Source: Rebecca billardiae RCC1528 (Eukaryota > Protista > Haptophyta). From it: a stretch of 64,000 nucleotides of DNA. Positions 1 through 64,000 of the stretch are shown piece by piece; position 1 is the first letter of the stretch; each line of letters begins with the position of its first letter. The notes beneath the pieces are model-generated. The model was given only the letters and a program-made list of their open reading frames with translations. It ran no database searches and was not told where the DNA came from. Both the position numbers and the translations under genes were made by a program. Location: positions 124,001 through 188,000 of the forward strand of contig OZ251238.1 in assembly GCA_965240325.2 (NCBI GenBank), written 5' to 3'.

Positions 1-521
1 CGCGCCCGCCGCCGCCGCCGCCGCGCGCGCGCCGCCGCCGCCGGTTCGGCCGTCGAGCGCGCGGCGCGTGCCGCCGAGTGCGCGCAGCGCGGCCGCGCGC
101 GCCGCGAGCGCGGCATCGGCCGCCGCGTCGTCCGCGCCCGCCGCCTCGGCGTGGGCGAGGGCGGCGGCGGCGGCGGCGGCGGCGGGCGGCGCGCGCCACA
201 GCGGCGCGCGCGCCGCCGCCCACGCCGCCGCCGCGCCCTCCGCGCGCCGCACCGCCGCGTCGGCCGCGCCGAGCGCCGCGGCGAGCGCGCCCGCCGCGTC
301 CGCGCACGCGGCCGCGAGCGCGCCGCCGTGCTCGGCGGCGGCGCCGCGCGCGCCGAGCGCGGCGGCGGCGGCGCGCGGGCCGCGGAGCACCCACCAGTGC
401 CGCGCCGGCCGCGCGCCGCCGTCCGCGCGCTCGCACTCGCACGCCGCCGCGCACGCCGCGCGCACCGCCGCCCAGAGCTGCGCGCGCACACACGGCGCGC
501 TCGGCCACAGCGCCGCGCACA

Positions 522-555
<34 letters not shown>

Positions 556-1807
556 CTCGGAGACGCGGAGGCGGACGCGCGCGCGCGGCGCGGCGTGGGC
601 CTGCGGCGGCAGCGCGGCCGGGCTGCCCCGCCCGCTCCCGCCGCCGCCGGCAGCAGCGCCGCCACCACCGCCGCCGCCCGGCGCCGCCGCCCACGCGCGC
701 AGCGCGCGCGCCGCGCGCCTCGCGAGCGCCGCGGCTAAGCGCGCGTCCGCAGCCGCGGCGTAGGCGGCGGCGCCCGCCACGTTGGCGGCGGCGACGCGCT
801 CGACGGCGGCGCGCGCGGCGGCGGCGGCGGCGCGCGCGGTGGCGGCGGCGCACGCCCCGCCCCGCCCCTCGCCGCCCTCCTCCTCCGCCGCCGCCGCCGC
901 CTCCTCCTCCCCGCCGCCGCCGCCGCCGCCCTCCGCGTCCGCGCGCGCGTCCGCTCCGTCGATGGCCGCCAGCGCGCGCGCCAGCGCCGCCTCTGCGCCG
1001 AGCAGCTCGCGAGAGGCGGCGGCGTACGCGACGAGCGCGCGGCGGAGGCGCGCGGCGCACGCGCGCAGCGCCGCCGCGTCCGTCGGGCCCGCGCCCGCCG
1101 CCGCGCGCACCGCCGCGTGCGCCGCCGCCGCGTGCGGGCGCAGGTGGCGGCGCAGCGGCGGCGGCACGCGCGCGACGGCGGCCGCGCGCGCGTCGAGCGC
1201 GCCGCCGAGCTCGGCGGCGGCGGCGGCGAGCGGCGCCCACTCGGCGGCGGCGGCGGCGAGGGCGCGCGGCACGCCGCCCTCCGGCGCGCCCGCCCCCGCC
1301 GGCGCGTACCCCAGCCGCCCCAGCGCCTCCGCCTCGGCGGGCAGCGCCAGCAGCAGCGGCGGCAGCGCGGGGCACAGCCGCAGCCGCGCGCGGCCGCCGC
1401 CGCCGCGCGCGCGCGCCGCCGAGCCGCCACCGCCACCGTCCGCGCGCGCCCCCGCCGCCGCCTCGGCGGCGGCGCCGTCGGCAGTGCCGCCGGCCGCCGC
1501 GCCGGCGCTGCGCGCCGGCGGCGCGAGCTCGAGCACGGCGAGCGCCCGGCCGCGCGGCGGCGCCGCCAGCTCGCGCGCGGCCGCGGCCGCCCACGCGCCC
1601 ACGAGCGCCGCCGCGCGCGCGGCCGCGGCGGCGCGCAGCGCGGCCGCGTCGGCGAGCACGGCGCGCGCGGCGGCGTGCGCGCCGCACGACTCGCCGAGCG
1701 CGGCGCGCACGAGGCGCGCGCCCAGCTCGCCGCGCGCGCCGAGCGCGCGCGCGCGGCACACCGCCGCCGCCACCGGCGGCCAGCCGCGCGCGCCGCCCAC
1801 CGCGGCC

Positions 1808-1845
<38 letters not shown>

Positions 1846-3895
1846 CTCGGCGGCGGCGCCGCGGCCGAGCGCGGCGCGCGCGCGCCCGACCTCGGCGGCG
1901 GCGGCGCGGAGGAGCGCGCCCTCCGCGTCGGGCAGCGCGGCGCGCACGGCCGGGCGGCCGAGCGCGCCCGCCGCGCGCGCCAGCGCGCGCGCGCGCGCGC
2001 CGTCCGAGCCGCAGCGGCCGAGCGCGGCCGCGAGCGCCGCGGCGAGCGCGCCGTCGGCGCGCGCGCACGCGGCCGCGTGCGCGCGCGCCGCCGCCGCCCA
2101 GCGGCCGCCGTCGTCGGCGCCGAGCGGCGCGGCGGCGGCGGCGGCGAGCGCGGCCCACGCGCGGCCGAGCTCGGCGCCCACCGCGCCCGCGCCCTCGGCG
2201 CCCAGCGCGCCGCCGCGCGCCGCCGCCGCCACCGCCGCGTGCGCCGCCGCCGCCGCGCGCAGCTCGGCGGCGCGCCGCCCGAGCGGCCGCAGCGCGCGCG
2301 CGCCCGCCGCGCCCGCGGCCGGCGCGGGCTCGCGGCGCGCGCGCGCGGCGTCGGCGGCGGCGGCCTCGACGGCGGCGGCGGCGGCGGCCCACGCCGCCTC
2401 CACCCGCGCCGCCGCCGCGCACGCCGCGCCCAGCCCCGCGCCGGGCGCGCCGCCCTCTTCGAGCGCGGCGCGCAGCCGTGCGTGGCAGCGGCCGAGCAGC
2501 GCGCGCCCGAGCGCGGCCACGAGGGCGCACGCGCGCGCGGGCGGGTAGGAGGAGGCGCGGAGGCGCAGGCCGCCGAGCGCGCGCGCGACGGCGCACGCCG
2601 CCTCGCCGTCCGCCTCGAGCCCCGCCGCCGCGCCCTCGCCGCCCTCCACCGCGCCGCCGCCGCCGCCCTCGCCGCCCCCCGCCGCCCACGGCGGCGCGGG
2701 CGGCAGCGCGCTCAGCAGCGCCACGTGCGCGCCCGCCGCGCGCTGCGCACGGCGCGCGCCCTCCGTCGCCTCGGCGAGCGCGGCGAGCACCGTGTGCCGC
2801 CGCGCGCGCTGCAGCACCTCGCGCGCCGCGAGCACGCCTGCGCGCGCGGCGCCGTGGGCGCGCGCGTGAGCGCGGCGGCGCGGCGCGGCGCGGCGCGGCG
2901 CGGCGCGGCGCGGCGCGGCGCGCGGCGGCGGCGCGCGGCGGCGACGCGCGGCGGCGCGCGCGCGGCGCACCGTCGGAGGCGAGAAAGTCGCAGTGCGCGC
3001 CCAGCGCGTCCTCGGCGGCGCGCCAGAAGGGCAGCTCGTCCGCCACGCCGCAGCCCGCCAGCTCCGCCTCGCCGCCCTCGCCGCCCTCGCCGAGCGCGGC
3101 GAGCGCGCGCGCCCCCTCCGCCCAGCCCTCCGCCGCCGCGGCCGCGCTGTCCGCGAGGCGCTCGAGGCCGCCGCTGCCGGGCTGCGCGAGCGCGGCGTCG
3201 GCGAGCTCGGAGGAGCGGCGCGGGCGCGGCGGCGCGCCACCGCCCGCCTCGGCGCGCAGCGCCGCGAGCAGCGCGGGCGGCAGCTCGGCGCTCGGCGCGC
3301 GCACGGCCGCGCCGCCGCGCGCCGCGCTCGCCGCCGCGCCCAGCTCGGACAGCGCCGCGCGCACGGCCGCGCCGGGCGCGCGCGCGCGGCCGGCGGTCGG
3401 GCTGTGGTGCGCCGGGTGCTCCGCGTCGAGCAGCGCGCGCAGCGCCTCCTCCGCGTACGCGCGCACCGTCTCGAGCGCGCCGCCATCGTGCGCGCAGCTC
3501 AGCAGCCGCAGCTGGGGACCGAGCGGCGCCGCGCACTCGAGCGGCGCAGAGCCCGCGCGCCGGACGAGCGCGAGCGCGGCGCGCACGCCGGGCGGGGGCG
3601 GGCCGGCGGGGAGGAGCTCGAGCGTCCCCTCCGGCGGCGCGCCGGGCGCGCCGCCGCCCTCGGCGCCGCGCGTGCCCAGCACGAGCGCGCGCGCGCCGCC
3701 GCGCGCGCGCGCAAACGCGCACAGCTGCTCGCGCGCGGCCGCGGGCTCGAGCGCCGCGCGGACGGCGGCGGGCGCGGCGCCGAGGAGCGGGGGCGCGGCG
3801 GCGCAGAGGAAGTCGGCGAGCGCCTCGGCGGCCTCGCCGTCCGGCCCGTCCGCGCCGTCGTCCGCCGTGGCGGGTTGCGGCTCCGCGGCCATCAT
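1..3895 (-). CDS. DYNC1H1: Cytoplasmic dynein-1 heavy chain, N-terminal tail (DHC_N1 region), highly divergent; runs off the left edge of the window
   Basis: Not in the ORF track as such. Minus-strand frame from ATG 3895/3892 with intron 2838-2970 (GT..CAG). Colinear matches to DHC1 as I recall it: ADELPFWRAAEDAL~LQEISFWLNLERAL; GVLAAREVLQRARRH~EVLLTLDILKHGKRF; LRASSYPPARVRALVAALGRAL~[30 protein letters not shown]~RPHIRGAI; PPVAAAV..LVRAALGE~PPVSGSI..RVEDVLGK. Confidence 0.8.
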
Positions 3896-4243
3896 CAGGC
3901 CGACCGCGCGGCAAGCCTGCTTGCCACTGGCCTTTTGGGCGGCCGCGCGGCGCCGACTCATCGTCATCAAGCGGGAGCACCGGTCATTCCGGAGCCATTT
4001 GCTGGAGTTTTGTTATTCATTCCACCGCCACGCGAATTGGGCTCATTAGATAGGCCAGTAATTACCCGCGTACTAAAGTAGCTCCGGCACGCGGAATGAG
4101 CCCACCGACAATTCGATCATAGTCATTTCATGGATAGTGCCTGGCGACCATGTGCACAGCTTACCCGGCTGGCGACGAGCGCAGTGCTCGCGGCGCGGAG
4201 CGCAGAAGCGCCACACACCGCGCGCGCGCGCGGCCGCGCGCGC

Positions 4244-5047
4244 TCAGATGTGCCGCGCGTCGCGGTACGCCTTCTCCGTCGGCACGAGCTCGCGCCCGTC
4301 GTACCACGCGGCCACGGCCGGCAGCGACGCGACCGTCTTGCGCACGGCCTGCACGCGCGCGTACTTGGAGACCGCGTCGAGGGGCACGCCGTCCATCGCG
4401 CCGGAGAACGCGGAGGAGACGGAGCAGAAGAGCTGCAGGTCGCCGATCGTCAGCGCGCCGCCCACCGCGTGCCCGCCGCTGCCGTGCTGCCCCACGAACG
4501 CGTCCAGCTTGGCGAGCCACGCGGCGGCGGCGCCCGACTCGACGCTCTCCTTGCGCGCGGCCTCCTTCTCCGCGCCCTCGAGGCCCTTGCCCGCGTCGCG
4601 CAGCGCCGTCTGGAAGTCCTCGCACGCGCAGACCAGCTCGTCGCACCGCGCCGCCGCGAGCGGCTCGGCCGGGAGCAGCGCGGGGCTGATCAGCTTGGCG
4701 ACCAGCGAGAGGAGCGCGCCCTTCTGCGCGAGGACGGTGCCGTCGCGCAGCGTGAGCACGGGCAGCTGGCCCCACGGCGTGCTGGGCTTGCGCGCCGGCC
4801 ACTCCTGCGCCCGCCGTCGCGGCGCGCGGGGGCGCGCGAGGGCGGGGCGAGTGCGCGCGCGCGAATGCGTCGGCGCGCAATCGTCGCGGCGCCTGCGCGC
4901 GCGCGCGCGGCGCGGCGCGGGCCGCACCTCGCCCTTGATGCGCTCGTCGTTGAAGGGCACGCCGCCAATCACGAGGGCGAGGCGGATGGGCTCGCCGCGC
5001 CCCGCCAGCGGGAAGTAGGTGAGCGTGCAGTCGTCGAGGATCGACAT
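4244..5047 (-). CDS. Glutathione S-transferase (sigma-like)
   Basis: MSILDDCTLTYFPLAGRGEPIRL..., TPWGQLPVL, LTIGDL; one in-frame intron 4805-4927. Confidence 0.93.
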   Translation of the reverse strand: MSILDDCTLTYFPLAGRGEPIRLALVIGGVPFNDERIKGEVRPAPRRARARRRRDDCAPTHSRARTRPALARPRAPRRRAQEWPARKPSTPWGQLPVLTLRDGTVLAQKGALLSLVAKLISPALLPAEPLAAARCDELVCACEDFQTALRDAGKGLEGAEKEAARKESVESGAAAAWLAKLDAFVGQHGSGGHAVGGALTIGDLQLFCSVSSAFSGAMDGVPLDAVSKYARVQAVRKTVASLPAVAAWYDGRELVPTEKAYRDARHI

Positions 5048-5468
5048 GGCGCGCGGGCGGCGGCGGGCGCGTGTTCGGACGTCTTCGGCGACTGGTCTCG
5101 GCCGGGCTGCCGCGAAGGAAGACTCGTAGTTTCGCGCCCGCCTTGCGTCCGGGCGGCCGCAACTTGCCGAAGACTCCGGGAGTGTTGTGCAGGGGCGGCC
5201 CGGGCAGCTGGGCAGTTCAGGCTGTTGATAGGCCGCGGCCCTCCCGGAGCGGTACTCGTCCACTATCGGAGACGTAGTCAGCTGCAAGGGCGCCGCTGAG
5301 AACTAGTTGTTGTTAGAGTGCAGCAGCGAAGTGTCCTGATGGGTGCCGCGGCGGCAGCAGCTGCCAGCTGGTGAGGAGCCCCGTGTCGGGGCTGGTGGTA
5401 TCAGCCCCGTCGGCACGCAGCTCGGCGTGCGCACGCGCCCGTCCGCCGGCGGACGCGCGCGCGCGCGC

Positions 5469-8304
5469 ATGGCGGAGCCGACGGGCCCCCTCCGGCACAT
5501 CGGCCCCGCCGAGCTCGGCGCGCACGGCACGCGCGACTCGTGCTGGCTGCTCATCAACGGGCACGTGTTCGACGCGACCTCCTTCCTCGACGAGCACCCG
5601 GGCGGCGCGAGCGTGCTGCTCGAGCACGCGGGGATGGACGCGACGCAGGCGTTCGTCTCGCTACACTCGCCGCGCGCGTACAAGATGCTCGGCGCGCGGC
5701 GCGTCGGCGTGTACGACCCCGCCGCCCTCGCGCCCCCGCCCGCGCCCGACGGCGCGCCGAGCGCGCTCGGCGCCGCCGGCGCCGCCGCGCCGACGGCGGC
5801 GGCGACGGCGGCGGCGGTGCCGAGCACGGCGGCGGGCGCCGAGGCGGCGGCGAGCACGCGCGCGCGCGACGCCGCCGCGGCGGGCGTCTTGGCCCAGGTC
5901 GACGCGCCGCCCTCCGCCGCCGCCGCTGCCGCCGCCGCCGCCGCGCCGCGCTGCGCGTACGCCGCCGCCGCCGCCAACGCCGACGCGGACGCGGACGCGC
6001 CGGGCGGCGGCTCGGCGGGCGGCGGCGCGTGCTGCCCGACGCCGCCGCCCGATGCGAGCGGCAGCTCGTCCTCGAGCAGCCCGCACTCGCACCCGTGGGC
6101 CGCGCCGCCCGCGACGGGCTGCCCGGCCGGCGGCGGCGCGGCCGCGTGCGCCGACGCGGCCGGCGGCGGCGGCGGCTGCGCGGCGGGCGTGCTGGGCTCG
6201 GGCTCGGCGGCGGGCTCGGCGGCGGGCGGCGCGTGCGCCGCCGCCAGGCCGGGCGCCGCGTGCGCCGAGCCGAGCGCGTGCGCGCAGCCCGTGCACTGCC
6301 TCACCGGCGGCGTGCGCACCGAGGCGCCGCCCTCGACCGCGCTGTGGGCGGTGGGCGAGCGCGGCTTCCTGCCTGTGCGCGACCCGCTGGCGGAGCTGCC
6401 GGGGCCGTGGGGCGTGCTCGTCGAGCTCTCGCGCGAGATCCCGATGATGTGCGCCGACGGCTCCGCGCGCGAGGTGCTCGACGCGCACGCGCCCGCGCTC
6501 GGCGCCCTGTGCGGCGCCGCGCCCCTGCGGCTGCTGGCCACGGATGACGCGCTCGAGCGCGCGCACTCGCTGTACGGGTACCTGGCGAGCGCGTACATCA
6601 ACGGCAGCAGCGCACCGGGCGGCGGCGGCGCGGGGCACGCGAGCCCGGCCGCGGGCGCCGCGGACGGCTGCCCGTTCCACCCGCAGCCGCCGCCGCAGCC
6701 GCAGCCGCCGCCGGCGTGCGCGGGCGGTGGCGGCGGCGGCGGCGGCGTGTGCGTGGGCGGCGGCGTGGGCGTGGGCGTGGGCGGCTGCGTGGGCGGCTGC
6801 CCGTCGTGCGGCTCTGGCGGGCAGCGCGGCGTGCCCGACGGGCTGCGCTCCGCCGAGCGCGCGCAGCGGCCGAGCTCGCTGCCCGCGTACCTGTGCGTGG
6901 GCTGGGCCGCGGTCGCCGCGCGCCTCGGCCGCCGCCCCACGCTCGACTACGCCGCGTGCGTGCTCTACAACTGGTCGCGCGTCTCGCGCGCCGGCCCGAT
7001 CACGATGGCCAACGTGCGGCTGCTCAACCGCTTCACGGGGCTGGTGGACGAGGAGTGGTTCTTCAAGACGCACATCGTGATCGAGAGCGAGGCGGCGGAG
7101 GCGGTGCAGGCGCTGGCGCGCGGGCTCGACGCGATGGAGGGCCCCGTCGACGCGGAGGCGCTGCTGCTCTCTCTGCGCGCGCTCGAGGGCGCGCTCTGGC
7201 GCGTGGCGCGCGTGTGCCTGCCCATCATGTTCGAGCGGGCGGAGGGGCAGGGCGCGCTGTGCGACTACTACGTGTTCTACCACCGGCTGCGCCGCTTCAT
7301 CTCGGGGTGGGACGCCACGTACGAGGGCGTCTCCGACGCTCCGCTCTCGCTCTCCGGCCCGTCGGGCGCCATGTCGGCGCTGCTGCCCACCATCGACGCG
7401 TTCCTCGGCATCAGCATGTCCAACGACCAGCTGGGCACGCTGCTGGCGGACTTCGAGTCGTACATGCCCAGGGCGCACGCGGAGTTCATCGGGCGCGTGC
7501 GCAGCCGCACGCCGCCCGTGCGCACGTACATCTGCGAGGCGATGGCGGCGCAGCTGCGCGCGGAGGCGGACGCGGCGGCGGCGCAGCAGCCGCAGCCGCC
7601 GCCGCCGCCGCCGCAGCACGCGGGCGGCGCGGGCGGCGCGGGCGGCGCGGGCGGCGCGGCGGGCGGCGCGGCCGCGGCGCTCGGCGCGGCGACGCCGCCG
7701 CTGCAGCCCGCCTCGCCCGCGCCGCCGGGCGGCGTGCCCGGCGGCGGGCCCTCGGCCGACGAGCCCGCCCTCCCCCTCCGGCGCGCACCCGCCGGCGCCG
7801 CGCCCGACGCATCCGCGCCCGACGGCGCGCGCGGCGCAGACGCGCACGCGCTCGTGTCCGCTTACAACGAGTGCATCAACCGCGTGCTCGACTTCCGCTG
7901 GCGGCACTTCCAGCTCGTGCAGAAGTACATCCTCGACCAGGCGCGCGCGGAGCAGCGGGACAGCGAGCAGCGGGACAGGGGGCACCACGCGCAGCCGACG
8001 GAGGCGCCGCAGCAGCCGCCGCCGCAGCCGCCGCCGCCGCAGCCGCCGGGCTCCTCCTCCGCCGAGGGCGCGCCACCGCCGCCCGGCTGCCCGCTGCGCG
8101 GCACGGGCGGCACCCCCGCGTTCGAGTACCTGCACCAGCACATCCACGACACCGAGGTGGCGCGCATACGCAGGCCCGCGCCGCCGCCGCCGCCGCAGGG
8201 GGGCGCGTGCTCCGCGGCCGCGTCGCCGCTCGCCGGGCCGGCGGGCGCGGGCGCGCTCGGCGCGGGCGGCGGCGCCGCCGCCGCCGCGGCGGACGGCGCC
8301 AAGC

Positions 8305-8342
<38 letters not shown>

Positions 8343-8919
8343 GACGGCTCGGCCGCGCTCGGCGCGGACGGGCGCTGCCTGCCGTGCGTGCCGCCGGGCC
8401 CGTTCGCGCTCTCGGCCGCGGACGGCGCGCGCATGTTCTCGCACGACTCCGCGCCCTCCGAGCTGTGGTCCGCGTGCGGGCCCAACGGTCTGCTGCCCAC
8501 AGCGCACCCGCTGCTGTGGCGCAGCGCCGCCGACGCGCCCGGCGGCGCGGCCGGGTTTGGCGTGCTGGTGAGCCTCTCGCGCGCCGTGCCCGCCATGTCC
8601 GCGGGCACGGGGCTCTTCAAGCAGGCGGTGGAGGCGGCGCTGCCCACGCTCGCGCACTGCGTCACGCTGCTGCGCGCGGGCGCGCTCACGCGCGCGCACG
8701 AGCTCGAGCGCGCGCGCTCGCTGTGCGCGCACATCGCCGCCGCGTACCGCCCGTCGGCGCAGGCGCTGCAGCGGCCGCTCGAGGCGCGCGCCGAGCTGCT
8801 GCCGTCGGACTGGGCGGCGCTCGCCGCGCGCGACGACGCGGCCGAGGCCGCGGCCGAGGCGGAGGACGGCGCGCTCGGCGGCGCGGCCGCGCCGGGCGAC
8901 GCGCCGCCCGCGCCCGCGC

Positions 8920-8956
<37 letters not shown>

Positions 8957-10740
8957 GCCGCCGCCGCCGCCGCCGCCGGGCCCGCTCGGCGAGGGCGAGC
9001 TGCCGCCGCCGCTGCGCGAGCTCTTCGCCGTGCTCTCGCGCCGCGTCGGCCGCCCCGCGCGCCTCGACCACTGCGACACGACGCTGTACAACTGGGAGCT
9101 CACGGCCGAGCAGGGGGCGGCAGCGCAGCGGGCGGCGGCGCGCGGCCACGAGGGCGGCGGGTTTGAGGTGGTGAGCCTGGCCAACGCGCACCGGCTGCGG
9201 CTGGTCTGCCGCTTCCTCGCCATCCCGGAGGAGGTGCGCGCACGCCACGGATGCACCCGCGCGCGCGCCATGCGCACGCGCACGTCCGCACGCGCGCGTG
9301 CGGGCGGGCGCGCCACCGCCCCGACTGACGTCCGACCGCGCGCCTGCGCCGCCGGCTGCGCGCGCGCCGCCCTCCGCGCCTCCCTCCGCGCCTCCCTCCG
9401 CCTCCTGCAGGACGACTTTTGGCGGCTGCACGTCGTGCTGGAGGCGGAGGCGCGCGCGCTCGTCCACGCGGCCTCGCTCGGGCAGGCCGCCATGCACGCG
9501 CACGACACGCGCGGGCTCGTCGGTGCGCGCAGCACCGCGCGCGCAGCACCGCGCGCGCAGCACCGCGCGCACGGCGCGGGCCGCGGCGGGGCTGACGGCT
9601 CGGGCCGCCCCCCGCGTGCGCGCGTGCGCAGCCGCCCTGGACGCGTTCGGGCAGGGCCTGGCGACGCTCAACGAGGCGCACCAGCAGCTGGGCGAGCACG
9701 GCGGCCGGCGCGACGTCGTGCTTGCGCGCCGGCTGCGCCCCTTTCTGCTCTCGGGCTCGAGCACGCAGCAGGACATGCAGATCGGCGCCATCTTCTACAC
9801 CGCGCGGTGCGCGCGCCGCGCGGGCAGGGGGCGGGCAGGGAGCGGGCGCGCCGCGCACAGCGGGGCGCGCACCGCGCAGCCGTGCGCGCGGCCGGACTGC
9901 GCGCCCGCTCACGCGCGCGCCTCGCGCCGCGCCCTCCTCGCGCCTCGGCGCCTCTCACCAGCTCCGCCATCCTGCCGCTGTGCCTGGCCTTCCTCGGCGT
10001 GCGCCCCGCCGCCGGGCTGGAGCCGCACCCGCTGCTGCGCGCGCTCACCAAGGCGCAGCGCAGCATGCCCGCGCCGCACCGCGCGCTGCTGAGCTGCCTG
10101 CAGCGGCCGGGCGGCGGGGACGTGCGCGCCTACCTGCACGCGATCGCGCACCGCACGCCCGTGCACGAGCTCGCGCTGCTCGAGGCGAGCTTCAACGGAT
10201 GCGTCGAGGTGCGCGCTCGCGCCGGCGCGGAGCGAGGCCGAGCGCGCGCGCGCGGGGCGGACGTCGCGCGGCGCGGCGCGCGGCGCCGCCGGCTCTCACG
10301 CCGCCGCCGCCGCCCCCGCCCCGCGCGCGCTCGCGGCTGTGCCGCGCCCCGCGCCGCGCCGCGCCGCGCCGCCCTCCCGGCCGCAGGAGCTGCTCCGCTT
10401 CTGCTCGCGCCGCTCCAACCTCGTGTGCCGCGCGCTGCCGCACATCGCCGAGTCGTTCCGCGAGTACTACCACAAGCAGCTGGAGGGCAGCATCCACCAG
10501 GCGCGGTGCAAGCTGCTGCTGCAGCGCAGGCTGGGGCCGGGGCAGGGCGGCGCGGGGGGGCACGCGGCGGACGGCGGCGCGCGCGCGGCGGGGCAGGGCG
10601 CGCCCGCCACGCACGGCGCGGAGGAGGCGGGGGGCTCGCTGCCCGCCTCGCCGCGCGCGGCCGCGCTCGGCGACGGCGCGCCGCCGAGCGCGCCGCCCGC
10701 GTGCGGCGAAGGCGCACCGAGGCGCAACACGAGCCAGTAG
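5469..10740 (+). CDS. Cytochrome b5 + indoleamine 2,3-dioxygenase + second degenerate IDO-like domain fusion
   Basis: b5: CWLLINGHVFDATSFLDEHPGG..GMDATQAFVSLHS. IDO domain 1: LDYAACVLYNW, EEWFFKTHIVIE, FYHRLRRFISGW, SGPSGAMS, YMPRAH, FRWRHFQLVQKYI, GTGGT. IDO-like domain 2: LDHCDTTLYNW, FWRLHVVLE, SMPAPHR. Predicted introns 9234-9410, 9523-9631, 9807-9961, 10209-10386. Confidence 0.88.
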
Positions 10741-12368
10741 GGAGCCGCGCCGGACCCACCCAGCGCGCGGCAGCAGCTGCAGGGCAGGGCTCGCTCGCGC
10801 GGTGCCGGCCCAAGCGCGCACGGCGCCTCCGGGCCGCGTCGGCGGTGCGGCTGCCGACCCCGCCTGCCCAGCCCTCGCCCGGCGGCCGCCCTGGAGCCGC
10901 GCGGCCGGCGCACTGCGGCCCCCGACCCACGCGAGGACGCGGGCCCGGCGCGCGCCGCCGGGGTCCGACTCCACCACCGCCACCGTCACCGGGCCATGCG
11001 GCCCTCCGCCCGCGGCGAATGGCGGCGGCAGCCGCCGCTGCCGCCTGCGGCCGCCAGCATCGTTGCAATCGTCCGCCGTAGTCTATATCTGCTATCCGCA
11101 TCGTCGTCGCCGCGGATATATCAGCATACTGCTACGCAGTATAGTGCACATGCATACAGTGAACAAAATAATACGGGAATAGTATCGTCACTGTATACAG
11201 TATAGGCGCGTATTCCGTGACTGTCCGACACGAGCGAGCCGATTTTCGCGCGGGGAAATTCTCGCGCGGGCCGCACGAGCGCACAGAAGACGCTACGGTG
11301 GTCGCGCAGGCGCCTGGCGAGTGCCCAGGGCATGGGACTGCAACACCCCACCCAGCCTCCCCATCCCTCCGCCCCTCTCTGCCTCGCCGGGTTGCACGCG
11401 GCTGGCCGGTCCGACGTAGCTCGTGGACAGCCATTCGTGAGCGTGGGGCCCTGCTGCTCAGTGCGGCGATGCGGCGAGGCGAAGCGGCACGTACGATGGC
11501 GCATCTTACTCCAAAGGCAGTCTGCTGCCAGCACAACCGCCCTCGCCGGAGTGCCTGGTCGTCACCTTCGTCGTGTGCACAGACTGTTGCGCGCTGCCGT
11601 CCACAAGCGTCAGTTTGCACAGGCCTCGGCCGCGGAGCCATTCAAACACGCTCGTCCTCGACGAGGCGTGCGCGAGGCACCGCGCGAGCGCGGGAACGGC
11701 CCTTCCCAGCATAGTCCTGCACGGCCATCCACCTCGCCACAGCCTGCCATGGCAAACTCCTCCCCGCACGCAGTGCTCGCATGCCGCGTGCATCAAGTCG
11801 GTCGACTGAGTCACCTGGTAGAAGGTCAAGGGTGCACAGATATTTTCGACTGCGAGGAGAGGGCGGCGAGCACAGGCGCGCGGCGCCGTCCCGCGCTTCA
11901 TTGGGCTGTTCTAGACCAGTCGCGCGCCCGCGGCACCGCGCCCGCCCTCTCCGCTGCGCGTGCCACTCCATATGGCGCGCGCCCTCTCGGGCGATGCGAG
12001 AGTCGCCGTCGACGATGGCCATTATTTATATTAATATTTTTGCGGCCGATTCGTAGTTGCGGCCGCAATAACTACGAAAATATCACGTAGGCCCGATCGA
12101 CGCACTTATTACACTACGCTGCTGCTGATGACGATCGACTGTCGTAGTTGATATGATGCGCGTCTGGCGTCGATCGCCGGCCAGTGACGATGCTGTCACA
12201 CTCAGCAAAGCGCGCTGCTATCTGCCCAGGGCAAGGCGCACTGCGCCGCGCACCAGCGCCAGCAGCGCACACGCCTGGTACGCAGTAGCAGCGTGCTGCG
12301 CGCGCTGTCGTCCGTCGTGACTGGAAACAGCTTAACAGGGCGCGCTCCGCCGGCCGGCCGCGCGGCCC

Positions 12369-14291
12369 TCAGCCGCGCGCGCGCCGCCGCCGCCGGCCGG
12401 GCGCGCACGCGCTGTTCGCCGCCCAGCCCTCATCCGCTCCGCCCGTGTGCCGCACGCGCAGCGAGGGCACGCACGCGCCGCGCGCGCGCTCGGTTGCGGC
12501 CGCGCACGCGCTCTTCCCCTTGAGCCGGCGGCCGGCCGAGGCGTTGGGCCGCGGCGGCGCGTGCGCGCCGAGCGGCACGTAGCAGCAGGCGCACGTGCGC
12601 ACGAGCGCGGCCGCCGGCCGCGCCGCCGCGCCGCCGCCGTGCGGCGCGGGCAGCTCGCGCGAGGGGCCGGCGGCTTGGCGCAGCGCGTGGGCGAGGGTGC
12701 ACTCGTCACGCCGCGGCGCGCAGCCTGCGCCGCCGCCCTCGCGCGCCGCCTGCGCGCCCGCCGCGAGCAGCGCGCGCACGCGCTGCGGCATGCGGCCGAC
12801 GGCGGCGCTGAGCGCGCGCCGCGCGACGCCGTGCAGCGCGCGGTCGGCGGCGGTGGCGCCGAGCGCGGCGCGCACGAGCGCGGGGGTCCACTCGAGCCGG
12901 CCAGTGGCGTGCTGCTGGGCGCGCGTGTTCACGTGCGCGCGCGGCGTGCGCAGCGGGCACTGCGCCATCCCCGCCGCCACGCACACCGCCGCAAGCGTGG
13001 CGGGCAGCGCCTCGGTCAGCCCGAGCACGTCGTAGGGCGCCAGCAGCGCGAGCTGCGCCGCGCTCGCGGGCGGCGGCGGCGGCAGGTGCGGCGCGAGGCT
13101 GTGCGCGCTCAGCAGGCCGAGCCGCTCGAGCAGGTCACCGCCGTCAGCGCCGTCAGCGCCGTCAGCGCCGTCGGGCGCGCGCGGCGGCGCGCCGCCGGCC
13201 AGGCGCACCGCCGCCGGCGACGCCTCCGCCGGCCCTTGCGCCGCGCGGCCGCACGCCTGATCGACCCAGCTGGGCGGCCAGCGCGCCGCCTGCGCGCGCA
13301 GCCGCGCGCGCTCGGTGCCGTTGAAGCCGCCGGCGCCGCCCAGCTGGCGCTGCTGCGGGGGCGGCAGCGGCATGTGCAGGCCGAGGGCGCGGAGGGCGGC
13401 GCCCGCGCCGAAGAGCGCCGACCACTCGGCCGCCGCGTCCTCCGCGCGCGGCCACCCCTCCAGCCCGCGCGCCGCCGCCGCGCGCTGCGCCGGCGCGTAG
13501 CCGCTGTCGGCCGCGAGCGCGTCGCACTGCCGGTTGGGGCTGAGCGCAAAGAAGCGGCCGATGGCGGCGTGCAGCGCGGAGGTGTTGGCGGTGAGCGCCT
13601 CCCACCCGCCGGGCGCGAGCTTCCCGCTCGGCAGCGCGTACGCCGCGCCCTCCGCGCCGAACGCCTGCAGCTGCTGCCGCTGCGCCAGCCCCTCCGGCAG
13701 CTGCCACTGCGAGGCCAGCAGCGACAACGGCGCGCGCAGAGCAACCACCAGCACCGCGCGCGGCGCGCACGGGGCGCGCGCGCCGGGGCGGGCGAGCGCG
13801 CGCGCGAGGGCGCGCGCGCGCGAGGCGTGCCCGATGAAGAGCCGCGAGCCGTCCTGCGGCACGTGGTACTCGATCGACGCGCCGGCGAACGGGAGGCGGC
13901 CGGCCAAAGGAGGGCCGCGCCCGTCGGCGGCGGCGGCCGCGGCGGCGGCGGAGGCGTTGGCCCAGAGCGCGAGCACCTTGGGCCGGTAGTAGGGGTGCAT
14001 GTGGCACCGCGACGGCGTGAGCGTGAGCCGGTCCCGCCGCGACACGTGCAGCCAGCGGCCCGCCGTGTGCAGCGAGAGCCGCTCGAACGCCACGCGCACG
14101 CTCGTGCCGCCCGCGCGCACGAGGTGGCGCCAGAGCACGAGCGGCGCGCACGGCGCGGCGGAGGGCAGCTCGAGCGGCACGATCTCGCTGCACGCGGGCG
14201 CGCGCGGCGGCGCCGCCGGCGCGACCGCGCACGCCGCGCACGCGACGACGAGCGCGGCCGTCGTCGACAGCGCGCAGGCGCGGATGCGCAT
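12369..14291 (-). CDS. Signal-anchored sulfotransferase-like protein
   Basis: N-terminal hydrophobic segment; WRHLVRAGGTSVR resembles the PAPS-binding HIPKTGGTS motif; VVALRAPLS and DVLGLTE resemble Sulfotransfer_2/Gal-3-O-ST motifs. Confidence 0.55.
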   Translation of the reverse strand: MRIRACALSTTAALVVACAACAVAPAAPPRAPACSEIVPLELPSAAPCAPLVLWRHLVRAGGTSVRVAFERLSLHTAGRWLHVSRRDRLTLTPSRCHMHPYYRPKVLALWANASAAAAAAAADGRGPPLAGRLPFAGASIEYHVPQDGSRLFIGHASRARALARALARPGARAPCAPRAVLVVALRAPLSLLASQWQLPEGLAQRQQLQAFGAEGAAYALPSGKLAPGGWEALTANTSALHAAIGRFFALSPNRQCDALAADSGYAPAQRAAAARGLEGWPRAEDAAAEWSALFGAGAALRALGLHMPLPPPQQRQLGGAGGFNGTERARLRAQAARWPPSWVDQACGRAAQGPAEASPAAVRLAGGAPPRAPDGADGADGADGGDLLERLGLLSAHSLAPHLPPPPPASAAQLALLAPYDVLGLTEALPATLAAVCVAAGMAQCPLRTPRAHVNTRAQQHATGRLEWTPALVRAALGATAADRALHGVARRALSAAVGRMPQRVRALLAAGAQAAREGGGAGCAPRRDECTLAHALRQAAGPSRELPAPHGGGAAARPAAALVRTCACCYVPLGAHAPPRPNASAGRRLKGKSACAAATERARGACVPSLRVRHTGGADEGWAANSACAPGRRRRRARG

Positions 14292-14420
14292 GGGCCCGCG
14301 CCGCGCCCGGGCGCAGCGACAAGCGCTATCGCTGGGCACCGGATTCTGCGGCTGGGTTTGCACTTGTTGCACAGCGCTGTTGCGTCTCCAGTTTGGATAC
14401 TAGTACCAAGGGCGGTACTA

Positions 14421-15202
14421 CAGGGTCTCCAACATTAAACTGGACACTTTGGGCAGCAGCTCAGCGTACGGCCTGTGGCTGCCTCGCGCGGGGTCAGGAG
14501 CGGCCAGCTCGGCTCGTGTGCACCCCACTAGGTCTGTCTGCGACCGCGCATAGCCGGGCAGCCCGCGTGGAGCACCCCTCTGGGTCATGCGGACAGTCGG
14601 CACAAGGCTGGTCGTGAGGGCCGTGAAGCAGCCGTGTGGCTTCTGCGCATGTCTGTAGCCAGCAAGCCCGCTCAAGGCCGCGCAGATATTATTACGTGGC
14701 ATGGTCGATGACTATGCGGCATGCGCTCGACAGCCCTGGGCAAGCCCGGACGTAGCGCTACACCAGGAGTATATACGGCTCGATCGGACCAGCCTACCAG
14801 TTGCGCACCTCGCTTGCACAGCTGCTGCACAGCCCATCGATCGGCTCTGGCCGTGCAGGCAAGGGCTACAGTCGGCGCCACTACCCGCAGCGAACGCTGG
14901 AGACCCACCAGTGCGCGCACCAACCCGCCCGCCGCCAAATGCAACCGTGCGCCAGATACGAATTTTAGCAGGCATGCCACCCGCGGGGGCTCCGTGGACC
15001 TGTTCAGAGCCAACCGCTAGTCGGTTGAGCTGTACATCCAAGCCAGCCCTGGCCACACGCTGAGCGCGCCGCTCGCTGCACCCACACCCTGTCGTCATCC
15101 GAGGAGTAAGGTCCATGGCGCTCATGCGAGCCTCTGGCCCATCTCATCGTTAGCAGCCGTAGTCAGCAAAAATCAGTGTCCGAACAATTGTTGGGGACCC
15201 TG
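14421..15202. mobile_element. Tc1/mariner-type non-autonomous element E, copy 1 (782 bp)
   Basis: Imperfect 28-bp TIRs CAGGGTCTCCAACATTAAACTGGACACT / AGTGTCCGAACAATTGTTGGGGACCCTG. Confidence 0.85.
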
Positions 15203-17637
15203 TGTGCACACTCGCCTGCCGCATGTTGAGTGCCTGTCAGCCAGGGAGCTGAAGACGACGGCTTCTCAGAGGCCGCGCGAGCTCGACGGCGGCGCGCGCG
15301 GGCACGGTGGGCTGGCGCGGCCCCGGCGCGCGCCCATCCGGCCGCACGCCGCCGCGCCAGCCGCTCCTGCACGCGGGCTGACCGAGGCGCCAGCCTCACC
15401 CAACCGCCGCTGCTTGCCGTGGAGCTGGTCGGGAGATGATGGGGTGGGTCGGCTGCTCCCAGAAGCTCTCCACGCGCGCCGCGCGCGCTGCATACGGGTG
15501 CGGCGGGTCGGCGCGGCCCCGCCGCGCGCCCATCCGGCCGCGCGCCGCCGCGCCAGCCGCTCCTGCACGCGGGCTGACTCAGGCGTCAGCCTCACCCAAC
15601 CGTGAGCCGCCAGCTGCTTGCCGTGGAGCTGGTCGGGAGAGGATGGGGTGGGTCGGCTGCTCCCAGAAGCTCCCCACGCGCGCCGCGCGCGCTGCATGCG
15701 GGTGCGGCGGGTCGGCGCGGCCCCGCCGCGCGCTCATCCGGCCGCGCGCCGCCGCGCCAGCCGCTCCTGCACGCGGGCTGACTCAGGCGTCAGCCTCACC
15801 CAACCGTGAGCCGCCAGCTGCTTGCCGTGGAGCTGGTCGGGAGATGATGGGGTGGGTCGGCTGCTCCCAGAAGCTCTCCACGCGCGCCGCGCGCGCTGCA
15901 TACGGGTGCGGCGGGTCGGCGCGGCCCCGCCGCGCGCCCATCCGGCCGCGCGCCGCCGCGCCAGCCGCTCCTGCACGCGGGCATGGCTGCCGAAGATCCG
16001 CACGGAATCGGCCGGGCATCAGACAGCAGTACCCGAATAACGGTTCGAATCGCTCAGTAACGTCGAAAGCAATGCCTGCCGGCCGCGGCGCGCCGGCGCG
16101 CAGGTCAGCACGGCGGGCATGCGCTGGTACGGACCACTGTGGTGCTCCTGCGAGCAGCTGCTGACGCGTTGGCGCGATGAGACCAGCGTCCTCGCAAACA
16201 CGTGACCAGGTGGCCCAGTGCCACTGCCCTGCCTCCACACGCTAGTCGAGGGAGTGACGCGTGCCGAATGTGTCTCGCCGGATGACCACCAAGGCTGCTG
16301 TCAATAAATATGAGGTGGGTCTCGTCGACAACCCGAACTGCTGGGTGTCTATTTGAAATATACTCCGCAGATTCTGCCAGTGGCAGCTACGGAGCTACGC
16401 TCGTCGCCGAGATACCTTCAGTGTGCACACTCGCCTGCCGCATGTTGAGTGCCTGTCAGCCAGGGAGCTGAAGACGACGGCTTCTCAGAGGCCGCGCGAG
16501 CTCGACGGCGGCGCGCGCGGGCACGGTGGGCTGGCGCGGCCCCGGCGCGCGCCCATCCGGCCGCACGCCGCCGCGCCAGCCGCTCCTGCACGCGGGCTGA
16601 CCGAGGCGCCAGCCTCACCCAACCGCCGCTGCTTGCCGTGGAGCTGGTCGGGAGATGATGGGGTGGGTCGGCTGCTCCCAGAAGCTCTCCACGCGCGCCG
16701 CGCGCGCTGCATACGGGTGCGGCGGGTCGGCGCGGCCCCGCCGCGCGCCCATCCGGCCGCGCGCCGCCGCGCCAGCCGCTCCTGCACGCGGGCTGACTCA
16801 GGCGTCAGCCTCACCCAACCGTGAGCCGCCAGCTGCTTGCCGTGGAGCTGGTCGGGAGAGGATGGGGTGGGTCGGCTGCTCCCAGAAGCTCCCCACGCGC
16901 GCCGCGCGCGCTGCATGCGGGTGCGGCGGGTCGGCGCGGCCCCGCCGCGCGCCCATCCGGCCGCGCGCCGCCGCGCCAGCCGCTCCTGCACGCGGGCTGA
17001 CTCAGGCGTCAGCCTCACCCAACCGTGAGCCGCCAGCTGCTTGCCGTGGAGCTGGTCGGGAGAGGATGGGGTGGGTCGGCTGCTCCCAGAAGCTCTCCAC
17101 GCGCGCCGCGCGCGCTGCATACGGGTGCGGCGGGTCGGCGCGGCCCCGCCGCGCGCCCATCCGGCCGCGCGCCGCCGCGCCAGCCGCTCCTGCACGCGGG
17201 CATGGCTGCCGAAGATCCGCACGGAATCGGCCGGGCATCAGACAGCAGTACCCGAATAACGGTTCGAATCGCTCAGTAACGTCGAAAGCAATGCCTGCCG
17301 GCCGCGGCGCGCCGGCGCGCAGGTCAGCACGGCGGGCATGCGCTGGTACGGACCACTGTGGTGCTCCTGCGAGCAGCTGCTGACGCGTTGGCGCGATGAG
17401 ACCAGCGTCCTCGCAAACACGTGACCAGGTGGCCCAGTGCCACTGCCCTGCCTCCACACGCTAGTCGAGGGAGTGACGCGTGCCGAATGTGTCTCGCCGG
17501 ATGACCACCAAGGCTGCTGTCAATAAATATGAGGTGGGTCTCGTCGACAACCCGAACTGCTGGGTGTCTATTTGAAATATACTCCGCAGATTCTGCCAGT
17601 GGCAGCTACGGAGCTACGCTCGTCGCCGAGATACCTT
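15203..17637. repeat. Tandem duplication of 1216-bp unit U (15203-16418, 16422-17637) joined by CAG; each unit has about 3.3 copies of a 204-bp subrepeat
   Basis: ORFs repeat at offset 1219; tgcttgccgtggagc recurs at 15411, 15615, 15819. Confidence 0.92.
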
Positions 17638-18419
17638 CAGGGTCTCCAACATTAAACTGGACACTTTGGGCAGCAGCTCAGCGTACGGCCTGTGGCTGCC
17701 TCGCGCGGGGTCAGGAGCGGCCAGCTCGGCTCGTGTGCACCCCACTAGGTCTGTCTGCGACCGCGCATAGCCGGGCAGCCCGCGTGGAGCACCCCTCTGG
17801 GTCATGCGGACAGTCGGCACAAGGCTGGTCGTGAGGGCCGTGAAGCAGCCGTGTGGCTTCTGCGCATGTCTGTAGCCAGCAAGCCCGCTCAAGGCCGCGC
17901 AGATATTATTACGTGGCATGGTCGATGACTATGCGGCATGCGCTCGACAGCCCTGGGCAAGCCCGGACGTAGCGCTACACCAGGAGTATATACGGCTCGA
18001 TCGGACCAGCCTACCAGTTGCGCACCTCGCTTGCACAGCTGCTGCACAGCCCATCGATCGGCTCTGGCCGTGCAGGCAAGGGCTACAGTCGGCGCCACTA
18101 CCCGCAGCGAACGCTGGAGACCCACCAGTGCGCGCACCAACCCGCCCGCCGCCAAATGCAACCGTGCGCCAGATACGAATTTTAGCAGGCATGCCACCCG
18201 CGGGGGCTCCGTGGACCTGTTCAGAGCCAACCGCTAGTCGGTTGAGCTGTACATCCAAGCCAGCCCTGGCCACACGCTGAGCGCGCCGCTCGCTGCACCC
18301 ACACCCTGTCGTCATCCGAGGAGTAAGGTCCATGGCGCTCATGCGAGCCTCTGGCCCATCTCATCGTTAGCAGCCGTAGTCAGCAAAAATCAGTGTCCGA
18401 ACAATTGTTGGGGACCCTG
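17638..18419. mobile_element. Element E, copy 2 (782 bp), same orientation
   Basis: Appears identical to 14421-15202; same ORF translations offset by 3217. Confidence 0.85.
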
Positions 18420-18500
18420 TAGTACATTGCAGACCCCTTGCATGAGCTGCGCTGATCGGGCAGCGCCCGGGCGGGCAGGCCGGCAGGGCCGCGGCCGCCG

Positions 18501-20780
18501 CTACGAGTCCGCGCGGCCCTGCGCGAGCTCGACTGTCGTGTTGAGCGGCAGGCTGTCGAACGTCTCGCACGGCGGCGGCGCGCCCGCGCCCCGCCCGCCG
18601 CTCGGCCAGCACACCGTGACGCTCGCGGCGCCGCCGGGCGGCTGCGGCCCCAGGCCCGCGCACGTGCGGCGCGTGTCGTGCTGGCTGGCGTCGGCGGGGC
18701 CGGACACGTCGCGCCGCACGGTGCGGCCGCCCGCGCTCAGGAGGAGGAGCGCGCCGAGCGCGTCGCGGTTGGCGTGCGCGCCGCGCAGCCGCACGCACAG
18801 CCACGCGCCGCGCTGCCGCGCCTCGTTCCGCCAGAGGAACGTGCTGTTGCGGTCGCTGAGCAGCACGTCCACGCGCCCGTCGCCGTCGTAGTCCGCGAGC
18901 GCCGCGGACACGTGCGGGAAGGCGCGCGCGCTCGAGCGGTAGTCGCCGACGTACGCGCGGCCGAAGCGCGCGGGGAAGGCGCGGCTGAAGCGCAGCGTGC
19001 CGCGCGCGTTCCCCAGCACGACCAGCGCGTGCGGCGCGCCCCGCGCCTCGCCGCCGTCCGCCGCCGCTGCCCTGGCCGCGCGTTGGCTCGCGCACACGCA
19101 CACGCCGAGTGCGTCCATCTGGCCGTCGTTGTCGAGGTCGGCGGCGGCGAGCGGCTCGGCGCGGACGCAGGGCGAGCGCTTGGGGCCCGCCACGTCGACG
19201 GTGCCCATCGGCGTGTCGGCGAGCAGCTCGGCCGGCCCCGCGTACAGCGCGAGCGAGGCGGACGGGCCCTCGGCCGCGCACGTGAGCAGCTCGAGCGTCG
19301 AGGGCTCGCCATCAAAGTCGGCCGCCACGATCGCGCACGGCCGGCGCCGGCTGCGGCGCGGCCGCGCGCCCAGCTGCGAGAAGCTGCCGTCGTACCGCAG
19401 CGCGTCGACGAGCAGCCGCGCGCGCGTCTGCGTGAGCACGTGCGTCACGCCGCCGCGCCGCGCGTGCGTGTTCAGCGCGCGCACGGAGTACAAGATGCCC
19501 GCGCGGCCCTCCTCCCACGCGCTCGTGTTGAGGCCAAGCGGGGGCGAGAGCGGCGGAGAGAGCGGGGGCGGCTCCAAGCCTGCGACGACGCCCGCCTCCG
19601 CGCCTGCGACGCCCGCCCCTGCGCGCGCGACGCCCGCCGTCGGCACGTGCGGCGAGGCGAAGGCGAAGCGCTCGCCCGCGCGCGGGCGCCTGCCGAGGTG
19701 CAGCGAGGACGGCCGCGCGTGGCCCGTCTTGCGCGGCCAGTTCACCGCGAGCACGTCCAGCCAGCCGTCCGCGTTGAAGTCGGCCGCGCAGAAGCCGTGC
19801 GTGCGCTCCAGCGCGCACGCCAGCCCGGCGGCGGCCGCCGCGTGCCGGCCGCCCACGAGGTTGCCCGAGCCGTCGGCTGCGTACAGCGCGTTCCAAGTGT
19901 CGGCCACGCCCCTCGCGCCGGCGCCGAAGCACTCGTCCGCGCCCTGCCCGCACGCGCTCACGTTCGCCTGCCCCTGCGCCGCGCCGATCGACTGGAGCAG
20001 CTCCGGAGAGCCATCGCCGTCGAGGTCGGCCCACAGCGCGCCGTGCGCGTCAAAGTACGGGCTGACGCAGCGCTGCCCGCCGAGCGGCGTGCCGGGCGGG
20101 CCGGAGGCGACGGTGGGCCAGACGAAGTCGCGCGACACGTTGCGTCCGTCGGTCGGCGCGTACCGCGCGTCGGTCGTGCGCAGCGCGGAGCGCGCCCACA
20201 CGCGCGGGTGCAGCGAGCACGCGCCCGTGCAGCGCGCCGTGAACGTGCCGTCGCACCGGCTCTCGAAGAGCAGCCTCGACTGGCCGTGCAGCGTGAGGTA
20301 GATGTCCACGCAGCCGTCGCCGTTGAAGTCCACCCACGACACGCCCCACAGCTCGTGCGACGAGCACGCCGACGCGTCCTCTGCGGCCGCGACGGCGGCG
20401 GGTGGCTCGTCCGCGCGGCCGCGAGCAAACGCGGACGCGGCCGCCTCGTCCTCGGGCGCTGGGGCGGCACTGGCGGCGAGCGCGGCGAAGGCGCACTCGC
20501 TGAGCGGGCGGGCGTGCCACGCCACGCCCGCCAGCCCGGTCACCTCGCGCAGCTGGTAGCGGTGGCCGCGCAGGGCCGCGTCGCGCGGCTCCGCCCAGCT
20601 GCGCGGATCGGCTGCCTCGCCCGGCGGCCGCGCGGCCCGAGAGTGGCGGCCCGCAGCGATGCGCTGGAGAAGCCCCTTTGTAGGCTGCCACCACCGCAGC
20701 TTGGCGCGCTCGTCACCACCGCGCACCACGACGAGCGCGGCGAGGACGACGGGCCACAGGGCGGGGGCCGCCTGTCGCAT
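18501..20780 (-). CDS. Secreted FG-GAP/VCBS repeat protein with C-terminal ASPIC/UnbV domain (CRTAC1-like)
   Basis: Signal peptide; repeats DFNGDGCVDIY, DLDGDGSPELL, DFNADGWLDVL, DLDNDGQMDAL, DYDGDGRVDVL; C-terminal NRDALGA...SQH...GLG...VTVCWPSG. Confidence 0.88.
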   Translation of the reverse strand: MRQAAPALWPVVLAALVVVRGGDERAKLRWWQPTKGLLQRIAAGRHSRAARPPGEAADPRSWAEPRDAALRGHRYQLREVTGLAGVAWHARPLSECAFAALAASAAPAPEDEAAASAFARGRADEPPAAVAAAEDASACSSHELWGVSWVDFNGDGCVDIYLTLHGQSRLLFESRCDGTFTARCTGACSLHPRVWARSALRTTDARYAPTDGRNVSRDFVWPTVASGPPGTPLGGQRCVSPYFDAHGALWADLDGDGSPELLQSIGAAQGQANVSACGQGADECFGAGARGVADTWNALYAADGSGNLVGGRHAAAAAGLACALERTHGFCAADFNADGWLDVLAVNWPRKTGHARPSSLHLGRRPRAGERFAFASPHVPTAGVARAGAGVAGAEAGVVAGLEPPPLSPPLSPPLGLNTSAWEEGRAGILYSVRALNTHARRGGVTHVLTQTRARLLVDALRYDGSFSQLGARPRRSRRRPCAIVAADFDGEPSTLELLTCAAEGPSASLALYAGPAELLADTPMGTVDVAGPKRSPCVRAEPLAAADLDNDGQMDALGVCVCASQRAARAAAADGGEARGAPHALVVLGNARGTLRFSRAFPARFGRAYVGDYRSSARAFPHVSAALADYDGDGRVDVLLSDRNSTFLWRNEARQRGAWLCVRLRGAHANRDALGALLLLSAGGRTVRRDVSGPADASQHDTRRTCAGLGPQPPGGAASVTVCWPSGGRGAGAPPPCETFDSLPLNTTVELAQGRADS

Positions 20781-21071
20781 CGCGTCGATCCCGCGCGAAC
20801 TGCTTCGTGCCGCTTGCCCGCTTCGTCAGTTCGTTCGGTCGCTCGCGAGCGAAACATTTTCAATGGGTCGTTTGCTCGCGCGAGGTGATTTTTTTAGAAT
20901 TTTTCCCGGTCCACAGAAATTGTTGCGTCGTGGGCCAGTGGGCCACCCCACCCCGCACGCCTGCGGCCGTGCGGCAGCGCACTGTGCAGTGCCGTACTCG
21001 CCGCCTAGTACTCGCCGGACTGGCGCCGGGCGGTCAGCAGATTCAGACGCAGTAGGCAGCATCACTGCTGA

Positions 21072-22358
21072 CTAGAGCGCGCTTGGCTTCAACGCCGCCT
21101 TCGGCAGCACTCGTTCTTCTTTGTGCCGCCTGATCCGCTCGTGGTCAGCAGTCCTGTTGATCCAGTTGCGCTCGAAAAGCGCAGCCCTGTTCGCGCTCAT
21201 CGCGGCGGCGATGGCCAGTTCTGCCGGCACTGCGCCCGGATGGGCAGTGGCAGCATGCTCTGCAAGCAGCTGGCGCATATCCTCGCCCCAGAAGCCGAAC
21301 GAGCCATTCGGGCACCGCAGCGGCGATGGTATCTCGCTCGGCGGGTAGGCCCTCGGCTGCTGCGGAAAGAGGCCGCGGATGAGCTTGTTGTTGAGCACGT
21401 GGTACACGCGCGACTGCTGCCGGAAGTGCGCGTCGTCCTTGTACCGCAGGCTGTTGGGCCAGCCGTAGGTCATGGCCTCCGTGATCTGGCCCGCCTCGAA
21501 GATGCCCGCGAACGGCGCGAAATGGCGCAGGGCCTCGCCATCCAGGACGGCCGGGCGGGTCGGGCGCGTCTGCCGCGTGGTGGTCTTCCACACCACGCAC
21601 GGGGCCGCACGCTGCGCTGCTCTCGCAAACTCGGCCCAGCCAAAGCTTTGGGGCACTGGCCACAGGCCCATGTTGAGGATGAGCACGTGCGGGTGGAAGC
21701 GCTTCACCACCTCCACCAGCACCTTCGCGACCCCCATGCTCTGCCGACGCGCCTTGAACTCACGTAGGCGCCCGATCACCTCGCCGCTCCAGTCGGGCGG
21801 CTCGGCGCCGTACTCGCCGCGCATGTGCACGTGCACGGCGTGCGTCGCTCCAAACACGGTGATGAGGCTCACGTTCACGTTGCACGCGGGGAGATGGAAG
21901 TAGCGATTCTCCATGTTGAAGCCGCTGTAGATGGGCCACCCCGGATGGCAGTCGCACCGCTCCTCCGGGGAGAGCTCGTAATGGGTCCCAATCATATGCG
22001 CTTTTCGCGCGTCCGAGATGTTCTGCCATTCCGACCACGACGAGTACACGCACGGCTCGAACGGCTGGCGTCGGAACCACGAATGGTTCTTGCCAAACTT
22101 GAGCCTGTACACGAGGTCGATGTACTGGTACCTCGTCAGAGAGTCCCCGACGAAGAAGATGTTGGTGTCTCGCGGGATGCACGGGCAGTTGCTCCCGACC
22201 TCGTCCGCGTCACAAATGCAGCACGCTTCGCCATCGCCGAGGACATGCGGCGTCGCGCGCAGCGGGGGTAGTAGCCGGATCGGGGCGGCGCCGACCCTCG
22301 CAGCGCGCGCGCAGGCGAGCGCGACTAGAAAGAGGCGACGCGGGAGCCTGTCCAGCAT
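21072..22358 (-). CDS. SGNH/PC-esterase-like (GDS...DxxH) secreted protein
   Basis: IFFVGDSLTRYQY, LNMGLW, VWKTTT, YKDDAHF; signal-like N-terminus from Met 22358 (frame open to 22586); intronless. Confidence 0.65.
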   Translation of the reverse strand: MLDRLPRRLFLVALACARAARVGAAPIRLLPPLRATPHVLGDGEACCICDADEVGSNCPCIPRDTNIFFVGDSLTRYQYIDLVYRLKFGKNHSWFRRQPFEPCVYSSWSEWQNISDARKAHMIGTHYELSPEERCDCHPGWPIYSGFNMENRYFHLPACNVNVSLITVFGATHAVHVHMRGEYGAEPPDWSGEVIGRLREFKARRQSMGVAKVLVEVVKRFHPHVLILNMGLWPVPQSFGWAEFARAAQRAAPCVVWKTTTRQTRPTRPAVLDGEALRHFAPFAGIFEAGQITEAMTYGWPNSLRYKDDAHFRQQSRVYHVLNNKLIRGLFPQQPRAYPPSEIPSPLRCPNGSFGFWGEDMRQLLAEHAATAHPGAVPAELAIAAAMSANRAALFERNWINRTADHERIRRHKEERVLPKAALKPSAL

Positions 22359-22747
22359 GAAGGCCCGGTGGAGCAAACAGGAGATGGCCGTAGAACTGGC
22401 TTGTACTCTCCGCCATCCTTCATCGCACGCTCTCCGAATTATTATTGTTTTAACGTGCGTAAGGCTCACGGTGGGCGGTGGCAGGTTGCCGCGCCATCCT
22501 TCATCGCACGCTCTCCGAAGAGAGACCTGGAACAAGGGCCGTCCTGGAAACTGGTTTTGAACCACTAAGACAGGCAGGCCGTACATTTACTAAGAATAAG
22601 AGACGCACACAGCTCAGGCAGGCGAGATCAAACGAGGCGAGGGTGACAGTGGTAGGCGAGCGCGCCAACGAAGCCCCCTTGCCTCGGCAGGTGGTTGTGG
22701 GCAGTGTGTTCGGGTTGGTGCATCCCTTGCTCGCACCGTCTCCTAGC

Positions 22748-24464
22748 TAGGGGGGCCAAACCGCCCATTTAAAAATGAAAAGCAAAGTCGCGTCGCATTT
22801 TCGCTCCGCCCTCGGCCTTTTAGGGTGGCGCGGAGCCTTTTTCTCGGACCTCGCTCGAAAATCGAGCTCCGACGCCTTCGGGCGCTCAGAGCTCGGTTCC
22901 GCTCCAGCACGAGCGGCCGGAGGCAGTGGACCGCCGCGCGCTCGCGACCTTTGAGACGCCGAGATGGTCTCGGGTGCGCGCGCGCGTGACGCTGGTGGGC
23001 GCTACTGACCCGTGCCTTTGCGCCACCAGCGGCTCACCACCCGCTTCTTGGCCACCTCGCGCCGTGCGCGGCGCGCGTCGGCCGGCTTGAATTGGTGCGC
23101 TGCGTACGCCCGCTACGCTACCGCACGGTGTGGCGCATGATCAACTCGGACCAATGAGATCGATGCTCGGACCAATCGTCCATGTATGTCTGTGAATGCC
23201 CAGCTCGCCTAACCTGCCCTACTGCGCCGGAATCGCCGTCAGCAGACCGGCGCGAGCTCGCGCACAGCACCTCCGCGGAGCTCGCAAGTGTCATGTTCCG
23301 CTTGTAGGGCCCGTGTTTGCACCTGCCGTGGCACTTGCGATGGTCAGTACGTTGGGTATGGGTCACGTGTGCCCTCTGATGGCGTCTGGGCGCCTCCCAT
23401 TCGCCTCTCAGGACGTCGCGGACGTGCTCGCAGGCAGCGGTTGGCTCATTCGACAGGTCCGACGTGCACTCGACCGTGCCTGCAAGCGCGCCCCTGTGAC
23501 GCTCATGCCTGCAGAAGCAGATGCAGATGGGCCCTCATGCACCCTGGTGCGCCCAAGACCGGCGGGAGCGTCAGAGACCGTCTCAATCTTGACACCTTGC
23601 ACACGCCGGCGCTTGCCGTTGGGCTCCGCGCAGCCAGCCAGGAGCGCCGAACAACGCCGGATCAGCCTCTGTAGGCCGAATATCCGCCCCTAAGCCCAGA
23701 AATAGCGCGGAACAGGGTAGTGCGTACCTATGTGGACCAATCCCATCCAGCCTGGTTTGGTGCAGACACGCCAGCCACCGCCTGGAGCAGACGTTTGCTG
23801 CCGAATCGCATGCTCGGCACTGTGCCGCACTGCGACGACGACAGATTTGACCTGCCTCGTAGGTCTCGGCCAGGGAGCGGTGACGGTTGGCTCGAGTGAC
23901 TTTAAACCGTGACTATGACCGAGAGCACTCCCGGGCTGAGGACGTGGGGCCGGTGCTTTGGGTCTAATATGTCTGCAATACGCCGTACGCGTGGCCGTAT
24001 ACACAGTCTGAAAACGTATCTCGCAGCTCGAGATCAGATGAGGCTGTATTCATCAGCATGGCGCCTATATACACAGTGGGTATGTAACGATCGGTGGCTT
24101 CTAGGAAACTACATATTTGACAGCCTGCCAGTACACAGCCTATATCGCATGTTGGGACCTGCTGCTGCTGGGGACTCAGAACGATCTCGCTGAGATGCTC
24201 TAACAAAGTGAGGTCGACATGGTCTATATGTCACATATAGGACGACCGTTACATGCCGTTTCCAATAAGTTCAGGCTCATTCTAATAAGTAAATATGCTA
24301 GCCGTTACGCCCTATATTCAGGGTATGTGCACCTGATTTTTTTACATGGCCGGCCCAGACCCCTCCAGAGGGCAAATGATCCAGCCCGAAATCAGCTCTA
24401 AACACTCGCTAGGACCCGCGCTCGTGGCCGTCAGTAACGCTACAGTGCCACTTTGGCCCCCCTA
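22748..24464. mobile_element. Non-autonomous hAT-like DNA transposon (1717 bp)
   Basis: Perfect 13-bp TIR TAGGGGGGCCAAA/TTTGGCCCCCCTA; direct repeat TCCTAGC at 22741-22747 and 24465-24471; lower GC, no intact ORF. Confidence 0.85.
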
Positions 24465-25190
24465 TCCTAGCTGGCCCCTTGAGCCCTTCCCCGCCAACGG
24501 CCTCCGAGCAAGTTTCCCAGGCAAGTCGGGGCGTGCTTGAGTTGATGTCTATGATCTTTCGCGCCTGACAAGATGCGAGCGTCGGCTCGACCACCACTGG
24601 AGTTGAATAAGTTGATCTGTTGAACACGCAGAGTGACTGTGGCATGGAGTTGCGGACGCGTCGGTAGCTCTGCGCCTTGTCAGCAGCTTTTATTAAGCAA
24701 TGGCTCGCGCTGCACTTACCGATCGTGCTTACCATTGCGTAGGATGCGTGCGTACGTAGGCAGAGGTGCCGTGTAGGCACGGTCAGTTCTCGCACTCGGC
24801 ACTGGCAGAGTCTGCTCTGGCCGACTAGTACGTCGTGCACTCACTCCGACGCAGCGGGCCACACTCTGACACACTGGACGGCCTGCGCCTTGCATGCTGC
24901 GTCACAGTGAGCCTGGTCGGTCGGTCGTCGTCTGTGCAATCACTGTGTGCATCGCACCGAATCACAGTCACTGTCACGCAGTGCAACACTGAGAGGCCAC
25001 TCACTCGCCTGTCGTGTTGCAGCGTCACGGAGTCGGACATCCGACACGTCGTGGGTTGCAAATCTGACATCTCCTTTACCCGACGGAGCGAATCCGTATT
25101 GGAGTATGCCGCACGGCGGCAGGCCGCACGAGGGCGCGTCCGCCCGTGATGCGACCTGGTACCGAAAGACACAGCGCCTGGCGGTGGGGG

Positions 25191-26852
25191 ATGGCGATGC
25201 GGCTGCTGCTGCCGCTGCTCGCCGCGCCGGCCCTCGCGCTCGTCGGCGCGGACGACGCGCCGCCGCCGCGGCGGACGGTGGGCGAGGCGTGCGGCCTCCT
25301 CGACGGCCCGCTGGCCTCCTCGGCGGCGCTGGCCCCGCTGCTGCGCGCGCCCGCCCCCTTCCAGCCCGCCGACGCGCTCGCCTACTCGGGGCGCTTCTCG
25401 CACGCGCAGGCGCTCGGCGGCTTGAACGGCAGCGCGGCGGTCGCGCGCGTGCGCGAAGGGCTCGCGCAGGTGGGGGCGAGCGGCGTCACGACGCGCGACG
25501 GCATGCGCGCGATGCACGCGCTGTACGAGCGCGCCTTTTGCGACGCGGTGCGCGGTGACGCCGCGCGCGCCGCGGAGCTCGCGCGCGCCGTGTCGCTCGG
25601 CCTCGGCTGGGGCCCGGTCGGGCTCGACCTGCGCGGCCTCCTGGCGCGGCACGCGCCGAACGCGTCGGCCGCGGCCGCGCTGCTCCGCACGCCGCTGATG
25701 CGCGCCGTGCGCGACGCGTTCTACCCGCCGGCCGCGCCCGGCGCGCCGCTGCCCGCCGACGCGGCCGCGCGCGCGGGCGCGGGCGGCGCCGTCCTCGAGT
25801 ACTGCCGCGCGCTGCGCTTCGAGCCGGCGCCGGGGCGCGTGATCGACGCGGTGTGGGCGGCGGACGTGCGCGCGCAGTTCGCCTCCGCGGCGGAGGCTGA
25901 CGCCGCGCTGCTGCGCGCCGGCGCCGAGCACCTGCCGCGCGCGCGCGCGCTGCACTCGCTGCTGCGCGCGCACGGCGCCGCGCCCGTGCAGCGCTGGCCG
26001 CGGCTGGACGTGGCCGCGCTCGCCGCCGTGGCGACGCCGCTGCTCGACGCGTCGGCCGAGCGCGCGCGGCGCGCGGCGCGCACGGGCGACGCGCGCGCCG
26101 CCAAGCAGGCCCGGCGCGAGCTCCTCTTCCAGCGCCACCTGCCGCCGGAGCTCGGCGCGCTGCTCGCGCCGCTGCTCGACGAGCCGGCGCTCGGCGCCGC
26201 GGTGGGCGCGTACCTCGACCCGGCCGGCGCGGCGGACGCGGCGGCGGCCGGCGCGGCGCCGCGCGTGTGCGCGCGCGGCGTGCAGCTGCGCCGGCTGGAC
26301 GAGCACGCCAGCCTCGACACCTTCGTCTCGGCGCACTGGCACCACGACCGCGCGGGCCGCCGGCTGCGCCTCTTCGTCTTCCTGCACGACGTGCAGCCCG
26401 AGGGCGGGCGGCCGACCAAGGTGGCGCGCGGCTCGCACCGCACCCACTGGTTCAGCTACGCGCAGCACGCGGACGCGCGGTTTGACGAGGCCTGGGTCGA
26501 GCGGCACTTCGAGGTGGTCTCCCTCGGCGGCCCCGCGGGCGGCGGCTTCCTGCTCGACACCAACGCGCTGCACAAGGCGGAGCTGAGCGGCACGGTGCCC
26601 CGGGACACGCTGATCGTCGAGCTGGACGTGCCCGGCCGGTGCGAGCGGCTGCGGGAGGTGTACACGCCGCCGTGCACGCGCCCGGCGACGGGGAACGCGA
26701 TGCCCGCGCCCGCGGGCGCGCTGCTCACACGCCGCGCGCAGTGCGCCGCCTACCTCGCGCCCGCCGAGCAAGGCCAGGGCGCAGCGTCCGCCGCGCGCGC
26801 GGCTGCTGTCAAGCAGCGACGCGGCCAGCAGCGGCGCCAGCGGCAGCGCTGA
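25191..26852 (+). CDS. Secreted PhyH-type Fe(II)/2-oxoglutarate dioxygenase domain protein
   Basis: Signal peptide; WHHD (HxD), LRLFVFLHDVQPEGGRPTKVARGSH, DTNALHKA (distal His). Confidence 0.78.
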   Translation: MAMRLLLPLLAAPALALVGADDAPPPRRTVGEACGLLDGPLASSAALAPLLRAPAPFQPADALAYSGRFSHAQALGGLNGSAAVARVREGLAQVGASGVTTRDGMRAMHALYERAFCDAVRGDAARAAELARAVSLGLGWGPVGLDLRGLLARHAPNASAAAALLRTPLMRAVRDAFYPPAAPGAPLPADAAARAGAGGAVLEYCRALRFEPAPGRVIDAVWAADVRAQFASAAEADAALLRAGAEHLPRARALHSLLRAHGAAPVQRWPRLDVAALAAVATPLLDASAERARRAARTGDARAAKQARRELLFQRHLPPELGALLAPLLDEPALGAAVGAYLDPAGAADAAAAGAAPRVCARGVQLRRLDEHASLDTFVSAHWHHDRAGRRLRLFVFLHDVQPEGGRPTKVARGSHRTHWFSYAQHADARFDEAWVERHFEVVSLGGPAGGGFLLDTNALHKAELSGTVPRDTLIVELDVPGRCERLREVYTPPCTRPATGNAMPAPAGALLTRRAQCAAYLAPAEQGQGAASAARAAAVKQRRGQQRRQRQR

Positions 26853-27272
26853 GCGCCTGAGCGGCGGACGTCGTGAGACGCGTGAGGAGTCGCACGCTGC
26901 GCGGCACGCCGACGACCCTCCGAGGTTCGCGCCGTGCCTCGTCGCAGTCGTCTGGACGACGTGGATGCCATGCAGACGATCCACTACTGTAGTACCGTCA
27001 GTGATGTACGTATCATTGTCTCCTAAGAACTGTAACGACATTCGCGTCTGACTGTCACTGAGCAGACTATCAAATTCAATCAAGTGACTTCGGAGCAAGC
27101 GCTGCACCAGCGTGAAACCAAAGCCCGCAAATCCGCAATAATCATCAGGCCCTGAACTTTTAATCAGCTTGGGCCCCCGGAACCACCAAGGGTGGTGAAC
27201 CACTGCGGGGTCCAAGCTCGGTCGGCGATCGCAGTGGACGTTCGGTCGTCACCCGCCCTCCAGCCCGCCGTC

Positions 27273-28521
27273 ATGTCGCACGACGCGAAGAACATCTTCG
27301 TCCTCGGGTGCGCGCACGACCGCGTCGGCGCCCGTGCGCGTCGATCTTGGACCCCTTGTGCGCGCCCCGCTCCCTTCACCCTCCGCCTTCGCCGCGCCGT
27401 CCGTGCGCGCGCAGGAGCACGGGCAACATTGGCGCGGCGACCGTGAAGGCGCTCTCCGAGCTGCACGGCGGCAAGCTGCCCGTCACCGCGGGCGCGCGCA
27501 ACGCGGAGAAGGCGAAGGCGGCGTTCGGCCACCTCCCCGGCGTGCGCGTCGTCCAGGCCGACTTCGCTGACGCGGCGGGCCTCGTCTCCGCCTTCAGGGG
27601 CGTCGACTCGCTGTACCTGGTCACGCCCGGCGCGGAGGATCGCGGGCCCCTCACCGTGGGCGCGATCGACGCGGCGAAGAAGGCGCAGGTGCAGCACGTC
27701 ACCATCGTATCGCTCCTCACGACCGGAACCGATACCATCTTTGGCAAGCAGGTGCGCCCTCGCCCCCGCGCGTGCCGCCACACCGCTGCAGCCCAACCCG
27801 CCCGCCCCTCGCCCTCGGCATGGGCGGCGTGCGCGCACGCGGCGCAGGTCACGCCGATCGAGAGCGCGCTCGTCAACTCCGGGCTGAGCTACACGGCGCT
27901 CCGCCTCCCGCTCTTCCTCGAGAACAACTTTGCGCACCAGGTGGGGGCTCGGGTCCAGCGCTGCGCTGCGCTGCCCTGCGACGCCCTGCGACGCCCTGCG
28001 CGCAGCGCGCCGTGCGGCGGCGCGCGCGCCGACGCGCGCGGCGCCACACGTGCGCCGCGCGCGCGCGCCGCGCCGTTCTGCAGGAGGCGATCAAGGGCCA
28101 GAAGACGATCTACTGTCCGATGGACGCGCTCAAGTTTGGCGTCGGCGTCGCGGTCGGCGACGCGGCCAAGGCGGCCGCGGTCGTGCTGAGCAAGCCGCGC
28201 GAGCACGCGGGCCGCGTGTACAAGCTCTTCTCCGCGCGCTTCACGCAGCAGCAGCTGGCGGACGCGTTCGGCGCGGCGCTGGGCGAGGAGGTCAAGTACG
28301 TGCAGGTGCCGTACGACGCGGCGCGCGAGTCATTCCTCGGGATGGGCTTCCCCGCGTGGCAGACCGACGGCATCCTCGAGCTGTACAAGATGATCGACGC
28401 CGACTCGCCGCTCACCAACCCCGGCGACAGCGAGAACGACTACGCCAACATCACCGGCGAGCAGCCCACCTCGCTGCAGGCGTGGGTGGACGGCGTGAAG
28501 GGCGCGTTCAAGGCGCCGTGA
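27273..28521 (+). CDS. NmrA-like / atypical SDR NAD(P)-binding oxidoreductase
   Basis: Spliced IFVLGSTGNIG Rossmann motif; SGLSYTALRLPLFLEN; introns 27308-27414, 27752-27847, 27941-28083. Confidence 0.88.
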
Positions 28522-28898
28522 TGAGGCAGGCGAGCAGCCCCTCAGTCGTCGCCCCTGGGCAATGGCGCTCGCGTGGTGGGCTCGCAGAGTCGCGGCCCTC
28601 GCAACAACCACTACGCACCACTCATCATCCGAGCACCGCCAGCCGCGGCGGCTGCGAGCGCAGTAATATATGAGGACGATGATACGCCGGCCTCATCGTG
28701 GCTTGTCGCCTTGTCGGCGTCGCCGGCGGGCGGCACGCGGCGCGTACTAGCTATACCTGACGATATGACACTGCTTATGGAGTCGCGCCGCGACTTCCGT
28801 CGACTACCACGAGTGCATCATATATATATATATATACTGCATCCGATCAGGCGTCACTGGGGCCGACGGGCCCCGGACGGCAGCCGCGGCCCGGAGCG

Positions 28899-29625
28899 TC
28901 AGCGCCACAGCGGCTTGAACATCGCCGCGATGGCCTTTTCGTCGAGGTCATCATCATCGTTTGCCTACCAACCCAGCCCGGGTTGCGCAGGCACACGGCC
29001 GTGGGCACGAGGTGCGGTGTGGGGGTTGTCACGTGAGCCGTGCGCCCGTCCGCACTGCCCGACTAGGGCACATGTGCCCGTGGTGCCGCGCACGCCTTTC
29101 CGCGCCCGGCCGCTTGGCGCGGCGCGTTGGCATGCACGGCGTGCGCACCTGCACAGACTTGGCGACGCCAGGAAGCTCGTCCTTGAACGACTCCCTCGTG
29201 GAGCTGTAGAGCGTCTTCGCCGAGGTGTGCGCGCGCGGAGGGTTCCACGACACAAAGACGATCCTCCGCTGCCCGCGCAGCGCGGGCACGGGGTAGTCCA
29301 TCACGCCGTACCGTGGCTCCCCGGAGGACTTGAGCTTGTGCACGAAGGCGTTGAAGTCGAAGGTGCGCTCCCTGCTGCGCGATGCATCCACGACCACCTT
29401 GTGCCCGACAATCTTAAAGGTGATGTAGTCGAGCCTGTGCCCCAGCTGCATGCTCTTGTACGCGGCGAGCGCCTCGTCTGAGGCCCTGAAGCCGGACGTG
29501 ATGATGCGCGCGGGAGAGCGGCCAGTCGGCACGCGCGTCACTATAATGCCGACAACGGCTGCGAGCCCCAGCATGACGGCCAGCGTGCCGACCACCTGTC
29601 GCTTGTTCACGCTCGCCATCGCCAT
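28899..29625 (-). CDS. ADF/cofilin-domain protein with N-terminal transmembrane segment
   Basis: SGFRASDE, YITFKI, EPRYGVMDY, IVFVSWNP..AKTLYSSTRESFKDEL.GV..VQ|ANDDDDL; intron 28965-29148. Confidence 0.85.
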
Positions 29626-29849
29626 CACCGTTCGTTAAAAAGCGGTGGTTACAGTTTACTAACTCGCGATAAGAGACGCACAGTCGCACAGCTCAGGCAG
29701 GCGAGACCCGCTAACTTGAAACTGTTCATCATCACCGCCCATGAACGCCGATGGTGGCGACGGCGCCGGCCAGGCGGGCCGAGCCCACAGGCAAGGCCAC
29801 CCAAGGGTGAGCGCCACTCACGCTCGGGGCGGTGGCGCGGCGCAGCTGC

Positions 29850-32127
29850 CTACTTGCGCGGGTCGAGGATGGCGATGTCCTTCTCGTCGAAGAGCCGCGG
29901 CACGACGTACAGCCGCACCGGCACGAGCGCAGCGATGAGGAACGGCATCGCGCCGCCCGCGCCCACATAGCGCAGCACGACGATCACCACGAAGCACGCC
30001 ACCTGCAGCAGCGTGAACTTGTTGATGGTCTGCACCTCGAGCTGCTCCACCCACTCCTCGTCGGGCCACCGGTCCATCTCCCACGTGGCGAAGAGGAACA
30101 TGCGCGTGAACATGTTGTTGCCGCGGATCGACGACATGCCGAGGTAGAGGAAGATGCCGATGATGAGGTACTGCGGCACGAGCTTGAGCAGCGGCGTGAG
30201 CGCGAGCGAGACGAACATGAAGAGGTGCACGATCAGGTGCGTCACGCGCTGCTCGACGATTCCGACGACGCGCGTCTCGCGGTTTCCCTCCTCGTCCGTG
30301 ACGGTCTCGTAGATCGTGAGCGCGAACACGTGCGCGAGCGAGCGCACGGTCGCCGCGTGCGTGAAGGGCAGGCCGATGAGCGAGAGCAGCGGGTACATGC
30401 CCGCGCCGCAGACGAACAGATCGAGGTGGTAGCCTGCGGGGCAAGAGGCGCGAGATCGGGTCAGGCGCGCTTCGGTTGAGACGAGTCGTGTGCGCGCGCA
30501 TTCTGCCATCGGGCGTCACTGCAGCGCTCCAAGTCGGTGACTCCGGGCGCCTGGCAGTTGCAGCACAGGCCGTCCGGCGTCCGCTCACGCAGCGCCGCCA
30601 GCAGCGCATATTGGCGGGGCACACACCGGGCGACTTCTTGAAGAGGCGCTCGCGCTTGTTCACGATCACCTCCGTCAGGTTCTGGTCGAGGTAGCCGAGA
30701 ATCGTCAGGCCGGCGGCGAACGGGATGGTGAGGAACACGCCCCAGAACTGTAGGACGGCGCGAGGGCGCGAGCGAGCGCCAGCGGTGCCCGGCGGGGTGG
30801 GGGCGTGTGGGCAGGGGGCTCAGATCTATCCTCGCGTCAGCGTGCTGTGCTGCTGGTGCATGGGAGGCGGGGCGTGCACAGCAAGGAACGCTTGCCCACG
30901 ACCGCGCACGCCCGGGCGGGCGACACGCGCCAGAGGGCCACGCACCGGGAACGGCTTCTCAATGCCGGACGGGTCGACCATCCACGCGCGGGGCGCGCCG
31001 TTGCTGAGCGTGAGCGTCGGGCGGACTGACTCCGGCACCCGGAGGAACTGCAGGTCCTGGATGCCCATCGCGGGCACGACGAGGTTGGTGATCAGCGTGC
31101 CGAAGAAGATCACGATCACGACGCCGTAGTTCGAGATGTGCTTGCGCCACGTCTTGTTGAACCAGTCGGACGCGCGCAGGTCGCGGAACTTGACGCACGC
31201 CATGTACGTGCACGCGGTCAGGATGGCCGAGAAGAGCTGCGTGCCGATCGTGCGGTCCGAGAGGAAGATGCGCACGATGGCAGTGAGCGCGGCGGCGATC
31301 TCGAGCACCGAGACGATCGACGAGAAGATCTCCTCCGTGAACTGCGTCACGTACTTCATCAGCGCGCACCAGTCGAGCACGGCGCACAGCACGGTCATCA
31401 GCGCGGTGAACATGCCCTGCCACCAACGCGCGGGGAGGAACTCGATGTCGAGCTGCTGGCAGATCTGGTAGAAGACGATGGTGTACGCGAGCTCGGGGCC
31501 GGTCGCGCCCATGATCGTGAGCGGCTGCCCCGAGAAGAGCGCGTAGATTACGCCGCAGATCGCCGTGGAGAGCACCGTCTCGATGATGCCGATCTGACCC
31601 TGCGTCGCGATGTCAAAGAGCGCGCCGAACGCGAGCGCGGGCGCGTAGCACGCGAAGAAGAGAAAAATGGTCGCCGGAGCGACCATCGCGAAGCTCTCCT
31701 TGGTGAACGCGTCCGTCCAGTCCGAGAGGTACGTCTTCGGGTTGAGCCGCCGCTTGATGTCGATCATGAGGCCGCCGAACGCCCACTTGCCCGACCACTC
31801 GAGCGGGCCGGGCATGCCGTCGCCCTCCCACGGGTCGACGATGGTGTGCTTCTTGCGCTGCGACTCGAGGTCCGCAGCGGTCTTGGCCGGTGGCGTTGGT
31901 GCCACGGGCGTCATCTGCGGCGTCTTCTTCTCACCCGAGTTGCGGCGCGAGCGCGACACCGGCGTCTTGCCGCGCGAGCCCGCACGAGAGCGCTCGCGCG
32001 AGCGGCCGTACGCGGGCGAGGCCTCGGGCGGCGGGAGGTGATCGCCGACGGGGATGCCCATGTTACGGCGGTGGTCGTCAATCTGGTCGTTGTAAGGCAT
32101 GTCCCCGCTCGCGTTGAAGGTGGACAT
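29850..32127 (-). CDS. SLC4-family anion (bicarbonate) transporter, membrane domain
   Basis: YLSDWTDA, FSGQPLTIMGATGP, TQFTEEIF, LDQNLT, GYHLDL, AATVRSLAH (AE-like rather than BOR1-like), EQRVT, GIFLYLG; introns 30748-30945 and 30434-30626. Confidence 0.93.
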
Positions 32128-33900
32128 GGTGGTGTGCTGCGCTGCGCTGCGTGTGCGGCCTGCGGCGAGGCGTCGTGTGCACGCGCGCGCGGCCGCGGGT
32201 GTGTGTGGCGCGAGCGGAAGGGTGGTCAGATGCGGGCGCACCAAAGGAGCGAGACGCGTGTGCCACCTTTGGTACGTGTGCCGCTGGAATCGCGCGCGCG
32301 CGCTTGATTGGCGTGTGCGGGGTAGGGCGTGCGCGGCGCGGACGGACGCACCTCGCGATGCGCTCTTTGCACGAGCGAGTGTCGAACTTGATGTTCGTTG
32401 ATGGGAGGCCGGTTTTCCCCGCTTTGGTGCGGCGCATCTTGGGGCTGGCCTGCCAAGATTCCTTTGTATTGATGAATAGCGATGAGATTGACTGCAATAA
32501 TACCGCGGAAAAGCGAGCTTCGGCAGGCGGGTGCAGAATGCGGTGAACGCGGTGCGTGAGCTGTGATGACGTCAAGTCTCGCCATCAAATGCGGGCGTAT
32601 TTCGTGCGTGTTTGTGCCGAGGCCGAACACTCCGGCATAATATCAGTACTTTACCGATGAGCTTCCAACCGGCCCGGTGAGATTCTTGATGATAGTAGTA
32701 CTGTACTGTAGTAGTAAACAGTGTACTGTACCGGGTATGAAGCGGTTCTGTCGATCTCTGATTCTCATCATGCCCGTCCCACCGCGCTCCAAGGCCCCAA
32801 CGCCACGGTCGGGTCACCGGGGCGTGACGTAGGCAGGTTGACGCGTCCGTAGGAGCACGTGCGCATGCATGACAGCTTCCTTTCCGACGTTTCGACCACC
32901 CACTCTCACGTCCAGCGCATGGGAAGGATGGGCAAGCAGGGGCCAGGGGCAGGATCACCGTTCTGACAGACATACTGCCCTCTGAGGCATGCCCTGCGAC
33001 GGTGCAAACACTGCAACGTTGCGTCTGGCCCCACATGCCATGAGTCTGTGACGGTCAATGTTGGCTGCGCGTAGTCACGCGAGCGCCGTTCGACACGGCT
33101 GCCGTGCGAATACGTTGGCGTGTGCGCGCCTGTCGACAGCAGGGGGTCATCGACCGCGGACCGACATGGCAAATGAGCTGGTCAGGACTGGCAGGAACCC
33201 TCTCGGGGACTACACCACACGACTTGATGACCTCGCCACCGCTCAATGCCCGCCCAGAGGCACTGACGTGCCGCAATACCTGGCCAGCCACAGCCAAAGT
33301 GGTCATCATCATCTGGCCATACCGTATCGTATGGCGACGCGCGCCGCGGCGCACCGGGCAGCTCAGGCCAAGCTCGTGATGCAAGGCGGTCTCCCGGAGC
33401 GCGCCCCGTGCTCCAATCTCGCTGCTGAGCATGAAAGGACCATTCTGGGGCGCGTATGCCCACTGCATGCAACGCTAGTCATCAGCTCTCTCTGTGACTC
33501 GTCTGGTTTGCGGAAAATAATTGACCGATTGACGAGTAGTGTTGAGCTCTGATCTAATTGACGCGCGGCACACACGCCTTCGTCTGCGCACTTGTGTCCA
33601 AGACGCTTGTATGGAAACGTATATACTAGTTATAGCGATCTGCACTGCTGACGATACGATCATTACGGTCCCTCCAGGGGCTGAACAGCACAGCAGTCAT
33701 CGTCAGCGTGCTTCGCTGGCTGGGCCACGAGCCGCGCCACGACTGCGCCAGCGGCAGCGCCGCGGCTGCGATCTGATATGACAGTTATTGACACTTGACC
33801 GCGAGCGATCCGCCGGCGGACCGCTGGACCCGATCTGCGGCATGCAGCGCCAGCGCGCCGCCATCGAATGATGATCGTTATTGTCATCTAATAATATCGT

Positions 33901-33950
33901 CATATATATATATATATATATGTATATGTATATGTGTGTATATATATATG
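33901..33950. repeat. (AT)n/(ATGT) microsatellite; similar AT islands at 28818-28836, 34374-34399, 42981-43022
   Basis: Direct reading. Confidence 0.9.
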
Positions 33951-34785
33951 TAACGACGTGGTATGCAACCGGCAAGCGTCAGGGCTCAGGCTCAGAGTGC
34001 AGCAGACACATAGAATGCGTCCGCGCCTTCCGACCAGGTCAGGCAGTGCGCCACCCGCAGCTAGCCCTGCCACCCCGTACGGGAGCGGGGCCGGGATGGA
34101 GCACCGCCACCGGCCTCGGCCTGGGGCTGGGGCGCGTGGCGGCGACGGCAGATGCCGCCTGCGGCCGAGCGCCTTCCGGAGCACTTGGGTCGGCTAAGGG
34201 TGAGGTCGTAGTCGATGTCACCGCCCGCCGACCTAGCGGCGGGCAGCCTCCGGCACGAGCGGCAGCCCGCAGCCGCGGCGGGCTGTCGCCCCCGTGCGCC
34301 TGCGTGGGACAGCCGGCAGATGTCGATGACGGGATCAGAGGTCGTACTGGTACCGTTATACCGTACTGATCCGTATATATAATTATATATATATATATAG
34401 TACTACGCGTCGCCGCGCGGCGCCGAGGCGACGGCTGCTATGTCTCAGGGGGTGCTGCCGTTCATCTGCCAGCATCGTTGCGGCGTCTAATAATCATGCA
34501 TTTCACTATCAGCGCGCTGTCGTGAAATCGGCTGATCCGGCTGCGGCCAGCGAGTGAAGTCCGCAGCCGCAAGCGCACTGCCAGGCTCGGAAGCGGGCGG
34601 GCGGCTTCGTGTGCATGCTGCGTGGACGCCAGCGCAGCGCGGCTTTCGACCGCGCTGCACCTCGGCCGCCCGCAGTCGGGCGGAGGCAGTCGGCTGGCGG
34701 CGCGTGCAGTGGCCGCCTCGCTCACTCCGAGCGGGGCGGCACGCGCCGCCCAGGCCGGTGCTGCCCGTGAGGCCGCGCGCGCCGG

Positions 34786-35469
34786 TCACATGTGGACGTC
34801 ATTGGTGAGTATCTCAAAGCCCTGGATGGAGAAGACGGCGACGACGGTGCAGATCGCCTTCCAGTGCCGCGCGCCGAACGCCCGCCAGTCGTCCGCGCTG
34901 CGCAGCGGCTGCATACCCGCATTACTCACCTCGTACTTCAGCTCAAGCGCGTCCTCCAGCTCGACGTTGGGCAGGCCGTCTGCCGTGGCGGGCGCGCCCA
35001 TGAAGTCGACGGTCGCCTTCGGCTCCTCCTCCGTGCGCAGCACCGGGTGCCACGCCTGCGCCGCGCCCGCGCTCTCGTCGAGCGGCAGCCACCACGGCGG
35101 TGGCGGCGCGCCGCCCACCAGCCGGCTCTTTGCGTGCGCGCGGTGCAGCCGCGCGAGGTTGGCGTCGCGCCAGTCCTCGAGGATGGCGAGCTCGCCCGTG
35201 GTGACCTGGTGGATGCAGCGCACCGGGCACGCGCGGATCGCCTCGCGGATCGGGCCGGCACCGTCGGCGCCCTGCTTGCCCACGCGCGCGCGGCCGTGCG
35301 TGCCCTCGATCGCAAAGGTCGAGGGCGCGATCTCGGCGCAGCGCTTGCAGCCGATGCACGTGGGCTCGTCCACGAAGAAGAGCGGGTCGCCCGCGCGCAG
35401 CCCCGCGCCGGGGCGCGCGAGCGCGAGCAGCGCGAGGCCCAGCAGCACGACCGAGCGCGCCGCGATCAT
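34786..35469 (-). CDS. Single-cluster 4Fe-4S ferredoxin-domain protein (DnaJ-Fer type Fer domain, no J domain), signal peptide
   Basis: FVDEPTCIGCKRCAEIAPSTF...GRARV..Q...EAIRACPVRCIH. Confidence 0.85.
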   Translation of the reverse strand: MIAARSVVLLGLALLALARPGAGLRAGDPLFFVDEPTCIGCKRCAEIAPSTFAIEGTHGRARVGKQGADGAGPIREAIRACPVRCIHQVTTGELAILEDWRDANLARLHRAHAKSRLVGGAPPPPWWLPLDESAGAAQAWHPVLRTEEEPKATVDFMGAPATADGLPNVELEDALELKYEVSNAGMQPLRSADDWRAFGARHWKAICTVVAVFSIQGFEILTNDVHM

Positions 35470-35645
35470 CGCCGCCGGGTTGAGCGAGCGCGGGCCGCAC
35501 GGCCGCCGCCGGTTGCAAAAAGCTCAAGCCCGCCCGGCCGGGGGCCGGCGCGGTCGTCGGCCTGTCGCTTGAAGTCGTCCGTGCCGGTCCGCGCGGCTCG
35601 ATTTTCTTACTTTTAAAAAGCGCCGCGTGCGAACAAGCAGAACAG

Positions 35646-37662
35646 CATAACTCACTCGGTAGACCCACATGAGAGTAGATTGAGGTGGGGGCCGCGTTGA
35701 TAAACGCGTGAGGTGACTAGGTCACACCCCCGAAGCCGTCCAGGATGCGACGCCGACCAGAAAGGACTCGCCGATGCATTCGAGCAACTACGCCGACAGA
35801 AGCCGACCGCCTAGACGCCGAAGAGGAAGTACTCGATGGAGCACGTAGATAGACCGCAGGCGCTGGCAGCCGACGCCCTCCCCCAACGCAAGTTTGGGCC
35901 GAGCGCGGCGCCGCAGGGGGCAGAGGCCTCGAGGGCCTCCACCCCCCCCGACACCGCGCGCACCCAGGCCATGCCCACCCAGCAACCAGCCGGGTGGGAG
36001 GGCAGGGAGAAACAACTCCCAGAGGAGGGGCAGCCACCAGCGCCGCGGTGACCCAGCAGCCACGCCGGCCGCCGAGCCGCGGATGCAGCCAGCGAGCGCG
36101 CGCAGAGAGGCGCATCGCTTGCCAAGCTACTGCGCGGATCCGCGCCCACCCCCTGTCCGGGCCTGGCTCGGCTTGACGACCGGAAAACCTTCGGGCAGCC
36201 GGACCCGGGCTGCCAGCCCGCCCTCATGAGGGCTACCGGTGAGTTATACCCGCATAACCGAGCGGTTATACAACCATAACTCACTCGGTAGACCCACATG
36301 AGAGTAGATTGAGGTGGGGGCCGCGTTGATAAACGCGTGAGGTGACTAGGTCACACCCCCGAAGCCGTCCAGGATGCGACGCCGACCAGAAAGGACTCGC
36401 CGATGCATTCGAGCAACTACGCCGACAGAAGCCGACCGCCTAGACGCCGAAGAGGAAGTACTCGATGGAGCACGTAGATAGACCGCAGGCGCTGGCAGCC
36501 GACGCCCTCCCCCAACGCAAGTTTGGGCCGAGCGCGGCGCCGCAGGGGGCAGAGGCCTCGAGGGCCTCCACCCAGAAGGAGGTGTGGAATGCCACACCCC
36601 GTAGGGGTGGTGGCCGGGGGCCCGAAGAGGCCGAGGCCGCCGAAGGGGTAGCGCGAGGACCGAAGGCGGCCGAGGCCCAGAGGGGCTCCCCGCAGGATTG
36701 TGTGAGGACGAACCCGACGGTAAGTGCGACGAGTAGGCACAAAGACATGCGCGGCGGCGGCGGCGCAGGCGGGAAGCAGGCGCGAGACACGCACGCGCAC
36801 GCGTAGCGTCAGATAAGGTAGCAGGTCGCATCCCCACACACAGCAGTGCACTGCAGACTGCAGAGGAGGCGGCAGAGAAGGAGAGAGCAGCACCCACCCG
36901 CCAGGCGATGAAGGCAAGCGAGACTGCGAAGCGTGAGAAGATTGCAGACGGGGACGCCTGGGAGCGGTTCCGAGGCGCCCCCATCGAAAGCAGAGCATGC
37001 GGAGATTGCAGACGGGGACGCCTCGAAGCGGTTCCGAGGCGCCCCCATCGAAAGCAGAGCATGAGAAGATTGCAGACGGGGACGCCCCGAAGCGGTTCCG
37101 AGGCGCCCCCATCGAAAGCAGAGCATGAGAAGATTGCAGACGGGGACGCCCCGAAGCGGTTCCGAGGCGCCCCCATCGAAAGCAGAGCATGGGACGATTG
37201 CAGACGGGGACGCCTCGAAGCGGTTCCGAGGCGCCCCCATCGAAAGCAGAGAGCACCCGGAGGGGTCCGAGGTGCCCTCGCAGAGAGCAGAAGCGACAGA
37301 CAGCCCGATCGCGCGTTGGCAGCAAGCAGGGCAGGTGCACGAGTGGAGAGAGCGAGGGCTGAGGGCGGCCTACCGCCGACGCACACGCACCTGGAAGAAA
37401 CAACTCCCAGAGGAGGGGCAGCCACCAGCGCCGCGGTGACCCAGCAGCCACGCCGGCCGCCGAGCCGCGGATGCAGCCAGCGAGCGCGCGCAGAGAGGCG
37501 CATCGCTTGCCAAGCTACTGCGCGGATCCGCGCCCACCCCCTGTCCGGGCCTGGCTCGGCTTGACGACCGGAAAACCTTCGGGCAGCCGGACCCGGGCTG
37601 CCAGCCCGCCCTCATGAGGGCTACCGGTGAGTTATACCCGCATAACCGAGCGGTTATACAAC
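35646..37662 (-). mobile_element. Non-autonomous split-direct-repeat element (Ngaro/PAT/TOC1-like architecture A1-internal-B1A2-B2)
   Basis: 299-bp repeat at 35646-35944 and 36275-36573; 267-bp repeat at 36008-36274 and 37396-37662; the inner copies abut directly. Confidence 0.72.
36937..37250. repeat. Five tandem 64-bp repeats inside the split-repeat element
   Basis: attgcagacggggacgcc starts at 36941, 37005, 37069, 37133, 37197. Confidence 0.95.
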
Positions 37663-38105
37663 CAGAACAGACCGTCAGACGCGCGCTGCGCGCTGATGAG
37701 TGATGTCAATTGTCATGGACGGCTAGTTGGCTACACCAAAGCTAGATGACAGCACAAGTGCTGTCTCCCGTGAATCACGTTGTAATGCATGGAAGGAAGA
37801 CAGCATCGCCGAAGGATGCGCGCACGTGGCTCAGCGCTCGGCATCAGAGTCTGTTGGCTGTTGCATGCACGCATTGGCGACGCCGAGGGCCTTGCCGAGT
37901 GGCATGCTCAGACATGCAGAGAGGGAGAGAGGCGGAAACGACGACGGCGCGCGGAAATGATGGACGCGTGCGCCGCCAGCTAGCGGTGGCTGCAGTGGCC
38001 CCTGCTGCACGGCCAGAACCTCCGCGAGACGCGCCTCGGCGCCTCGCAGCGCCGGGTGCGCGTGCATGGGCGGCCGGGCCCGCCCGCGTGCGCCGCCCCG
38101 CCGTC

Positions 38106-39921
38106 TCACACGCCAATTTCGTTGCACAGGTTGAGCAGCGCCGCGCGCGCGTCGCAGTCCTCGAACGCGTGCAGCGCGGAGACGGCGCTCTGCACGTGCG
38201 ACTCGACGAGCGAGACGGTGCTCTCGACCGCGCCGCACTCGCGCACCAGGCTCACCGCCTGCGCCGGCGCGGAGGCAGCGGGGCACAGCAGGCGGAGGCG
38301 GAGGCGGAGGCGGAGGGGCGAGGGGCGCGGCTGAGCACAGCGCAGGCGCGCACCGCAGCACCGCGCGCCGTCGCGCGGCACGCCTGGGCCGGGCATCGAC
38401 ACGGTCCGGCCGGCTTGCAATGCGTCAGCGCGCGCGCCCCGCCCGTCCCACCCAAGCGCCTGTGCCCTTGCCCTCGCCTCTACCCGCGCCGCGTGCGCGC
38501 ACGCCCTCCGGCTCCGCACCTTCTCCACGTCCCCGGGCAGGCCTGCGTTGCGCATCAGGATGGGCTCCAGCGCGGGGCGGCGCTCGAGGGCGAGGAGCAG
38601 CGCGGCGGAGGGGACGCCCGCGCCGAGCGGCTGCACGCCCGAGCCCTGCGCGCCGCCGCCGCCGCCGCTCACGCCCGCGGCGGCGTGCTCGCCCCCCTTC
38701 ACCGCCGCCAGCGACGCGTTGAACGCCTTGAGGTCGAGCGCCATCTGGTGCGCCATCCCCAGGTGCAGTCCAAACGCCTCGGCAGCGGCCGCCTCGGCGC
38801 TCTGCACGGAGAAGCCGGCGAGCAGCGCGGCGCAGCGGCACGAGTTGGAGATGAGCTGCGCGGAGCGCGCCTGCGTGCGCGCGCAGTACGCCTCGAGCGT
38901 GCGCTGCGACGCGCTCATCGCCTCCGAGCGCAGCATCCCGCCTGCCGCGGCGGGCGCGCGGCGCGGCGCGCGCGCGGCGCGGCGCGGCGCGGCGCGGCGC
39001 GGCGCGGCGCGGTGAGCCGGGGGCGCGGCGGCGCGCGCGCGGCCGCGCGGCCCTCCCGCCTGCCGTGCGCGGCCCATGGCCACGGCCGCGCCCGCCCGCA
39101 CACACACGCCCGCACGCGCGCCGCGCCCTCCGCACGCGCGCCGCGCCCCTTCCCGCGCGCGCACCCTGCACGATGGCCTCGAGCGCGCCCGCCATCACCT
39201 CGACCACCACCGGGTCCTGCAGCTGCGCCAGCTGCACCGCGGCGCGCGCGAGGAGGAAGTCGCCCGCGAGGATGGACACCTTGTTGCCCACGTTGGCGGA
39301 GTACATCTGGTGCACGATGTTGCCCGCCGGCTGCGCCTCGCCGCCGCCGCCGCCGCCCGTCTCCATGCCGTGCGCCGCCGCCGCCGCCGCCGCCGCGTGG
39401 TCGCCCTCCGCGCTCGCGCCCGCGCCGCCGCCGCCCTCGGAGGCGGCGTCGTTGACGACGTCGTCGTGGATGATCGAGGCGATGTTCATCATCTCGGTCA
39501 GCTCGGCCAGCCGCATGTGCTTCGTGCGCACCTCCTCGTCCATCTCGCACGGCGGGCTGCGCGTCGCGGACGCCGCGCGGCCGAGCAGCAGCACGAGCAT
39601 AGGCCTGAACGACTTGCCCGGCCGCTTGAGGAACTCCTGCACGGCCATGGTGAGGACGGGCTGCGACGCGGCGGCGCCCTTCGCGTTCGGCCCCGCGCTC
39701 AGCTTCGCCACCTCGCGCAGCCGCGCCTTCATCTCCTTGATGTCGTCGCGCACCAGCTCGTACGGGTCGGGCCGCGCCGGCGCGCGCGGACCCATCGACA
39801 CGGCCGAGGCGCTCGCGCGCGAGGCGGCGACGCGGCTGGACGCGGCGGCGCGGCTCACGCCGCCCACGCCGGGGGCGCACGCGCAGCCCATCGCGAGCGC
39901 GAGCACCAGCCGCCTCGCCAT
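38106..39921 (-). CDS. Trans-polyprenyl (solanesyl/geranyl) diphosphate synthase-like protein, catalytic motifs degenerate, signal/transit peptide
   Basis: GKSFRPML, LAELTEMMNIASIIHDDV, GNKVSILAGDFLLARA, FGLHLGMAHQMALD; introns 38942-39164 and 38259-38519. Confidence 0.85.
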
Positions 39922-40550
39922 CGGCGCGCGCGCGCGAGGCGCAGCGGCGGTCGTCATCACCATGCGGCGCCGGATGCGCGATCTTGCGCGGCGAAGGCGC
40001 GAGACTCTTTGCCGAGCGCCCGACGCGCGCGCCAAAAGCGCTTGACGAAGCTCCGCCAGCGGGCGGAATGCGCGAGAAGGAAACGACTGACGCTCCAGTC
40101 GCCTTTTTTGCGGCTTTGCCTTTGGCCTTGTGCGGTTGTGCCGAGCGGCCGGGCGTGCCGACAGATAGATAGAGACCCGCAACTCATCCACAGAACCTGG
40201 TGCAAGGCTAAGGGCAAGGCCGCAAGGGGCAAAGCCGGCAAAGGACCTGCGGGCTGCGGCCAGTACTAGCAGCATCAGTCACGGTCGTCGCGTGGTCGTC
40301 GTCCATCTGCTACTGCTAGATCATCCGAGTAAACAGTATATCGGCGTCGCCTCCGTGACTAGTCACACTCGGTGAGTCCGAGTGGGCGAGTGGCTCTGCG
40401 CAGGCCAGCCGCCAGAGCCTTGCCCGATCGGGCCGATGCCGATCCGATCATATTATGCCATCATCGTCATCATCATCAGTAAATTGGCGTCGTCGCCCGC
40501 CAAGTTGCTGCCACCGCCTGCGCCTACTGCGCGCGGCAGTGCGGCCTGCG

Positions 40551-41768
40551 TCACGCCAGAGTCGCAGCGTGCGCCGTACCAAACCGTTGCCGTCGCCGGT
40601 CGGTGCAACTCCTAATGCAGCCCTGCTTACGCGCGGGCTCCAGTGCGCACGTGACGTCGATGGTACGCCGGTCCCACTGCGCCGCCGTGCCGTTCAGCCC
40701 GGCGCCGCTCGGCACCCCTCGCAGCGCGCGGAGGACGGCCGGCTGGACCGGGTACCACAGCGGGTGGAGCGTCATGTTGGCAGACCTCGCCTGCTGCGCC
40801 AGGCGCGCGCTCACGCACGAGCGCAGCCGGTTGACGAGCGAGCGCTTGAAGTAGGCCTGGATGCGCGGGTCAGTGGCGCACAGCTGCCGGTAGTCGTCCG
40901 TAAAGTCCAGCGCGGCGACGACGACGGCGCGCCCCGCGCCCCTCGCGCGCTGCACCGCGGGCCAGACGGCATCGAGCGTGCGGAGCAGCTGCGCGGGCGC
41001 CTCGCGCATCGCACTGCCGTTGAGGAGCGACATGGCGTGGTGCTTCACGTCCAGCAGCACGACGTCGGCGGCCGCCGGGTCGTCCTCCGCGCGCGCGTGG
41101 GGCGAGGCAGCCACGCCGCGAAGCACCGACGTGAACCCGCCCCGGAGCAGCCCGGGCGCGAGCTTGGGGATGTGCACGGCCACCGGGGCGGCCGGGCGGC
41201 CGGCCGCTGCCCCTGGCGGCGGGCGCGGCGCCAGCACGCGCAGCCGTGTGAGGACGTACTCGACCAGCTCCGCCTCACTGCGCGCCGCGAGGGGCGCGCG
41301 CGCGCCGATGGCGGCCGCAAGCGCGGGGTTGGCTAGGTAGAAGTCTATCAGGCGCGGCACCTCCTCGGCTCGGTCGTAGAAGACCACGTTGTGCCCGTCG
41401 CGCAGCGCGTACGCGGCCGGTGGCTGGACGAGCCGATCTGAGAGCGTGAGAGCGCCGGCCGCCAGCGCTTCGGCGAGGCGAGAGTCGCCCTCCCGGTCCG
41501 GCGGGCCGCACGTGACGACGATCTTACTCCGCGCCAGGTTGGCCACGTATGCGCTCGCCGGCGCACGCCTGCCCGCATCCCCGGCCTTGCCCACAATGCC
41601 CACGCGCGCCCGCACGCCAGGCCGCCTACGGCTGTAGTCCCGCACAGCGTGTGCGACCTCCCACCGCTGCGGCACGGGTCCACGCGCGGGGAAAGAGGCC
41701 GTGTCATGCTGTAGTTCGCAGGCCACCCGACGGCTCAACGGGCAAACTGGTTTCACGGCCAGCGCCAT
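40551..41768 (-). CDS. Glycosyltransferase family 1 (CgeB/Glyco_trans_1_2-like) protein; ends uncertain
   Basis: YVANLARSKIVV..EGDSRLAEALAAGALTLSD..LRDGHNVVFYD..LIDFYLANP..AAIGARA. Confidence 0.65.
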   Translation of the reverse strand: MALAVKPVCPLSRRVACELQHDTASFPARGPVPQRWEVAHAVRDYSRRRPGVRARVGIVGKAGDAGRRAPASAYVANLARSKIVVTCGPPDREGDSRLAEALAAGALTLSDRLVQPPAAYALRDGHNVVFYDRAEEVPRLIDFYLANPALAAAIGARAPLAARSEAELVEYVLTRLRVLAPRPPPGAAAGRPAAPVAVHIPKLAPGLLRGGFTSVLRGVAASPHARAEDDPAAADVVLLDVKHHAMSLLNGSAMREAPAQLLRTLDAVWPAVQRARGAGRAVVVAALDFTDDYRQLCATDPRIQAYFKRSLVNRLRSCVSARLAQQARSANMTLHPLWYPVQPAVLRALRGVPSGAGLNGTAAQWDRRTIDVTCALEPARKQGCIRSCTDRRRQRFGTAHAATLA

Positions 41769-41910
41769 GGGCCAGAGCACGCTCATCGCCCCGGGCGCCA
41801 TCGTCCTTGGAGAAATCATCGGAGCGCCCGCTGCGGCGCTGGCGCGCTGCTGCGCTCTGAGCTGGGCGCTGGCGCGCTGCGGCGCTCGACGAGAACTGCG
41901 CCTCCGCACG

Positions 41911-42789
41911 ATGGCGGCGGACGTGGTCTCGCTCAACGCGTGCCTGCTGCCGAGCCACCTGCGCTGGATCTTCCGCGCGCACCGCGGGCTCGAGTCGCTC
42001 GACACGGCGACCGCGCGCGTCGGCGCCGCGCTCGCTGAGCACGCCGCGCGCCGCGCCGTCGACGTCGTCCACGTGCAGGAGCTGTACGCGCCACAGTCGC
42101 ACGCGCAACTCGCCGCGCACATGCGCGCCGCCGGCTTTGCGCACGCCAGCCCGCACGCGCGGTGCGGCGTCGCCAGCTTCGCGCGCGTGCCGCTCGCCGT
42201 GCTCCACACGCGCGAGTACCCCCGCCCGCCCTTCACGCCCAAGGGCTGGCGCGCCCTCGCCGTCGGCGGCGGGGGCGCCCCGGGGCCGCCCCCGGAGGTG
42301 CACTTGAACGTGCACCTCGCGTCCGAGATCGACGGCTCGCGGCGCGCGCGGCTGGCGCAGGCGCGCGAGATCGGCGCGTGGGTGCGCGGCGCGCTGCTCG
42401 GCGAGGCGCTCGCGGGCGCGCGCGCCGCGCGCCGCGTGCTCGTCATCGGCGACCTGAACGAGCCCGACCCAGCGGCGGCCGCCGAGCTCGCGCGCGCGCT
42501 CGGCGCGCTCGCGCCGCCCGACGTGAGCGCCGCTGCCGCGGCCATGGCGGCCGAGAGCTCGTACAGCTGGCTGGGGGGGCTCGTGCGCGGGCGGATGGAC
42601 CGCGCGTTCCTCCTCGACGCGCGCCCCCGCGCGGACGGCCGCGGCGCCGCCGGCGGCGGCGTGCTCGAGGTGTGCGGGCGCGAGCTGGGCGGCGCGGTGC
42701 TGACGGAGCTGGCGGACGTGTCCGACCACTACGCGCTCCACTTTGAGCTCGGGCCCGCAGCGCCGCTGCTGCGACCGCAGCCTGAATAA
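41911..42789 (+). CDS. Endonuclease/exonuclease/phosphatase (EEP) superfamily protein
   Basis: VVSLN, DVVHVQE, LNVHL, VIGDLN, RMDRAF, SDHYAL; start could be upstream (41767). Confidence 0.85.
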   Translation: MAADVVSLNACLLPSHLRWIFRAHRGLESLDTATARVGAALAEHAARRAVDVVHVQELYAPQSHAQLAAHMRAAGFAHASPHARCGVASFARVPLAVLHTREYPRPPFTPKGWRALAVGGGGAPGPPPEVHLNVHLASEIDGSRRARLAQAREIGAWVRGALLGEALAGARAARRVLVIGDLNEPDPAAAAELARALGALAPPDVSAAAAAMAAESSYSWLGGLVRGRMDRAFLLDARPRADGRGAAGGGVLEVCGRELGGAVLTELADVSDHYALHFELGPAAPLLRPQPE

Positions 42790-43593
42790 CCACTACTACG
42801 ACTATGCGATGCGAGTATGATGATACGACTGCTATATGACGAGTTACTATGTATGCCTGACGCCGCCGCCCTCCGGCAGGCGCCGCGGGCCGGCGGGGGC
42901 GGTGCAGTGTTGCCAGTATGAGTAGTGTCAAGTGTGTACGTGTGTGGCGCCGTCTGATGAACCACTCGTCAGACCGCCAATATAATATATAAATATATAA
43001 ATATTTATATATATTAAATTATTCGTCGCGTCTACTAATGACTGCGCTATATAACTAGCTAATAATCGCCCTCGTTCGGCCTCGTGAGTCGTGGCTCGTG
43101 GACGTGCGCGGGCGGCCGACGCGGCCGTGCCGTGGGCCGGTCGTAATTAATCGTGCTGTGATGACGATGTCGAGTCACGCTGCATGATTGCTGGATGTGC
43201 TGCCCTGCGGATGATGATCTGTGTGTGTGAGAGTGTGTGTGTGATGAGGATGAGATGACGCACGGCTGCGTGCGTCCGTGCGTGTGCCCTGTGGCCTGTG
43301 CCCTGTGGCTGTGGTGCGGCGCGTGCCGGGTGATGGCTGCGCCGTGGCCGAGTGATGGCTGTGCGCGCCGGCAGTGGGCGGCGCGCCAGACGTCGCCGCC
43401 AGCCCCTAGCGGCCGAGCGGCGCGCCACGCTCGAGACCGAGCCACCGGGCCACGCGCCGGCGGTGGCGGCGGCCGCGGGTGCGCAGGAAGCGGGCGGGCG
43501 CGCAGAGGGGTGTGTGTGTGCACCGGAGGGCCCGGCACGGCGCGCGGCCGTGTGCGCGGCGCGCGGGAGCGCCCCGAACCCCGCGCGCCGCGC

Positions 43594-44910
43594 TCACGAC
43601 ACGGCGGCCCCCTCCGCCGGCTGCGGCTGCTGCGCCGCCACCTGCGCCGCCACCCCGCCCGCGCCGCCCCCACGCCGCTGCTCCAGCCCCTCCGCCACGT
43701 ACCAGACCTCCTCCTCGCACACGCGGCCGCACGCGCCCACCCAGCAGCCGAGCACGCGCGAGACCTCGAGCGAGGGGGGCTGCTCGGCGGGGGGCGAGGC
43801 GGGCGGCGCGTCGGCGGGCGCGGCCGGGCGCAGCGGCTCGAGCTCGACGATCGCGAACCAGTGCTGCTTCTCCGACGCGGCGGCGGCGGCGTCGGCGCCG
43901 CCGCCGGCCGACGCGGAGGGCTCGGCCGCGCCGGCCGCGCCGGCCGCGCCGCCGGCCGCGTCGGCTGCGGGCTGCTGCGCGGCGGCGTCGTACGCGAGCG
44001 GCTCGACGCCCGCGCCGCGCCATCGCGGCACGACCGCCGCGTTGAGGTACACCGTCCCGCCCCGCGCGTCGTGCACCACCATCGTGCGCAGCCCGCCGCC
44101 GATCAGCCGGCGGTGCATGTGCCCAAAAGCCACCAGCGGCACGCGCTTGCCCGCGCCGCGCGCCATGCGCACGGCCGTCGCGAGGTCCTTGTCGCCCCAG
44201 TCGCCGCCGGTCTGCCCCTTGCGCGCGCCGGCGCGGTGGGCCCAGTCGCGCCCGCAGATGTCCGCGCGCTCGGCGCCCAGCCCCGTCGGCCCGTTGTGCG
44301 CGAGGAACACCACGGCGTCCGACTGCGCGCGCGCGGCGATCCGGCCCATGCGGTCGCCCGACTCGAGGGGCGAGCGGAGGCCGTACTGCTCGAGGTAGAA
44401 CTGCGGCCAGATCGGCCCGCCGATGGAGTAGGGGCGGCCGCCCACCACCGAGAGCCCGAGCGCGGGCAGCTCGCGCTTGGCGTACTCCAGGTTGCACTCA
44501 GCCAGCAGCTCGCGCTGGCGCTCGAGCGGAGTGAGCCCGCCGTGCCGGCCGCGCGCCGACTTCTTGGGGCGGCGCCTCTTGCGCGGGTCGAGGGAGAACC
44601 ACGCGTCGTGGTTGCCGAAGATGGACACCCGCTCGCCCGGCGTCTCGCACCGCGCCACCGCCTCCACCGTCGCCACGTCCTCGTCGCCAAAGTCGCCGAC
44701 GAACAGGACGGCGTCGACCGCAGGCCGCAGGCCGCGCAGCGCGGACGCGTCGCCCTCGTCCCACTGGCCGTGCATGTCGCCGACGACGGCGAGGCGGACG
44801 GGGCGCGCCGGCGGGGCCGCGCAGCTCGCCGACGCCGGCGACGCCGCGCCGCCCGGCCGCGCGCCCGCGGGGCCGAGGGCCAGCGCGGCCACGTGCGCCA
44901 GCCACAGCAT
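43594..44910 (-). CDS. Metallophosphoesterase, TIGR04168/DevT-like
   Basis: VGDMHGQW, VGDFG, FGNHDAW, AHNGPTGLG..DICGRDW..GGDWGDKDL, FGHMH, YLNAAVVPR; signal-like N-terminus. Confidence 0.88.
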   Translation of the reverse strand: MLWLAHVAALALGPAGARPGGAASPASASCAAPPARPVRLAVVGDMHGQWDEGDASALRGLRPAVDAVLFVGDFGDEDVATVEAVARCETPGERVSIFGNHDAWFSLDPRKRRRPKKSARGRHGGLTPLERQRELLAECNLEYAKRELPALGLSVVGGRPYSIGGPIWPQFYLEQYGLRSPLESGDRMGRIAARAQSDAVVFLAHNGPTGLGAERADICGRDWAHRAGARKGQTGGDWGDKDLATAVRMARGAGKRVPLVAFGHMHRRLIGGGLRTMVVHDARGGTVYLNAAVVPRWRGAGVEPLAYDAAAQQPAADAAGGAAGAAGAAEPSASAGGGADAAAAASEKQHWFAIVELEPLRPAAPADAPPASPPAEQPPSLEVSRVLGCWVGACGRVCEEEVWYVAEGLEQRRGGGAGGVAAQVAAQQPQPAEGAAVS

Positions 44911-44959
44911 GGGGTCGTGCGCTCCTTCGGGCCGTGCTGGACTGCTGGAGTGCTGCTGA

Positions 44960-46077
44960 GCCAAGGGGAGTCAGGGTACAGCACGTCCAGTTGGGCTGCA
45001 GCTGGAGCTTGGGTCCAAAAGCTTCCCGCGGCGCAGCGGCACTCGCCGCCGCCGCCGCCGTCGAGGGGCGGTTGTGGCGCGCACGGCGTGAGCCGCTGCG
45101 GGCGCTGAGGTGCGCGCGACGGCGGCGCGCCCGGCGGCGCTGCTGTAGGAGGCCACTGCCCTCCTCTCTGCCCCGCGCGCTTCGCTCGTCGTCGCCGTCT
45201 CCGCGCCTGCGACTCAGCGCGCACGCGAGCGCCGCACCGCCCGGCCGCCGGGGCAATCTCAGCCGTGACTGCGCATGTGCGTCGCGACCTGGTCGGCCCA
45301 GCGCGCGAGGCGCGTGTGGGCGAGGTAGGGCCAGTATGGGCGCGCGCCATGCCGCCTCGACCTTGCGCCGGTGGGCATGTCGCGGGCCTTGCACCTCTGT
45401 CGACAACGTTGACAAACAATGCGGCACCCAAGCGCAGACGTCAGTGTGCACGATCGAGGCAGTAGGCGTACAGACGCCATAGTTGCAGAGCCTTTTGTGA
45501 TCGTTCGAAACATACATCGTCAGTGGCTCTCGTCCAGGTCGTCTGCGCGCGGAACTGACGTTTTGACTGAGTGCCTCGAAATCGCCTCGACGATGGCCCG
45601 TGCATTGCTTGAACACAGTCCAAGCGGCCAACCAGACACGCGTGCTCAGTCTCCTGATGTACGCTCTGATGGTTACTAGAGGCGGCATGGCGCGCGCCCA
45701 TACTGGCCCTACCTCGCCCACACGCGCCTCGCGCGCTGGGCCGACCAGGTCGCGACGCACATGCGCAGTCACGGCTGAGATTGCCCCGGCGGCCGGGCGG
45801 TGCGGCGCTCGCGTGCGCGCTGAGTCGCAGGCGCGGAGACGGCGACGACGAGCGAAGCGCGCGGGGCAGAGAGGAGGGCAGTGGCCTCCTACAGCAGCGC
45901 CGCCGGGCGCGCCGCCGTCGCGCGCACCTCAGCGCCCGCAGCGGCTCACGCCGTGCGCGCCACAACCGCCCCTCGACGGCGGCGGCGGCGGCGAGTGCCG
46001 CTGCGCCGCGGGAAGCTTTTGGACCCAAGCTCCAGCTGCAGCCCAACTGGACGTGCTGTACCCTGACTCCCCTTGGC
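44960..46077. mobile_element. Foldback/long-TIR non-autonomous element (1118 bp, 399-bp TIRs), TGA target duplication
   Basis: 44960-45358 is the reverse complement of 45679-46077; TGA at 44957-44959 and 46078-46080. Confidence 0.9.
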
Positions 46078-46168
46078 TGAGCGATGACCGGCCGGGGCCA
46101 CGCGAGTCCGGCGGCGCCGCCTCGCTCCGGGCCGGTGCCGACCAACGTCGCTGAGAGCAGATCGACTA

Positions 46169-46809
46169 AAGACCCTTCAGGAAAGGTTGTGGCCCCACTG
46201 CGACCGCCCGGACGAGGGCCGCTCGGAATAGCCGTGAGTGCGACGTCACGCGCCGCTGTTCGGCCTGAGCGCCGCTAATGAGGCCCTGGCAGCGCCCCAT
46301 ACCCACCATGCGGCCGAGTAGCCCTCTCACGCCTCTCACGACAGCCTGTAAGCCACACCGTGAGCAACGCGGCAGCCATCGGAGCCGATCGTCATCACAC
46401 ACACCGTTCAAAATAGAAATGGGAGCAGCTACGGGACGCATCCGCCACTCGTCTCTTCTCTACAGACGTCACAGCGTTGCGTGTTGCTGCTCCGGCGGCA
46501 TCAGCACGCACTCACGCCTATTTCGGGCGTGCAAAGAGCAGCGCGTGCAAGCTGTTGCGGTTCACTGCGTTGCAGATCGCGCGTCGGTGACAAGGTGGCA
46601 GAGACGACGGATGACAGCATGCCGAAGCGGCGCATGCCCTTCCAATTGGTGTCTACTTGCCCACCATCCACCCCGGCGGACGATCCGGCGATGGCGCCGC
46701 GACTCTGAGCGCGCACAGTAGGCGAGGTGCGCTGGCGGGACGAGCCGGGCGGCATGCCGTCAGTGGGAACCCACTGAAGCCGGGGCCACAACCTTTCCTG
46801 AAGGGTCTT
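46169..46809. mobile_element. MITE (641 bp) with 28-bp TIRs, flanked by TA
   Basis: AAGACCCTTCAGGAAAGGTTGTGGCCCC ... GGGGCCACAACCTTTCCTGAAGGGTCTT; TA at 46167-46168 and 46810-46811. Confidence 0.87.
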
Positions 46810-46917
46810 TACTTCTTTCTGTCTTCCACGACGACGGTGGCACGGAGTCGGCTGGCTCAGCTAGCCCGTAGCCGCTAGCCCCCGTCCGCGTTATGGCCTA
46901 CACGGGCTACCGCAAGC

Positions 46918-48605
46918 GACAGGTTGCACGGAAAAATGACCGCCCGCGACTGACAGATGTTACATTCACAGTGGACGTGACCTGTCCACCCGTCTTTCGG
47001 TACATCGCGCCCGTCCCATGGCGGCCGGCGCGTGGCGCGAGTGCTTGGAAACCACGGAGCACACGAATGCCGGTGGTTTCCGACCTTCGCCGCCACGGCC
47101 CGCCTCCCCGTTCGCCCGCAATCGGTACCGCAGTCTGGTGCCCAGTTCCTCTCACTCCCGCGTCGGCAGTGGCGCGAAGCCGAAGCGCATCGGGAATAAG
47201 AAGCACAACTGGGACCTGGATACAGGTGGTAGATAGAGCCTTCAAGGAGGCTGCCGTCGCGAACGAGCAGGATGTGCCGGTTGTAGTATGCGCGTGCACC
47301 CTTGCACGAACGTGTGCTGGTCTCCTGCTGCACTGCTCATACCGTACGCACGAGCACGCAACCGTGCGCACGCGCTCAGGTGGCTCGGACCACACACGCG
47401 AGTGCTTGTGAAGCTCGCCTCACGAGGCCTTCGTAGAAGAAGGCGGGCAACCGGAGCGCGCTAAGGAAACAGAAGACGATGCTCGCCAAACGCGTCCAGC
47501 GCACGAGGGCGAAGCTTGCTACGGCGCGCGCGGCCTCTGCTGTTGCAGCTCGGGCCGCTGCTCCGGCCGTGCAGGCGTCTGGCGCGGGGTCCTCGGACAA
47601 GCAGGCGAACTCTGGGCAGTCTGCCTTTGCCGCCGGCAAGAAGTATCGGAAGCGCACGCATTTGGTCGAGCGCGTGGCTCGCTCGCGCGCCGTGACGCAG
47701 CAAGCAGGCGATCCTTGACAAGCGCCTCGCTGACGCTCAGCAGGCCGAGGCAACAAGCGCGGCGCTCGACCACGCTGACAGGCACGCCCTGAGTGAGGGG
47801 GAAGGCACCTTTCGAGACAGCACTCAGGCGCTCGACGTTGAGTATCTCATTGATCGCGCGCGTGTGTGATCACGTCAGCAAGACTAAGTCGCGCGAGGTG
47901 GAGTAGGTGGTAGCGCGCCTCTTCGCCGCATCATCCGCAGCTGACTGGCGTGCACCCGCCAGCTCGCTCACGTCGCGCGCGGCAGCGGTCGGCTTCCACC
48001 CTGTTCGCACAGCGCGGCGCCGGCTGCACCGCCCGTTCCGCTGGACGCCGGCTCGCTCGTCGTTGGCGACTTCTTCTTCAACCCGGTCGCGCGGGCGCGG
48101 TGATGGTACACTCCGGCAGGCAGATGCGGCGCACTGTCTGATGCTCTATGCGTGCGCGTGCCTTTCCACGACGTCGACTCGGGCTGCTACGCGTGGCATC
48201 CAGCTCGAGGCGGAGGTCGCCAGGGCTCGCCCAAGGTCGAATCTGCCTTGCGTGTGCTGGGTCGCCGAGGTGCGGCCGCAGGGTGCTCGCTGGCTGACTC
48301 CTGACGATGACGAGGAGTTGCGCGCCGTCGCAACTTCTCGCACGTATCGTGCCGACCGCGAGTCGAGTGGATGACGCTCGTGGCGGCTGCTCTTCAAATG
48401 ACGCGGTTGGGCCCTTGGCGAGCTTGGGAGGAGGGCTCGGTCTGCTACATGTGCGTCAGTAGGCACGGCCTAAACCGTGCGCAAGACTCATTGAGTCGTA
48501 CATGGCGCGGCAGCAACGGCCGCACCCGCGAGGGCCCGTGGGCGGGCAGCCATGCTCCAAAGGGCCGAAATGTAACACCAAGGTCAGTTTCCCGTGCAAC
48601 CTGTC
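46918..48605. mobile_element. Non-autonomous TIR element (1688 bp), 24-bp TIRs, 4-bp TSD AAGC
   Basis: GACAGGTTGCACGGAAAAATGACC / GGTCAGTTTCCCGTGCAACCTGTC (2 mismatches); AAGC at 46914-46917 and 48606-48609; subterminal TGTTACATT at both ends. Confidence 0.83.
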
Positions 48606-49097
48606 AAGCAGAGAGTACTCGGACGTGGTTGTCCTGTCGTCACTATCAGCCCTGTCGGTGTGGCCTCGGTCTGCCACCAGGCCGCGCCGTGCGCCAGGCT
48701 GCAGGGCACCCATGCTGCTGTGTGTCATGCGCGCTGGGCCGCCGGCCCTGGCGACTCGGCAGCGAGCGTGGCAGAGACCAGAGTGAGACTGGCAGCGGTC
48801 CGGTCTGGCGGTCCTCCCTCGCGTGGGCTCTGGGACTCCGGACTCACCGGACTGTCCGGACTGAGCCGCGAGCAAGTCGAACACTCGGACACGGCTGCCG
48901 TCCGTGCTGCAGTGCAGCCATGCTGCCAGCGCGCGGCCCGCGGCAAGCTGTCCGCGTCGGCACACCACCCGAGCGCGTGCGCGCGCGGTGCTGCTGCGCG
49001 CAGCGGCGGCGGAGGGCGGCGGAGGGCGCGGCGGGGGCACAGCCGCGGCGCCGCGGCCCGCGCTGCGACCGGGCGCGCAGGGCCGGTGCGGCCCCAG

Positions 49098-51578
49098 CTA
49101 GAACGGGGTGAAGAGCCGCCCCGTGCCCAGCGGCGAGTAGGGGTTCACCTTGGCCCTGCGCAGCGGCGCGCGCGCGCCACACGCCGCGCGTGCGCGCGCG
49201 TGAGCGCAGCGCGCGCCGCGCGGCGTGCCGCGTGCCGCGGCGCTGCGCGGCGCTGCGCAGTGCTGCGTGTGGGCAGTGCGCGCACCACATCACGGCGTCG
49301 GAGAGGCCGAGCGCGCTCTCGCCGTCGTCGAGCACCACCACCGGGCCCTGCGCACGCCGCGCGCCGCACGCACGGCGCACGGGGCGACGCGCTTCAGCGA
49401 GCGTCGAGCGCGTTGCTGCCAGCCGCGCGCGCGCGCCGCGCGCGGGCAGCCGCGCGCGGCGCGGCGCGCGCGGCGCGGCGCGGCCGTGGCGCGCGCACCC
49501 GCACGCGCCGCCCGTTGAGCAGCGAGGTGCGCCGGTTGCTCACGTGGCCCGAGGCGGGGAGCGTCGCGCCGAGCACGCGCACCACGCTGTCCGCGCTCAC
49601 GGAGAGCGGGTCGCCCGGCAGCCCGGGCGGCGGCGCGGCCGGCAGCTGCTCCGCGCCGCCGCCCGCCGCCGCGCCGCCCGCGCCGAGCGGCGGCAGCGGC
49701 GACTCTCGGCCGGAGCCGCCGCCGCCGCCGGCGCCGGCGGCGAGGGCGGGCGTGTGGTGCGCGGGCGGGTGCGCGGGCGCGGCGCGCGCGCTGGCGAGCG
49801 CGCCGAGCTCGTCCGCCACGCTCCTGATCCGCGCCGCCGCGCCGTCCGCGTCGCCGCCGGCGGGGTGTGGCGGCAGCAGCGCGGCCAGTGCGCGCGCCTC
49901 CGCCTCCGCGCGCGCGGGGTGGGCGAACGCCTGGCAGCCGTCTCGCACGCCCAGCGCGCACTCGACGGCGAGCGCGCGGAGCTTGGGCGCGTCGAGCTCG
50001 GGCGGGCCGGCGTCGAAGCGCGGCTGCGCGCCCGGCGACGACGGCGGCACGCCCGACCCCGCCGGCCGCCCCAGCGCCGCGGCGAGCAGCGGGCGCAGCA
50101 CGGGCGCGAAGCCGCGCGCGCACGCGTCCGCGCAGCCGCCGTAAGCGCACAGGCAGAGAATGGCGGCGCGCGTGGGCACGTCGACGGCGGCGGCGGTGGT
50201 CGGGTCGAGCGGCAGCGCGCGGCACGCGTCGATCGCGGCGCAGAGCGGGCCGCCCAGCCCCGCCGCCGCGCGCACCGCCGAGCCGCCCGCCGCCGCCGCG
50301 GGCGCCGGGCGGCGCACCTCGGTCGACGCGGCGGCGGCGCGGAGCGCGCCGAGGGCGGCGGCGGCGGCGGCGCCGAGCTGCGCCGGCCCGCACAGGGCGA
50401 GGTGCACGATGGCGGCGGGCGCGTCGGCGCGCGCGGCGGCGGCCTCGGCGAGCGCGGGCTGCTCCGCCGCGCCCGCCACGCCCGCCGCCTCGCGCACGCG
50501 CGCCACCACCTCCGCGCCCGCGCCGCCGAGCGCGGCGCGCGCGCACAGCGCGCCCAGCCGCGTCGCGCGGCGCGGCGCGTCCGCCGCCGGCTCGTCGGCC
50601 TTGAGCGCGGCCGCGGCCAGCTCCCACGCGCCGTGGCGCTCGAGGCGGCAGGCGAGGAGCCACGCCGCGTGCGCCTGCGCGCGGGGCGGCGCGGGGCCGG
50701 GGCGGCGCGCTGAGCGGGGGGCGGCGGCGCGCGAGGGCGCGGGCGGCGCGCGAGGCCCCGCGCGCGCCTTGCGCGCGCCGCGCCGCGCGCCGCCCCGGGC
50801 GCCGCCGCCGCCGGGCGGCGCGGGCGCGCGCGCGCGCACCTTGAGCTCGCGGTGCGCGGGCAGCTGCAGGCAGAGCGCGAGCGCGAGCTCGGGCATGTGC
50901 CCGCTCAGCAGCGCGCCCACCGCCGCGTCCACGCCGTGCGCGCCCAGCGGCAGCGTGAGGTACGCGCACGCCGCGCCCACCGCCTCCCCGTGCGCGTAGT
51001 GGTGCGCAGCGGCCGCGCGCACGACACGCAGCTCGGACGCGGAGACGGCGGCGACGCCGTCGCCGAGGGCGTCGGGGGGCGAGGGCGGGCCCGCGCCGAG
51101 CGCGGCGCCGAGCGCGTCGGCGCCGCCGTCCGCGCCGCCGCCGCCACCCCCGCCGCCGCCCCCGCCGCCCCCGCCCCCACCGCCGCCGCCCGCCGCGCCC
51201 GCCGCGGCCGCGCTCGCGTCCGCACTCGGGTAGACTCCCGCAGCGACGCCCGCGGCGATCACGGCGGCGTCGTGATGCTGCTGGCGCGCGAGCAGCTCGT
51301 CGATGAGCTGCGAGGCGTGGCCGCCGGCGAGGAAGAGCGGCGCCGCCACCTCCACCGCCTCGCCCTGCTGCAGCGACGCGTGCGCGTACCTGCGCATCAG
51401 CTCGGCCCAGTAGGCCGGCCCGACGGCGGGCGCGACCGCGAGCGCGGCCGCCCAGTTGTTGTCGCCCAGCTGGCACTCGCACCACTCGCGGAAGTGGCCT
51501 GCGCGCGGGGGCGGCGGAGGGGGCGGGGGCGCGCGCGCGCGCTCAGCTCGGACGCGGGCGCACGCGCGGCGCGCGGCA

Positions 51579-51612
<34 letters not shown>

Positions 51613-54600
51613 GCGTGCGCGTGGTGCGTGCGCGCGGCGCGCCGTGCGCAGGTGCCGCGCGCGCGCACCCAGCCTCAGGTGGTGGGACGCGAGCAGCGCC
51701 GCGCGCTCCTCCTTGCGCAGCCGCTTGGTGGAGGAGGCGGCGGTGCCCATCGACGTGGACAGCGCCAGCCGGCCCGTGTTGCCGCGCGAGAGGCGGGTCT
51801 CGCGCCGCGTCGAGTGGTTGAGGGTGAGCCCTGCGCGTGTGTGCGTGTGCGTGTGTGTGCGTGCGTGTGCGCGTGTGTGCGTGTGTGCGTGCGTGCGTGC
51901 GCGCGTGTGCGCGCGTGTGTGGCGGCAGCGGGGGCAGGGGCAGGGGCAGCCGTCAGCGTGGCTCGCCCCGCCCGGCGCACGCCCTGCCCGCGCGCAGCGC
52001 CGCCCGCGCGCCCGCTCGCGCGCGCGCACCCTGCAGCGACGCGTGCACGTGGTGCAGCTGCCGCCCCAGCGGTTGGAAGGCAGCGTCAGGCGGCACCTCC
52101 GCGCCCGTGCGCAGCGCCTCCGCGAGCTGCCACACGTTCGCCACGCCCGTGGGCGCGTGCACGAAGGCGGAGAGCTCGCGGAGCAGCGCGAACCAGCCGA
52201 CGCCGCCCGCCTTCGCCGCGCCCTCCAGCTCGCCGATCCGGGCGCGCACCGCCGCGGACGCGGCGCCGGCGAGCGCCGACGAGCCGCCGCCGCCGCCCGG
52301 CGCGCCGCCCGGCGCGCCGCCCGGCGCGCGCTCGTGGTGGGGCGAAGGCGGCAGCGTGACCGGCAGCTCGCGCGTGGAGGAGTCGAGCACCGACCAGCCG
52401 GACGCCGAGGCCTCCGCCGCGGCGCGCGGCTCGAGCACGAACGGCGCGAGCAGCGGCGTGAGCGCCCCCTCCAGCGACCACATGCGCAGCTGCGCGCGAC
52501 AACACGGCGCGCGCGGGCGGCGCGCGGGCGGCGCGCGCGTGAGCGGCGCGCGTGAGCGCGCGGCGCGGCGCGAGCGCGCGCGCGCGCGCGCGCGGGGCCG
52601 CGCGCGCGCGCGCATGCGCGCGCGCCGTGTTGTCGCGCGAGGCGGTGAGCACGAAGAAGGGCCTGTCCGGGTGCGCGGCGATCGCGTAGATGTCGACGGC
52701 GTGCTCCGCGATCGCGTACAGCAGCCGGCCGCCCGCGCGCACGTCCCACGCGCAGAGCTGCCCGTCCCAGCCGCCGCTGAAGAGCAGCCATGGCAGCTCC
52801 GGGCAGAAGCAGAGGGCGCGCGCCTTGGAGGTGTGCCCGCGCAGCTCGACCGAGCCGCCCGCGCCGCCGCCCGTCGGCCCGCCCGGCGCCAGCCTCCACA
52901 CGCGCACCGTGGTGTCGTCCGAGCTCGAGGCGAGCGTGTGCGGCTGCGCGGGGCACCACGCCACGTTGAACGCGCGCGCCGAGTGGCCCTTCAGCGCGTG
53001 CAGCGGCGGCTCGGCGACCTTGAAGCCGCCGGCGACGAGGCGGAGCACGGCGTGCACGCGCACCACGCCGTCGTGGCACGCGCTCGCGAACGTCGCCACC
53101 GCGTTCTGCGCCGCGCCGCCCTCCGCGCCCTCGGGCGCCGCAGGGCACCACGCCAGGCCGTACACGGCTGCGGGCAGAAACGCCTCGCACCAGCGCCGCC
53201 CGTCGGGCGCGTGCAGGTACACGCGCGCGTCGGCGCAGCCCATGCCGATGAGCTGCGGCTCGAGCGCGCACCAGTCCACGCTGAACAGCGCCTTCTCCGT
53301 CGCGGACACCTGCGCGCCGACGAAGCGCGCGGGCGCGCGGCGCGCGGCGGCGCGGCGCGTGGGCGGCCGCGCGCTCGTGCGCGCGCGGCGCGCGCGCGCG
53401 GCGGCGAGCAGGGCGGGCCCCGCCGCGCGGCGCGGCGCGCGCACCTGCACCGCCGCGCCCGCCTGCCCCGTGTGCACGTCCCACACGATCAGCGAGCCCA
53501 CGCCCGAGACGCACGCCAGCCGCTCCCCGCGCGACGGCTCCCACGCGCACGCGTACAGCGCGCCGCGCGGCTTGGACGCGACGCCAGGCGGCGTGGCCTT
53601 GGGGTGGGGCGTGCTGCGCCAGTCGCCGAACTTGTCGGCGCCGCCCGCGGCGGCACCGCCGCCGCCGCCCGCCCGCCCGCCCGCCACCGCCACGCTGTCC
53701 GCGAAGAAGGTCGCGATGCACGCCGCGTCGGCGGCGCCGCCTCCGCCCGCGCACACCTCCCACAGCCGCGCCGAGCCGTCAAACGCGGCCGACGCGACGC
53801 GGTTGGGGTCGGTCGGGTGGAAGCGCGCGCCGAAGACGGTGTCGGTGTGCCCCGTCGTCGCGACGAACGGCCAGTACCGCCGCTCCAGGTCGTACACGCC
53901 CACCGCGCCCGAGCGGAACGTGACGACCGCGCGGCGCGAGCCGTCGGCCACAAACGCGAGCGCGTGGCAGCCGTTCTCGGCCGAGCGGTCGAGGCGCAGC
54001 GTGGAGGTGGGCGCCTTGTGCGAGACGTTCCACAGGCGGACGGTGGAGGAGGTGGAGGCGATCGAGACGAACGAGCCCGGCGCGCCCGGCATCCACGCGA
54101 GCGCGTGGTGCGCGCGCGGCAGCTCCGCCTCGAAGCTCTGCACGGGCACGCGCGCCTCCACGTCCACGAGGCTCAGCTCTCCGTCCAGCGACGCCACCAG
54201 CATGTAGTGCTCGGAGCAGGGGTCCCACGCCACGTCGGTGACGGGCGCCTTGTCCTTGGTGTGGTACTGCCACCGCACACTCGTCCCCTTCTGGTCCGCG
54301 CTCCCCGTCTGCGCCAGCACCGCGACGCAGCCGCCGATCGTGCCGACGCCGAGCCGCGACGTGCGCCCAGACCAGCGCAGCACGGTGGGCGTGTGCGTGA
54401 AGGTGGTGATCAGGCTGGTCGTGCCCGCGGTGAGGTCGTGGAGCTGGAGGCGCCCGTCCCGCGCGCCCGACGCCACCAGCGCGCGGTTGTGCTGCGCCCA
54501 CGCCACCGAGTACACGCCGTCGACGCGCACGCGGCCCGCCTCCGCCTCCGCGTCCACGTCCCACGTCACGATGTGGTCGGTGACGGTGACGGCGAACTCG

Positions 54601-54809
54601 GAGGCGGAGGCGGGGTTCCACGTGATCCCGCCGAGCGTCTCGTCCGCGCCGTGCAGGATCTTCTCGAGCTGCCACCCGCCGTGCTCGCTCTGCGCGTACA
54701 CGTAGATCGAGAGCGTCGCGCAGTACGCAAACCGCTGGCCGTGCGTCGCGACGACCGACTTGTTCCAGACCTGGCAGCCCGAGGGCACGGTGTAGAGCTG
54801 CGTGAGCAT
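49098..54809 (-). CDS. WDR17: WD repeat-containing protein 17 (multi-exon)
   Basis: N-terminus SGCQVWNKSVVATHGQRFAYCATLSIYVY and C-terminus QGPVVVLDDGESALGLSDAVMW..VNPYSPLGTGRLFTPF match WDR17 as I recall it; many GH..WD repeats; several GT-AG introns. Confidence 0.9.
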
Positions 54810-55170
54810 GGCGGGCACGCGCGCGGCGGCCGAGCGGGGGGAGCGGCCGGCCGCTCGCTCTCGAGCTCCGCCTGCCTGCCGGGGGCAGTTCGTGCGCGTC
54901 CGCGCCTCCGCGACGCCACACACGCCGCTCCGCTCACGCGTGCACGCTGCTACTTGCATCAGAGGCTCGTCTCGGACTCTCTGTCATCTCTCTGTGAGAC
55001 GAGGGGCCGGACTTTCATCAAGGCGCCTTGCAGGAGTTGCAGCCGCCCGCCGCTGCCATCGTGCGGCTTTCGAACCGCCGCTTGGGGGCCAGGGCCGGCT
55101 CAAAGCCGGCAAAAACGCGCACGCGCGCTCTCCGCTCTCAACCGCTCGGACGGCGCGCGCGCGCGGCGCG

Positions 55171-56241
55171 ATGGGCGCGTCGCGCGGCGCGGACGAGGCG
55201 GCCCTCGAGCTGCCACCGGGGCTGCACGCGTACGTGCAGCACGACCGGCTGCTCGTGCTGCGCGCCGACGACCTCGACCGCAACGTCGGCCCGTGGCGCC
55301 AGCACGGCGCCGCGCTGGCCGGCATCATCGACACGCTCGGCTACCACTCGGCCGTGGCGCAGGAGCTGCGCAACGCGCGGCGCGGCGGCGCAGTCGCGCC
55401 CATCACGTCGGTCCCACAGCTCAGGTCCACCGGCCAGGTCCTCTTCATCTGGCTCGACTGCCGCCGCGCCGCGCCGCCGCCGCCGCCGCCGCCGCCGCAA
55501 CTGCCCGCGCCGGGCGGCGCGCCGGCCGAGCACGCCGCCGCCGCGGGCGCGGAGGAGCACGTCGGCGCGCTGCTCGGCGGCGGCGGCGCGGCGGCGTCGG
55601 TGTCATACCTCGCGATCGGCCTGCTCAAGGTCGGGCGCAAGACGCTCTTCCTCATGCCGCCGATGGGCGGCGGCCTGCGCGAGGTGTGGGCGCAGTGCGT
55701 GCTCGACTTCTTCGTCTTGGAGCGCGCCCAGCGAAGGGGCGTGGGGCGGGAGCTGTTCGAGGCGATGCTCGAGGTGCTCGACGCGCGGCCGGAGGGGCTG
55801 TGCTACGACCGGCCGTCGCCCAAGCTCCTCGCCTTCCTCCGCCGGCACTACGCCCTCGCCAACGCCGTGCCGCAGACGAACAACTACTGCGTGTTCGCTG
55901 CCTTCTTCTCCGAGCTGCCGCCCCCCAGGAGACACGTGCGTGCGTGCGTGGACTGCGTGGCGCCGCGCACGCTGCACGCCCGCCGCGTGCGCGCACGGCA
56001 CAGCAGACGCACGCGCGAGGGGAAGGGAGGGCCTGCGAGTGCGCGCGGATGGCGGTGCTGGTGCCGGGGCACGGCGCGCGCGCGGCGCGTGAGCGCGCCC
56101 CTCGCCCTCTCGCCCCGGCCCCTCGCCCCCGCCGCCGCCCCCTGCCCGCAGGAGCACGCCAGCATCAACATGCGCCCGCTCTCCGCGCGCGGCGCCCCGC
56201 AGCAGCAGCGCGGCCCGCCGCTGCGTGGGCGGCCCTTCTGA
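55171..56241 (+). CDS. ATAT1: Alpha-tubulin N-acetyltransferase (MEC-17)
   Basis: IIDTLG..SA.AQ.L, PITS, GLLKVGRKTLFL, CVLDFFV...QRRGVGRELF, DRPSPKLLAFLRRHY, PQTNNY; probable intron 55936-56151. Confidence 0.92.
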   Translation: MGASRGADEAALELPPGLHAYVQHDRLLVLRADDLDRNVGPWRQHGAALAGIIDTLGYHSAVAQELRNARRGGAVAPITSVPQLRSTGQVLFIWLDCRRAAPPPPPPPPQLPAPGGAPAEHAAAAGAEEHVGALLGGGGAAASVSYLAIGLLKVGRKTLFLMPPMGGGLREVWAQCVLDFFVLERAQRRGVGRELFEAMLEVLDARPEGLCYDRPSPKLLAFLRRHYALANAVPQTNNYCVFAAFFSELPPPRRHVRACVDCVAPRTLHARRVRARHSRRTREGKGGPASARGWRCWCRGTARARRVSAPLALSPRPLAPAAAPCPQEHASINMRPLSARGAPQQQRGPPLRGRPF

Positions 56242-57087
56242 GGAGCGCCTGCGCGGTGGCACGCCGCCCTCGAGGAGAGTGACGGACGACCGGCGGTCGC
56301 CCTGTCGGGCTGTCGGGCGGTCGGCGCGCGATCCGAGCGGTCACGGCCAGGTCAAGGCCGTCAAGGTAGGCTTCGTCAAATATACTATATATATTATAAT
56401 AAGGCGGAGTGATCCTGACACTAAGCCACTGCGCGCGATGATGATGTAGCAGACATGATACATGCTGCTACTGTATATCGCGTCATAAATCATCATAAGG
56501 ACGCCACCAGACGCCCAGACGGCAGCACCAGCGGCAGCAGTGGGCGAGTGGCCGGCGGCAGCGCGTGGACCCGCGTGGTCCCGTGGACCGCACGCTGACG
56601 GACTCACTGACGCGGCACGGCCTCAGGCCCACGGTCGTCACGGGCGCAGACACGGCGGAGGTTGCCGCCGAGACAGACGGCGCCGCCCACGCCGCCGCCC
56701 GCAGCCCCCATGACGCGGGCGGACTCGACCACCACGCAGCACGCTGCGTAAGTCGGGCTCCGCACGACCCGTCGTCAAGCGGTGCACGCCGGCGCCAGGC
56801 TGAGGCGCCAGGCTGAGGCGCCAGGCTGAGGCAGGCTGAGGCCCGCACACGCCCCGATCAATCGGATCAAGCGCGGACGAGCCGCCCGCACGCGGCCGAC
56901 CAAAGCGCGCAAGGACCAGCGCGCCAGCGCGCGAGCGGGCGCGTGGCGGCGCGCGCACGGCTACTGCCCGAGCGAGCAAGAGGCCAGAGGGCCAGAGGGC
57001 CGGCCGCCTCGCCCGGCAGTCGAGGGCGGCGGCTCTGCTGTGCCACCCGCGCCCGCGCCAAGCGCCCGCCGCCGCCGCCGAGCACGC

Positions 57088-58585
57088 TCAGCCGTCGGCG
57101 AACGGCCCGCCCGCTTCACTCGAGCGCAGCGGCGTCCCGAACGGCTCTGGCGGCGGCGGCTCCGCGCCGTCGGCCGGCGGCGGCAGCCCTGAGCGCTGCT
57201 CCGCGCCGCCGGAGGCCGCGGCCTCGGGCGGCGGCGGCGAGGTCTGCCACGGCGGCGGCGGGACGACGCCGACGGCGCCGACGGCGCCGACGGCGCTGAC
57301 GGCGGGCGGCGCCCGCGCCTCGGGGTCGGCGTACACCGGGTCGTCCGACGCCGGCGCGCGCGCGCCGCCGCCCCGCAGCGGCGCGAGCTGCGCGCGCAGC
57401 GCACCGCACGTGCGCTCGTGCGTGGCCGCGTACGCGCACACTGGCAGCAGCACGGCGCACAGCCCCCACAGCAGCAGCATCGCGCCGCGCCCGCCCTTGC
57501 CTGCACGCCGGACGCACGAGCCGCGCGCGGCGCGAGCGGGGCGCGGGCGGGGGCGAGTGCCGCGGCTGAGCGCGCGCGCACGCGCGGCGACGTGCCGGCG
57601 GCGGCCATGCGTGTCCCCGTGCGCATCCCCATGCGCGTGGTGGTCTCAGCCCTCGGGACAGCGCGGCTGGGGGCGGCGCGCCGCGGCGCGCGCACACACC
57701 TTTCGATGGGGGCTCGCCGCCGCCCACGTCGCCGCCGCCGGCGGTGTCGCCCGTGCCGCCGTGGCCGTTGCTCCCGGCGAACGGCTCGTACGGCGTGGGC
57801 GGCGGGCTCGGCGGCTGCGCCACGAAGTTCATCGTCTCGAAGATGTCGTAGCCGTACAGCTTGGTCTGCGGCAGCATCGGGTCGAGCATGCGCTCCAGCT
57901 GCTTGTTCGAGCAGGCAAAGCACTCGCCCTTCTCGGCGGAGAAGGAGAAGTAGCGCGTGGCGCCGCCGACGGCGAGGTAGCAGGCGTACGCGGACTTGAC
58001 GTGCAGCGCGATCGGCGCGCCGCACCCCAGGTCGTGCACGCGCAGCCGGAAGGGCGCGGGCGGGTACGGCGGCGGCGGCGGCAGCGGCGGCTGCGCGGGC
58101 GGCGGACTGGCCGGCGGGCTCGGTGAGGGCGAGGGCGGTGGGCTCGGCGGCGGCGGGTGCGGCGAGGGCAGGGCGGGCGGCGGGGGCGAGAGCGTCGTCC
58201 GCCCGTCCACGCGGTAGATGTTGTACTCCGGCTGCGCCTTGCGGTCCACCACGTCCTCGGCGTCGCACAGGAAGCAGAGCGGCAGGTCGCCCGGCCAGCC
58301 GTACGCAAAGAAGGGCTTCCCCTGCGTGCCCGCGATGGTGCGGCACTCGGAAAGGCCGGCGGCGCCCTTGAGCTGCGGCGCGAGGGGCACCACGTTGTCG
58401 CCGCACCCCGCGCGCGGGATCACCGCCGACGGGTCGAGCGGCGGCAGCGGCGGCGGCGGCGAGGGCGAGGGCGATGGGGCGGGCCCGCGGCTCCGACGGC
58501 CGGCGCTGACCGGGGCGATGGCGGCGAGCACGAGGGCGTGCACGAGGAGAGCGCGCGGCACACGTGCCGCCACCCGCCCGCTCAT
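57088..58585 (-). CDS. Hypothetical type I membrane protein with Pro-rich linkers and small Cys-containing domains
   Basis: Signal peptide, SPPPP tracts, intron 57501-57699 joins to TM segment MLLLWGLCAVLLPVCAYA. Confidence 0.65.
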
Positions 58586-58835
58586 CACGCCCCACCCGGC
58601 ACGCGCCCAGGAGCGCTGGCTGATCGAGCGCGAAGGACGCGCGAACGACACGGCAGCCGACGCCGACCAGTGGCGTGTGCTCCTCGCGCGCTGAGCAGCC
58701 AGCCGCCTGGACGGCCTGCCCGCGCGGCGCCGGACTCGCCGTCGCCTTGGCCCGGACGGGTGGAAAGTCAACCGCATTCCGCCGTTATGAATGTCGTGTA
58801 CTAGGACCCTCGATCAACCCGCATTTTACGCTGTT

Positions 58836-58906
58836 GACGGCATGGTGTAGTGGTAGCATACTTGCCCTCCAAGCAAGTGGCAGGGGATCGAACCCCCTTG
58901 TCGTCA
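58836..58906 (+). tRNA. tRNA-Gly(TCC)-like gene, atypical
   Basis: 71-nt cloverleaf: acceptor GACGGCA/TGTCGTC+A73, A-box TGGTGTAGTGG, anticodon stem CTTGC/GCAAG with loop CCTCCAA, T stem AGGGG/CCCCT with loop ATCGAAC; TTTT two bases downstream. Confidence 0.8.
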
Positions 58907-59529
58907 CGTTTTGCGGCGACGTCGGCCGCCTCTCCTCGCGGCCGCCCGCTCGCCCTGCGTGTCGCATCATCCTCCGTGATGGCTGCGCGCACTCTGTAGA
59001 TTGGCCGGTTGAACAGTTGATGGGGCCACCCGCGCCCGCCGCCGTCGCAGGCGCCGCGGCGTTAATTAAGCTCGGCCGCGCGAGTCCCGAGCCGCGCGGA
59101 CGGCCGGACGCGGCCTCCGCGACTTTACGCATTAGCTGCCGCTGTGCAGCACACTGCGGATGCTGGGAGGTCGGCGGCCGCTCGCTCGCTCCGATCGCGG
59201 GGCATTCTGCGATCTGCGCACCACCGTACAACGTCCACCAGCCGCACAGGGCAGCCGCGCCCACTACTGGCTCACTAGATCGGGCCCCGCGCGAGGCGCT
59301 GTCGGGCCTGTCGCAGTGCGATGAAGCACGCGCGCGTGACCTACTGGCTACTGACCTCAGCGACGCTCGTCCACACGCTCCGGAGTGCTGGCTACACGCG
59401 CTTCAGCCGAACGGGCGCTCAGACGAGGCCAGTTGTCGCCCGTCCCGGCCCGAGAGCGCGGCAACTACCCTGATCACTGATTGATGGGCACCGCCGCATT
59501 TTTGCGCCGGCCACCGATCGTCAGGAGCA

Positions 59530-60567
59530 ATGGCCGCCGGCATGCGGGTGCTGTCGACGGCGACCTCCGCGGCGTCGGAGCTCGTGCAGGTGGAGCGTCG
59601 GGGGGCGCACGTCGCGGTGGTGACGCTGAACCGGCCGGCCAAGCTCAACGCGCTGAGCGTGCCCATGTTCCGCGCGATCCGGGACGCGGCCGCGCGCGTG
59701 CGCGCCGAGCGCGACGTGCGCGCCGTCGTGCTGCGCGGCGCTGGCCGCGCCTTCTGCGCGGGGCTCGACGTCAAGTCGCTGATGCGCGACCCGTTCGGCA
59801 CGCCCAGCGCGATCGATGAGCTCCTCACCACCGACCGTGACACCGGCGCGACGATCGCGCAGCAGGTGTGCGTCGCGTGGCGCTCGCTGCCCGCGCCTGT
59901 GATTGCGGTCGTGCACGGCGCCACGTTCGGCGGCGGGCTGCAGCTCGCGCTCGGCGCGGACTTCCGCTTCGGCGCGGAGGACGCGAAGCTCTCCGTGATG
60001 GAGTCCAAGTGGGGCCTCGTCCCCGACATGGGCGGCACCCTCGCGCTGCGCGAGCTCGTCCGCCTCGACGTGGCGCTCGAGCTGGCGATGAGCGCGCGCA
60101 CGGTGGGCGCGCACGAGGCGGTGCAGCTTGGGCTGCTCACGCGCGTGTGCGCGCAGCCGGAGGCCGAGGCGTTCGCGCTCGCGGACGCGCTCGCGGAGCG
60201 CTCGCCCGACTGCATCGCCGCCACCAAGGCCCTCTTCCGCGCCAACTACGCGCACGGCGCGGGCGCGGACGAGCGCGCCTCCCTCGAGCGCGAGGCGCGG
60301 CTGCAGCGCGCGCTGCTGGGCAAGTGGAACCAGCTGATCGCCTCGGCCAAGGGCGCGGGGCTGCCGCTGGCGGGGCAGCTGGCGTATCTCACGCGGGCCG
60401 CGGGCTGGGCCGACGAGCTCGCCCCCGCGCCCTCCGCTGCCGACGCCGACGTCGCTCAGCCGGAGGAGGCGGAGGCGGAGCAGCAGCGCGACCCAGGCAG
60501 CGACGCGGCCGACGCGCGCGGCGCGGACACGGGCAGTGGCGCGGCGCGGCCCAATGGCAATATGTAG
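59530..60567 (+). CDS. Enoyl-CoA hydratase/isomerase (crotonase) family protein
   Basis: VTLNRPAKLNAL, GRAFCAGLD, PVIAVVHGATFGGGLQLALGADFR, MESKWGLVPDMGG. Confidence 0.95.
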   Translation: MAAGMRVLSTATSAASELVQVERRGAHVAVVTLNRPAKLNALSVPMFRAIRDAAARVRAERDVRAVVLRGAGRAFCAGLDVKSLMRDPFGTPSAIDELLTTDRDTGATIAQQVCVAWRSLPAPVIAVVHGATFGGGLQLALGADFRFGAEDAKLSVMESKWGLVPDMGGTLALRELVRLDVALELAMSARTVGAHEAVQLGLLTRVCAQPEAEAFALADALAERSPDCIAATKALFRANYAHGAGADERASLEREARLQRALLGKWNQLIASAKGAGLPLAGQLAYLTRAAGWADELAPAPSAADADVAQPEEAEAEQQRDPGSDAADARGADTGSGAARPNGNM

Positions 60568-61011
60568 GTCTGACTGTCAGCAGGCGCGCGTGTTATTACC
60601 TGCTGGCAGCGGGCGCCGCACGTGCACGCACGCGTCTCCGTGGCTGAGTTGCCAGCTACTGTACGCGCGAGCACTGCCAGCACGAATCGGGCCGCCGGCT
60701 GACACGCCATGCGTGACACGAGCCAGGTGGTCGGTGGACGAGGTCGTACATTACTGTACGATCATACAGTCGTCGTGTTGTAGTCAATGTCGTAGTACTT
60801 CACGTTCGCCCTGCCCGCGGCCCGCGCGGCGCCGATTGCAAACGACTCGCCCGCCGCCGGCTGGTCGCTCCCACGGCCGGGCCGAGCGGCACGAGGCATC
60901 ACGTGGCGCCGGTCGGCGAGCGCCCCGGCCCGCGCGCGAGCTGCTCGACGCACGCACCGGCCGAGCTGAGGGCGCGGGCGCAGGCGCTGGCCCACGCTGT
61001 GCGTCGCTCCG

Positions 61012-62526
61012 ATGGCTGGCTGCGCCCTCCGCTGCGCGCGGCTCGCCATCGTGCCCGTCGCCGCGATCGTCCTCGGCGTGTTTGGCGCGGAGCCGCGGCA
61101 GCAGCGGGAGCGTTTCACGGTGTTCACGCGGCTACACTACGACATGGCGTACCTGCACCACTTCGTCGACTGGTACGTCGGCCTCGGCTTCGACCGCGTC
61201 GTCGCGGTGCAGTCGGACACGGAGCTTGGCAACCGGTACGCGCCCCACCCGTCCGGCAAGCTGCGGATCGTCGCGTCGAAGAAGGACCGGGGCGACGCGC
61301 TGCTCCGGATGCGGACGTTCAGCAGGCACATCCTCACCAACAGCCCGCGCGACTGGATCCTGGCGGTGGACTCGGACGAGTTCCTCGTGCTCTCGCGGCC
61401 GACGATCCAGCAGCACTTGGACGCGCTGCGAGCGGGGCGGCCGGCGCACGAGCAGCGCAGGCTCGTGTCGATGCAGTTCCGCTGGGCGGTCGCGCACCAC
61501 GCGCGGCCGTACTGCGCGCCGTCGATGGCGCCGGCCATCCTCACCGCGCACCCCGTGCAGGGCCGCTTCCTCCGGCAGATGGCGCGCGCAGACGCCGTGC
61601 ACCAGCTGTACGACTCACACCGCTTTGCGCTGCGCAAGGAGGGCGGCGGCAAGGAGGGCGGCGAGTACTACAGCGCGTTCGAGGGCGCGGAGGCGGCTGT
61701 GGCGTCGGCGGAGCGGCGCACGAGGGCCGCGGTGGCGCACAGCCGCGCCGCCTTCGCCGACTCGGCGGTGCTGCACGTCGCCACGCGCTCGCTCGCCAAC
61801 GCGCTCACGAAGCACCTCGCGCACGCGCACGCCGTCGCCGCGCGCCCGGCCAACGAGTCGCGGGCGCACGTTGGCGCGCGCGTGTTCGAGGCGCAGTACA
61901 ACCTCTCGACCGCGGGGCTGGTGGGGCTGGTGCACGAGCTCGGTGCGCGCTCGCCGCGGCCGCCTGGGGCGGACGCCGCCGAGCGCCCAGTCGGCCAGTC
62001 CGCGGCCGCTCGGGACTCGGCGCAGCACGTGGCGCGCGTGGCGCGCTTTGTGCGCGCGCTTGGACCCAAGGGCTGCGACGCGTTCGCCGGGGCGGCCTCC
62101 CTGCTGGACGGCGACCGGGCGGCGTGGGACTGCGGCTACCAGCCCGCGGAGCTGAGCGCACGGCTGCGCCGGCTGCTCGAGACCTCGAACGTGCCGCGGG
62201 AGCAGCCGCTGTGCGACGCCGAGCAGGAGAAGCGTGCGCTGCGCGCGCTGCTCGGCAAGGAGGGCGTGGCCTTGCACGAGTTTGAGGCCTTCGCGGCGCT
62301 GCTCGCTGACGCGTACGCCAACGTGCTCGGCGCCGCGCGGCGAAACCCGTTCGCGCCCGTCCCAGCGCAGCTCAGCGCGGTCTGCGCAGCCGACTCAGTG
62401 CCGGGCACCCGCGGCGCGCCGCCATCATCGTCGTCGTCGTCGCCTTCCGCATGGCCCACGCGAAACCCGTCCAGGTGCACCGCGGGGCACCTTGGCATTG
62501 CGGCCAATGGGTCGAGGGTGCCCTGA
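61012..62526 (+). CDS. Type II membrane glycosyltransferase (GT2/GT92-like, DxD motif)
   Basis: Signal anchor; YLHHFVDWYVGLGFDRV, DWILAVDSDEFL. Confidence 0.72.
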   Translation: MAGCALRCARLAIVPVAAIVLGVFGAEPRQQRERFTVFTRLHYDMAYLHHFVDWYVGLGFDRVVAVQSDTELGNRYAPHPSGKLRIVASKKDRGDALLRMRTFSRHILTNSPRDWILAVDSDEFLVLSRPTIQQHLDALRAGRPAHEQRRLVSMQFRWAVAHHARPYCAPSMAPAILTAHPVQGRFLRQMARADAVHQLYDSHRFALRKEGGGKEGGEYYSAFEGAEAAVASAERRTRAAVAHSRAAFADSAVLHVATRSLANALTKHLAHAHAVAARPANESRAHVGARVFEAQYNLSTAGLVGLVHELGARSPRPPGADAAERPVGQSAAARDSAQHVARVARFVRALGPKGCDAFAGAASLLDGDRAAWDCGYQPAELSARLRRLLETSNVPREQPLCDAEQEKRALRALLGKEGVALHEFEAFAALLADAYANVLGAARRNPFAPVPAQLSAVCAADSVPGTRGAPPSSSSSSPSAWPTRNPSRCTAGHLGIAANGSRVP

Positions 62527-62982
62527 AGAGAGTATGATCACAGGCCGTCTCGCCAGCACCGATGCGCATCGGTCTCAAGAAGTTTTCAACGGACTGTGTC
62601 TGTGACACTGACTGTCCGAAGACGAAGAGTGGCCGCCGCGAGGCCGGGACCCGAGACCGGTGGCCCGCACGGCGGAGTGAGCGACTGCCGCCGCGCCGGC
62701 ATGAAGTTGACACGCAAGTCTGGCGTGCAGTCAGAGCCGCGCAGCCAGCCGCCTGGAAATGACGGGCGTATCCATCGCCTTAGCGCGACAATCGCCTGCC
62801 GCCACGTCCGCGACGTCCGCGTGCGACGCCATTGCTATCCGATTCGGTGCCTTCGCTGCGGAAGCTCAGAAAATCTACGACTCGACGCGTTCTTGCAATC
62901 TTGCAATGCAGGTGAACCCGCGTTCCGGAATCCGGACTCATCACCCGTCCAGCGCTATTCGAGCCTCTGGCGGTTGCCGGCG

Positions 62983-63843
62983 ATGGCTGAGGACCGCGCG
63001 CCACCCACGACGGAGGGCGAGGACGACGTCGAAGCGGAGGCCGCCTCGGTGAGCGAAGCGCTCGGCGCGCAGCTGAAGGAGCTCTCCGCCCATATCGCCG
63101 CCGATCGCGCGCTCCTCGACGGGCTGAGCGAGCTTTCCGTCTCGGCTGAGGCGTCTCGCGCCGCGAGCGCGGAGCACCGCGCTGCTGCAGAGCAGTTGCT
63201 ACGAGCCGTCGACAGCGAGCTGAGTGGGCTGCGCAGTGAGCTCGCGAGTGCGCTGAGGCGCGCGTCGGATTCGGAGGCGGACACGCAGCGGCTGGCGGAC
63301 GAGCTCGCGGCCGTGCACGCCGAGGCGGCAAGCGCAGCGGCGTCACGCGGCGAGGCGGAGCAGGCGGCGGCGGCTGAGCGACATGCGGCGCAGCAAGCCG
63401 CCGCACGCGGTGACGCGGAGCGCTCACAGCTGCGGCAGGCGCTCGCAGACGCCCGGAGAGGCTTGGAGGAGGAGCGGGCGCGGGCGAGTGCCGAGGCCGC
63501 GCGGGCATCACGCGCTGAGGCAGTGGCCGATGGCGCGCGCCGTGAGGCGGCAGCGGAGCGCGCAAGGGCGGAGCAGGCTGCCCGCGCCGCCGCCGAGGCG
63601 CAGGAAGGGGCGCAGCGGCTGAAAGCGGAGGCGAAGAGCGCAAAGAAGGCGCTCGTCGAGATCACGCGCGACGCCAAGCTCGCGCGCGACGAGTGCGAGC
63701 GCGTGCGTCGGCGCAACAGCCAGCTGGAGCAGGAGGTGGGCGCAATCCGCGCGCTGCTCGCAGACCTCGAGGGTGGCACCGGCTCCTTCGACGAGGTGAT
63801 TGACCACCTTAACGACATGGAGCGTATCGCCGTGAAGATGTGA
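62983..63843 (+). CDS. Hypothetical coiled-coil protein
   Basis: Glu/Ala/Arg heptad-rich ORF from MAEDRAPP to ERIAVKM. Confidence 0.7.
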   Translation: MAEDRAPPTTEGEDDVEAEAASVSEALGAQLKELSAHIAADRALLDGLSELSVSAEASRAASAEHRAAAEQLLRAVDSELSGLRSELASALRRASDSEADTQRLADELAAVHAEAASAAASRGEAEQAAAAERHAAQQAAARGDAERSQLRQALADARRGLEEERARASAEAARASRAEAVADGARREAAAERARAEQAARAAAEAQEGAQRLKAEAKSAKKALVEITRDAKLARDECERVRRRNSQLEQEVGAIRALLADLEGGTGSFDEVIDHLNDMERIAVKM

Positions 63844-64000
63844 CTGGGCTGGCCGGCTGCCGCGCATCCATCGCGACCCCGTCAGGCTGCGAGAGGCCGT
63901 GTGGCACTCACCTCCACATGTCGCCACAGCGGCGGGGCCCGCGGCGGGTTCTTAATGCGGTTCGGGCCGTTCGGCCGGTGGCTCGCGGTCCGCCGTCGGA

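Follow-up and report, generated by a model that had tools for sequence, protein, structure and literature searches.

A cytochrome b5-IDO-pseudoIDO fusion gene in the haptophyte Rebecca billardiae, with relatives in distant marine protists

Overview

We find that the haptophyte Rebecca billardiae RCC1528 possesses a single forward-strand gene of about 1550 codons in five exons (5469-10740), which encodes in order a cytochrome b5 domain (b5), an IDO domain of catalytic type (D1) and a second, divergent IDO-like domain (D2). Positions are those of the window, the whole 64,000-nucleotide stretch of contig OZ251238.1 that was analysed (GenBank assembly GCA_965240325.2, contig positions 124,001 to 188,000, forward strand). 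The triple fusion proposed in an initial annotation is thereby borne out, given that Pfam places Cyt-b5 and IDO on one frame and that D2 is recognised by an HMM built from homologs. We think it probable that this nuclear gene gives rise to a soluble product about 1550 residues long, in which b5 would reduce the haem of D1, D1 would cleave tryptophan and D2 would act as its partner.

Gene structure and coding evidence

The gene comprises the following exons and introns:

5469..9233 (+): exon 1, 1255 codons; b5, linker, D1, linker and the N-terminal 45% of D2
9234..9410 (+): intron 1, 177 nt, GTGCGCGC...CAG
9411..9522 (+): exon 2, D2 DDFWRLHVVLEAE block; D2 HMM 198-235, iE 3.7e-8
9523..9631 (+): intron 2, 109 nt, GTGCGCGC...CAG
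9632..9806 (+): exon 3, D2 RRLRPFLLSG block in a shifted frame; D2 HMM 220-288, iE 3.4e-6
9807..9961 (+): intron 3, 155 nt, GTGCGCGC...CAG
9962..10208 (+): exon 4, D2; D2 HMM 291-382, iE 3e-15
10209..10386 (+): intron 4, 178 nt, GTGCGCGC...CAG
10387..10740 (+): exon 5, end of D2, low-complexity tail and TAG stop; D2 HMM 374-421, iE 6.7e-13

An ATG at 5469 and a TAG stop at 10738-10740 fit the gene ends given initially, and the upstream neighbour lies on the opposite strand, with its Met at 5047. With four GTGCGCGC...CAG introns removed, the first from a GTGCGCGC donor at 9234, the spliced model restores the frame over 1550 codons with zero internal stops. The initial annotation had described one uninterrupted frame, which holds from b5 through D1 into the first 45% of D2 (5469-9233), but not for the remainder of D2, where there are four introns and, according to the D2 HMM and splice signals, two frame changes downstream of 9233. 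A 1912-aa ORF reads through the introns beyond 9233 and is partly an artefact of the 80% GC content; intron 1 is stop-free and a multiple of 3 in length, so that an ORF finder reads across it, and homologs skip this part. Since the antisense strand of the same DNA carries a 1376-aa ORF, a long open frame is in itself weak evidence here.

Base composition by codon position is more informative. Third positions in exon 1 are A or T in just 21 of 1255 codons, and third-position GC is 0.96-0.99 across b5, linker and D1, as against 0.86-0.90 at the same frame position of the four introns, which have no consistent phase pattern (in intron 1, GC by phase is flat at 0.80/0.81/0.90). In the linker that joins b5 to D1, GC at codon positions 1, 2 and 3 is 0.80, 0.87 and 0.99 (chi-square p 3e-8). 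Furthermore, homologs of 1035-1089 aa, which include complete transcript ORFs (MMETSP, EukProt), show a colinear alignment to b5, to D1 and to each of the five D2 pieces, and on a genomic contig of a relative from a second species b5 and the start of D1 fall within one ORF. On this sequence evidence, b5 and a predicted catalytically complete IDO lie within the same exon of a single gene, joined by coding sequence.

The cytochrome b5 domain and its linker

5508..5714 (+): cytochrome b5 haem-binding domain, Pfam PF00173
5718..6299 (+): b5-D1 linker, 194 codons, Ala/Gly/Pro-rich; read as coding, not as an intron

The match to PF00173 scores 73.4 bits (cut-off 23.7, E 1.6e-20) and covers residues 56-124 of the ORF starting at 5343. 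We took membership of the b5 family to require the His of HPGG and a second axial His some 23 residues further on, and both are present, as originally reported: the HPGG His at 5595-5597 (protein residue 43) and the SLHS His at 5664-5666 (residue 66). Both ligand columns are conserved among the b5-bearing homologs. With 194 low-complexity residues between it and D1, b5 is loosely tethered in the Rebecca billardiae protein; in compact homologs this linker measures merely 20-25 residues or so.

D1 retains the residues of a catalytic IDO

6300..8174 (+): IDO domain D1, in three homologous blocks (6300-6608, 6858-7553 and 7842-8174)
6603-6842 and 7533-7844 (+): in-frame low-complexity inserts of D1, codon periodicity kept
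7071..7073 (+): distal-pocket His (FFKTH), in a block conserved in D1 of 17 full-length homologs
7290..7292 (+): substrate-carboxylate Arg, first R of LRRFISGW, by alignment to human IDO1/IDO2
7905..7907 (+): proximal haem-ligand His (FRWRH), aligned with the His of LRSYH in human IDO2
8100..8114 (+): GTGGT loop, by alignment and motif search

D1 matches Pfam PF01231 at 198.8 bits (cut-off 26, E 1.7e-58), and a family D1 HMM finds its three blocks with iE values of 5.5e-22, 6e-97 and 9.5e-27. All 53 family-invariant columns are kept in the window, together with 41 of 43 near-invariant ones. In phmmer alignments with human IDO1 and IDO2 the Arg, the proximal His and the GTGG loop fall in register, with FYHRLRRFISGW of D1 aligned to FYAGIRIFLSGW of human IDO2 and the substrate Arg paired; the GPSGAMS segment is also present. 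The proximal His column is nearly invariant in the family, and the FFKTH His, which presumably occupies the position of Ser167 in human IDO1 (by our own reading of the human numbering), is invariant across a 30-sequence alignment. Across homologs D1 keeps FFKTH, GPSGAMS, DFRWxH and GTGG, the last missing in one or two proteins; no homolog has more than one GTGG, and it is located in D1. The initial description of a complete IDO domain thus stands, and D1 keeps all residues expected for an active IDO, from which we predict that it is active.

The structural comparison was made on the closest full-length homolog, P0001, whose AF2 model has a pTM of 0.69. Its D1 superposes on human IDO2/IDO1 (for example PDB 2D0T, 7A62, 9UYY) with Z ~43 and an rmsd of 2.1 A over ~365 residues, and the D1 of Rebecca billardiae is accordingly predicted to share the fold of the human enzymes. 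D1 has in common with them the haem-ligand His, the substrate Arg, the Gly-Ser-Ala segment and the GTGG loop, as well as an expected dependence on one-electron reduction from outside, for which cytochrome b5 is the proposed donor. However, mammalian IDO1 and IDO2 are single-domain proteins of ~400 aa with neither b5 nor a tandem copy, their distal pocket holds Ser (IDO1) or Thr (IDO2) where the b5-IDO family has His, and identity is ~24-26%.

D2 is a divergent second copy

8448..9233 (+): N-terminal part of D2 in exon 1; D2 HMM positions 7-196 of 434, iE 6e-31

Pfam gave no match on two D2 exon pieces submitted in frame, and D2 was recognised with an HMM of 434 positions built from the second domains of homologs. 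This HMM matches the five D2 exon pieces with values of 6e-31 to 3.4e-6 and the D1 of the window with 1.1e-38; conversely, the D1 HMM matches the D2 pieces with 7.4e-8 to 1e-3. The proximal His of D2 is replaced by an Arg at 10411-10413 (LLRFCSRRSNLV) and no GTGG loop is found in D2, a combination seen in 16 of 17 full-length homologs (the second domain of the remaining one, P0009, is aberrant). Moreover, GPSGAMS is degenerate in D2 and the substrate Arg column varies among D2s (R/K/H/G/E). Nevertheless, ~20 positions are invariant or near-invariant, including the His of an EEW..H..LE.E block, and in the AF2 model of P0001 the D2 residues (580-1003) have pLDDT values mostly of 85-95. D2 is, as judged from these alignments, a conserved relative with the IDO fold, in which Arg stands for the haem-ligating His and the GTGG loop is lacking.

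Distribution and origin of the fusion

About half of 56 retrieved relatives combine b5 with IDO, and the order b5-IDO-pseudoIDO is kept in many distant marine protists, complete transcript ORFs included. This retention argues that the fusion is under selection and not an accident of a gene model, and from the sequences sampled we consider the architecture ancient and widespread among marine protists. In the tree, the D1s fall into one clade and the D2s into another that mirrors it (SH-aLRT 95 and 97), with longer branches for D2 than for D1; the mirrored arrangement points to a single ancient duplication from which D1 and D2 derive. Our literature search found no paper describing the fusion, in keeping with the initial statement that no characterised protein of this architecture was known to its author, but the architecture itself is not rare and already resides in public databases, where entries from Symbiodiniaceae are automatically named 'Ido1'.

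Proposed function and alternative explanations

In the mechanism that we favour, a separate NAD(P)H-cytochrome b5 reductase would supply b5 with electrons one at a time, and b5 would hand them to the haem of D1, which would thereby keep or regain its active ferrous state; D1 would convert L-tryptophan, or a close indoleamine, to N-formylkynurenine, and this product would enter the kynurenine pathway to NAD. D2 would not bind haem in the canonical manner and may support D1 structurally or regulate it. That b5 passes electrons to the IDO haem, and that D1 acts on tryptophan, is what we infer. The term 'self-reducing' that had been applied to the protein is too strong, as it contains no FAD/NAD(P)H reductase domain and consequently still requires a separate b5 reductase. 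The role given to b5 is the job proposed for free cytochrome b5 with mammalian IDO; as initially stated, cytochrome b5 has been put forward as the physiological reductant of IDO in cells (PMC4191572, citing Vottero 2006 and Maghzal 2008).

The genomic context is consistent with such a role. Profile searches of the organism's own genome recovered 3-hydroxyanthranilate dioxygenase (3-HAO, E 1.8e-61) and a kynureninase that exceeds its cut-off with a total of 352.8 bits, and among the best candidates scored in these searches none was detected for TDO (PF03301) or for NadA/quinolinate synthase (PF02445). The sole other IDO-like locus in the genome has FCDGY in place of FRxxH, and a canonical IDO active site was not detected in the genome outside D1. 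With kynureninase and 3-HAO present and TDO and NadA undetected, D1 is the best candidate for the first step on the route from tryptophan to NAD. However, Ternes and Schoenknecht doubt that haptophyte and pelagophyte IDOs perform this step, because these proteins sit in branches whose tested members turn tryptophan over very slowly (PMC4217691).

Further features count against our proposal. Relatives in Aureococcus (~975 aa) retain IDO-IDO without b5, which is therefore dispensable in some lineages; the 194-residue linker holds b5 only loosely to D1; and enzymes permanently fused to b5 typically draw electrons at every turnover, which IDO does not. Known b5 fusion enzymes (front-end fatty-acid desaturases, fatty-acid 2-hydroxylase, nitrate reductase, sulfite oxidase and flavocytochrome b2) share with the window protein a design in which the redox enzyme carries its own b5 haem domain in place of a diffusible partner. 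Their partner domains are unrelated to IDO, however, and electrons move at every turnover (as in the desaturases, the hydroxylase and nitrate reductase), whereas IDO would need them for activation or rescue only. The same architecture could thus support other chemistry, with b5 electrons consumed in every cycle and D1 acting as an indole or indoleamine oxygenase of monooxygenase- or peroxygenase-like type, or with another substrate (melatonin, serotonin or free indole), in signalling or secondary metabolism and not in NAD synthesis. The distal His of the D1 branch, where mammalian IDO1 has Ser, the grouping of this branch with single-domain IDOs, and the very low tryptophan activity of the tested bacterial and fungal members of the haptophyte/pelagophyte IDO branches (PMC4217691) all favour this possibility; but D1 conserves the substrate-carboxylate Arg, GPSGAMS and GTGG, the elements by which IDO1 holds L-Trp, and the presence of the later kynurenine enzymes with no TDO found means that step 1 needs an enzyme. 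On balance we regard such other chemistry as unlikely, if worth keeping in mind.

Still less probable, in our view, is that D2 is itself alive, with haem or some other cofactor bound by a ligand that is not His, or with an allosteric site for tryptophan or another effector, such that the protein has two working IDO-type pockets. Retention of D2 since before the sampled b5-bearing and b5-less lineages split, its conserved positions and the confidently predicted fold of the homolog's D2 would suit this reading, yet the replaced proximal His, the deleted GTGG loop, the degenerate GPSGAMS, the variable substrate Arg column and the longer D2 branches speak against it. Least credible of all is that the fusion is a gene-model artefact, with b5 and IDO transcribed separately as neighbours, or with 5718-6299 as an intergenic stretch or intron, left open by the scarcity of stops at 80% GC. 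Long stop-free frames are indeed common here, as the antisense ORF illustrates, the reading frame runs through at least one real intron (9234-9410) without meeting a stop, and GTGCG-like strings occur within the linker. Against this, the linker has the codon-phase pattern that the introns lack, a small intron inside it would still leave b5 and IDO in one gene, complete transcript ORFs of other protists bear b5, IDO and IDO on one molecule, and the upstream neighbour is on the opposite strand.

Returning to a b5-served D1, its interest lies in a question argued for decades, namely whether superoxide, cytochrome b5 or others reduce IDO in cells: a b5-IDO fusion kept across distant protist lineages constitutes independent evolutionary evidence for the b5 route. 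The fusion also offers a natural single-polypeptide study system, in which NADH and b5 reductase could replace methylene blue and ascorbate, a concrete candidate for the first step from tryptophan to NAD in algae, flagged as doubtful in PMC4217691, and a conserved enzyme/pseudoenzyme tandem inside the IDO family. More speculatively, and with a low probability in our estimate, b5-IDO-pseudoIDO proteins may be either the long-missing step 1 of the kynurenine/NAD pathway in haptophytes and possibly in dinoflagellates too, or, more radically, an oxygenase that draws on b5 electrons at every turnover, a chemistry that would be new to the IDO family. In either case a haem-less D2 would regulate or scaffold, so that enzyme and pseudoenzyme would be paired within one molecule.

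Relationship to other IDO-like proteins

The nearest counterparts are dinoflagellate entries named 'Ido1' or 'unnamed protein product', from Symbiodinium sp. CCMP2456 (CAE6912687.1) and CCMP2592 (CAE7573242.1), Cladocopium goreaui, Effrenium voratum and an MMETSP1110 transcript, all with the same b5-IDO-pseudoIDO order in ~1035-1045 aa. They share with the window protein the D1 motifs and the His-to-Arg change of D2, at a D1 identity of 45-50%; they are compact, however, and lack the long Ala/Gly/Pro inserts, the window protein exceeding them by ~500 residues. The entries were named automatically, and a literature search found no functional study of them.

The IDO of Aureococcus anophagefferens (EGB06600.1 / F0YEC4, ~975 aa) and its relatives are likewise tandems of IDO and pseudo-IDO that stem from the same ancient duplication, both halves nesting within b5-bearing clades in the tree, but unlike the window protein they have no Cyt-b5 by Pfam. 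The tandem form of pelagophytes is b5-less.

Single-domain bacterial-type IDOs of ~385-400 aa (P0046, P0050, P0052, P0054 and P0055) are sister to the D1 clade in a quick tree. Some bacterial IDOs reportedly have very low tryptophan turnover (Yuasa et al. 2011, as cited in PMC4217691), a group that may differ from these five hits. GTGG is present in all five, b5 and a second domain are absent, and P0046 and P0054, the two examined for this, have in common with D1 the distal His (FVTVH and FILVH) and the proximal FRxxH.

Domain architecture and active-site residues

Pfam places a cytochrome b5 domain (Cyt-b5, hereafter b5; E 1.6e-20) and an IDO domain (E 1.7e-58) in a single 1912-aa open frame on the + strand (5343-11081), and both axial His ligands of b5 are present, in HPGG and SLHS. 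The initial annotation had likewise placed b5, with both haem ligands, and IDO on the same frame, and the Pfam matches and residue check bear this out. Its description of the first IDO domain (D1) as complete also holds on alignment to human IDO1 and IDO2, in which the substrate Arg (FYHRLRRFISGW against FYAGIRIFLSGW), the Gly-Ser-Ala segment, the proximal His (FRWRH) and the GTGG loop are all in register. At what we take to be the position of human IDO1 Ser167, D1 carries a His (in FFKTH). In human IDO1 a His at the distal site may make the ferrous-oxy state less stable, a point that we treat as background and not as evidence, and a literature search on S167H in human IDO1 returned no paper. 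Read by eye, the translation shows neither an evident signal peptide nor an evident membrane anchor, and b5 begins straight away.

Exon-intron structure

GC content, taken in 2-kb windows, is 60-90% along the whole window, and over the b5-IDO gene it is 75-82%; the source assembly is eukaryotic (72 Mb in 41 contigs). A long open frame is uninformative at such GC, and codon periodicity and homology were therefore used instead; open-frame length was rejected as coding evidence in view of a long antisense ORF and of a real intron that is stop-free and in frame.

Antisense ORF and introns of the b5-IDO gene
5661-9791, - strand: ORF of 1376 aa, Arg/Ala/Gly-rich, overlying the b5-IDO gene
9234-9410, + strand: intron, 177 nt, starts GTGCGCGC, ends CAG
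9523-9631, + strand: intron, 109 nt, starts GTGCGCGC, ends CAG
9807-9961, + strand: intron, 155 nt, starts GTGCGCGC, ends CAG
10209-10386, + strand: intron, 178 nt, starts GTGCGCGC, ends CAG

The octamer at the start is thus identical in all four introns, as is the CAG at the end. One of the four has no stop codon and a length divisible by three, which lets ORF finders run on through it. The antisense ORF is most probably an artefact of the sense strand, whose third codon positions approach 100% GC; between 5469 and 9233 they are A or T in 21 of 1255 codons.

Four low-complexity stretches (5718-6299, 6603-6842, 7533-7844 and 8160-8447) have no counterpart in compact homologs, and make the window gene an unusually long member of its family. 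Codon periodicity is kept in all four (chi-square p from 3e-8 to 7e-3); in the introns, third-position GC is lower and the phase pattern inconsistent. Because this periodicity persists throughout, one coding exon, by this sequence measure, holds b5, an Ala/Gly/Pro linker of 194 codons, D1 and the initial 45% of a second, IDO-like domain (D2).

Homologs of 1035-1089 aa are colinear with b5, with D1 in three blocks and with D2 in five pieces, of which two lie in another frame. When two in-frame D2 exon pieces were submitted separately to Pfam, nothing was returned at E <= 0.01, and this test was replaced by an HMM made from the second domains of homologs, leaving out that of the homolog P0009. 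Positions 7-421 of its 434 are covered over 8448-9233, 9414-9527, 9589-9801, 9960-10235 and 10387-10536. The four introns join the D2 pieces in the correct phase, giving 4653 nt, or 1550 codons, with a TAG at 10738-10740 (length, phase and stop count were computed on the joined coding sequence, exons being otherwise handled singly). Because the spliced model closes at this TAG, the gene ends first proposed, 5469 and 10740, are exact; the uninterrupted frame proposed with them extends to 9233, beyond which introns split D2.

A widespread family with a degenerate second domain

A word search with the D1 core retrieved 56 proteins, 28 of which carry both PF00173 and PF01231. The b5-IDO-pseudoIDO architecture put forward initially is real and, within the searchable literature, undescribed, yet it is not unique: b5-IDO proteins are a widespread family already present in sequence databases. 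They include complete transcript ORFs (MMETSP, EukProt) and many transcript-sized contigs of ~3.2-3.5 kb, NCBI entries automatically named 'Ido1' from Symbiodinium sp. CCMP2456 and CCMP2592, an unnamed product from Cladocopium goreaui, an Effrenium voratum accession within the cluster P0030, and shorter or partial gene models from Symbiodinium natans, S. necroappetens and Prorocentrum cordatum. Compact forms include a b5-IDO transcript ORF of 614 aa and a dinoflagellate protein of 1035 aa. Aureococcus has an IDO tandem of ~975 aa that lacks b5.

Across the 17 full-length homologs with b5, the D1 motifs (the FFKTH block, the Arg site, GPSGAMS and DFRWxH) are kept in every one; GTGG is also present in all 17, by selection and not as an independent finding, and is absent from a few b5-bearing proteins among the wider 56. 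It never occurs more than once per protein, and its location is D1. In D2 of the full-length homologs the GTGG loop is absent, GPSGAMS is degenerate and the substrate-Arg column is variable, and the proximal His is replaced by Arg in 16/17, the exception being P0009 (1042 aa). Its second domain, which is Ser-rich, long-branched and unalignable with other D2s, is aberrant and probably reflects a frameshift or a chimera in the assembly. In a 30-sequence alignment of the family, exon 1 of the window gene keeps 53/53 invariant and 41/43 near-invariant columns.

An AF2 model of P0001, the closest full-length homolog, computed with the family alignment as input (mean pLDDT 75.8, pTM 0.69), has confident b5, D1 and D2 domains and disordered linkers. 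The fold search matched the D1 part of this model (residues 155-542), which is predicted to superpose on human IDO2 and IDO1 (Z ~43, rmsd ~2.1 A over ~365 residues).

In a quick IQ-TREE run on D1s and D2s, the D1s form one clade (SH-aLRT 95) and the D2s another (97, P0009 apart), with mirrored internal topologies and longer branches in D2. This pattern points to a single ancient internal duplication, after which the two domains descended together. The b5-less Aureococcus forms are nested inside the b5-bearing clades, so b5 was probably lost there. On the genomic contig of a closer relative (69% GC; conserved blocks 74-83% identical to the window at the DNA level), a single ORF holds b5 together with the opening piece of D1, and D1 has introns that the window D1 does not.

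Coordinates on stretch L004 for the D1 copy of the closer relative, interrupted at several places where the window D1 is continuous
1142-1292
1528-1799
1954-2168
2428-2754
3056-3204

These interruptions suggest that introns have been gained or lost among close relatives.

Apparent tryptophan-to-NAD pathway

Searches of the same genome recovered 3-hydroxyanthranilate dioxygenase (E 1.8e-61) and kynureninase (352.8 bits in all); with the best candidates scored, they did not find tryptophan 2,3-dioxygenase (PF03301) or quinolinate synthase NadA (PF02445). From this complement NAD thus appears to be made via kynurenine, a route that would need an IDO-type first enzyme. One other IDO-like locus was found.

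G000:C3:1685072-1686199 (L001 1270-2817): second IDO-like gene, Pfam IDO, E 4.7e-49

It lies nearer to single-domain bacterial-type IDOs. It has FCDGY in place of the expected FRxxH, and a search reaching 1.3 kb downstream gave no C-terminal piece with GTGG; on these two grounds it was rejected as the real tryptophan dioxygenase, and it may be another pseudo-IDO, or a gene whose last exon was not found. As neither motif was found over that stretch at the sole other IDO-like locus, D1 is the only canonical IDO active site found in the genome.

Proposed function and alternatives

Cytochrome b5 is a proposed reductant of mammalian IDO, and greatly raises the in vitro activity of mouse IDO2 (PMC4191572). 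From the anatomy of the protein and its conservation, which are observed directly, we infer a path of electrons, a substrate and a role for D2: a separate b5 reductase would pass electrons to the fused b5, b5 would hold the D1 haem ferrous, D1 would cleave tryptophan, and D2 would serve as a haem-less partner, structural or regulatory. Taken together, this reading is in our judgement a reasonably probable one. The term 'self-reducing' used in the initial annotation is too strong, because the protein has no reductase domain. Within the searchable literature we found no description of such a fusion, in which an IDO carries a hard-wired b5 and, behind it, a conserved pseudo-IDO. Ternes and Schoenknecht considered haptophyte and stramenopile IDOs doubtful as first enzymes, and b5 is unmentioned there (PMC4217691).

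That doubt, together with the attached b5, would also accommodate a chemistry that consumes electrons and is not that of a dioxygenase, or else a different indole substrate; the register of D1 with the human enzymes and the apparent kynurenine route fit tryptophan cleavage, and we judge this alternative unlikely, with a modest chance of being right. D2 might still bind a cofactor or effector, as the retention of the domain across the family would allow; with its proximal His replaced and GTGG absent, we regard this as improbable. A gene-model artefact might be suspected where long frames arise so readily from GC, and in view of the complete transcript ORFs and the persistent codon periodicity we hold it to be very improbable. 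The reading that we prefer remains that of a b5-supplied tryptophan dioxygenase with a haem-less partner domain.

Genomic neighbourhood

The upstream neighbour of the b5-IDO gene lies head to head with it, on the opposite strand.

4244-5287, - strand: GST-like gene, Met at 5047, Pfam GST_C_3, E 2.2e-9

There is no room upstream for a further N-terminal domain of the b5-IDO protein. With ~0.4 kb between their start codons, the two genes may share a bidirectional promoter region. Within positions 1-4000 of the window, GC reaches 87-90%.

Follow-up and report, generated by a model that had tools for sequence, protein, structure and literature searches.

The window (the whole 64,000-nt stretch of Rebecca billardiae RCC1528 DNA that was analysed) contains a 4-kb block that most likely belongs, as a non-autonomous element, to a young family of the Tc1/mariner superfamily with the structure LTDR-INT-LTDR, where LTDR is a long terminal direct repeat and INT an internal region. 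Its present form would reflect deletion of the transposase gene, mobilisation in trans and a two-step doubling of INT. What the window contributes is a deletion derivative, a putative excision footprint and a family census.

Layout of the window element

The block consists of two 1216-bp units (INT1 and INT2) bracketed by two 782-bp modules in direct orientation (E1 and E2), which are 100% identical to each other. With E as the LTDR, the window element has the non-autonomous form LTDR-(INT)2-LTDR and the following features.

14419-14420, no strand: left TA target-site duplication
14421-15202, plus strand: E1, 782-bp LTDR, a non-coding MITE-like module
14421-14448 and 15175-15202: terminal inverted repeats (TIRs) of E1
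15203-16418, plus strand: INT1, 1216-bp internal region with a 96-bp head, a 204-bp satellite and a 436-bp tail
15299-15982, plus strand: 204-bp satellite of INT1, 3.35 units
15982/15983: deletion junction of INT1, where the transposase gene was removed
15983-16418, minus strand: tail of INT1, whose counterpart in autonomous copies is immediately upstream of the transposase start codon (ATG, minus strand)
16419-16421, no strand: CAG at the INT-INT joint, a 3-nt footprint probably left by excision of a middle E
16422-17637, plus strand: INT2, second 1216-bp internal region
16518-17201, 17201/17202 and 17202-17637: satellite, deletion junction and tail of INT2
17638-18419, plus strand: E2, second 782-bp LTDR, identical to E1
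17638-17665 and 18392-18419: TIRs of E2
18420-18421, no strand: right TA target-site duplication

Each E is bounded by an imperfect 28-bp TIR with 21 of 28 positions matching, and the 14-nt word of the outer TIR occurs four times in the window, compared with 0.03 expected occurrences. TA flanks the block at its outer ends only, the inner E ends adjoin TG and TT, and removal of the block in silico restores a 10-bp palindrome centred on a single TA. A reading of the window from sequence alone had described this arrangement in the same terms and had assigned the E modules to the Tc1/mariner type, and both points hold, the latter on the TA duplication and the TIRs beginning with CAG. INT1 and INT2 differ at two positions (99.84% identity) and have two private SNPs in common. 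In a BLAST view the repeat has a period of 1219 bp, with the last CAG overlapping the first CAG of E2. Searches of the E module against Pfam and Rfam gave no match. The element lies within an intergenic gap of ~210 bp and carries no gene; the label "sulfotransferase-like" given earlier to its left neighbour is without Pfam support.

Family members in the genome

The genome assembly (72 Mb in 41 contigs) was searched for further copies. E-INT(n)-E arrays were identified at 12 loci, 11 of which have both outer ends intact; all 11 carry TA at each end and lie in unrelated flanks, and the inner junctions are identical at all 12. There are also ~16 solo copies of E, and TA was present at both outer ends in every one of the 18 insertions checked (11 arrays and 7 solo E). 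Genome-wide, 44 left-end and 51 right-end TIR matches were found. Because arrays with identical inner junctions occur at 12 loci, with TA and unrelated flanks wherever the outer ends are intact, and because E is also found alone, the family moves as a unit. The sequence-only reading had proposed that units with E modules at both ends in direct orientation move by way of their outermost ends, and had predicted arrays at other loci, solo E copies and an autonomous partner; at the level of the family all of these were borne out, the partner by the two copies described below.

The arrays vary in form. The window element is E-(INT)2-E, an array on contig C33 is (E-INT)2-E, and one on C19 is E-(INT)3-E-INT-E with a different INT subtype of 1224 bp. 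At C29:1191608-1194979 the left E is interrupted by an insertion. The family is very young, as the E copies are 99-100% identical to each other and both transposase copies are intact. Since a search with the left flank of the window returned only the self match, so that this assembly holds no empty allele, insertion at the window site is deduced from its flanking TA dinucleotides and the pattern seen across the family.

Autonomous copies and the transposase

The transposase was located by reading the 1.4-kb insert of two arrays, C29:736988-741368 and C20:1681588-1685960. The two autonomous 4.4-kb copies share 99.68% identity along 4385 bp, with homology that stops exactly at TA+E...E+TA. The INT of both copies contains an intact 417-aa ORF on the minus strand (L050:250-1503:-), which is the only credible ORF in the autonomous INT; these are the only two copies of the ORF in the genome, and the window copy has no transposase ORF. 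The ORF is a putative Tc1-like DDE transposase. It matches Pfam DDE_3 with an E-value of 3.5e-6 at 27.4 bits, just under the 28.6-bit cut-off, and has a weak Pfam match to HTH_23, an N-terminal HTH. It also matches the catalytic domain of Sleeping Beauty (5cr4; E-value 1.2e-5), in an alignment that pairs the second D and the E motifs, and the ESM Atlas placed it in Tc1-like clusters at 0.96. The predicted catalytic triad is D192/D309/E352.

Genome scans with Pfam DDE_3, DDE_1 and Transposase_1 missed this ORF; the only matches, where there were any, were to unrelated genes located on C31 and C26. An exact-sequence look-up of the transposase in a public protein collection gave no match. Two candidates for the autonomous partner from a TIR-pair search, at C13:727569-729699 (L061) and C3:3949533-3952097 (L062), were each found to be an E copy with an unrelated nested TIR element. 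No TA-flanked TIR module was found in the 3999-bp tandem array of a sister family (L064). A search of INT for words resembling transposase-binding TIR sequences gave nothing beyond chance 8-9-mers.

In the autonomous copies, the transposase gene is flanked by sequences ~98% identical to the head and tail of INT, and the deletion junction is common to every non-autonomous INT. By this comparison, the window INT is the autonomous interior minus the transposase gene, lost through one shared deletion. A single deletion extending from within the 204-bp satellite to the transposase ATG would have removed the gene and given the 1216-bp INT of the non-autonomous copies. The INT tail at 15983-16418 (minus strand) probably corresponds to the transposase promoter or 5' leader of the autonomous copies.

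Transposition and doubling of INT

Transposase supplied in trans would cut at the outermost TIRs and paste the whole unit into a TA. The target TA sits within a W-A-S-TA-S-T-W site, and the outcome of whole-unit insertion is seen at the 11 loci with intact outer ends. The doubled 4-kb form in the window may have moved as one piece or may have doubled after landing here.

Doubling would have taken two steps. Unequal exchange between the direct E repeats would give E-INT-E-INT-E; multimers of this kind are present on C33 and C19. Transposase would then cut out the central E copy, and repair of the 3-nt overhangs by end-joining would leave CAG between the two INTs. The joint reads CCTT+CAG+TGTG at all three INT-INT junctions in the genome, and the canonical Tc1/mariner excision footprint is the terminal 3 bp of the transposon (PMC6943129). 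Because the joint is exactly CAG, the canonical 3-nt footprint, a middle E was probably lost from an E-INT-E-INT-E dimer, and the CAG joints are best read as excision footprints, although the three may reflect only two events. Counted against the reading as an LTDR-built Tc1/mariner element are the inner junctions of TG and TT instead of TA, the score of the transposase below the DDE_3 cut-off (27.4 vs 28.6 bits), and the point that a CAG joint could formally arise by a 782-bp end-joining deletion with 1-bp microhomology.

Alternative explanations

The sequence-only reading had interpreted the block as a bacterial-style composite transposon, in which two MITEs inserted independently around unrelated host DNA that is now cargo. 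The mobile unit with TA at its outer ends and the existence of solo E copies agree with this, and the part that concerned mobility through the outer ends stands. The cargo and the two-MITE origin do not. The cargo interpretation fails because the INT of the C29 and C20 copies carries the transposase, the window INT is a deletion derivative of that internal region, and no copy of INT was found outside E-INT arrays in the 72-Mb assembly. Two independent MITE insertions around host DNA are not the source because the inner junctions lack TA. A captured unrelated core, inner target duplications and an E-free donor locus were all missing, E encodes nothing, and INT resembles the family's own transposase flanks with one common deletion junction, so that the composite interpretation is already largely refuted and, as a whole, very unlikely. 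The direct terminal repeats around an internal region, the solo repeats and the repeat-sharing arrays could suggest a non-autonomous LTR retrotransposon (TRIM/LARD-like), with E as its LTR and INT as its internal domain. The duplication, however, is always a 2-bp TA and not 4-6 bp, E has 28-bp TIRs starting with CAG and not TG..CA termini, INT starts with TGTG without a tRNA-complementary site (PBS) and has no purine tract (PPT) at its end, and the autonomous copy encodes a putative DDE transposase and nothing resembling a reverse transcriptase. On account of the TA duplication and the transposase, this explanation is refuted and has practically no chance of being correct.

Within what is otherwise an LTDR-type element, replication slippage or microhomology end-joining could have produced the INT-INT doubling by a tandem duplication or deletion independent of the transposase. 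A 1-base microhomology (G) is present at both breakpoints, and the private SNPs common to both INTs suggest that the event was local and recent. Yet the breakpoints match the E termini plus 3 nt with single-base precision, the C19 array, with its different 1224-bp INT subtype, has an identical joint, and the 3 nt are the terminal triplet of the transposon, as in canonical footprints. We therefore regard this route as unlikely, though it is the most credible of the competitors. A mis-join of collapsed or expanded repeats in the assembly could also have created the second INT or the second E, as assembly is difficult where repeats of 0.8-1.2 kb are nearly identical; such an artefact is highly improbable given that 72 Mb are covered by only 41 contigs, that INT1 and INT2 differ at two sites, that the independent C19 array has the same INT-CAG-INT joint, and that coherent structures are found at 12 loci.

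Comparison with known transposons

An LTDR layout with solo, multimer and INT-INT forms has been published only for KolobokP, which belongs to an unrelated superfamily (Kojima & Bao 2022, Mob DNA 13:24; PMC9587614). In both groups, elements of LTDR-INT-LTDR build have short TIRs on each LTDR, LTDRs also occur alone, flanked by target-site duplications, INT can be multiplied together with the LTDR, as (LTDR-INT)n-LTDR, or without it, as LTDR-(INT)n-LTDR, and there are non-autonomous families with internal deletions; in KolobokP the INT-INT joints have likewise been attributed to LTDR excision (PMC9587614). KolobokP has a Kolobok DDD/E transposase, target-site duplications of 3-5 bp, LTDRs of ~450 or 660 bp and animal hosts, whereas the Rebecca family has a putative Tc1-like transposase, TA duplications, LTDRs of 782 bp and a GC-rich alga-like eukaryote as host. 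The His-Me finger nuclease ORF that the authors invoked for multimerisation has no counterpart in the Rebecca family, and the INT-INT joints of KolobokP show 3-4-bp micro-deletions rather than three added nucleotides identical to the E terminus. Because of the Tc1-like transposase, the TA duplication and the single credible INT ORF, the family is not a member of KolobokP; the resemblance is one of working and build.

It is a tentative proposal, given somewhat less than even chances, that a Tc1/mariner lineage has independently evolved paired direct end-modules of the KolobokP type, is still active, and multimerises without a homing-type nuclease. If so, unequal LTDR exchange and excision of whole units or single LTDRs would suffice for a net gain of copies by a cut-and-paste element, and the inner junctions without TA may favour use of the outer ends. 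Inverted ends are the defining trait of cut-and-paste DNA transposons; were long direct end-modules established for a further superfamily unrelated to that of KolobokP, the composite-like layout would be a recurrent evolutionary solution rather than an oddity of KolobokP. A family lacking the nuclease of the KolobokP multimer model would also be able to discriminate between competing models. This one genome contains every intermediate form (solo E, multimers, INT-INT arrays with a clean putative 3-nt footprint, the deletion derivative and the autonomous element), which makes the proposed life cycle directly testable. In annotation, such elements are easily mistaken for LTR elements, cargo-bearing composite transposons or satellites.

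Canonical Tc1/mariner elements (Tc1, Sleeping Beauty and Stowaway-type MITEs) share with the Rebecca family the TA duplication, TIRs starting with CAG, an autonomous member whose DDE transposase has an N-terminal HTH, the (here probable) 3-nt terminal footprint and the origin of non-autonomous copies by internal deletion, consistent with placement in the IS630-Tc1-mariner group. Their ends, however, are inverted repeats only, whereas those of the Rebecca family are complete 782-bp TIR-bounded modules in direct orientation, and the spacing from the second D to the E is 42 residues in the 417-aa ORF compared with 34 in Tc1 and Sleeping Beauty. Taken alone, E has the properties of a MITE, being short, non-coding and TIR-bounded, with a target-site duplication and many near-identical copies.

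Bacterial composite transposons (Tn5, Tn10 and Tn9 type) likewise have two smaller mobile modules around a core, move whole by their outer ends and contain modules able to move alone, but in the Rebecca family the modules are non-coding, the core encodes the transposase and does not derive from captured host DNA, and the inner junctions lack a target duplication. In maize Ac/Ds macrotransposons and Drosophila FB-flanked 'TE' elements, two nearby DNA-transposon copies mobilise the DNA between them. These are one-off captures of host DNA, whereas the Rebecca family propagates a fixed architecture with its own transposase inside.

Structure and genomic context of the element

The block at 14419-18421 had been described in the sequence-only reading as a composite transposon, with two mariner-type modules in direct orientation carrying 2.4 kb of unrelated cargo. 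The physical layout is as described, consisting of two identical 782-bp modules (E, the long terminal direct repeats or LTDRs) around two 1216-bp internal units (INT):

14419-20 and 18420-21, TA at the outer ends
14421-15202, E1, 782 bp, direct orientation, sequence identical to E2
15203-16418, INT1, 1216 bp
16419-21, CAG spacer between INT1 and INT2
16422-17637, INT2, 1216 bp
17638-18419, E2, 782 bp, direct orientation, sequence identical to E1

Each E module has an imperfect 28-bp terminal inverted repeat (TIR; 21/28 positions matching), and the window contains four occurrences of the 14-nt outer TIR word where 0.03 would be expected. TA is located outside the E pair only, with TG and TT adjoining the inner E ends, and deleting the block regenerates a palindrome of 10 bp with one TA at its centre, in agreement with the earlier assignment of the ends. 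Each INT opens with a head of 96 bp, followed by a 204-bp satellite (3.35 units) and then a tail of 436 bp; INT1 and INT2 differ at 2 sites. E and INT of the window had no match in Pfam or Rfam.

The element occupies a ~210-bp gap between two minus-strand genes, at the spacing previously noted:

12369-14372, minus, left neighbour gene; ATG near 14290, with the element ~130 bp upstream
18501-20780, minus, FG-GAP-repeat gene; element ~80 bp after its stop

The translation of the left gene looks protein-like and matched no Pfam family at E<=0.001, leaving its "sulfotransferase-like" label unconfirmed. Elsewhere in the window, positions 1-4000 and 50001-52000 have extreme G+C (84-90% in 2-kb windows); all six frames are therefore open, and ORF lists for the window are thus uninformative unless composition is checked.

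Distribution and insertion sites

The assembly (72 Mb, 41 contigs, ~72% G+C), in which the window is C21:124001-188000, was searched for both components. INT is present in 17 copies at 12 loci, each between E modules or adjoining another INT, and its length varies in 204-bp steps (808, 1011, 1216, 1420, and 1624 bp).

Arrays containing INT, by contig (C)
E-INT-E monomer: C39, C12 (two loci), C13, C3, C14
Monomer with interrupted left E: C29:1194627
(E-INT)2-E: C33
E-(INT)3-E-INT-E: C19
E-(INT)2-E: window
4.4-kb copy with transposase: C29:736988, C20:1681588

The recurrence of such arrays and the existence of solo E copies, both proposed as checks on the original reading, were borne out: both outer ends are intact in 11 arrays, and these, like all 7 solo E copies checked, have TA on both sides and unrelated flanks; the inner junctions have the same sequence at all array loci. 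In genome scans with TIR patterns, the left end was matched 44 times and the right end 51 times. Eighteen E-family insertion sites share a strong palindromic preference, W-A-S-TA-S-T-W, in this GC-rich genome, with positions -3 and +3 never G or C despite the base composition. This target preference accounts for most of the palindrome noted at the window site, for which the assembly contains no empty allele.

Several E copies have themselves been interrupted. The left E of the array at C29:1191608-1194979 is split near E position 432 by a ~2.6-kb insertion. The copy in L061 (C13:727569-729699) contains a nested unrelated TIR element (L061:632-1970, 1339 bp, ~21-bp TIRs), and E positions 522-527 (6 bp) are duplicated there. 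In L062 (C3:3949533-3952097), E contains another unrelated nested TIR element (L062:~239-1957), which measures ~1.7 kb, has a 13-bp, G-rich TIR, and comes with a duplication of 5-6 bp.

Autonomous copies and the origin of INT

The sought-after autonomous partner is represented by the 4.4-kb copies on C29 and C20, which have an additional 1.42 kb within INT containing an intact minus-strand ORF of 417 aa (L050:250-1503:-, where L050 is the segment with this ORF). The ORF matched Pfam DDE_3 (E 3.5e-6; 27.4 bits, slightly below the 28.6-bit cut-off), gave a weak Pfam HTH match, and aligned with the catalytic domain of Sleeping Beauty (5cr4; E 1.2e-5), including the second-D and E motifs. The ESM Atlas groups it with Tc1-like clusters (0.96), and its predicted catalytic triad is D192, D309, and E352 (spacing D-116-D-42-E). 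Together, these similarities point to a Tc1-like transposase. The ORF has only two genomic copies, both intact, and its nearest other relatives within the genome are 30-34% identical. The C29 and C20 elements are 99.68% identical across 4385 bp, and their homology ends precisely at TA+E and E+TA; both copies therefore moved as whole units.

A related Tc1-like transposase family (456-457 aa, 34% identical) occurs in exact tandem arrays alongside a 417-bp satellite at C7:2676300-2680500 (L064; period 3999 bp), C30:256640-267068 (period 4832 bp), and C1:2.33-2.39 Mb; no TA-flanked TIR module was found inside one C7 period. Two other DDE transposase genes are unrelated to the E family: a 460-aa DDE_3/HTH_32 ORF on C31 (L063:1409-2791, minus; L063 is a C31 segment) and a DDE_1 (pogo-like) match at C26:648473-648823, lying in a 783-aa open frame.

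The head and tail of the window INT have ~98% identity with the DNA that flanks the transposase gene. Every non-autonomous INT copy has the same deletion junction, between window positions 15982 and 15983, which joins satellite-unit position 72 to the base preceding the transposase ATG. A single deletion thus founded the non-autonomous lineage, which has since reached at least 10 loci. Genome-wide, no INT-like sequence was identified outside the E family, only GC-rich matches of 80-100 bp at 73-79% identity; INT is thus not the unrelated cargo it was taken for. The E haplotypes fall into an autonomous type (6 diagnostic sites) and a distinct type common to all deletion derivatives, and both, along with intermediates, are represented among solo E copies.

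This origin of INT contradicts capture of cargo by a bacterial-style composite, an explanation that also fails at the inner junctions, which have no TA. An LTR-type retroelement would have terminal direct repeats, but it is excluded by the invariably 2-bp TA duplication, the 28-bp TIRs, the absence of a PBS and PPT, and the transposase present in the family. Segmental duplication is likewise excluded, as homology stops at TA at all loci. An assembly artefact in the window is unlikely given that INT1 and INT2 differ at 2 sites and that the independent C19 array has the same joint.

Comparison with KolobokP and formation of the INT-INT joint

KolobokP transposons have an LTDR-INT-LTDR layout with TIR-bearing LTDRs, and occur also as solo LTDRs, (LTDR-INT)n-LTDR, and LTDR-(INT)n-LTDR; the layout was stated to be unique to KolobokP among DNA transposons, and its INT-INT joints were attributed to LTDR excision (Kojima & Bao 2022, PMC9587614). 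The architecture of the E family is alike feature by feature; however, the E family has a Tc1-like transposase and a TA duplication and lacks the His-Me nuclease. The E family thus works like KolobokP, yet lies outside the KolobokP lineage. In full-text searches of the literature, long terminal direct repeats were not encountered in any Tc1/mariner element.

The genome has three INT-INT joints, one in the window and two on C19, and each of them reads INT end, CAG, INT start. The cut made by Tc1/mariner transposases on the non-transferred strand falls a few nucleotides within the transposon, and end-joining leaves the terminal triplet behind, as in the Sleeping Beauty excision footprint TA-CAG-TA or TA-CTG-TA (PMC6943129). 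Because E starts with CAG and ends with CTG, excision of the middle E from E-INT-E-INT-E predicts INT-C(A/T)G-INT, and this is what the joints show. Unequal exchange would have yielded the E-INT-E-INT-E precursor before this excision; multimers of the kind needed are present on C33 and C19. In a possible one-step alternative, the inner ends of sister chromatids would be cut and the flanks joined. A transposase-independent deletion with 1 bp of microhomology could formally yield an identical joint, but its breakpoints would need to coincide with the E termini to the base.

As transposition is cut-and-paste, the doubled INT form may either have arisen at the window locus or have arrived already doubled. 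INT1 and INT2 of the window have in common 2 substitutions absent from all other copies, and the C19 and C33 arrays each have their own private INT variants. A private SNP is common to both E modules at C39:114151-116930, a 2-bp insertion is common to 2/3 E modules at C33:490495-494866, and one E at C12:366905-369686 has a private 2-bp insertion. Private variants common within arrays imply that multimerisation and homogenisation are local and recent, and the patterns on C39, C33, and C12 show concerted evolution inside these arrays.
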